This document shows, piece after piece, positions 1-64,000 of a stretch of DNA of 64,000 nt. The notes beneath the pieces are model-generated. The model was given only the letters and a program-made list of their open reading frames with translations, did not search any database and was not told the DNA's origin. Source of the DNA: Bugula neritina (Eukaryota; Animalia; Bryozoa). The stretch spans positions 27,978,628 through 28,042,627 of the forward strand of contig OZ037767.1 in the NCBI GenBank assembly GCA_964035545.1, in the 5' to 3' direction. The position numbers were made by a program, and so were the translations under genes. Position 1 is the stretch's first letter, and each line of letters opens with the position of its first letter.

Positions 1-45
<45 letters not shown>

Positions 46-56
46 GTGTGTGTGTG

Positions 57-88
<32 letters not shown>
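1..88. repeat. (GT)n microsatellite, truncated by window start
   Basis: Near-perfect GT dinucleotide run. Confidence 0.98.
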
Positions 89-93
<5 letters not shown>

Positions 94-224
94 GAATTTT
101 TCTTGGGCAATGCTGAACTTCAAAACTAGTTATTAATAGAATACACTGTATTTTGAGTTATAGACTTTATTATATTATATATTATATTATATTATATTAT
201 ATATATAACTTGCTTTTCTGACAG

Positions 225-2530
<2,306 letters not shown>

Positions 2531-2927
2531 TTTGGAATTATGTCACGGGGTACTACACTTTTTCTCTTACAAGAAAAAATTATCAGCTAGCTGTGATAGT
2601 AAATTCCAGGGGCTACGTTAGCAAAGAGAATTACTAATTGAGAAAAAAGCAAAGTTAAACCTCCAAATATGTATGCTTGCATATGTTCAATTATGATTTC
2701 ATTCGAAAGGTTGACTGTAAAATTTATTTCTATTTCTTTTAGCTCGAGTATGGTGCATAATTCAGTAATAGTCTTGTAGATTTTGCTTGTCTATTGTGTT
2801 CTAAATGTTATATATATTGCACTTTTATATGATACAGAGTAAAAACAGCTATATTTTGCAGCATTGACAATAGAGCAGGGCTGATGTGATGGACAAATTT
2901 TATACATTTATTATACTGATTGTACGC

Positions 2928-5900
2928 TCAACACGACGCAGTGTGGTTGTGTGAAAGCAACTTCAGGGGTATTAACTCAGTGTTCTGTATATACTGAAAA
3001 GCTTGAGTGTAGTTCTGAAGTGTGGCAATGAGGAAGGCTGACATAGCACCCGACACATACTCGTGGTACTGTGGATAGACTCTAGACCAATCACCTACTG
3101 TCTTACAGAAATGTCCAATATGGCAGGCTAAAACATAAACATATAATAGGCTAAACAGTATTAAATCATATATATGCGTGTGTTGCTATAGACTCAGTTT
3201 CAATATAACCACAAAATATAATCTTAATTTACAAATAAAGCTGCATGTATTTGTTGACTTACTAGCTATTGCAAGCACATAGTAATTATTTGTAGCATAT
3301 GTATGTGAAACAGTGCAGCTTATACAAATAAACTCAATTATATTTCAAATATTGTGTGATTTGCTTTGCAATAAACCTAATGATTATTATTGTAAATAAT
3401 AAAATATGCATTATACACTTATGCACTCATGCAAATAAATTAAATAACTTATTTACACTGTTCTTGTTAATTTGCCGAATCATTTTACTATTGACTACTA
3501 TTCTTGATTAGTGAAAACATGAATTTTACACTTACTTTCCCACCAAAGCTTGTCCAGTATGTCACAGTGGCCAAAATTCTACAAATTTAATGAATAAAGA
3601 AAATATATTTCGAGATAGTATAACGTGAGTAGAACTTGTACCGCAATAATTTTACAAAATTTAGTTTTAAAGTTAAATTTCTGATCTTTTGGAGATCTAA
3701 CAATATAAATATCTGAAAATAATAACAATAATATATTAATATGATTTTTTGTTGCAAAGTGCCTGCCTGTATAAACCTGCTGCTATAATATTACTAAAAT
3801 ATCTCCAAATGATTGGTATCTCAGCTCACGGATTCTGTTTATTACCAAAACTTTTAGTAAATGGCTAAATTTGTTACAACTCATTCTGCAATAGTCAATA
3901 TTTAGCCTATTACATACACTTTAAAACTACAAGAATTGCATTTAAACACCCAAGCAATGAATAGAGAGATACAAAATATCAGTGCAGTCTAGTATATATT
4001 ACTGTACTATATGAGTATATATTTTGAGAAATTATTAATTATTCACACAACCATAATATGGTGATATGCTGTGCTGTAGGCTATATATTATTATATATAC
4101 CATACATGCATATAATACTATACAGGCATATATCATACAGATATATATCATATCCTAAGGACATATATCATGTATGTGCATATCAAACACCATACGGCAT
4201 GCATCATTCACCATGCAGCCACAATAGCTAATGTATTATTACCGTATACTAACAATAGAGTTTACAAAGTCAAGGGTTTGAATCCCAGAGAGTGCATTGG
4301 TGTCTGGTGATGTCAGAAGTATCATCCAATCATAATTGCTCCTGTGTTACAGCATACACAGTTCTTAGCCCACTAGAACCCCCTTACCATCAGGGTTCTC
4401 ACAAGTATGAGTTGTTATAACAGACTCATCAATACGTACAGCTACTTCAGTAGTCCATTTTGGACAGCCCCAAGTGTCATAAAACGCTTTATAATCCACT
4501 CCTGGCAATGAACAAGGAAATGGCCCATACTCCTCTGCAAACTGTGTGCCGTACATGTAAGCTGGAACTTTAATGCCTGGCTTTTTGCTAATTCGTACGC
4601 TGAAGGGCTCCATGAAGATTGTACTCTATAAATATAATAACAAAACTATTTCAATATATTAGGAGAGGAGCTCAGAGCTAAAATCACCAAGATGTAAGAT
4701 TTTACCAGTTTTCAAAACTTTGTTGCTCTCTGCAAAAAAATTCCTTCACAATCAAATGCATGCAGTCTAATATTCTCAACTTGATTATTTGAAGCACAGC
4801 TTTTAAAAAATTAAGTTATAACTTTCAGACTTACTGCAACCAATGACAACTGATATTTGAAAATGATGTCTATATTATGATATATAAAATAGTATAATTA
4901 TAAAATACTCGTACTTATAAGCAACGCTAAATTAGTTTACTGAGAAGTTCAGCCGGGGTTTACATTGTTGCAATACTTGATGCAGAGATAATATAAATAT
5001 TAAAAGCTATTATATAGAGTTATTTGCTCACGTTAGCTACAGTGTCGTCTGCTTGTAACATTCCTAGCGTAACGTCACAGCCAGCTGAATGACAACCCAG
5101 GGCTAAGTTATTGGTCAGAGGTTTGACTGTCGAGTTTAAATACGTTGTAAGATGTTGTTTAAGCTACAATGTAGTATAGCATAAACTGTACTATGAATTA
5201 TATTATTTTCATACAACATTGCTGTCGCAAAATAAGAAGAAAGAGCAATGTAAGCAAAAGCTAAGGACTTATAGAGAAGCATGTACTACAACCAATTGGT
5301 GATAATTTTCATCTGCATACTGTGTGTAATGTCTGTGTACAATGCAGCTATAACATTTACAATTTTCGGAATGTAATAATATATATTTACAATATTTACC
5401 TTTGAATGAAATGTAAATGGTAAAATTTTCAGTAATATTGTGTAGTTTTACAAACCCATGCGACATGCTTCAAGTTTTTAGTTATGAGATCATCTTGTTC
5501 TACACGACTTTGTCTAGAATAGCTGAGTGCGGGATAGAAAGGGTCGACAGCCGCCACAATGAAACCGTGGGAGACAACTCTAGTTAGGACGTCGGTATAC
5601 CACTCTGCAGGGATAACTCCCTCTGGTCCACCAGGCACAAAGTAGTAGACTGGATACTCTCCAGCCTCTTGTGGGTGAATTACTTTATGAAAATAAAACA
5701 AGTAGACAGTGACATATGTATATAGGTGCTGTGAAGAAGTTTAATAGCTTGAAATAGCTTAAAATATTTAAATTTTTGATAAATTGTAGCTTTGGGTTCA
5801 AGTTGAAATTTTTCCTTTGAAATGCAGAGATGTTGAAGAAATAAACCAAACTCGAATAAAAGTTGTGGTTAATGGCTTCTGAATATTGTGAAGGTTCTTT

Positions 5901-6393
5901 CGGTGTCATATTATATTTAGTAAGTTAATTTCTGAAGAACATATCATTGTTTGTCTCTTGCTTTGTGTTTATAATGTGTAGTCTCTAAAGGCCATGCCTA
6001 AAAATCTTGAGAAGACTGTTGAGTGAACGCAATAAATTAACAGTAGAATGACTAGTAATAGTCTGAGTTGTATTTATTGTAGGTATACCAGTTAGTAATA
6101 GCCTGAGTTGTATTCACTGTAGGTATACCAGTTAGTAATAGTCTGAGTTGTATTTACTGTAGGTATACCAGTTATGAATAGCCTGAGTTATGTTTATTGT
6201 AGGTATACCAGTTATGAATAGTCTGAGTTATGTTTACTGTAGGTATACCAGTAGTATGGAGTGGAGCATTCTCATTGGCTGACAGGGTAAAAGTTGAATT
6301 TCCCAGTTGTCCAATTATATACGGATTAGACTTCTCAATGTAACCAGAAATAGAGCCTGGAAATGCTAGGAGAAGGAAAACCTTCACCAACAT
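2928..6393 (-). CDS. Secreted chlorophyllase-like alpha/beta hydrolase, ~310 aa
   Basis: Exons 6393-6249, 5682-5456, 5163-5032, 4625-4440, 3578-3536, 3127-2928 join in frame. Signal peptide MLVKVFLLLAFPGSISG. Motifs GEYPVYYFVPG, YTDVLTRVVSHGFIVAAVD, nucleophile GCHSAG, FMEPF and FGHCDILD follow the chlorophyllase family order. AATAAA on - strand at 2907-2912. Confidence 0.85.
4215..4370 (+). mobile_element. Degenerate SINE-like repeat, copy 1
   Basis: B-box-like gggtttgaatccc followed by tgtcagaagtatcatccaatcataattgctcc...acagca...atacacagttcttagc. These blocks recur in the same order at 24425-24600. Confidence 0.5.
6052..6252 (-). repeat. 40-bp tandem repeat x5 containing the 5' splice site of the hydrolase's first coding intron
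   Basis: aggtatacca recurs at 6081, 6121, 6161, 6201 and 6241. The last copy is the working exon/intron junction. Confidence 0.95.
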
Positions 6394-6689
6394 TCTGTCT
6401 ACAAATAATAATATATTACATAATTATTATATGCTGTGAAATCATTTACAAAAAGAAGACAAAATACTCCTTTTAGTTTGGTGACATAATTTACAATTAC
6501 AATAATTTCAACCAGACAAGTTTAAATACATATATACAACATAATATATTATATATTATAATCACTATCATTACAGTTTTAATTATTACTACTAGTTTCA
6601 CTATTACTGTGTACTTACTTGACATGCTGAGTGTTTAAACTACGACTCAGCAAAGCTTATTACAGTCAACTAGTAACTGTGCTACAGTA

Positions 6690-6702
6690 TGCTATTTATA
6701 TA
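6690..6702 (-). promoter_or_regulatory. Candidate TATA box of the chlorophyllase-like gene
   Basis: TATATAAATAG on - strand, upstream of a candidate 5'UTR exon with a GTAAGT donor near 6617. Confidence 0.4.
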
Positions 6703-8102
6703 TCACCATGTGACTGCCAACACCTGGGGATTTATATCTATATATTACAGTATAGAAAATATCATGTAGTATATAATGTTACGTTCTGTTAGCTATAGAT
6801 AGTGGCCATCTGCATAGTGTGTTGTTTTACCAGCAAAGCTATTCCAATATCGCACTAGATGCTTGTGAACATAAGTATTAGCTTCTTACCTGCATAGTTT
6901 GCATGCATAGCTTTACCTTACCTGCATAGTTTGCAAACATTTACTGCACAAAGTTTTAAGTGAAACACAAAAATTGTGTAAAGAGTAAAATATTTTAGCA
7001 AAGCCCGCTGTTTGAACTCTGACATTAAAAACATGATGTTTTCACATTCTAAGAGTAAAAATTGAAACTCTTTTTTATCAGATGAGCATAATATTTATGA
7101 ACAGAATCTTTCTATTTGTAAATTATAGTAGACAAAGATACAGCGTGGAATAAAGAATCTAAAATTAGAAGTTGAAAGAATAAGCAACTTTCGATTAACA
7201 AATTATAAATAGATGTGAATTCCTGTACACAGTAAAAAAATCATAAAAAGCAGTGGAGTTCTTCTTAATGGTTGTACAAGGATAATATTTTTATATATGT
7301 ATGCCACATTCAATATAAGTTTGAATAAACTTAAGATCTTATATATACTATATTAATACAACATATACAATACAATGTGTAACACATAAAATGTATGCAA
7401 GCAACTAGTTAATGTTTGTATTATAACTATGACCAATACTTTTAACAAAAACCTGCCTGAAAAATGCTTTTTATTTCATTATTTAAAAAGAGATTTGAAT
7501 TTATCCTGAATAAAGAGCTTATTTGAATATAAAATTGTCCTAAAATATAAAAATTGCATACTAACTGAAGATGAATCTTAAATTGTGTGTAGTTGAAGGT
7601 GTTTAAGGGTGGGTTTGTAATTGTAATTCTTGCTCATAGCCATTACTGTTTTGTTACCATAATATGTATTTATGCAACAATTATCTATATGATTTATTAA
7701 AAGCAATTTTGAACAAAAGAAAGAAGCCAATTAGTTATTAACTTTATAAGTTGGTTCCATTAACTAAGTATGCAGTAGCAGCTGACGAATGCTTTAAAGC
7801 AATCCATTTACAATGCGCAAGCTTACTAAGCTTTTGGATTAAATACATTGAAGCGCAAATATTATACAGCCATTGTTGAATGCAAACTATGATAAAAATG
7901 ACTAGTATGCAGATACTGTGCAACAGTGATTTCAACTATTCAAATGCTGATTTCTAATTTTACAAAATAATTAGTTATTGTAATCACTAAAATCACGGTG
8001 CAGCAGTTTCTCAGTGTTTACAATCTTGAAGTAATGGCGGACTCATTTCAATTCGCAAATTTGTAGTTTGGTTTGTGGTGAAAGATTACAGCAGGCACCA
8101 AC

Positions 8103-10600
8103 ATGAGCCACTCAAGACTTTTGCTATATGCCAAAGTGGCTGGCGGGTGAGACATATATACATTTTCCAAGATATTTTATTTATATTCTCTTTCACTTAA
8201 ATAGCTTACTTTTTTTCAGAGCATAGAGCAGTTTCCAGCATTAGATTTTTGAATTTGTCTAGAGTTTTTTAAATGGTCAGTGATGACTTTCAATGTTAAC
8301 CTTGTTTCACATAACAGTATCTGTTCATCTAAATAAATACAGCATATATAGTAATATTATTATATTCTACTACATAAGTAAAGGAACTAAAAGCGCTTCT
8401 TGGTTGTTTGTTTAGATTATTTGCTGCTGGAGTCGCTATGAAAGTAATATACAGTCTGTATAAATCTAAGAGTGAGAAGTCAGAGCTAAACTTGAATGTA
8501 CCTGCAGGCACCAATGAGCCTAAAGAAAATGTGCCCACCACAAGCGATGGAGTTGAGTCAAATACAGAAAGCTCAGCAACTACATCTAAAAATATTATCA
8601 AAAAAGCAGCCAGTAAAAAGAAAACCCCTGCTGCTGAAAATGACACATCAAATACCCAATCTATTAGCCAACATGCTGAAAGAAAAGACCAACCAATAGA
8701 GAAGACCACTAAAAGAGAGAAAGACTCTTCAGGCAGTTCTAAGAAGGGGGTACCTTCTACCAGCACACTTGAGGACTTTGTTGCACTGGATGCAAATGAC
8801 CATAAGAGAGCAGAAGAAGCCATTTCTAGAGTACTCGTACAATCTAAGCAACGCCTGCAAGATGTGGAATCAAGATTGCGAAACTTCATGATGCAAGACC
8901 CCAAAAACCGCAAGCAAGCTGAAGAAATTATGAACAAGGTGATAACAATGTCTAAAAGACGAGTATCAGAAGTAGAGTCGAGGATGAAGGATGTGGTAAA
9001 AATGGATTTGGAAAGTCGTGTAAAGGCAGCAGAAGCTATTAACAAAGCTCTTGGAGAAACAACTAAACAAGTATTAGAAAAAGAATCTCGACTTCAAGGT
9101 TTTGTTAAAATAGATGCCCCGCATAGGAAAAGTGCTGAAGAAGCCATTAATCAAGTTTTGTCCAAATTTAGAATGCGATTACTTGAAGTTGAATCAAGAT
9201 TCAGAGATTTTGTAGTGCAAGATGAATCTAGTCGACAGCAAGCAAAAGATGCAATCAATGAGATTTTCTCGGCATCCAAAAAGCCTGATGGTGCTAGTCA
9301 GATTGACAATCAGGGCTCAACAGAAAATGATTCTTCTGCAAATAAAATGCCGCAAAAGGATAATGCTTCAGAAGCTCAGGCAAGACTGCAAGATGTTGTA
9401 ACAATGGATTCAGAAAATCAGGTCCTGGCAGCTGAAACAATGAAAAAGGTTATCGCTGAGTCTGCAAGACGAATACTGGAGCAAAAGTCAAGGTTCCAAG
9501 ATTTTGCCAAGCTAGATACATCTAGGCGCCAAAGTGCTGAGGAAGCTATCAAACAGGTACTGACGGATTTCAAAAGACGCATGTCTGAAGTAGAGTCTCG
9601 GTTCAACAGCTTTGAAGTACAAGATCAATCAGCTCGTCAGCAAGCAAAGGATACAATTCAAAAACTTCTACAAGAACAAACAGCTAACTATAAAGGTGCT
9701 AAAGTAGCTGAAAATGACACTAGTGAAAATCTGCAAGGCAGTCCTGAGACAGAAGTAAAATCAAGATTAGATGATGTTGTAACTATGAACATAGAAAGCC
9801 AGCAGCAGGCAGCTGAAACTATGAAAAAAGTGGTGGCAGAGTCTGTGAGACGTATTGTAGACCAAAAGTCAAGATTTCAAGATTTTGCTAAGCTAGATGC
9901 AACTCGTCGTCAAAGTGCTGAAGAAGCTGTAAAGCATGTTCTCGTTGAATTCAGAAAGCGCATGATTGAAGTGGAGTCAAGGTTTAGCAATTTTCAAGTA
10001 CAAGACTCGTCAAGTCGTCAACAGGCTACAGCTGCCATAAACAAACTTTTGCTTGAACCAAGAAAAAGTGTCCAGGAAGATGGACAAAAAATTGAGAGTG
10101 AGAGTGAAAGCAAGAACTTATCAGAGATAAGGTCAAGACTGAAAGATATTGTAACAATTGACTCAGGAAGTCAAATGCTTGCAGCAGAAGCTATGAAAAA
10201 AGTCATCACAGAATCTGTGCGACGCATAAATGAACACAAAGCAAGGTATCAGGACTTTACTAAGCTAGACGCACCACGGCGTCAAAGTGCTGAAGAAGCC
10301 ATCAATCAAGTCTTGACCGAATTCAAAAAACGTGTGTTTGAGGTGGAATCCAGGTTGAACGATATAACTGTGCAAGATGAATCAAGTCACCAGCAAGCAA
10401 AAGAGGTAATCAACAAACTCTTGCAAGAGCCAAGAAGAGCCTCAAAAGATGGCAACCAAGAAAATCAGAGTAATGTTGAGCAACTCACTAAGAATGAAGC
10501 AGAAGATTTGTTGTACTATTTAAATGATCAGATTGGTTCTGATGAAGAGGCAGTGCACTCCTACAATAGTGATGAGTACAGTAGCGCGGTTGATGAGTAA
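8103..10600 (+). CDS. Orphan ~742-aa protein: N-terminal signal anchor, S/T/K linker, 14 x 36-aa amphipathic repeats, acidic tail
   Basis: Exon 8103-8146 (MSHSRLLLYAKVAG-GG|gtgaga, phase 2) splices in frame to 8416-10600 (tttag|A TTA TTT GCT). The ORF is 2.2 kb and uninterrupted. Repeat consensus SRxxDxxxxDxxxRxxAEEAIxxVLxExxxRxxEVE. AATAAA at ~10638. Confidence 0.85.
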
Positions 10601-11415
10601 TAATTCAATAATTATATAACAATTAAACAACTTCATAAATAAATAATCTTGTTTTTCAAGAGTATTTTGAATTTAGATACTATCCACCTTCAGCTTGTCC
10701 ACTAATAGTTTTCAGTGAAATAAATGTTTTAAATTTTGAAATAATTGCAATAAAATGTACGGCAAATACAAAGATTCAATTTTTGTGAAACATTTTAAAA
10801 GCAACGGCATGTCTAGTTTTATTATGCTGCAGCAGGCTATCTTATTGCAAATATCCCAGTTTAAAATTTTTTCAATCATTATAATAGAGTTGTCCTCTCT
10901 TAAACTTATAAATTTATCATGAATACTAAGTGAGTTAATAGAGTTATCCTCTCTCTGAAATAAATCTCATTTCAAAACTTCTTCCCCATGTTTTGTTTAA
11001 AAAATGTCTTTTTATTAATTTTTTGATTAAATACTAAAATTAAAATTGCAATATTTATGACACACTTCATCACAAAGTTTCAGTACATCTACATGGAATA
11101 CCAACAGTAGGTCAGGCGATCCCACCAAATTTGAGTTTTAACAATTTGATAGCGTGAGATTCCAGATAAAATTTAATGTGTATGTAGCAGCCACAGTCTG
11201 CTCGTGTCTTGTGTGCGAAGGGCGAAAATGCTTGCGATTTCACGTCAATTTAAGTCCTGAGCTGCTCAAATGTCGATTTTTTATAACCCGCTCTAACCAT
11301 TATCTAATTTTTTTTGGTTATGGTAATACTAATTAGCTAAAAGTAAAAGCACTGACTCTCACTATTTGTCAACCTTTCTATAATCAGCAAAGAAGTATTT
11401 GCATTCATAAGCAAC

Positions 11416-18785
<7,370 letters not shown>

Positions 18786-19258
18786 ATTCTTGAACTGATA
18801 TGTGCAAATTCAAACTCTATCCTTATTTTTCAGATATAAAGCTGTGTATATAATGCAAATTGAACATGCTAATGAGCTTTCATATGTAATGTAGATATAT
18901 TCTAGTGATGTCCACAACCAATACCACAAGACATACTGTTTTATCCATTTAATAAAAATACCTTCAGTCTGATTACTCAGCTTAATTGAAGCAAAATCTG
19001 CTCTCCCAATAAAATTTTCTGTAATATGCTCCACCAACAGCTGTGGCAGCATAATAATATGCTCAAACATCTGGCTCATAGAGTCTGCTGTCGAGTCTTG
19101 GGAATATTTTTGCATATGCTGCCTTAAAATGTAAAAGTATGACAAATTTTACTAACAGGAATTTAGACTGTCTGGAAACTCAATATAATATTTAAATTAG
19201 CATTCAAATGTGTAAAAGGGTACCATCAAGTATAGATTTAACACCTGCTGCCAGTTGT

Positions 19259-19293
19259 TATATAAGAGGGGAGTGGCAAATTCAGTTCTCATT
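19259..19293 (+). promoter_or_regulatory. TATA box plus initiator of the neurotrophin-like gene
   Basis: TATATAA at 19259, TCAGTT at 19282 and TCATT at 19289, ATG at 19321. Confidence 0.6.
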
Positions 19294-19320
19294 AAGCAAA
19301 GCAGTCTCTAAGACAATACA

Positions 19321-21515
19321 ATGGAATTTTACAATTTGAGTACTGTGTGTCTTGTGCTGCTACTAGCTATGCTGTCTCCAAACTGTAATGGTAAGTATCC
19401 ATAGTACATACATCTTAATCAATCTTTTTATTGCATAATTTCAATATTTAGAGCATTTTTCATGATTGGCTTGCTGCAAGTATTATAAGCTTATGCTCTA
19501 TATAATGTAAAAACCATCAGTAATAGTTGCTGTGAATATAAATCATGCTATTTCTTGTTATTTTTGTGTGTTGTATTTATTGAATAAAATTATTAGTACT
19601 CTAATTGCCACACAGCTTATGTTAAAATAGTGATGCTGTTTTATCTGTTTTAAGTGTAAATGATTTTGCCAGATATTAAGCAGTGCTGCGCTATTTTTCA
19701 GTGGCTGCCCAAAACAAAGCTCTTGAGGCTATTCACCACATCCTGTCTGGAAAAGAAAAGGATCTGCTGCTTGTGAGAGTGAACAGCCCTCAGTCTCATA
19801 AACCCTACTCCAATTCTAAACGTGAAACTGTAAGCCTAATGCTGATTAGCTGAAATATCTGGTTTATTTGAATAAAGTATGCGTAGCAGATTTGTAATTT
19901 AGTAGAAAACATGGTGCAAAATTACAGGTAGATTATACTTTAAGCTGTAACTTGATATGATAATAGGCTACTGTTGGGTATGATGAAGATAATTTAGTAA
20001 AATTGAAAAGTGCCAGCCTTGAGAACTAAAATACACTTGCCTGTATATGAATGTGCATATATTCTAGTGTTCATGGTTTTTTTCTGATTTAATTTATTTT
20101 TTCTTGATAGTATAAAATTGTTGCTAATTTTATTAGCCAACAACCATTTCAATGCTTCTGTTATCAATCTCTGAGTTTTTCTCAACTTCCAGTGTCACAC
20201 AGTACAGATCTGTCTTTTCATTGATTTAAAATTATTATGGTAAATGAAGCACTGATACTGTAATGAATGCTGACTTGTTATATATACTGTACTGTTTTGA
20301 CCTACTAGAATATTAATAGGTTGCACATTATAAAGTGTACAAGGAAGACTGGTAGCTGTTACAATCCAAATCAAACTTGTGTTCTGATGTGAAACTTATT
20401 AGTGTACTTTATTATATTATTACTTTATTATGTGTTTTTATCTACTTCTTAAATGAAGAATATACTTGAAAGTATTGAAGTATGAATCATAACTGATCTT
20501 CTTATTCATTACATTCATCAGAACACTTTTGTTACAATTCAATGTTTTCTATTAGGTATCAAATGTGTTTGAAATGAAAAACCTTGAGCCTAACGCTATT
20601 ATTCAATGATTATTTACACATATGTAAGCACTATTTATTTTCAAATTTAAAAATTCTATTTCTTGTAGAAACGAGTGCTGCCTGCTGACTCTCAACTCCA
20701 AACAAACTCGGCAGCAGATGAAGATCTGCGTTATCTAGATTACATTTGGGAGCCGGTGTGTAATCAGGTACAATGTTAAATATATTTACTCATCACTATA
20801 AGTGCATAATGTAAGTGAACCTAGATCTAGCCAATAATTTTAAAATGATTTCTGCTATTTCAAGTTGGAGATACAAGAAGCATTTCAACACCAGGAGAAT
20901 AAACTCTCTGTTGTAGAAGGGCAAAAGTGTCTCTTTAATGCATTATGTGTAAAGTTTAATAAAGCCCGTTGAGAATGTTTATCTACTGTTTAGCTACTGT
21001 CCTGGTATAATGGCTCTTCCTAAGTTCTTCTTTTCTATATAAAGATTATATTTTACAGACTCGCGACTACATTGTGCTGACAACTGCTAATAATGAATAT
21101 GGCAATAGAGTAGACATATGGCAGCCAGCAGAAAGATGGCGGATGCAGAAGTTTATAAACGTCACTTGTACAGGATTTACCGATTCATGCAATGTACCGT
21201 CTGACAATAGGTAATCCATGTTATTATACAGTGTTGAACCCTATCCGTATATACATTATCTACTATATACAGTTTTATTGCTGTGTGACCGTTCAATACA
21301 TTTACATTAATGACACAATTTTGTTTGCAAGTAGAATTGAATCTCGGTGCGAAACCAAGTACGGGTTGGTACACGCTCTACTCGCTGATCCAAGCAGCTT
21401 GGTGGGATATAAGCTAGGCTATATAATGGCTTCCGTTGGCTGTGTATGTGTGCAGAGGGAGAAGTCTGTTCAAGAACAATCCTTCTACAACCAATTATTT
21501 GGCTCGGGTTTCTAG
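19321..21515 (+). CDS. Neurotrophin/Spaetzle-superfamily cystine-knot precursor, most like neurotrophins
   Basis: Exons 19321-19390, 19702-19829, 20669-20767, 21059-21210, 21332/21335-21515. Signal peptide, prodomain with dibasic KRETKR, then EPVCNQ..LTTANNEYGNRVDI..MQKFINVTC..SC..SRCETKYGLVHAL..GYIMASVGCVCVQREK. Six Cys and motif order match NGF (SVC..TTATDIKGKEV..QYFFETKC..C..SYCTTTHTFVKAL..IDTACVCVLSRK). Confidence 0.85.
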
Positions 21516-21551
<36 letters not shown>

Positions 21552-21557
21552 TTACTG
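21516..21557 (+). repeat. (CTG)n repeat starting immediately after the neurotrophin-like stop codon
   Basis: CTA (CTG)10 TTG TTA CTG. Confidence 0.95.
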
Positions 21558-22448
21558 CACAAGTGGTATTTGTTTTCATGAAACAACCTCTTTTTATTTT
21601 GTTGTTTATCTTGTATTGTGTATGATTGGTCTACTGTAATATGGAACTACTGTTTTTGATAATCATTTATTTGCTGTACAAGATATAATGTTTTATGTTC
21701 TTCATTAATTATATCATGTGTGTATAACAATTGTTCTTTATTTTATATTGCTATGATTTGTTCAAAATTAATTATATATTTTTTTTGCATAATTTTAATA
21801 TAATTTTGTTGACATGTTACGAAATAATAAATAACAGTAACAGCAAATGTTTTGTATGCTTTGTTATATTTATTCAACTATCAAATTCTTAGAGCAATTC
21901 TTAGACAATCTACATATGCATTTGTCTGATGAAAAGTATTTATAATGTTATATAGGTATGTATAGCTAGCTGCGTGCAAAGCATACTTAGTTTCTGACAA
22001 ACTCAACTCTATGCCATTACAAATTGAGGAATTTATTTATAGAAAAATCCCTGGCACACTTCATTTATACAGTAATAAAATATTAATATAAACCTTAGCT
22101 ATTATCTATACAAACTAAGGGCTGTATGCTCAAACAATTATGTTTTATAATAAATTTGATGCTCTCTTGCATTTTTGTTTTGCTCTGCAGTCCAGAATAT
22201 ACAACTAACACTAGTTATTGCTTAGTTTCATTATATGCTATTCTCAGCTGCTGCACCACACAGCCTTATCACTAAGCTGGCTTAAAAGTTTAAAATTTAA
22301 ACACGCTGACAGCTAAGCAGTTAGTCATCAACTTTAGCTAGAGTTATCTTACCCCTTACAAAACCTGCGTAGTTAATTTAACAAGAGAGGATAACTACTT
22401 ACAAAAACGTAGTTCGCGTATGAATCCGTGCAGGAAGCAACATGGTTT

Positions 22449-22461
22449 CTTGCTTAGCAAC
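22449..22461. promoter_or_regulatory. Candidate RFX X-box upstream of LRRC34
   Basis: cttgcttagcaac (reverse complement gttgctaagcaag) resembles the RFX palindrome GTTGCCATGGCAAC. It lies in a CpG-containing patch 1.3 kb upstream of the ATG exon of a ciliary gene. Confidence 0.5.
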
Positions 22462-23737
22462 GGCGCTACAATTTTGCGAAATGGCTGTTACCTAAACCTT
22501 TGCAGCGTGAATATAATCATATTTGTTCCAAATATGACCATACAATTATTGTCATAAATTTATTCGTGATATTTGATTAACGAGTAAATGTACAAATTAA
22601 ACATTTTATTAAGTAATTTAAGGCCTTTTCAAGGGAAGTTCATGATTAAAGCAACATTATTTTTATTTTATTATTTATATTATATTTATTGATTGTTTAT
22701 ACTTATACGTATAGTTAGAATTTTGATAACTTTTAAATCAATTCAACCTTTGTGCTACAAAAATTAACATTTCATTAATTGCAAAAATGATAATTATGTA
22801 TAGTAAAAATTCAACTTATACTCACTCACTACTTATAGTTATAGTTATTGCAATACTGAATCAAATGTCTTTAGTATCACTATCAGTATGAGGCTGAGCA
22901 TTATTATCATTATGATTATTATAATCATAATGCTATTACTGCCAATATAATTACTAACTCTAAGTTTACGCTTCTAGCTACTACTGTACTAGCAGTTAAT
23001 GCTTATTGATGTATAGTTTTAAAGCTGAAGTGTGTCTTAGGCCTTAGCTAATATTTGAAACAATCTTGATGCATGATTTCAATGTAAACTAGTTGTATGA
23101 TAATATAATTTTGGCATATTTTTACATAAATATATAAACCCATAAGCTTAACATTGTTATTTTAGTAAGTTAGATGTGTCTGTAAGACCTAAAAACTATG
23201 CTACTGTCCCTGGTGGTGCTGTTTTTCAGGCAACTGTCATAGGTCAACAACACCATATAATTTAGCTCAAAATCTATTTTCTCAGCTGTTTTGAGTTTAA
23301 TCATGCAAAGATCTAGAAAGTCTTTAAACTCTTACTTATCAAGTATTCTCATTCTTTCAAACTTTCTAATTCTCTCCTTATAATTGTATAAATAAATGTA
23401 ATTTTCCAGTATTATGAACAACTCTCTTTATTTTACATTTATATTTTTACATTTGAGCATATGTTATTGTGTTTTATTTTTTCTTTTAAATTGTAAATTC
23501 AACAAAATATTTGATTTGTACTATATAAACCTAGTTAGTTAATATTACAGTTTGCTGGCTTTAATGAAAGCATCTTTTAATCATCAGCCTTGTGCCTTGC
23601 TATTAGAAAGTTGGACAAATTAGGTAGTTTAGTTTAACCCAAATAATTGTACATTTTAGTTTTGTCGTATGTTTAAACTTGTATAGTTGGTACTTGAACT
23701 GTTATAAATATATTCATATTTTAGGTATATTTATATA

Positions 23738-24819
23738 ATGACTACTATACATGACATTATCAAGCAGTTTGAAGATGCTGTGTCTTCTAGCAGTTGCCCA
23801 CAAGTTGACTATATCAAACAGGTGCTGTTAAAAGAAAAGCAGCTGGATAGCATGTGAGTCAAAGTCATTTTCTAGTTTAAATTTTAAATAATAAAAGTTG
23901 AATTAAGCTTATAAATGTGCAATATTATAATGCAATATAGCTTAACAGATAAACTGAAACAGGATTAAGCTTGACACTTACCGTATATAAAAAGTAATAT
24001 AATATGGGCCTATATCCTTGAAAGTATTTAATTTATGCTTTTGTATTAGTTTCTTTTATGGCTGTTTCATCTACTTTTCTATTTAATGCAATTAGGATTA
24101 ATTATAAAAAAAAAATTAATTTAGTAATATTGCCATGACCCATACATTCTGCCTCTGCACACAGAATTGTTGTCTTTCTATAACTTGTAATTTGATAATT
24201 AATTTAACATAAAATTTTCAAAGTATTTTTGTAACTTTAAGCTAATTTTTCTATAAAAGATATCCCTTAAAATTCCATTTTCTGTTTTTTTTTCAAATAA
24301 CACAATGTATTATGTTAAAATGGTTTCATAAAAATTTCAAACTACAAGTAAACCAATTTATTCTAAACTAAAATGCTAAAAAAACAGAAATGGGTAGCCT
24401 ATGATTATCTAATTTAGAAACACAATCATGGTTTAGTGTTCTAGCAAGCAATAGGTCATAAGTTCAAATCTAGGCAGCATTATTGCTGGTGTCAGGAATG
24501 CATCTCATCATAACTATTCCAGTACCACAGCAATATTTGTATAAGCCTAGTGAGATATACAGTTCTTAGCTGCCTCACACAAATCACCATAATCAGGGAT
24601 TTTCATTGAGATAATGTAGTGATGGGATTACCCAGTAGTCCCTGTGGTGTAATGGCTAGCGCCTGCTTGCACGCCGGAGGTCTCGGGTTCTAATCCCAGT
24701 GAGGGGGGAGGGCAAATTATTTTATAGATAGTAATTTTAGGCAAACATAATAATAATATGTATATTGTTTGTAAAATGAATTACATTATATACGTACGCA
24801 TATAGTATATATATAAAAT

Positions 24820-24860
<41 letters not shown>

Positions 24861-27800
24861 GCGGTATATTATATTGTATTATATTATATTGTATTATATT
24901 ATATTGTATTATATTATGTTGTTTATATCATGGTATATTATATATTGCATTATATATATTATTATGTATATTTCTTTGGCAGTGAACCTAAAAGCTCAAT
25001 GCACCTTGCCCTTCCTGGAAATGTGCACCTCAAAGAGAACAAACAAAAAGTAACAGATGCAGATGTTGAAGTTGTGGTCTCTCTGCTCAAAGGCAACACG
25101 TATATTATAACTAGTCTAGACTTGAGATACAACAGAATAACAGATAGTGGAGCAAAACTCCTGGCTCAGGCTATTAAGGTTGGCTGAGTTTGATACTCGA
25201 AGTACTGCAGAAAGATTTGTGTTTAAGAGCAATGTTAAATGCCATTCAACTGCCAGCAAGTTTAGAATCATTTAATGAACCATATGAATAGTTATTTCAT
25301 AAATTGAATATATTTATTTCTCAAACAAGCTAATGCATTTTCCAACTTTATTTAAATTCATTTTAGACATAGCTGAATCATGTTGAAACCATTTATTGTA
25401 GTCTGTGGTTGCTGAATCTGTTTCAATATATTATCTGAAATAAAAGAATATAATAGTATACGTCAATAACTCAGGCTATATTTTTTTCTTGTTGAAAATA
25501 CATAAATGATGTGCAACTGCATGTTTGTTTTAGGAGTCATCTTCACTTGTTCATCTTAATCTAAATGGAAATGATATTGAAGAAGAAGGAGCTAGAGCAC
25601 TCGCAAATGCTTTGCAGGTATATATGACATACTATAGTTTGTAACATATTAGCTTAGTGTTATCTGTGTGTTGTGACATGCTACATATAGCTTATTACAT
25701 GCACGTGACACATATATATAATTTATGTATGAGACACAAAAACTTATTCATAAATTTATCAATTATGCTATTTTTATTTTGAAATTATTTCCTTTTTTAA
25801 GGCTAGACAAATATTCATTGTAAAATTGTGTTTCAATGTTTATAGGACAATGAGAGTGTAAAAGAACTACGTTTAAAGAGTAATAAAATTGGAAATGCAG
25901 GCGGAATGGCATTTGCTCAAATGCTGCAGGTAAGTTTCACACTTTCCGTTAACCTGTTGGAAATAAACTTGCTAAAGTGCAGTTTTGATTGCTAAAGCAT
26001 TTTATTATCTAACAATAATAGGTCGGTCTCTATGTGTAGTAATTTTTTATCAGATTTAAGAGCGCATACAATCTAGAACTTTCTTTTAAGAGTTATCATC
26101 ACTTCAATTTTATGAACTGAGTAATTTTCATTTGTTTCATGACATTTTATTTTGTACTTTAAGGCTCTTTATTTTTAAATGTTCACTAACAAATCATGTA
26201 AATTCTTGTCTATTAGTTGAACACAGGTCTGCAAAGACTTGACCTGAGTGACACAGATTTGAAGACGGAGGCAGTTATTGCCTTCAGCACGGTTCTCCGG
26301 AATAACCGCACGCTGAAGTTTCTGGAAATCAACCGCCCACTTCTGTTTACACACCAAGAAGAGCCAACTGTCCACTTTGCTAAAATGTTGAAGGTGTGAG
26401 TCAGACAAATTTCTCATGAATTAAATGAGTCATTCGTTATGATTTGTTATATTTAATGTTTCTATGATATATATTGGTCTTCAATCAGTTAAATTTACAG
26501 TATCATTTGTCCAACTCATCGCTACAACAGTATTAGTTACTTGTTTAAATAAATGTTTTCATCATATTAAATTTTCTGTGGTAGATTGTTCAATTCAGTA
26601 GAAATTATAGTATGAATTTATTTATACAAGTATTAATGTCATAGACTATCACAAAACATCGAGGACTTTGCCAATTCGCAACTTTATTAATTACGACTTT
26701 AGGTAAACTTATGGTTTTAGGTAAACACAACCCTTCAAGGACTGAGTATGATGAAATTTGACATGAGAGATTTTGGGGCAGGCCAACTAGCGGAGAACCT
26801 TCTAGAAAACATGTCTCTTACACACCTTGACTTGAGCTGGTGAGTAGCCAATCAGCATCTAGCGAGTGGCAATCTTCTCAATCATTTCCTGTTAGTTTGT
26901 ACATCAAGATATTATGCTTTAGTTCTAAGCTGGAATTTCCAATGTCTATGGAGAAAGCAATTATTGGCTATACAACTATGTACTCTTCAAGATAGACTTT
27001 GTGAAAGGCAGAGAAATACTTTGATAAACCACCTGACTGTGGCTGGTTTATGAGTAGATATTTTGTAGTAGTTATAATATATGAAATTAGGTACATATTT
27101 TACAGGTCACCAGGTGGGTTACACAGGAGCAGGTGTTAATAATTTGAACCCCATATTTTACTGTATTTTTTGTGCCTAATGCACCAGGTTACCTCTGCAA
27201 TTTTTGCAACTAACTATGTACAATGATTTATTAATACTTGTAGCAATAGGATAACCAGAGATGGTATGGAGTTGTTAGCTCGTGTTCTCAGAAACAATAC
27301 CTCACTCACTCATTTAGACCTTAGTAACAACAGACTTGAGTGCCCTGGGGCTAAATTCTTGGCTACAGCCTTAGCCTACTCTAATACCAACCTTACTTGG
27401 TAGGATTATTTTCTCAGACTAAGATTAGTTTTGGGTCAACGTTTTTATTTTATTCCAAATCTGTTAAATTCATCACGATAAATTATATATATTTATATAG
27501 GAATTATGCAGGTGCATTCTAAATTAATATTTTTAAGCTGATTCCAAAGGTCTGCTTGATTTTAAGTGTAATTATTGTTGCAGTGTCTCCGTGAGATACA
27601 ATAATATTAAAGGTAAAGGGTTGTGCCGCTTGGCTGACGCCATGAAACAGAACACAACTCTTAATAACATGTACATCTGGGGGAACGTTCTAGAAGAAAC
27701 GGCTTGTATTGTAAGTTTTTTAAAGTTTTTTTTATGTCATACTATGTAGTAGCACTGCATGTAGATATATTTCAGATATATTCAGCTTTATCCTATATAA

Positions 27801-28352
27801 TTTATATCAAAAACAGCTGTATGAACTACTTTTCACCCTTTCCTTTTGCCCATGTGTGTATGGACTACTAACAGCGCTAGCTAATGCTCTGTAAACACAG
27901 TGTCATGCAAACTATTCACTCTAATAATAGCATTTATTGATATTATTTAATAGTCTGATATGTGCTCAATTCATGACCTGCACAGAGCTATAAATCTCTC
28001 TAAAAATAAAGTTTGTAACATGGAAAAATACCTGTAACTCATTGTATCGTATCAGATGACTTTCTTGTATTACAAATACAACTTTTTTGTTTTTGACAGA
28101 TTCAGTATATATTTCAAGATGTTTTAGAATGCTAGCAAGTGCTAATAAGGGACTTTGAGTACAATATCATTGTTTTACATCCAGGCATTCAAACAGTTGC
28201 TTGATGCTGGAAGATTTCAAGAGATTGATTTAGATGTGAAACCTTACATCGTGGACGAGGTGACGTACCTGTGCGAACTAAACACAGCCCCGCACCGATA
28301 TGACTATTGGAAACCAGTCTATGGTGATGACATTCCAGATCAGCTAGTCTAG
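23738..28352 (+). CDS. LRRC34: Leucine-rich repeat-containing protein 34 (RI-like 28-aa LRRs)
   Basis: Exons 23738-23853, 24983-25178, 25534-25617, 25846-25929, 26217-26393, 26721-26839, 27244-27399, 27584-27710, 28185-28352. Repeats LDLRYNRITDSGA, LNLNGNDIEEEGA, LRLKSNKIGNAGG. Family-typical RPLLFTHQEEPTVHFAKML and IWGN...DVKPYIVD. Confidence 0.9.
24425..24600 (+). mobile_element. Degenerate SINE-like repeat, copy 2
   Basis: A-box-like tggtttagtg, B-box-like agttcaaatc, then gtgtcaggaatgcatctcatcataact...acagca...atacagttcttagc, shared with 4215-4370. Confidence 0.5.
24614..24710 (+). mobile_element. tRNA-derived repeat (pseudo-tRNA with shared 5' leader), copy 1
   Basis: A box tggtgtaatgg and B box ggttctaatcc. 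The stems are mismatched, so this is not a functional tRNA. Homologous to 34275-34369. Confidence 0.7.
24790..24970. repeat. (AT)n / (ATATT)n low-complexity tract
   Basis: Visible simple repeats upstream of LRRC34 exon 2. Confidence 0.9.
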
Positions 28353-29298
28353 TTGATTTATTTTTAGATCATTTTTCCCAATGGAACTTATATTAGTTTA
28401 CTGTCAGAGCTCTGTTGATGAGCTCTTGTCATAAGTAAGACTGGAACAAGTAATTCTGGTGGCTGAGCACTGTGGAAGCCATTAAATGTAAGAGTTTTAC
28501 TTTTTATTTGAAAAAATTTAATTTGAATCACATAACATTATTTTGATGGTAAAATTTTTATTCATTTTATTATAAATGTATAATACATTTATTTATGTAA
28601 ATTTATCTTCATTGTTTAAAGCAAACAGTATTGGAGAGATATTTTTAAAAGAATAAACTCACATTATTAAAATGAGATATAATATATCAATAAAGAGTAC
28701 TTGTATAATATACATATTATGTATTATGTTGTATTACACATGTAACTTAACACAGTTCCATGGCCTCACTCAGCATATAAGATAACATATACATGTAGTT
28801 ACGAAAATTTTAGTTTATTTGAGTGAATAAATGATAGAACGTGTTTTATTACCACCGTGGGATTTGCAATTTGGTTTGCAACAGATACAGGGATTCAGCA
28901 AAATTACTTGAAAGATTTAGCATAGTGCACTCATTACTATGCAATTACTAACCAGTTAACAATATCTTTACCAGCTCAATGTGGTACCCTCTACTAAAAA
29001 CAAGTTTATAGAATGAAATTTTCTAAAAACAATCATGGAAAAATAACAACTAATAGGGTACAAAAAACCTTACACGTGTAGTTGTAAGCAAATATATCCT
29101 ACATTAAATCTTGTGCTTCTAAAACACTGTGAGCTTATATTGATATGTACGAGAGAATTCTTTTAAAATACAAGTTGAAAAATTTGATTAGTGATTGAAA
29201 AAGAATCTTATAAGAATTTTTAGTTGTACAGGAGCTACAATGCTACATGTTACATATTGCTTATATACATTAACTAAACGGCAGCGCAAATGATGCTT

Positions 29299-32200
29299 TC
29301 AAACAGCAACTGTTTCCAATGTCTTTTCTTCCTCAGCTTCTTTCTCTGTTGTTTGTTTGACTCGACATAAGACATGATTGACTAAGTTTTCAGTTTCAAC
29401 TTCTGCAGATACAAGCAACATGTGGCTAAGACCAAACAGCTCTTTTATGTAGCAGGCAGAGATTAGAATGTGACATCATACATGTCGTTCAACTAACTAA
29501 TACATCTGATTAATAGAAGAAAACTGATTACATAAGGTTTAATGTCAATGTTAGCGATAATATAAATTAATGAGCTGGTTACATCTACAGTTCATTACCA
29601 TCTTCTGTCAGTAAATTACTCAACTCAATGACAATGTAATGTGACAATGAAGTACCAATGTAGTGACCATATAGTGCAAATGTAGTGACAATATAATGTG
29701 AAAATGCACTGATAATGTAGTGAGAATGAAGTGAGAATGTAGTGACAATGCAGTGACAATGCATTGATAATGTAGTAATAATGGAGTGAGAATGTAGTGA
29801 GAATAAAGTGATAATGGAGTTATGCTGTAGTGACAACCACAGGTTGAAGTAGTTGTTTCTATTTAACAACTTACGATGGAGAGAATCTGGTAATTCTTTG
29901 TTCAAAGTTTCCGGCAGCAGAGTAGCGACAAGGCCGGCAACAAGAGCAATAACTCCAAATATCACATAGGGAAGGCTTTTCCAGACGTCATCCTAAAATA
30001 TTGGTGAGTTACTTTCACAACTGTGAGCTAATGTATTACCTCCAAATTTTGTGAAAGTAACATAATTTATATTAATTAATATTGAGCCCTGCCTCGATTT
30101 TTATATATGATAGTTATGGAGCTGTATCCATTACATTTGCCTCACATTCTGTATATAAAAGTAACTGGTATTGAAACAGATTAGATTTTAAAACAATATT
30201 CGTTTAATTGTAGCCACAAACCTTGAAATAGCAAAGTTTGTACAAGTCTGTAAAGTATAGCATACTCCACAGAGATAGGCTAAATAGACCGATTGAAGGT
30301 ATGAGGTAAGTAAATCAAACTGTATGATATACTGAGCAGTGCATGAAGTCATCGTTACATACGCTGTGGGACACTTGCACTTACACTTTGATATACTTAT
30401 ACTGCTGTATACTTACACTGCTGTATACTTACACTGCTGTATACTTACACTGCTGTATACTTACACTACAGTATACCTACACTTACACATAGCCTGTGGT
30501 ATACTTACACTGAGAATCAGATACGGGGATAGAGCTCCTCCTGCCCTGGCAATACTTGATCCTAATCCAAGTGCAGTGACGCGTGCCTAAAGGTGTAAAC
30601 ACCATTATTATAACAGTAAATTGTATGAATAATAATGAGGCTTTTTATTCAAAAGTTAGATATGAAAATATGTTGGTACATCCACACCCACTAGGCATAC
30701 TCTACTAGGTTGATACTTACCACACTCGCTATACGTACTCTAATATCTCAGTATTTACTATATACTTACTCTAATATATCTCAGTATTTACTATATACTT
30801 ACTCTAATATATCTCAGTATTTACCATATTATACTTACTCTAATATATGTTAGTAGTTAGTACTCACTATATACGTACTCCAATCTGTCAGTATTCACTA
30901 TATACTTACTACAATATTATGTTGACACTTACTGTGGTTGGGTAAAGCTCTGCAGTGACCACATAGATCATCTCAAAATTTGTTTCTATAAATAGTTTGC
31001 CTACCATACTCATAGTTATGACTCCAGCTTGCATGCCTACATGAACATCATGGTAGTTATTAGCAAACAAAACCTGAGTTAATTATATCTGTACATTGAG
31101 GCCAATACATATTATACTAATTTCACACATTATTTGATTTTATTTCAATCAATATAAAAGTGACCTTAAATTACTAAAAACTATTTTGAAGTTGTCTACC
31201 GTATGTTGCAAAGATGGGAATAACAGCTGAGACGAGGCATGCAATTAGGAAAGCCGAAGAGATGGCTAATCGCCTCCCTAGTCTGATATACCAGATTCCA
31301 ACAAACTCCAAGATTCCACTTGCCTGCAGCAAGTAGTTGTTTGTAAAGATGTTGCCTGCAAGATTTCCTACAAACAGCGACATGGTACTATAGTAACTAT
31401 CTTCATACATATAACTTTATATTATATGCAGATAATTGTATTATATGCTGATAATTATATTATATGCAGATAATTGTATTATATGCTGACCATATTGTAT
31501 TATATATGTTAAGTAGAGAAAAGGCATAATGCAATATCTGTAGAGCAGCTGTTTTACGGTTTGTCCTCATTGTCAGCATAAAACAGAGTTCCATGCCCAA
31601 CACTTTTGTGTGGGCAATAAACTAATGTTTCCACCAACGCATCTTTAAAAAGTGTGCAAATTTAAGCTATGCAAAGAGCTCTAGTCTACACACACACACA
31701 CACACGCACACACGCACACACGCACACACGCACACACGCACACACGCACACACGCACACACGCACACACGCACACACGCACACACGCACACACGCACACG
31801 CACACACACACACACACATACACACACACACACATAACACACGCACACACACACGCACACGCACACACATACACACACACACACACACACACAGCCAGCA
31901 TGTGCTAGTATATTATCGGAATATTGGTATAGAGATATTGAATAACCTTGTATCAAGAGACAAGTTAGCTAGTGGCAGTACAATAGATTAAATTATGTAT
32001 ATTTAGATTGCCTGAATAAGATTAATTGCTACAGACCTGTATTGAAAGTCATTCCAAAGTAGACAATGGATACACTGAACCAGAGGGCACACACCACTAA
32101 ACTCTTGTGGCGAAGGTTGGGGGTTTTGAATAGGGAGAGTGCATTTCCTTCAACTTTTGGCTGTAACAGTACAACATACAGTACCTGGCTATAATGTACA

Positions 32201-35200
32201 TTCTATTGTAATGTACTATTATATTATAATAATTATATTACATTGCTTTAGTTATAATAAATTATTATATTATGTTTTAATAGATTACTTTAGTTATAAT
32301 AAATTTATATAATAAGTACAAATATGAATCAAAGATTAAGCCAATAAATACTAAAAATAAGTTTAAAATGTTTATTGTTTTGAGGAAAATTACAAGCCGT
32401 GTTGTCTCTTCTAGGCTCATAATATAGCCTTTGTTCTAACTGAATAAGTTTACTGCGTGACTTATAACTATACACATATTGACTGGAGCACTGCTCACAG
32501 GCTATGCAAGTTAGGATATTCTCATGGGCAGGCTGGCTCTAACAGTTTCATCAGTGTTTATACACAGTTAACTATTGCCATAGCTACTAAAGATGCAAAA
32601 ATTAAGCTATTACGTAAGCAGTAATAGCTGTGCTTTTTCTTCTACACACCTGATACTCAAGGTAGACGTGCAGGTTTTCTGGAAATTCTACTTTATTAAT
32701 TCTGGCTGATTTTTTGAAGTAAGCCACGGCTTCTTTTGTCCTACCCTGACTAAGTAGCCACCGAGGGGATTCTTCCATGATCCTGTGAGGATGATGACTC
32801 ATATATGATGCAGTTGGTAGAATATCATATAATACAATGTAATATATATTACAGCATAGCTTAAATATTGTTTAAAGATTGCAGTTATATATATATATAT
32901 ATATATATATATTACAATTATGTATATGTATGTATATATGTATGTATATTGTAACATTTAGCTGTTTAAAGTGTGTTGTAATGCATATTACAATAATATA
33001 GCTTGTAAATACTAAGGTATTGAAATATTATAACTATGCAATACAACATACACCCAAATCACAAATTCCTGGCTGTAACTTATATTTACATATACATACG
33101 TTGGTATAAATTAATGTTTTGCTGATAATGATTATTACCCATAGCTTGACAAGAATATAATTATCAAAGTAGGAATTTCTAGTGGCCAAAGACTTCTTTG
33201 ATGATGGAGATAAATAGCTTCAAACTTCACTTCCTTGATGCAATGTAGAACTTTCTATTTAATAGAAATTCTTGATAAGCCGACCAGTTTTTAAATAAAT
33301 ATGTTTTTATGTTTGAATATAATGTGTACCAATAGTAAGGAATGTAGAGTATGTAGCAGAGGGCACAGGCTAACTGAAAGTGTCTCCAATGAGGAAACAG
33401 ATTTGCAATCCCTGTAACCACCACACCGCCTATACTGTAGGTGACTCCATGGAGCATTCCAGCCGCAGCGCGATCTTTAATAATCTCACAAACTGTAAAT
33501 AAATTATACATGCTTTAGATGTCTTATATGTTAACAGATATGTTTTTTGTTATCATATATATTATATGATATCATATATTATATTATCATGTATGTTAAC
33601 ATAAGTTTTTAGTTATTCTATATGTTAGCAAATAAGCTTTGTGTTATCATGTATATCTTTATATATATCATTATATATGTTATATATATATTATCATATA
33701 TGTTATATTTATTGTCATATAATGTGTTTAAGTCATTATTTATGCAATTACCATGCATTTCTTTCAACAAGGATGATGTATTCACAAATTATTCAGGTCT
33801 TGCCTGATTTATTTGATTAAAAAGATTCATGCACACAAAAACATCAAAAAACATGATGAACAATAATTCTATATTAAGGTTTGATGCTAAAGCCAAATTT
33901 TGTTATTGCATTTGCATAAAAATAAAATTAATTTTTTACCGTAGACAAACCCTGCATTCCTGGCTCCAGCCGTAAATATTCCAAGAAGCAGTCTCATAAT
34001 GGCCAACATCCAAAAGTTGACAGAAAAGCTGGCAATGACTCCAATGACAACCATACAGATGTTGGAGACTAGCAGCAGTTTACTTCGACCATACCTGTGA
34101 ACAAAACCATCTCATACCTGTGAACAAAACCATCTCATACCTGTGAATGAAAACAGCTTATAGAGGCATCATTTAGTTTAAGAATCTACTGCATTTACTC
34201 CATACCTTGTAGAGGTGTTATCAAAGTTTGTCAAACATGAAAGATGTTTTGAAATTACAGCCTGAGAAATAATTGCTCCCACTGGGAATCGAACCCTAGA
34301 CCTCTGGCTTGCAAGCAAGTGTGCTAACCATTACACCACGGGGACCACTGAGTAAACTCATCACTACATAGCCGCTTCTTTTTACAAACTGCAATGTCTA
34401 TTTGTTGTTTCATTATTGTGATAAAAAGCTGTATCTTAAATCATTTCTTACTCAAGATTAGAATTATTGTATAGTACTTGTACTTGTTTCATCTGGTATG
34501 ATGTTTTATATTTTTAAATTTTCAACTGCCAACGCAGGCCTAACATTTCATTGGTTGACATCCCAAAGTTAAACTTATCCAATTGCTGATTGGCTTACTT
34601 GCCTCTAACAAATGACCCCATTGGCTGACCAAACTGTTGAGTTGTAAACTCACCTATCTGATAGGTCAGCCAAGAAGATACACCCAATGAGAAAACCAAG
34701 CATGTACATAGAGCTAGCCAAGGCAATCTTCCATTTGCCAGTACAAGAGTTAATGTCCCACTATAATATCAAACATCCTGTTAAATCAGCATTATAGTGT
34801 AGCCTATAAGGTGTCTATCTCTACTGACTTTCAAATATATTATTTTAGGTTCAAAATAAAACTGAAATTATTATATTAATTTTGATGCAAATATTAATTG
34901 TATAACAATAACCATAAAATAACAATAAAAATTTAACAATAATAATATAACAAGTTGGCTTTTCACGCTTCACAATAGCAACGAGCTAGCGTGTTCTCTC
35001 CCACGCAATAGCTTCAATGCTTCACATTACAACTGACTTTTACAGAAAGAAAAGAAAACAATTAATCAAATCTTGTGAATTTGAGAGTCTCATTTTAGTA
35101 ATTATCTGTTTCACAATGCAGATGCTTGCTTTGAATATGAAACATGTTCTGCAGTGATATCCATGATAAACAAGGGAGATAATGCACACCATGCAAAACA

Positions 35201-38200
35201 TAAAAAGCTACTGCTAGGCATGTACAATAAGGTATACTGTAATACATTTTATAGCATAGCATTCAACAGCGTATATCGTAACAAAAATTAAATAAAATCT
35301 ATATATTTTGTTAAACTGCTACATTCTATAAAATTATAAGTTTGTATAAAAAAGCCTGAAATCTCATACCAGAGCAGCACTTAGCCTCAGCTCCTTACTT
35401 ACCCTACCCAGAATGCCGGGCTCTCACAACCTCAAACATTTTCACTTGCATATTTTCTAAGATGTAGCATAACGTGTTTAGTATTGCCTGCTTACTTCGG
35501 ACATGATGGTGAGGTCAAAAAATGACTTATCGTACACCCAGCTGTAGCACTTTATATTCTTTTCTATCATTACTTCTGTGATGTTTCCATTTATCCCATC
35601 TCCATATCTGGCCAACTTGTTGTATGTACATGTGTCTAAACAACAAAAAGTAGTTATTGTTCATAATTATAAAGTACAACTTTATGTTGTTGTTAAAAAC
35701 TGCATACCGTAAGGTAATTTAATCCTTTGCTTTCAACACCCAATCAGCTGCTTTAAGTTATACCCATGCAATGAGAATGAGTGGTGTTTTTATAAGACTA
35801 ATACAAAGGCATGAATTGACAAAGACTGTAAAGAGTGAAGAGAGATGCTGAAGTCTAACATGTCAGAAACACGTCTAAAGCACTGTGCTCAAAATTTTAA
35901 TTCTACCTACAAGTTGGCTAGTTTGATAACTAAACTATGTTGTCCAAATAGATTCAAAAATAAGAGCCTGTAACTTCCAAACAGTGTCTAAATATCGGAT
36001 TTCTTCAGTTCTTATGATTGTACATCGGCACTAGAGTTCAGAGAGCACACAATTTCTACGTACCTGCAGTATAGACTAAAACAGCAGTTTTATTGTTGAA
36101 GTCAGTCCAATTAGAAGAGTCTGGAACTTTGCAATGATGTTCTTGGGTGGCACCAATAAATATGTAACCATTGTTGTTGAACACACAGGAGAAAGTCACC
36201 AATGAAAGCAGAACTAAAATACAAACACAACTTCAATTTTAAGCAAACTTGGAGGTTTTCAAATTCTGCTTGTGTTTTATTCTGGTGATGTAGCCGTTAT
36301 GCAATAATATACCACATTGAAAATGATGAAAGTGCAATTATATAAACATTTTTCAATAGCTTATTACTCAAAAATTGTTATAACTAATCCCGGTGGTAAT
36401 TGACTGTCCCAGGAATCAAACTGTAAATCTGACTTCTTAATAAGCTGCAGCAGTTAGAATTTCTATAGTAAATAATTCTTTGCTTCGAACGCCCATCTAA
36501 TTCAACAAAACTAATACATGCATACTTAATGCCTAGCAAATGTCAATACAGTGATGAACAAGGAGATGCAGTATGTGCAAATATAAGCCACTTATCATCT
36601 TCCAAAGCATGCATACAGACATGAGCCTTTGGCGCTTGATGGCTCAGGAGGGAATTGATTTACATGATAATTATAAGTTAGCTGATGTAGAAAGCCTGTC
36701 TTGTAGCTGACGGAGAAAGTGATGGGACTATGCATTAGATAGAAAGTAAGCTACGACGGTAAACAGTTGGAGATGAGTAACACCACGCATGTGTTTGATT
36801 GATGAAATGCAGTGGGAATTCACAGCATAAAAACCAATAAGTTATTATGCAATATGCTATTTTATTTTAGCAACTCCTGATCCTAGACTTTAAAGAAAAA
36901 TTCTCTTTCCAATTTACAGAAAGACATGTTGGCTGGTGGTCAGCACAAAAACTAAATTATTTGGGAAACCAGCATTAGGGTTAGTGTAGCACACCACCCC
37001 TGAACTTACTGAAGATTATCACTTGATAGCGGCCAGAACCATACTTGCTCATAGCTTCTTCATAAGACAAGCTTTCGCATGAGTCATCTCCAGATGAAGT
37101 GCTGCCATCACTCTCCGACTTATTGGCCCCAGAGTCAGCATAGTCTGCTGGCTCGTTCTTGGAGGCAGCGTGAATTTCACGGTCAGGACTAGGATCAACT
37201 GGCAGGCTATAAATACATGTATCTAGCACTAAGAAGGTTGAACAACAAACTTGATCATTCTAGATCATTCTATCATAAATGCTGTTATTGACCAGATTTT
37301 AATATGTCCAATAGAAATGAAACCACTCTTTATAGTTTAACAAAAAACTTCATCACTTGATGTAGTAAAGCTATAATTACCATATTGATGAATAGCTATG
37401 ATTGATAATAATAAAAATAGCTAAAAGTAACCAACACTAACTAGTGAAATAAATAAACCTCTATTTTATTCAATAAGGAATAACAAAACATGACTGAGTG
37501 TTGCAGTGCCATAGGAGGTTAATCTAACAACTCCCTTTGCTATTTTAACGACTGCTTTGTTGCGTAGCTTGTTGTTTTATAGATATATAGTAAAGTAAAG
37601 TTCTTGCCTAACTAGTTGTGTAGGAACCTAAGAATTGTGTTTTTAGTAAAAGTAAACTGTTAGCGAAGGTGATGACTAAACTTATACAATGTTTTGCAAG
37701 TTATTATTTGCAGAAATTTTATAAAATGGGAAAGGTTATTTGTATATGTTGCAATTCAGCCAGGGAAACATGACCACACACGCACGCGCACACACACACA
37801 GCAAGAGTTGAGGATTTTGTACTTAAATCACATTGGTCTGCCAAAATGATGGTGATAACTTTAAGTGGGTATAATTTGCACATGTATAATAACTCACAAT
37901 ATGGAATGTTACACTGATATAATTCTTCAAGTCCTTGAAAGGCCAACTAGTTAATTTATGTAGATAGAGAAGTAAATAACATAAGTCAAATGACAGTTAT
38001 ATTAATATTAGTATTAATATCTGTTTTACAGACTAACTATAAAACTTGAAACTAGCGTAAGGTAATGTTCAGTTTTGCAACAAGCATGTAAATACTAATA
38101 TGTCTTTACATTAATTATCACATTTCTTCTTAAAACTGCAGAAATATAATGTAGATTAAGCACACTCGGTCATGACACCGCATATAAATAGGTCTTTTGA

Positions 38201-38792
38201 GCTTGAACTCAGGTCTTTGATTAATGCTCTGGTTAATCTATTACTGCAAGAACTGTAGCATTGATGTATAGCTAGCTGATGTATTTGTCACTTCATCTCC
38301 TATTAGTGATATTTTATATGGAGTGTAAAAGCTACCAAATAGCTTTTATATTTTAATTTCCAACGTATTGCATATATATAAAAAGCAATATAACATCGCA
38401 TAATACAACATAATATAATATAATGTATTATAATGTAATATAGGATTGCTGAATATAATTGTAGCTATATCAACTATAGGCCTACCCTTTCTAAAAAAGC
38501 ACTGAAAATCAGCCTTTCCAGAAATATTTACGTTTGTTGTCTTTGCTATTAGTTTTGCTCATATTTTATTCAAAATAGAATAAGAAAAAAATTGGCCATT
38601 GCCAAAAGATCAAAAAGCTAAATGCAAGTCAATGTTTCATGATATGCATGAAACCACTCAACTTGAACACATGCTCATATTGCATAGCATTTAGTAATAA
38701 TAATAATTGTAACTAATCAGTTTTACTAAGTGTGCTAGCTTAGAATTTACTTACTTCTTGTATGTTCCTGGTAAAACTTCATCCGTCTCCAT
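29299..38792 (-). CDS. SLC22-family organic cation/anion transporter, paralog A (MFS)
   Basis: 14 coding exons from ATG 38792: 38792-38755, 37206-37010, 36213-36064, 35635-35496, 34760-34654, 34094-33940, ~33492-33330, ~32782-32650, ~32160-32037, ~31367-31200, ~31036-30933, ~30586-30509, ~29992-29875, 29402-29299. Motifs [44 protein letters not shown]. Confidence 0.92.
29620..29835. repeat. ~11-bp degenerate minisatellite (aatgtagtgac) in the last intron of SLC22-A
   Basis: Visible periodic repeat. It creates the spurious His/Ile/Ser extension in ORF 29585..29965. Confidence 0.85.
30370..30512 (-). repeat. 16-bp tandem repeat of a 5' splice site (cagtGTAAGTATacag on - strand)
   Basis: atacttacactgctgt is repeated, and the copy nearest the exon is the real donor. 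Confidence 0.9.
30710..30935 (-). repeat. ~33-bp tandem repeat carrying GTAAGTAT donor copies
   Basis: tatacttactctaatatatctcagtatttac is repeated downstream of the ELYPTT exon donor. Confidence 0.85.
31688..31892. repeat. (CA)n/(CACACACG)n compound microsatellite
   Basis: Visible directly. Confidence 0.97.
34091..34150 (-). repeat. 23-bp tandem triplication of a 3' splice site (ttttgttcacag|gtatg)
   Basis: atacctgtgaacaaaaccatctc x2 plus a third partial copy. Confidence 0.9.
34275..34369 (-). mobile_element. tRNA-derived repeat (pseudo-tRNA with shared 5' leader), copy 2
   Basis: Reverse complement reads atgtagtgatgagtttactcagtggtccccgtggtgtaatggttagcacacttgcttgcaagccagaggtctagggttcgattcccagtgggagc. 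A and B boxes are intact, but anticodon and T stems are mismatched. Confidence 0.75.
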
Positions 38793-40521
38793 AATATTAC
38801 TGCCTGATAGAGATAACTTTCACCAATGACAAGAGGCACACGAGTTAGATGTAAACTGTCAGTCTCCTGTCGTAGGTCCTGCGATCATTAATCACTCGCG
38901 ATGAATTGAATTACAAAAATTATGGATCTTTGTGGTGAAATATTATAATCAGATAGGGCAGTATCCTTGTATAGATGAAGTAAAAGTAGGGCTGGCTTAA
39001 TTCTGAACCCGTAGTTAGATGTAGTTTTGAATGCTGGTTCTAAATATGTAATGGTAGACTAAACTAAATAGTTTGTTTAGAAGTTATAATGTAATTTGCA
39101 AAAATCTATTTTTTTATTGACACAAATTCGCAAGATGAATGTAATGCGGTTTCTAGTTACGTATCTTTTATACACAGTGCGTTGTATTACTGAGCTTGTG
39201 GGAAATCAAGCGTCACGCTATATTATAGGGCTAGGCTGCCAATAGTAACATGTTTGCTCGAAGCTCACCATAGCAACGGCAATAACATAGTTAACCAGAA
39301 ATGCATATACATGTACATTGAAATTCATTTGCTGTGCAATAGGTATAAGGCTTTCAAAATAACTTTGTTTTAATAAAGTTAGCCAGTGAAAAAATTATAT
39401 TTGCAATTCCCTAATTAAAACTGTGCAATGTTGGAAAAATCATTCATAGCCCTCCCATCATGACTCTTTGCATTATCGTTATCGATTTTGGGGATACCAT
39501 TTACATGCCTCCGTGGAAGTATCAACTTTTCCAATTGGAAAAATGGTGCCATAGACTCTTCTTTGAGTTATTGAAAAGACAAATTATCATGTAACAAGTT
39601 ACTGCTTACAGATGAAGTGATAATAGTAATTATAGACGAGCCCGCATGCAGCTTACAACACGACCCACATGCATGTTATTCATTGCACTCTACGCTATAG
39701 CTTATTGTCTAGATAAAGCATATAACTTCTTGTAAACCCAGTCATCTGGTGATGTGCTACAAACCCACTCAAGAGCTAAAATTAACTTGCAACTTACACT
39801 ATGCAACTAACAAACGCATTAGCGAATAATTAAAATATTGTGTTGCTAAAGATTTACTATAATTGCTAAAAGTGGAAGCTAAGCTTATACAGCTACTTTT
39901 ATGAATTCCTTACATCCCGATGAGTTTATTGACTTTTTATCAGCTTATTTGGCCATTTTTACGCTGTGGCAAATTAGGAATCAATAAAATTACGGTTCAC
40001 AGTGTTCTGGATGCCGGCTGGGCTTATTAATAAGCATCCAACACCACTCGTACATTAAGTGGATGAAGAGTATGGGGAGTTAACTACTAACAATGAAACT
40101 ATAATGATGGTTGGAATTCTTGATTTTTGCTGCCTATGCCACTGTGGCACATAAAATTTCGAATATTTTTTCTGTATCCAGGAGAGGTACTACATTAGGG
40201 ACATTTATTTTAAGCTAGAGTGTTTTTACTTCTACAGCATTTTACTTTATTGAGTACATACCATAAATAATACTTGTGTTTTTTCAACATATTTTATTAC
40301 ACTTCATTTTTTCAGCTAGCAATACCATTAAGGTAATTGGATTTTGTGGGAGGGGGCATTTTATAAAACTGCTAAGTCAAAAAAGCAGGGGCACCTACAG
40401 ACAAAAACAGCAATTGATTTGTTATGAAACATCTCGTATTCTTTTAACAGACCCATATTTTTGCTCAGACTATGAAAGAGCTTCAAGTCAAACAAAACTT
40501 TATAATTATACAAGTTATTAT

Positions 40522-43500
40522 TTATGCTGTGACTGTGGCAAGTTTTTTCATAGCTTGTTCGTCGATTTCTTCTTTTTCCTTTTTGCAGCAGTTGAATGAA
40601 TTTAATGGGTTTTCATTTTCAGCCTCTATACATGTAAAACAATTTCAAAGATAAATAAAGACAATCAAATACAAGATTAACTCTCAATTCTACAAATGAA
40701 CCAGTAATCAATAAAGATTTATCCCTGTTACTTATCTACATGTATTTGATTTTTGATTATAAGCTTTATGGAAGATTCTAGAACATTCCACAAGACTTAC
40801 GATGAAGTGAGTCAGGCAATGCTTTTTCCTTAGTCTCTGGTAATAGAATAGCAAACAGACCGGCGATCAGGGCGACAACTCCAAAGATGACGTAAGGTAG
40901 GCTTGGCCACAGGTCATTCTAAACATACAACTAGTTGAACATGTCTTAAAGAGATAACTTGACAGCAAATAGGTATTATGCTGATGTCATCTGTTACTGA
41001 TCACTTCTGTAGTAGATTTTATCGAAATGATTAAATGACAATTACTAACTTTCTTTATGGAAATGCATTCTAAAACTTTTACTGATGTCTTGTTAGAATC
41101 TTACACTGAGAGCCAAGTATGGGGCTATAGCTCCCCCAGCCCTAGCGAGAGCTGATCCTAGACCCAGGGCTGTAACTCTAGCCTACAATTGCATGTAGAC
41201 ATGATCATACTGTGAGTGCATAAGTAAAGACAGTACTATTTAGATGGAATTATATTATAATGATATGATTATCCTATAACCAGGTGAGTTATATTTTACC
41301 ACACTTACTATACTTACTGTAATAAGTTATTAATTACCACATTTACTATAGGCACTTACTCTAAAATGTTAATAATCACCACACTTACTATACTTACTCT
41401 ACTTACTATATATACTTACCCTAATATGGTATTACTTACAGTTGTTGGGTAAAGTTCTGCTGTCACAATATAAATCATCCCAAAATTTGCTTCTATGAAT
41501 AGTTTGCCTATCATACTCATTGCTATGACTGCTCCATCAATACCTGAATATGTATGATGATGTAGAAACAAGGCAATGGAATTATTTACAATTATGGAGG
41601 AGGCAAATATATAAATACATAAAACAACATTTTATTTAAAGAATGATAGTACTTCTGTTCATGTTGCTAAAAAGACTAGTAAGTTTTAAAACCCCATAAA
41701 ATAGTGTGATAGCCTGTATTCTACAATCCACATTTATATATCAGCGAAGGTAAATATGACCGTCCCGTGCCTACCATATGAAGTGAATATAGGGACAACA
41801 GCACACATGGCACATCCTATGAGGAAGGCTGTAGAGATAGCCAACCTTCTACCAAGTCTGATGTACCATATTCCCAGGAACTGGAGAACTCCACTCACTT
41901 GTAGCAGATAATTGTTAACAAAAATGTTTCCTCCTAAATTACCTGTAAGAAATTTTATTAATTACTGCAGTGGGGTGTTAATAATGTAAATGATGAAATA
42001 CACTATCAACATAATACATGGCAGGGTAAAGTATAAACTTAATCAATATTCAGGTAAAATAATGCATTAGAGTCATATCATGTATTGTGCTTTCATCAAA
42101 AAATTGTTGTTTTTAAAAATGACTCCAAAAACATCTATCGTTGAATTATACTATTATGCGAAAAAATAATATTATTATTATATATATCCCTATGTATTAT
42201 AATTCATAATAATTATGTTATATTAGGTTATATAATATGTTACAATATGTTAAGTAATATTATTATATATTGTCATATGTTATAATATTATAATATAGTT
42301 ATGATACATGCATGCAATATATTTTATTACAGGTGGTACTATAACTACCAAATAGTACAGAATATAAAACACTGGATGAATGGATTGAATGAGTTTCAAT
42401 ACTAATGACACTGAAACAATGAAGTTATAGTCTTACAACAATATATGTCAATAAAAGTGTGTGCCTTTTGTCCAAAACCCATTCAGGTTAAAAAACCCGC
42501 TAAAGTTCACGGCATTACAAGAACAACAAAAATATTGCAATACAAAAGATATCAAATGCTGCATAATTAAAATTTAACCTTAATGACAGGCTGTTTGTTC
42601 ACTGCTAATACTTGAAGCAGCAATCTACACAAATTATTCACTAATTGCTCATTCAGAGCACTTGAAAAAATGCAATGATAATTAATAATGTAATCATATA
42701 ATGAGATTAGCATTGCTGCCAGAACTAGTGTATGCTGACTATACCTGAAGATGTCTTACTAATGGAATTTAATCATATTAACATGTTTAAGCTAATGCAC
42801 ATTGGACCTAGCTAACTATGATTATACTTATATCAGGTGCAGTCGCTGTGCAGTTTTCAGCAACCGTTATTCCTTCCGAAGTTTTATATTGCGATGAGAA
42901 AAAATAGACTTGAATGAAATAGCTTATAATTAGAATATCAGAAGATGAATCTCCCACCTTTGGTTATATAATGATGTGAGGGGAGCACATATAGCTTGTA
43001 TGATATACTATTACTTGTATTATAATAAAACATATGTATTATGTACTATTATATAACACACATTTTACATGATAAACATTATATAACATATGTTCTATAT
43101 GACATATTATTACTCAATATTTGTTCTAAATTTTATCATATTAGATGTAGGCTGTTATAAAAGTATGTTACCTGAATTAATTATGTATTAAAAAGCACTG
43201 ACCTACGTTATAGTTGATTCCAAAGAACACAATCGACACACTAAACCATAGCAATGAGACTAACAGGGTCTTTTTCCTAAGATTTGGAGTTTTAAATAAT
43301 GAAAATACATTTCCTTCTTTGGGTTTCTGCAACATTAAACAAATTACTTGTGTTAAAGTTTTATTTACTAATGGAGACTATAAGAACCTTTCACATTTCA
43401 CTTTTCACTGTCAACATGCTAGAAATTAATCGTAAATGTTTCAATCTAAACGAAAAAACTTGTATTATAAAGCGTCAAGTATGGTTGCATTCTACACACC

Positions 43501-46500
43501 TGATACTCAAGGTAGACGTGCAGGTTTTCTGGAAATTCTATTTTATTAATTCTGGCAGATTTCTTGAAGTAAGCCACGGCTTCTTCTGTCCTACCCTGAC
43601 TAAGTAACCACCGCGGAGATTCTCCCATTACCCTGTAACGAAGACATGTATATGCAACCACCGAGGAGATTCCCAATTATCTTGTAACAGCAACTGCAAA
43701 CCAAATAAAATACTAGATTAATTAACACAGATAAATTTTTACGTTTTTTTGTCATTTGAGTTCCTGTATAAAGCGGCTATCAAAAAAATTAACCTTGCAT
43801 GTTATTCTGTTAGCATTAATTTGAAGGATTTATCCTACAACATCTTCTCTTACCCTCCCCCTCCGATGATAAGGGTTTTTAAGTAGGCCAAGGAGTGTGC
43901 TTCTAACACCTATTATAGCTAAAGCTATTGTTATGACTATACAGATGCTTTTATTGACAACACCGATAATCATGCTGCTAAGATTTGAACTTATTTGACT
44001 AATTGTCAGAATTACTAGGCAGCGCTCAAACCGCTAGACTTTCTCCAATTATCAAGTTATCAGTTGTTGGTAGATGGTACTTGTCAGCAAATTCTCGCAA
44101 GTTATGAAATGCACTACCATAGTAAACAATATAAAATAATACTCAGTGAAGAGAATATATTATTATACATATGTTGTAAATTTTTGTGGGATGATAACCC
44201 CATATTACAGCAATAGAAACAAATTATTGTTGCTAAAAAGTAGTTAGATACCTAAACTGTTGATATTCTGTTGTGAAAAATATGGAAACCTAGTCTAATA
44301 GCATACAGTAATATTTATCTTCTGATAAATTTGAAGGCTGTAGGAATAATTATTACTAAAGAAAATAAAGTTCTAAAGTTCCGGACAATGTCAGACATTT
44401 AATTTTATCACATTATTTGCTGTATTTAATTACTTCACAGATATATGAAATATGATGATATGTACCAATAGTATGGAAGGTAGAGTAGGAAACAGAGAGC
44501 ACAGGCTAACTGGAAGTTTCTCCAATGAGGAAACAGATGTGCAATTGCTGTCACTACAACACCGCCTGTACTGTACACTACTCCATGGAGCATGCCAGCC
44601 ACAGCGCGATCTTTAATGATCTCACAAACTAAAAGGCAGTAAAAGAACTTATTTCATATTTGAGAAATGCATAAACACTCTGTATAATTTATACAAAATA
44701 ATTATAACAGCTAAATTAAACATGCTACCAGTGTGTCAAATCTTGAAAAATATATCTACTAGTTCAGTAAGCATGGAGCTTCATCCAGTATAGTTGCTAT
44801 AATAAAGTGAAGACAACTCTGCTAACAGCTTTTAAAGAGTTCAAGTTACAGCAGACTATTCATTCTTGGTATGAAATGTTAGCTTATGAGCATAGCAAGC
44901 TAAGAGTATCTTTTTGAATTTGTATTACGCAAGGCAAGTAACTATGACAGTGTTATTGACAGACAAGTGACAATCTAACAATCTGTCATAATGACATGTG
45001 TCATGCCTGGTCATGTAATCTTGGCAAGTGTTGATGACAGGTATTAAAATTGCCACTGCAAATAATTGAAACAGGATTTTCGTATAGCTGCAGCTTTTCA
45101 CTTGCTGTATACACATCTGTATTACAAGAAAAATTAATATTTTTTACCGTAGACAAACCCTGCATTCCTGGCTCCAGCCGTAAATATTCCAAGAAGCAAT
45201 CTCATAATTGCTAACATTGGAAAGTTAAGAGAGAAGCTGGCCACTATTCCAATACCTAACATAGATACATTTGAAATAAGCAACAGTGTGGCCCTCCCAT
45301 ACCTGCAAATATTAAAAATTATAGCTAAATAATAAAACAATATTTTGTTAAGATTTTAACTTCAGCTTGTTAATAATTTTCTCATTAATCCGTTTTATTT
45401 AATATGCATTTATAAATTGTGCTTTTATTTATATAAATAAGCTTAAAGTTTTTAAACTATTATGCATATTCAAATTTTGTTGAAAAAACTTTATATTTAT
45501 AATTTTAAAAAAATCAGTTGGATAAATTGAAAGTTGAAAGTCACCCTACCTGTCTGATAAATCGGCTAATAGGATGCAGCCAATAAAAAATCCTATCATA
45601 TATAGAAAACTGGCTAAAGTGATTAGCTCCTTGCCTCCATTGCAAGAATTCAAGTCCCACTGCAATACAATGCAACATTATTTAAACACTGTAATAAAAA
45701 TAAATACATTATCTATTGTCTGTGTATCATTGTGTTAGCTCAGTCTATTTTTATACTGTCATAAAAAAATTTATTCCACTTCTGATTTGTAGACATTCTA
45801 TTGTTGATAAGGGCTTATATTTTGGACTTTAGTATGATGTATTTACAGACTGTAACTTACCTCAGACATGATGGTAAGGTCAAACACTGAGGTATCATAC
45901 ACCCAGCTGTCACATTTTATATTCTCTTCTATCATCACTTCTGTAATATTTTCATTTATTCCATCTCCATATCTGGCCAACTTGTTGTATGTACATGCGT
46001 CTAAACAACAAAAACAGGTAGCAACAATGAACTGAATTACCATTGTGATTTTTAACTAAGGATGCTAAAAGTTTCGAAACATTTTGTTTTCAGCTTTTTG
46101 CAATGGGAAGTCAATAGATTAATAAATATTCAGAAAGTGTTTTTAGTACAGTATTCATTGTAATTTATTATGTAAATGATTATCTAGTATAGGTATCAGA
46201 TGATGTCAATTTACTGCTTATTAAAGTTTATATTTATATTATTAAATTGCTCAGCAATTGGTTTCTATAGAGATAAAGTATTTTCAAAACATAATAAACA
46301 TTTTATTGTTTGATTGAATTGTGATTGTGTTGCCAATATGGCCCTGTTAGTTCCTGCCTTTACTGTTATTGCTGAATGATCGTTTCCTGCATAAAATAGT
46401 CAGCTTGTACTTACTGTTGTTGGTTACAGAATAAGTACGCTGTGTACTTATGTACTTACTGTAGTTGGTTACAGTAAGTACAATCTGTACTTACAGCCCC

Positions 46501-47180
46501 TGATGGCTCCTAGATATTTCATATGAGACGAGTATTTTACAAGAAGAAATATGTATATACATTTAATAAGATGCTTTAAAATGCTATCTCTGGTTAGTTT
46601 TAAATACAATCTAAATTATAAATTAAAGCGTTTAACATCAACACAATGTTAAATAATGTCCTAATAACAATGTTAAGCTGGGAATGAAGTTTATTTGAGA
46701 GAAGGTAATGCACATGTACTTGCAGTGTAGACGAAAACAGTAGTTTTGTTGTTAGAGTCAGTCCTATTAGAAGACTCTGGAACTTTGCAATGATGTTCTT
46801 GGGTGGCACCAATAAATATGTAACCATTGTTGTTGAACACAGTAGAGAAAGTCACCAGTGAGAGTAGAACTAGAATATTACAGATTAATGCAAGACAAGG
46901 TGGATTTAGAACTGCATAGCAAATATATGTAACTTTACATTCAAGGCAACTAATATTTATATTAAAGTATCATAGTGTCTAGTGAATTTATATGGAAGAT
47001 TCTGGAACAATACACAGGACATAACTCACTGAAGAGAACAAGCTGATGTCGGCCAGTTCCATACTTTACCATAGCATCTTCATAAGATATACTCTCATAG
47101 CCTTTACTTGCTAATCCGCCATTTGTAAATTTGCTAGCTCCCTCTGGTGCCAGTTTACCATTTCCCAAATTTGCAGCCAT
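40522..47180 (-). CDS. SLC22-family transporter, paralog B (tandem duplicate)
   Basis: 13 coding exons: 47180-47030, ~46869-46720, ~46000-45861, ~45659-45550, ~45302-45148, ~44628-44466, ~43632-43500, ~43328-43203, ~41942-41775, ~41543-41440, ~41182-41105, ~40918-40801, 40625-40522 (TAA). Same intron positions and motifs as paralog A. Confidence 0.92.
41290..41440 (-). repeat. Degenerate tandem repeat rich in GTAAGT donor copies, SLC22-B
   Basis: ccacacttactatacttact is repeated in the intron equivalent to paralog A 30710-30935. Confidence 0.75.
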
Positions 47181-48705
47181 TGTTGATCCTCTTCAGCTTG
47201 CAACTTGAAAGTTATGGTACAAATTTGCTAGGGCGTGTTACATTCCATATTAGCATTATATTACCATGATATATTGGCATCATATATATACATGTTATAT
47301 TATATAATGCTAACTCAAATAATGTCTCAACTAATAAAATATGTATGATGGCTACAAAAAATATAAATAGATAAATATTTTTAAACCCACAATTTTAGCA
47401 GCTAATAGTTGGTAAGGAATAGATTCAGCAACAGCGTGTTGGAGCATAAGCTTAACAAATAGATATTTTGTAGATTGGCTAGCATTCGGTAACCATTTAG
47501 AAGAAAAAGAAAGTAAAGTATATATGCCTTGTAGGTATTGCAGGTATAGAATTTTCAGCTTTCATAAGTTACCTGCTTAAGCTAGGTATAGTCTAGATTT
47601 TGGTCTATACACTTTTTCATAGTTACCAATATAAAATATAAAACATTAAATTTGATTTTTGCAAATAAATTAATCTTTTATTTAAGTTCTCAATAGAAAT
47701 AAACTGACTTACGCAGAGTTGAAAGCTAGGTAGGACAGACAGCAATAGAAGGACGAATGAAGACTCAACTAAGTTATACAATAAATTTTCCACAATGCCC
47801 TAGAGTAAGCCAATTACTTGGCATTCCATACTATCTTATCTTAATAATCTTCCATTCCGCTGATTACAAATTCTTATTCGGATAAGTAAAATTGAAAGCA
47901 CAAGATAAAATTGAAAGCTTTTGAATAAACCTTACTCCAAGGTCTTTGCCATAAGCTGTGAACTATATAACACAATCTATATTGCTGTCTTGTGTAATTT
48001 TTCTTCCAATAACTATTTACCATGCTGTATAGTCACATATAGTTGCAAGCTGACATGAGTGGTGCACGTTATATGATGCTGCATTGTAGATTTCAGAGGG
48101 GGATAATTCACTAAAATTAAGTACCGATTGTTATATTTCCTGTAAATTGGCTATGTATTTTAAGTAATTAAAATGTTAAAATCTACATCGAATAATCTTT
48201 TTAATTTGAATCGTTGAAAGATGTTATCAATTTCTAAACAAATTTGAAGTTTATTTTTAATATGTACGGCATATCTATATGATAGTAGTTGAAGTGTGTA
48301 ACAATGCAGTTTTACTAAGTAAAAGTATGCATCCAGAGTTTGATTTTTCTGCAATTAATCTCGATGTTCCCTGCCAATCCAGAGCTCAATATTATTTACA
48401 ATTGCATTAAATGTAATTTTTACAACGTTTTAGATATGAAGATTGAGCAAAAAACTATATTTCCCATCATAATAATATTTTTTTGCAAGACATTTGTAAT
48501 TAGAGATTGTCTTCACTTTTCCTCAGTGGTTACCTGCATACCCTTAGCTCAGTCTACGCATATGTTACTGGCAGTCTTGAATGAAAAGCCTAATGCAACA
48601 CAAATAGAATGATTATAACATAACCTAAAACTATTATAGTTGCTCAAAATGCGCTGTCAGTGGTTCAATTTGGCCCAATTGATCTCAGGAAGGGAAGCCC
48701 TCAAA

Positions 48706-48815
48706 CCACACTCTTTAAAAAACCCTTACTGCCAGGAATCCTCAACAGGGGTTCTCTACAGGAATTCCCAACCGGGGTTTACAAAAGGAACTTCCAACAG
48801 GGAAAATTCTATACA
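48706..48815. mobile_element. Possible DNA-transposon end with three ~26-bp subterminal repeats
   Basis: cacactctttaaaaaa followed by caggaatcctcaacaggggtt / caggaattcccaaccggggtt / aaggaacttccaacaggga. No partner end found. Confidence 0.3.
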
Positions 48816-49389
48816 AAATATAGTTGCCTTAGTAAAGGCAAAAACTAGGAAAAGAAGAGAAAATTTGTAAGTGAGCAAAAAGCAGAGACCCAATTTAGGA
48901 GAAAAGAACTCATTTGTTCAATATACTGAAGTTGTCTTCTATTATAGCCATGCATCGATTGCAAACCATATAAACATATTGTAGAACTTGACTATATTAT
49001 ACTGATCAAACACAATAGTTGGTTTTATTATGACAAAATATTCAAGTACATACTGTTTTCAATTAAAAAGCTAAAGTCAATGTATTCTTGTTTTATTATC
49101 AAAGTATAAAATCCTGTCTAAATGTAAATTTGAAGTCTTTCTTCCTTTCCAATATTGATTAACAGCCTTAATGTTCATTAAATGCAAATGTTTATATTAC
49201 ATTGCTGTGACAACAGATTTGTTTGTCCTAGTACTGTATTGTATAGCCCTGTATGTCAACTATACAGTACTCACAGTGCTTTAAATATATTGGTACATCA
49301 TGATAATATGTTCTTTTACCTGTAAAATATTGATTTGCTTCCTTAAAATGTAATGTAATATAACTTTAATACAATACCACATTTGCATG

Positions 49390-49740
49390 TATACATAGTA
49401 ATATATATTATTATATAATAAAATATAAAATGATATAACATAACGCAATATAATATAATATAATGTAATATAGTATAGCATAATATAATACAATATGACA
49501 TAATATGTTATATCATAATATAATATAATATAATATAATTTAACATAATATAGTATAATAAAATACAATACAATATAACATAATATAGTATAATATAACA
49601 TAATAGAATACAATGCAATATAATATGTTGTAATACAATGTAATAAAATGCAATAATATAATAAAATGCAATATAATAAACTATAATATGATATAGTATA
49701 GTAATTATACAAACTACAATATAATGCAGAATATATATAT
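49390..49740. repeat. (ATATA/ATAAT)n low-complexity tract
   Basis: Pentamer-like AT-rich repeat. Confidence 0.9.
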
Positions 49741-50855
49741 AAAGTCTATGCTATAATCATTAAACTTTCATGTTTGATGAAAAATTTGTCAGTTCATCAC
49801 ATATTTTATTATCTTGCAAGTCAATAAACATCACACTTTGTATAAAATTGAATAAGTTGTTATGATATTTAAATCAATACCAGTCAGTATATAGTGTGTG
49901 TCAGCAGTTTCATCTATAATAGATGAGCAGGTATATGGTATCCACAACTGCATTGACAACAATGATGCCGTTTTAACAACTAGAGAACTGCGTCACATAC
50001 TCATATGCACAATTGCACAACTTGCTTTAGTACTAAGTAAGTTTCGAAAAGCTAGTTAACAATATTATATTATTCTAGATTTGCAAAAGCAATTTGAAAG
50101 TTTATGTTATATATGTAATTGAAAGAAAATTGTGCATGTTTTAATAAGAATAACTTGGAGGGAGAATAATTTTGGTATACAGACATAAATAGGTGAGTAT
50201 GTCTGGCAGTTTATAGTCATATAGTCCTCTGTTGTATTCTGCAATAAACACAATTTATCATCATACATGGATATTATACGGTTTTAGACATGCTTATGGG
50301 AGCTGGTGTAGGTTGCCTTTAGTTAAATTCTAGAAATGGTAGTTGAATGTCACATGTTTGAATAAAACTACAGTATTAACATCGCCAAGACCTTTATTTA
50401 GCATTTTGTTTTTCTTGAAATGGCACCTAGTGAAATGTAGAGTGTGTAGTATGTACTATAGTTATGTGTGTAGTATGAATATATTTACGTGTGCAGTATG
50501 AGCAGCTAGATGTATGGTATAACATAATTTGCCATGAAAGTCCATCATACTTTTATAATAGCATGATCTATACAGTAAATACATTTGCTGGGATGTGTGA
50601 TTTACAATATAGGTATTCTAGCTGTATATACTGCTTTTCATGTGTGCTTATTGTATTTTATGTGTTATATGATACTGTGTATATATGCCACACAGCATCA
50701 AATACATGTATGTCATGTGCCTATGTATTACACAGTATATAATATATTTGTATGCTTATATGTGCCTATATTACATAAATAGTACAACATAGTTGCATAT
50801 ATTGCGTGTATGTGTATATACAATAATACATCATACAGTATATTGTGCTTGTAGG

Positions 50856-51113
50856 ATGTTAAGGTGGTTGCGTACTACACTTCCCACAGAGGATCTAACA
50901 ACGAATACACCTGAAATAACAGAAAAGGTGAAGATTATACTTTACCTGATAGCGCCAGTAGTCTTGCTGTTTATTGGGTGTCCCCTTAGTATCTACCTGT
51001 TCAATAAAATGCGGAACTCTATTCAGGGGTTTCGACAAAATTGTCAAGTTAGTCCAGAAACATGTGATTCTTCTATTTTTGAGAAAAAATCTCAACGAAC
51101 TATGTTTACATAA
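50856..51113 (+). CDS. Putative 85-aa single-pass membrane microprotein (orphan)
   Basis: Acceptor ttgtag|G directly before the ATG. Thr-rich N-terminus, TM IILYLIAPVVLLFIGCPLSIYLF, basic NKMR after it. AATAAA twice at ~51333-51350. Confidence 0.5.
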   Translation: MLRWLRTTLPTEDLTTNTPEITEKVKIILYLIAPVVLLFIGCPLSIYLFNKMRNSIQGFRQNCQVSPETCDSSIFEKKSQRTMFT

Positions 51114-53323
51114 CACTGAGCTTATGCACAAAATTCAATGCAATCATAGTATATACAGTTTAGCAATCTTATCATTTATAAACAATAGCATTATGACATG
51201 ATTATCTATGTTATTATACATAGTATATTACGTATATGCAAACAAATTCATTGTAACAATATTTTATACATTATATGTAACTTTATTATACATTTATTAT
51301 ATATTTTATTTATTTAAAAATACCATGAATGTAATAAATGCATAAATAAATGTATATACTGTAAGTAAAATGGGAAACTAAGAATTTTGTTGCTATTATC
51401 ATATTAAAATGGTAAGTGGAAGCCAGATGACATATTTACTTTTACGGTTATTGTATTTACCTATAATACTCAAGAAGTAAAGGAGTTCATTCTACAGTGA
51501 ATATCAGCATTCATTACTCACAATGAAAGAGTGCAGAATAATGGATAACAGTATTCACATTCTATATTATTATACTGCAGATACATTGGAATTCAGAGTT
51601 GTCATCTCGCCTGAGTTGTCTCGAGTCCTCTAGTATTTGTTTGTACCATATAATTTATCAGAGAGCAAAAAGGTTTATAGAACCTTAATGGGCTTGTCTA
51701 TTCTCCAGCCCCTGCACACTATTACCTTTCTGCTATATTAATTATTTACAAGCTGTACGCTAAACAGATTTGATATCTTTCAAGTTCTTTAGTGCAGAAG
51801 GTGACTAAAAATATATATGCAACTATCGTTAGATTATTAGAGCTACCTCCAGCAATGCTTCTTACAAAGCTCCATGGGCACTCTAGATATATTAAATAAA
51901 TCACAACCTAGCCTGTGGTGTTACTTATCACTACCATCATATTTTTTACTTGCGTGCATGGTTAGACACACACACTATACTACATGGTTATTAATACATA
52001 TACTCACATATTGCTTTATTTTTGCATCCAAGTATTTGTTTCTAAAGCCCACTTATTACTTGTAGTGTGGTGCCTGAAACAAGTTTATAAACTTTATTCA
52101 ATTTGTTACTCAACCACTTGAAGTGACCAATTATTTGAATTACTGAAGAAACTTATAAATATCTAAATAATAGATAAGCCAGTAATGCAATATAGCCCAG
52201 ATATCTGTAGGCCAAAAGCATAATCTTACCGGGTGGTTAAGTATCTGTTCATATCAACAAAAGGGCTAACTTGCTGCAGGAACTCTATGATCTGCTACCA
52301 ATTAACTATGACTTTGTGAAGACTATTTCAAGATTACAATGACTGTTTCATGAAGTATGTTTCTTATATTTAAATATCCAAATACATGTAGCTTACAATG
52401 TAAGTAAATAGCTTTTTCAAAAACATGTTTGTATTAGTTATTCTATACCATAATCTGAGTCATTTTTATTAAGTTCATTAAAACAGATGCAATTTTATAA
52501 TAATGAAATGATTGAAAAACGATTTGAGAAAAATTCAGCTTTAATTTAATCTTAGAATTGTATTCTAAGATCTACTGCGCTAGATATCAGACTTCAAAGA
52601 TAATTGCAACAGTTTTTTATTAGTAACAATAGAAGATAAATTAGTTAAACACATAAGTATGTTATATGATCACACATCACACATATAATTAGTATAACAT
52701 AGGAAAATAATTCCAGTTGATAAAATAATATATTTCTTGGTAAATTCAAAAAGATAAATAAACTAAATCTATCAAAGAGGACACAATTACCACCTAATCA
52801 ATAAACATGACATTCCTGTAAATATCTGAGAGAATTGCGTAATCAGCTTTATTGCTGCTGTAAACCCAGAGATGAATGCTGGACGTCGGTGGATTGCTAT
52901 AGCTTGTGCATTTGTGTACGCTTAACTGAGGGGGGCTAGCAGTGGCCCCGTATATGGAGAAAATCAACTCAAGAGCACCAAGCTAACTGTAGTAAAACAT
53001 GGTAAAAAATCTCAAAAAGACAAGACACTGTCATGCTAGAGGGATGAGATCTATAAAATTCAACTGACTCACCCACTTATAACCTGTGTAGATATAATGG
53101 CAATAGTGATAAAAGTTAACACGTTATTCTAAATATACGCTAAAGTTGTAATATGCATCTCAAACTAAAAACAGAGGCAACCCAACCAGGAGAACGCAAA
53201 TCCTTGAACATCTCATAAGTTGAAAAAGCTGACTACAGAGTTATGACTACCAAATAGTTAGACTAAAGCATATTTACAGTTCAAAACCAAAAGTAATTCA
53301 TTTCCTACTAAAATTGAGATGTT

Positions 53324-56300
53324 TTATCTATTTGTGGGGGCGAGAGGTGTCCCAGCCCGCTTTGAGTGGACTTGTCTCTGTCGAGCTAGGAATGACTGTC
53401 CAGAGCCATACTGTTGCAGCCGATCATCCACAGCCTTTCTGTGCAGATTCATACCCATATTATACCTGCATAGAGACAGACTTGTACTATAGACAGTTAC
53501 AACTGTTGGAATCATCGTAACCAATTTGTTGAAGAATCAGAAAGCCAGAAAGAACTACTCTCATTGCTGAGCCTACTAGTACAATGGGCAGACAAATCTA
53601 AACATTGCTCAGTATGTGTGTGTAAACGACGAATGGAAATTGACTTTGTGGTCAATCCTGCTAAAAACCAGCAGACCAAGAATTGTTTGTGCTGCTGCGA
53701 GTAAGCATGAGATCTGGTGGTAGAGCTCATTGCGAGACTCAATACTGAGACACAAGCTGCTGTAGGCGACTTACCACGCCGACACCATAAGCTTTTCTTC
53801 TTGCTCTCGTATCGTCCTTTGACGTTCGGACTCTTTCTGAATTTGCGCTACAAGTTTTTCTTTCTCCAAAAGTTGTGCCTAAAGAATACCGTAAACAGTG
53901 AACGAGCAGCGAAATAAGTAACAAGCATCAAGTAATTTAATTCAATGAACATGAAACACTAAACAAATAACCAAATAAATGCTGACAGAGAGATAATGAA
54001 AGAGAGAGGATAGAGAAGAAGGTTGAACATACAGGTAGTTGTGCGAAAGCGACGAGTAACTGAATTGAACAGGAAGTGGGGACTAAGGCTATCACCATTA
54101 CCGCCTTCACAGCTAATTAGTGGTTTATGTATGCCGACAGGTGTGGTGTCATTGAGATGGCAGTGTTCACGCATGCGTCTATGGAGGAAGGGAGATATCG
54201 GCTTGGTCACAGGACTGCACACTCTCTTCGGACTAACTGGGTCGTTGAAGAAGTTGGTGATGGGATGGATGAGAGAGGATATTGGTGGGAAGGTTTTGGT
54301 GGGTGAGTGAGTGAGGTGAGGAGAGCTGGTGGGTGTCTAGATTATATCATGTAGAGTGTATATATTGTATAACAAATCACTATCTATGTATTCAATGAAA
54401 TCTATATAATAATGCACTTTAGATAAAGTTGGATCTGTTATCGTTATAATACTCGTATATACACAAGCACACGCATGCATTATATTATACACAAATCCAA
54501 TATATACAGCTAATTATGTACACGAGAAGACAATTCTGATAAAACAAAAAATCACATAATTGCAGTTTTAGTAATTAGTGGGTGCTAGCCTAGGGCTGAT
54601 ATAATTCCATAGAGCTAATACACAGCCTTATGCACCCAAGTTAACTTAACAGATAAATGAGGCTATTGAACACCATATAACAGATGTATAGAGTTCACAG
54701 GGTGCAATACACTGGATATATTAAACACTAATATACCAATAGAGCAGACATTCTACTGAACTGATAGGACTTCATATATAGAAGTGTTAGGGCGTACACA
54801 ACGCTGTACGTAACACAGGAGAAGGTGACAGACATATACTCACTCTGAGAACATCGAGCTGAGGAGAGAGAGCGGGATCAGCGTTCTGACTAGACTCCAT
54901 CTTATTAATAACCGTCTTGGCTTTCTCCAAATACTTCTTGTACTTCTCCTCCGTCTCCTTCATTTCATTCTCCCTTTGCTGAAGTTTCTCTACAAAATCA
55001 CAGCCAGACGGTGAAGAATACATCTTATACTGTACGGTTCTAATGCACACAGAGATTAGTATTGGGAATCTAAACTATACAAGTATTACAGACTGTCGCA
55101 GTATTCCAGCAGTAAAGTCAGGATGTATGTTTTTAGTGAAAGCGTATTGTTACTGCTAGTTACTCAAACACCCCTTAGACAGAGGGTGGAGTAAACACCC
55201 CTTAGACAGAGGGTAGAGTGAACACCCCTTAGAGAAAGGATAGAGTAAACACAAACCATCTTTCTCCTTCAGCTGCTGGTTGAAGTCAGCAATCCTGCTG
55301 TCGGCTGTCTCAATGTGCTGCTTCTTCTTGACCAGCTCCGAGTCGAGTGTGCGAACTTTCTGAGTCAGCTCTGTCAGCTTCTTCTTCAACTCTCTGGTGG
55401 CATCACCGTCTCCTACAACAACCGGCAGCGGTGAGGCAACTCCGAAATGCACCTCACTAACATATGACCACCACACCTTGGAGTTTATAACAACTTCAGT
55501 TTGCACTCCCTTTAATAGATTAATATACAAATTTGCCTTTAAGATTGTAGTATGACAACAAATTCCACAAAAAAATTCTTGCGAAAAATGTTTGATTATA
55601 ATAAAAGTTAAAAACCCTGCAGCATTTCAAATATATTTTTGTACAAGTGAACACAATCACAATCGTACTAAAGATGGACTTACACTATGGGAAACTAATA
55701 ACAAGGTAAATTCAAAAGAAAAAGAATGTTGTGAACTATACGTAACTACATTCTAACTAAACGATATTTATAACTACATTACAACTGTGAGCTATATGTA
55801 ACTACATTTATAAAGCTAAAGAGAGTATCATATGACAATTCATCTCACTTTGTGCAGATGTTATTATAATTAACAAAACCATTCAAGGTAATTATTCACC
55901 AACAATGGTACAGCAAAGGACAACATACTGCAACATAATATACACAGTGTGTATTACACATAGTCCAGTGTGTTAGGATGTAGAGGAGCTAGCACATGCA
56001 CAGAGCACACTGCTAATATAACTATTATGATCTTATAAGTTGTCCCCACCTGCTACTTTCTGATTGGCCTCTTGCAAGTCTTCAACCTGAGCCTCCAACT
56101 CCATAACTCTTTGGTTACTGATCCTAGGGGATAGAAACATACTCTATTTATAACATATATATTCTATTTATAACATATATATTCTATTTATAACACGTAT
56201 AATCTATTTATAACATCTATACTCTATAACACATATACTACCTGCTGTCACTCTCCAACTCATTCACTCTGCTTTGAGCATCTTCCAACATGGACTGTAC

Positions 56301-59300
56301 TTGAGAGTTGTCTCCACCTTCTAGAATCTTCTTATTCAACATCCTGTTCTCAGTTTGAAGTCGGATATACTTTTCCTTGAGGGCAGGAGGCAGAGAGAGT
56401 AACTCCAAATCATCATCACCTGCAGAAGTGTGAAACAGACTTGGAATAACACAACGAACAAGGGTGGTTTGAGATAACGCTGAGCAACTTGTTCAACTAG
56501 TAGCAGCTACTCGGTTGAATGAAACAGTTGAAAGCACATAAACATTATAGCTATATTTTTCACATACATATAATAACATTTCAAGTTATTACCATTATTA
56601 AAAAGAATAAAAATATTACAATCAAGCAGAACCAGAGCTCTACAACCATCCTATAAAACTCATATCTGTGTTTTAAATTTTGAGCTCATTGATGCAAGCA
56701 GTTGCAGGGTTGGGGAAGCTTAGCTTCACATTTCATATGATATGAGATCAAGAATTCAAGCCAAACTGCTTTAATCTCATGGAACAAGATACGGTGAAGT
56801 TGTATAATAAAATATGGGTGCAGTATGCTGATAAATTATATCAGCTGTCAACAGTTGACAGGAGCCTTAAAGTGGCTGAGCAAATCACATTATTTATTAA
56901 CAATAGTAGTACATTATTTGGCAGCTTTACAAATTTGATAGAGTAAATCACTGGAACAATGCATGGCTGAGTAGAAGTAATAAAAAGGCATGGCAAGGTG
57001 TAGCCGAAGCACTTCTAAGTTAATTGATTAGAAACAAAGATATTAGTTAAATGATGCTGAAATTAACAAGCAAAGCCTGTATCCAGGCAGCATCACAGTT
57101 AGAAATAAACAACTTCTATTGCAACCAAAACAATAAACAAGTAGCAACATAATAGGTAGAGTTGTTTAAAACCCAAATTGAGGGGGTCCTTCCCACCCCC
57201 TCTCTAGAGCAAAGGAGAATCTATTTTGCCATGTCACATTTATTTACCAGTTTTTAGCATAATTTTGCAAACTTCATCAAGATATGAAATTTGAGAATAT
57301 AAAGAAACATTTGCTTAATTATTTACAAAACATTTTTGCCTGAAACTAATATTTGAATTTAAGCTCTGAAAATTAGATATCTTTAGGAAAAAAGGTATCT
57401 TAGAGGAAACACAGCTAATTTAATGCCCCCTTCCCCAGTGGGTACATGCAGTATACCATGCAGTGTATAACTTCATGCAGTGACTTTAACATAGTGAAAC
57501 CGACAGTAAATTGAACAAGGAATGAGCAGAGGTAGACGTAGCAATGAGCAACCGATGAAGCACTTACTATCAGTAGCCGAGTGAACGGCATCATTCAATT
57601 CATTGAAAATTGAGTTAGAGTTCAATGAATTAGCTAAAACAACACAATCTCATTATCAGGCAGCAGAGGCAGCACATTACACAGGACGGGCAGCAGACAG
57701 ACGCAGCATGCAAACAAAAACAATGTTTTTAAAGAACTTTGTTTAGCAAAATTAATGGGTGCAGCTTCAACAGATGAAGCAACATTTAACACTAACAGTA
57801 CACAAGTTCTTTTTAGAAAAATGCTGTAAATTTTTTATTTGATCTATTTGGTAAATGTTACAGGCAGGTCTGTTGAAGAAAGCTAGTTCTAAGGACAACC
57901 AACTCTATATAATATGAATAATCTGAAACTGTAGGCAACAGGAGCAGTGGGCAGCTGGTGATAGGATGTATACATGTAGCCTGCTACCACTACTTCAGTT
58001 ACAGAGAGAAGTCGGGTGTTGAGTTGGTCCAGCAAATCTCCACCAAGAAAACTCAAATAAAACCTGCACCATCAGGCTACAGGCAGTGGCCAGTTAAATG
58101 ATGAAAAATTTATCAAAAAGGTGAAGTAAAGTAGCAACCACATGCAAAATTATTAACACAGCATTACCACACCACTATTTCTAGCTACTAACATAAAGAC
58201 GTAGTAACACAGGGTGAACTAAATGTAGGTTTACTTTCAAGAGCACACATATATATATCTAGCATAAAATGAATGAGCTATGAACACATCTAAATCTACA
58301 ATTTTTCACAATTTAACCTTAAGCACTTTATTTTCATGCTCGGAGTAACACTTGAAAGTTTCAAAACAAGTGACACCAGATTCTAATAACTATTACTTTG
58401 TGTACAGGCAAGAACACAGCCCTACAAGCAGGTAAATAACCCGACACTAGACTCTACAAGTATAAGTTACCTGCGTTGCCGTCTAGTGACATTCCCTGCA
58501 GTCTCACCAACTCCATCTCTTCATGGTTTTCCTTCATATTCTGCAGATCCTGAGCCAGTCTATCTTTCTCTGTCTGAACTGCTGACAGTTTCTCCTGTAA
58601 CCTCTTGATTTCAAAGTCGGACTTGTCTCCCCTTTTGGTTTCTACTGCCACTTTTGACTGTAGCTCTTGAACCTTTGAACAACCAAAGAAAATTAAACAT
58701 CAGCCATGTGACAAGTAGTGCATGTGACAAGTATTGAATGCGACAAGCGTGTGCATGTGACATGTGCAGCATGTGACAATTGGTACATGTGACAAGTACT
58801 GTACGTATTATGCATATGTTAGACAGTTAGACAAACAGCATTCCTGGGCAAAGATTGTTGCAACCAGTTGATAAATACTTGAATTATTACCTGACGTTTA
58901 TAAACCTCTATCTGAGATCTGAGAGTTGAAGTTTTCTTAGATTCTTCTTCCCACTCCACAGATTTTTCCATATATGAGGTATTCTTTTCTTCCAGCACCT
59001 TTACCTAAAGAGCATTTATCTGCTGAATGCATGTGTAAATTAACTTTCTACGATTACCTTAAAAAACCTGATTTATGGCATAAATAGTGGTAGTTAGTCA
59101 CAGATACAGCAATGAAATAAGCTATAACTAGCTAATAGCTATAACTATATATTGTATAACTCGAAATATCGGCCTTACGCTGTATATGAGCAAAGTAGAC
59201 TATGAGTTATGAGAACTAAGGCTATCCTGTCATATACAATACATACTGTACGTCTGAGATCAGTCATATCTTCCAACTTCCTCTTATACGACTCAATTGT

Positions 59301-61944
59301 AGTCTCGTACTTTTTCACTCTTTCTTCATTTTGTCGAAGCACGTCGACTTCGTCTTTCAATGATTTAGCCTCGTCTGCCAGAGTTGCTAAAGACTCCGAC
59401 TACAAAACATTCCACAGCAATTAGCCTCGTTAAAACTATCTCCAGCCCACCACCACATTCTATATTGCCTAAACTGTGGCAGGGTACATTAATTACATGG
59501 TCTACATAAACCAGACAAAAAACATTTAAAATCAACAAACATACGCAAAACACAATGTAGAAATACATTTCCGTTTTCACAACTTCCATTTTTTCTCTTT
59601 CTAAACAGTGAATGACTGAGGCAGTGTATGGCAGCACTCTATATCTGACTCACCTTGTCTTTTAGTTCAACCAGCTCTTTGCTGCAGAACTCATACTTGA
59701 GACGGTAATCTTCTTTTGCCGCATCAAGTCTGTAGACCTCATCTTTATACTGCTCCAGCTAAAACAACAACTACTTCATAATCCAACAATTAATGCACAA
59801 TTTTTTTTAACAAAATGTGAAAAAAAGTTTACTTCAAACGACAAAGTAATTTGTTGGCACAATTCTATATCAGAGTAAAAATTAAAGTAAGCATTTAAAC
59901 AAATCAGCTCTCCTAAAAGTTCAACAACTTCCCGTATTCGCAGTGCCTTATTACCTGTTGTTGTAAGGCGAGGTACTTTTTACCAGATGTGGTGTTTGGG
60001 TCATCAAGGTCATCAGCTACTTTATCAGTTATGGCTTCACTGTGATTTTCTAGATGGTTCTTTTCTTCTTGCAAACTTGCAACCTACAGCATACACAGGC
60101 TTTCTAACTGTGGCTAAGACCAGATCCACATATTCAGTAGAATACAGTATTGGTAGAGCTAAACCAGTAGAATAGAGTATTGGTAGAGCTAAACCAGTAG
60201 AATAGAGTATTGGTAGAGCTAAACCAGTAGAATATAGTATTGGTAGAGCTAAACCAGTAAAATATAGTATTGGTAGAGCTAAACCAGTAAAATATAGTAT
60301 TGGTAAAGCTAAACAAAACATACATCATTTGGTTAACTTAAAACATGAAGATTTGTTGGTTATATGAAGGCTAATTTACAGAACACACATAGCGTACAAC
60401 AGTAAGTTTCAGCGAGTTACAAAGTTCAAAGGTTTCCATTTCATTGAAATATGTTTAAATATATTTTGAACATGTTTAAAAACTAGCCAGCCTTTAAGAA
60501 GTAAAACTTCTTTCATAAGTAGGGTGAAATGAATTTAAAAAAAGATAAAAATTCAAAACTCATAGACTACATAACATGAAATTATCATTATGGATTAAGT
60601 GTCTATTGACTGTAGCAAATGGCAAGTAAATAAAAAATGCACTTCAAGTTTTAAAAACAATAAAAAAACTTGATGACTAAACCTTGACTCTACTGAGCAT
60701 CAACATCACAAGTTAAAGGAAAGTTTAGCTTTTCAAATGCTAATTTAAATATTTTAGTATGACTTGTATAAATGAAGTAATTCAATTCTTTCTGGTATGC
60801 GAGTATTTTGATTTTATAAATTCAAAGAAGACGTGTCCATGAATGACTGAGATATTTAGCCGCTACACGAGCTTGTCATGAAATGCATCAAAATTTGCAA
60901 TCAGATAACACCCAAGTGAAAGCAATTTCCCTTGCTCAATTAACCAAGTCTATCCAAACAGTGTAAAATGTATTTTATAAAATATTTTTGCTGCTGCACT
61001 AAATTACAAATTTTCACCAAAAAGAAGGCCCAACAATCATGTTTTGTTGAGTGCATATAAAAAATTGTTTGCATTTCTTAATAACTAATCCGTGATGGTT
61101 ATCTTTGAAATTTCTCAATTTATAATTATCTTCTAGTATGACCCTAACATTTCGCGTTAATAACAATCTTTGGGGGGGGGGGGGGGAAAGAGGGTAGCCT
61201 ATTAATAAAATATAATAATATAGTTAGAAGATAACTACATGAATTATCCTAAAATAATTTGAAATTATTAGATAACATCAGTTGAATAAGCAAGCCATTG
61301 TACCTGAGCTTTGAAGAAGTAGAAAAAGGTATATTTATAGCTCTTACTTGCATATCTAGTTCACTGCACCTCTGAGACAAATCAGCATTAGCCTGTTTGG
61401 TTTCAGCCAATTCTCTTTGTAAATTAGCTAACTGTGTGGTTACATCGACTCCATCATTATCAGCTGATGACAGAGTGCTACTTTCTTGAGTCATCAACTC
61501 TTGAATAGCAGTCATAACTCCATGTTGAACCGACTCCTCCATTCCCATAATAGCCTGGATGTAATCCTGCTTATTGTCACAGTTGACCGCACAACCCAGC
61601 ACTAGTTGCAACAAGCGTCCCATTTCTAACAAATTTGTGTTTTCCACAATCATTTTTAAATTTGGCTTTTTATTTTCCTGAATATTCATGCCAATTTCAT
61701 CATCATAAAAAGACAAAACTGCTCTTAATATTTTTTTAAGATTACTAATCTTAATGTGCTTATTACTAGCTTGGTCAACTTTTATACCACTGAGCCATTC
61801 ATCATCAAAAAATGAAGGAGAGACTTCGTGTAGTATTTGAGCCAAGGCTGCTCCATTAGCCAGAGCTTGAACTGAGTCTCTTTCACCGTCCACAGAAAAT
61901 GTTTGAACCCACATGAGCAGGCATTCTGCAAGTTCCTCATCCAT
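53324..61944 (-). CDS. HOOK3: Hook microtubule-tethering protein (dynein activating adaptor), HOOK3-like
   Basis: Exons 61944-61348, 60083-59955, 59758-59654, 59399-59247, 59004-58891, 58672-58471, (57633-57568), 56419-56242, 56123-56050, 55411-55258, 54989-54844, 53878-53775, 53465-53324. N-terminal Hook domain with EMGRLLQLVLGCAVNC..KQDYIQAIMGMEESVQHGVMTAIQELM. Also YKKYLEKAK and the C-terminal EEKLMVSAWYNMGMNLHRKA...SFLARQRQ. Probably the single invertebrate Hook rather than a strict HOOK3 ortholog. Confidence 0.96.
53959..54336 (-). CDS. Candidate alternative terminal exon of HOOK encoding an S/T-P-rich linker and a C-terminal TM anchor
   Basis: Acceptor ataatctag|ACA, phase 0, matches the phase-0 donor at 54844. 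125 open codons end in MFNLLLYPLSFIISLSAFIWLFV-stop. ATTAAA at 53941-53936. The segment is visibly GC-richer than flanking intron. Confidence 0.7.
   Translation of the reverse strand, partial: TPTSSPHLTHSPTKTFPPISSLIHPITNFFNDPVSPKRVCSPVTKPISPFLHRRMREHCHLNDTTPVGIHKPLISCEGGNGDSLSPHFLFNSVTRRFRTTTCMFNLLLYPLSFIISLSAFIWLFV
55170..55256. repeat. 27-bp tandem repeat x3 at a HOOK donor
   Basis: aaacaccccttagacagagggtggagt repeated. Confidence 0.9.
60135..60312. repeat. 30-bp minisatellite x~6 near the HOOK exon 2 acceptor
   Basis: cagtagaatagagtattggtagagctaaac repeated. Confidence 0.95.
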
Positions 61945-62494
61945 TATTACTACTGGCAGAAGCTGTTGCTCTTGGTCTCACCCGTAGTACAAATAGCCAC
62001 TATAAATAAAATGATGATTAATATAGCTATTAATCATCAGTGCAAGATCAGACTTGAATTTAGAAAAAAAAAAGATTAACAATATTGTTAAACAACTTCA
62101 TTACATGAAACATCTGTATTGTATACTGTCAGTGTCACTGTGGGACTAGAGTAAAGAGTGAATAAAATATTCACATGGATATCATAAATATCCTACAAAT
62201 CTATAACACTTTTACTCATAAAAAACTGAGAGAAAAGATAACATTAACAATTCATAATGTATACACATCACGATGATGATCAGCGATGGCAAAGTTGAAT
62301 TAGAATATAAATATATTTTACACAACAGGTTGAGGTTGTTAGACACTTAAAATTAATAGTCTGATTATCACTGTAAGTAAGAGATTGGCTTTGAGAGTGA
62401 ACTAAGAAAAAATTTAACTTGAAGCTGCAACACCAAGTAACAGGTTTGTTTTATAATTATTGATAACTTGCTAACAGTAACTGAGTAACTTTAA

Positions 62495-62770
62495 ACTAGT
62501 ACTACTACTACTTCTACTAATAGTAGTACTACTGCACTACTAGTAGTACATTTAATAAATTTACTAGTAAGTAGTAATACTTATACTAATACTATTACTG
62601 TATTAGTATTAGTTTAGTATTAGTATTACTATTAGTTTCTATTAGTATTAGTAATACTAATAGTAATACTAATAGTAGTTCAGTTTTATTAAATAAATAA
62701 TGCCAATAGTAATATTAACACTATATATCCACTAATAGTAATAGCTACACTTATAGTTATACTAATAAAT
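62495..62770. repeat. (TAG/TAC/TAT)-type cryptic simple repeat in the HOOK 5'UTR intron
   Basis: Visible low-complexity tract. Confidence 0.8.
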
Positions 62771-63564
62771 TTATACTTCACTTAAAGCTAAAAGTTAAAC
62801 TTAAAGACAAAGTTATTCACTCGTAACTCCAACTCCAACTGTCCAAGTCCAACTGTGAAACTTTTCTTTAATATTAATTAACTTTTTGAGAAAGAAAAAA
62901 GTTCCACAATTGTATAGTTTCCAATTCTATGTTTTGATTATTCACACATCCGATCTATTGAGTATAATATTAATAAACAGTAATAGCATAACATTAGCAG
63001 TAGCCTTAACTCTTACGGTCACTCTATGAGCAGAATCTCCGATTTAAAAACTTATTTGTTAACCGGAACTTACTATGCCAAAACACATAGTCCGCATATA
63101 CCATACACCCATATGTTGTTTGAAGTAAAGTATCGTATTTCGAAATTATTGCCAACAAAAAACGAAGACAACCCCAATTGATTAATTAATACAAAACTTG
63201 TGGGGAGATAATTCTTATGCAACGATATGAGTTCTAATCTACAGTAGATTATGCCAATTTAAACACATGCCCTAAAGTTGAAAGCCTGTTTAGAAATGTC
63301 ATAAATTTACTTGAAAACCTCCAGGGTTACATTTTATCATGCAAAATATAACATAAACTGTGTGCTAAATTTCAAGATAACCATTTTATTTAAAAAGCGA
63401 TGTCCTTTATACTGTAAAGCAAACAATAACAAATTGTCAGAATACATATCAGTGATTTCAAGAAACCTTTAAATGATTATATTTAAAACATTAAGCAAAA
63501 ATTTCAACCAGCTAGACAAATCAAAAAGTAATGTCAAGAAAGGCACTTCTATACAGAGCAAATG

Positions 63565-63708
63565 TTAGACAGAAGCCTCGCCACTTTCGCCTGAAGATGC
63601 TAATTTTTTAGTCTCTAACCGGCGTTTTACATTCCAATTGTATACTCTGGCCATGCTTACTTCTGTGGTAGTTGTCTGATCACGCAAGAATCCCAAATCT
63701 TCATCAAC
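63565..63708 (-). CDS. VBP1: Last coding exon of prefoldin subunit 3 (rest outside window)
   Basis: attgtag|VDEDLGFLRDQTTTTEVSMARVYNWNVKRRLETKKLASSGESGEASV-stop matches the PFDN3 C-terminal FLRDQxTTTEVxMARVYNWDVKRR. AATAAA on - strand at 63385-63390. Too short for the ORF track. Confidence 0.93.
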   Translation of the reverse strand, partial: VDEDLGFLRDQTTTTEVSMARVYNWNVKRRLETKKLASSGESGEASV

Positions 63709-64000
63709 CTACAATTTAAGAATGGAAACACAGCTATGACACAATAACTGGTACTAATAAGATATCCTTCAACCTCATATATTGTATTAACGGAACAGTG
63801 TCACTAGCTACTATTATACGACTCATTTTTCTCATACAGATATATTTGTGTTGTGTACAGGAGCTTGATAAAAATGGTGGTTAGCATAAATTCACTCAAA
63901 CCAGGATTCAACATTTTACAAAAATCAAACCCCTTTGCAATAGCAGTAAATACAAAATTTTCTTGTTAAGAAAATCTCCATTATTTTCCTGATGCTTTGA

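Follow-up and report, generated by a model that had tools for sequence, protein, structure and literature searches.

The tenth intron of the HOOK gene of the bryozoan Bugula neritina very probably contains a real, conserved hidden exon (hereafter exon X), and comparison of this intron with those of relatives suggests that exon X is probably an internal cassette exon which, when joined to exon 11, would shift the reading frame. A preliminary description of the same DNA had proposed a hidden alternative last exon at this place. That an alternative exon is hidden in intron 10 is supported by orthologous frames, shared motifs and acceptor phase in six lineages; its terminal position is not borne out, as a T|GTATG donor sequence precedes the hydrophobic stretch in five lineages.

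In the window (the whole stretch of 64,000 nucleotides that was analysed), HOOK lies on the minus strand and was modelled with 12 exons, giving a stop-free canonical product of 699 aa. This isoform possesses both the N-terminal HOOK domain and the coiled coil with FTS-binding C-terminus that mark a Hook protein. Exon 1 (61348..61944, minus strand) encodes the HOOK_N domain (Pfam PF19047, E 2.7e-54), which in known Hooks binds the dynein light-intermediate-chain, and PF05622, representing the coiled coil and the conserved C-terminal FTS-binding segment, matches exons 10, 11 and 12. Exon 10 (54844..54989, minus strand) ends in phase 0 and aligns with residues 590-630 of human HOOK3, thereby spanning most of the KIF1C site (607-632). 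The canonical frame of exon 11 (53775..53878, minus strand; 104 nt) corresponds approximately to HOOK3 636-668, i.e. to the FTS-binding CC4; the alignment, made on 8QAT, is weak (E 0.15), with the Pfam match as additional support. The last exon, exon 12 (53324..53465, minus strand), carries the canonical stop at 53326-53324 and, as the second codon of the shifted frame, a TAA at 53462-53460.

HOOK is the sole Hook gene found in a search of the genome, apart from which one weak 28.7-bit piece was detected elsewhere, and the possibility of a second Hook gene was therefore rejected. A transposon or repeat origin of the intron 10 open frame was rejected as well, since intron 10 and its ORF are single-copy in the genome. 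FHIP-family genes are present in the same genome. Among named Hooks, the nearest belongs to another bryozoan, Watersipora subatra (72-79% identity over exons 9-11). Elsewhere in the window, the ORF at 8408-10600 (plus strand) runs uninterrupted for 730 aa, contains internal helical repeats and matches no Pfam family. Exon pieces at 13033-14988 (plus strand) resemble CDC5L, and those at 29585-47180 (minus strand) an SLC22-type transporter.

The elements reported for the intron 10 frame could be confirmed. The acceptor AG (54338-54337, minus strand) is in phase with exon 10 and opens a frame of 125 codons (54336-53962, minus strand) closed by a TAG at 53961-53959, and an ATTAAA hexamer follows 17 nt past the stop (53941-53936, minus strand). 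The GC content is higher in the ORF than in the remainder of the intron (0.47 vs 0.33), and the approximately eight S/T-P sites that had been noted were counted as exactly eight, against 3.4 expected (p ~0.004), two of them being full CDK consensus sites (SPTK and SPKR). When intron 10 is shuffled, 2-3% of the copies contain a frame of 125 codons opened by an AG, and the in-phase acceptor is weak evidence because its AG is part of the in-frame TAG at which the ORF starts. The best 19-residue hydropathy of the ORF (2.14) is found at its end; stop-free 19-mers with a hydropathy of at least 1.8 occur in 10% of the 50-codon intron frames of HOOK, and A[AT]TAAA is expected by chance in 17% of 154-nt intron stretches, so that the hexamer and the hydrophobic end carry little weight as evidence. 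The 125-aa frame matched no homologous protein of 69-219 aa, no Pfam family and nothing in an atlas search, three blanks that say little. What had been overlooked is a donor sequence, T|GTATGT, inside the ORF at 54032.

The genomic DNA of intron 10 was compared among L016 (a very close relative), species A (six assemblies: L014, L015, L018, L024, L027 and L045), L021, L017, L019, L028 and Watersipora (L023). These relatives were gathered by a search with exon 10 and a metagenome scan, and most are metagenome or run assemblies that may hold errors. L029, the only bryozoan transcript found, displays canonical 10-11-12 splicing without exon X, which is likewise missing from both RefSeq isoforms examined in Watersipora, where further isoforms may exist. 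Intron 9 is shared by the window, L016, L028 and Watersipora but absent from the genomic DNA of L014 (1395-1691), L015, L018, L021 and L022, in which exons 9 and 10 are contiguous. Intron 11 (window 53774-53466, minus strand) is richer in GC (0.42-0.45) than the neighbouring introns and contains an open frame of ~80-100 codons with no match in species A.

As delimited here, exon X (54033..54336, minus strand) would be 304 nt long, that is 101 codons plus one nucleotide, and its S/T-P-rich sequence includes SPTK, SPKR and PVGIH motifs and ends in an amphipathic helix. An S/T-P-rich frame with [ST]PTK and PVGIH, located behind a phase-0 AG of the same intron, was found in L016, species A, L021, L017, L019 and L023 (in the last, Watersipora, at 17853/17856-18084), and the acceptor is in phase 0 in all relatives inspected. 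Alignments of the window sequence with those of L017, L023 and L019 score z 5.3-6.4 over shuffles; the sequence of species A is tied to the window via L017 and L021 and not directly. Columns P-T-K and VGIH are common to the X orthologues, and the end of the exon is a segment of high hydrophobic moment, which ranked first in 4/6 sequences. An SPTK-like motif occurs twice in the window (HSPTK and CSPVTKP, within 54306-54190, minus strand) and once in the relatives, possibly owing to an internal duplication. In L028, a shortened candidate for exon X was identified (PAGVHR followed by an amphipathic end), the alignment of which is not significant.

Amino-acid constraint on exon X is weak. Among the six alleles of species A its pN/pS is 0.63 and no indel is observed; relative to L016, exon X has no indels either, where the flanking intron shows several, and three of its four changes are nonsynonymous. 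One of the six species A alleles (L015) has an in-frame TAA at 2667, 30 codons into the exon, representing either a null allele of the X isoform or an assembly error. Stops and frameshifts in the orthologous intron of relatives, which the preliminary description had named as evidence against its exon, were found in the part encoding the proposed transmembrane segment (TM), while the X part displays a conserved frame with a single nonsense allele.

In every lineage that reaches the donor, the length of exon X is not a multiple of three and leads from phase 0 to phase 1, the splice sites being placed by conservation. The putative 5′ splice donor of the window, GTATGT (54027..54032, minus strand), is in phase 1 and would read C-M if left unspliced. 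T|GTATG is found, always in phase 1, in 5/5 lineages reaching that point, and similarity between the sequences ends at C-M. In the window, the stretch from the acceptor to exon 11 contains 27 GT sites, of which the GTATGT at 54032 is the best U1 match; among the five lineages T|GTATG ranks first or second in four and low in L019. The same hexamer serves as the donor of HOOK exon 4, and the exonic side of the exon X donor is non-consensus. L028 has C|GTAAGA at the corresponding place, also in phase 1. The codon following the ATG is TTC, TCT, TAG, TTT or CTG, so that the T at +6 is kept in 4/5 lineages while the amino acid varies, as expected of a nucleotide signal.

The pyrimidine-rich read-through past this donor (53959..54032, minus strand), which encodes the proposed TM, is conserved neither in length nor in content. 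It remains open for 23 codons in the window, 72 in species A, none in L017, 23 in L019 and 2 in Watersipora. Its hydrophobic part behaves neutrally in the six alleles of species A (pN/pS 1.8; L024 carries a 1-nt insertion and L027 a stop), and the stretch of L019 arises from a 31-nt tandem duplication (1117-1178) that copied the donor and left two GTATG sites. Since a shared phase-1 donor sequence precedes the stretch, which is itself unconserved and, in species A, neutral with a frameshift and a stop, the proposed TM is best read as intron read-through. The tail anchor that had been thought to end the protein is not supported either, as the stop lies 0 and 2 codons past C-M in L017 and Watersipora. 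By contrast, the view that this is no KASH domain stands: KASH (PF10541) has no match at the HOOK locus or in the orthologous frames, and the window frame stops right at the end of the hydrophobic stretch, with no luminal peptide ending in PPPX. In the whole genome no match to the Pfam KASH model exceeds the cut-off, the model being short and its target possibly split by an intron; SUN-domain genes are present. When read through its donor (L023 18084-18098), the Watersipora sequence ends in CMFV, a CaaX-like box; a conserved C-M or CaaX protein end was rejected, as CMFV occurs in no other lineage.

If exon X is spliced to exon 11, the latter must be read in the second frame imposed by the donor, and this frame is open in the window, species A, L028, L023, L019 and L029. 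Within species A it is open in 5/6 assemblies; L014 has a stop, and the two changes concerned also alter canonical residues, possibly through assembly error. Wherever exon 12 is available, the shifted frame stops at V-TAA just within it. Where a T would be synonymous but introduce a stop into the second frame, exon 11 has T at 0/22 sites, its codons there varying nonetheless, vs 299/774 (39%) in the other exons, while the other third positions of exon 11 have T in 23/74 cases; the Fisher p of 2.6e-5 for this difference overstates it, the lineages being related, and counting the approximately seven distinct sites once gives an estimate of roughly 0.03. Given the canonical residues and codon usage, the chance of an open second frame is 0.10-0.30 per lineage. 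When the CDS is scanned in windows of 35 codons, just 2% of these lack a stop in the imposed frame, and in both species tested exon 11 lies within the longest stop-free run that this frame has anywhere in the CDS. Stops in this frame of exon 11 were detected in 7/10 non-bryozoan control loci, several of which are near-identical and most of which cover part of the exon.

The peptide encoded by the second frame is not conserved in sequence, and identical codons are less frequent in exon 11 (0.24) than in the other exons (0.33-0.59) in the one species pair compared. An open but unconserved peptide suggests selection for openness, that is for escape from decay, rather than for particular residues. 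Two ways of ending the X isoform otherwise were considered. A hidden downstream phase-1 exon with a TM or KASH was sought in the window (to 50500) and in L014, where nothing is conserved beyond exons 11 and 12, and an AG internal to exon 11 that would restore the frame was judged implausible in view of its purine-rich context.

Readings other than a cassette joined to exon 11 have to be weighed against these data. It is rather unlikely that exon X is, or is also, a terminal exon, the weak donor being skipped, the frame running on to 53959 and poly(A) being added after the ATTAAA, which would yield a 743-aa tail-anchored Hook as a lineage-restricted by-product of the cassette. The donor is indeed weak, the hydropathy peak of 2.14 falls at the extreme end, and the 79 nt past the donor contain no substitution relative to L016 and only an in-frame 6-nt indel; the conserved tract could, however, equally be a U-rich splicing enhancer, of the TIA-1 type that acts behind weak donors, and the U/C-rich intron yields hydrophobic stretches in 10% of frames. 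Species A and L019 likewise read through into such stretches, yet that of L019 is a product of the duplication, and that of species A has suffered the frameshift and the nonsense change and evolves at a pN/pS above one; the poly(A) hexamer, moreover, is missing from this intron in species A and L028. The early stops of L017 and Watersipora tell against this reading too, and the precedent of ZYG-12 (PMC2717649) has to be set against the absence of a hydrophobic C-terminal tail from all 194 Hook proteins of at least 550 aa.

We consider it unlikely that exon X is spliced in while its protein matters little, whether as a switch that lowers the amount of FHF-competent Hook or in a form joining X to exon 12 and ending in C-I-[IT]-W-[VE]. 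The weak amino-acid constraint and the nonsense allele are compatible with such a switch, and a Cys would be preserved on joining to exon 12, given the T that five lineages have at donor position -1; nevertheless, the peptide motifs are conserved across lineages, and only the joining of X to exon 11, with decay avoided, accounts for the open second frame of the latter. It is very improbable, finally, that exon X is a chance or decaying frame of a C-rich intron that is never spliced. The length of the ORF taken alone (p 0.02-0.03), the want of any protein, family or atlas match, the nonsense allele in L015 and the degenerate look of L028 would all suit such a frame, but lineages whose introns are otherwise unalignable have homologous frames in which motifs, acceptor phase and donor are the same.

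A frame-shifting cassette would allow one gene to make two different proteins. When exon X is skipped, exons 10-11-12 give the ordinary 699-aa FHF adaptor; when it is included, splicing at T|GTATGT to exon 11 would carry translation into the second frame for 35 codons and end it two codons into the last exon, so that the mRNA should escape nonsense-mediated decay. The predicted product is a soluble Hook of ~755 aa (618 + 136 + 1) that would end in a disordered tail, with the dynein-binding N-terminus, CC1-3 and the greater part of the kinesin-3 site retained. Because it would lack both CC4 and the C-terminal extension, it is not expected to form a complex with FTS/FHIP; the FTS/FHIP1B-binding CC4 (653-688) and helix (694-702) are encoded by the canonical frame of exons 11-12 and are absent from the X isoform in either of its forms. 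Loss of CC4 may also weaken the CC2/CC3-CC4 autoinhibition. In the new tail, the PVGIH motif and the amphipathic helix might provide a new cargo or peripheral-membrane contact, and the [ST]PTK site might place the tail under CDK-type control. CDK control had been suggested earlier from the S/T-P sites; the CDK-consensus [ST]PTK is conserved in six lineages, and the control itself is what we infer from it. On sequence grounds, the X form may be seen as an adaptor that works independently of FHF and whose contact with cargo differs, possibly being of the peripheral-membrane kind, and is under phospho-control.

The preliminary description had contrasted a soluble FHF adaptor with an integral-membrane isoform bypassing FTS/FHIP. 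Of these, the bypass is supported, in that the FTS/FHIP-binding end would be lost, whereas integration into the membrane is not, the TM being unconserved. A more far-reaching version, namely that bryozoans evolved a splice switch freeing Hook from FTS/FHIP and giving it a cell-cycle-regulated tail able to reach membranes directly, through the amphipathic helix in all lineages and additionally through a read-through anchor in the present lineage, in independent parallel to ZYG-12, seems doubtful to us.

If confirmed, the X isoform would be a natural FHF-independent Hook, with the FTS/FHIP-binding module removed and the motor-binding parts kept, useful for the study of Hook function without FHF and of the release of CC4 autoinhibition. 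Exon X, so far limited to one phylum, is also a clear example, for comparative work, of how an unannotated frame-shifting exon can be recognised from the avoidance of stops in the second frame of its neighbour. No X-like isoform was detected among the 194 long Hook proteins (the screen for hydrophobic tails covered all of them, that for S/T-P-rich tails only the first set), and our literature search found nothing on bryozoan Hook, on this exon or on an X-like Hook isoform.

Cryo-EM of human HOOK3 has located the binding of FTS and FHIP1B at residues 653-688 and 694-702 and that of KIF1C at 607-632; FTS and FHIP1B enclose the extreme C-terminus, cargo is reached via FHIP, and in the autoinhibited state CC2 folds back onto CC3-CC4 (PMC11996680). 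Like HOOK3 of the FHF complex, the bryozoan protein has HOOK_N and HOOK domains, and its exons 11-12 match CC4 and the C-terminal extension. Unlike HOOK3, its X isoform would replace the equivalent of residues from ~635 onwards, so that none of the three FTS/FHIP contact sites would remain, in contrast to the KIF1C site (607-632), most of which would be kept. The arrangement resembles non-triplet splicing with a dual-coding exon, as in C. elegans tnt-3 (PMC13247117): a 3n+1 cassette sends the next exon into its second frame, here for 35 codons, and translation ends in the last exon. Dual-coding exons tend towards raised conservation at wobble positions (PMC13247117), a trend that exon 11, whose third positions are not more conserved, does not follow; unlike those cases, too, most of the new sequence would come from the cassette itself, and the present one is known from genomic sequence. 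Within the Hook family the closest comparison is C. elegans ZYG-12, two of whose three isoforms possess a TM-containing KASH domain (PMC2717649). The bryozoan HOOK differs from ZYG-12 B and C in having no KASH match, luminal peptide or conserved TM; like ZYG-12, however, it is one Hook-family gene with, putatively, alternative C-termini that would be expected to shift the site of dynein recruitment.
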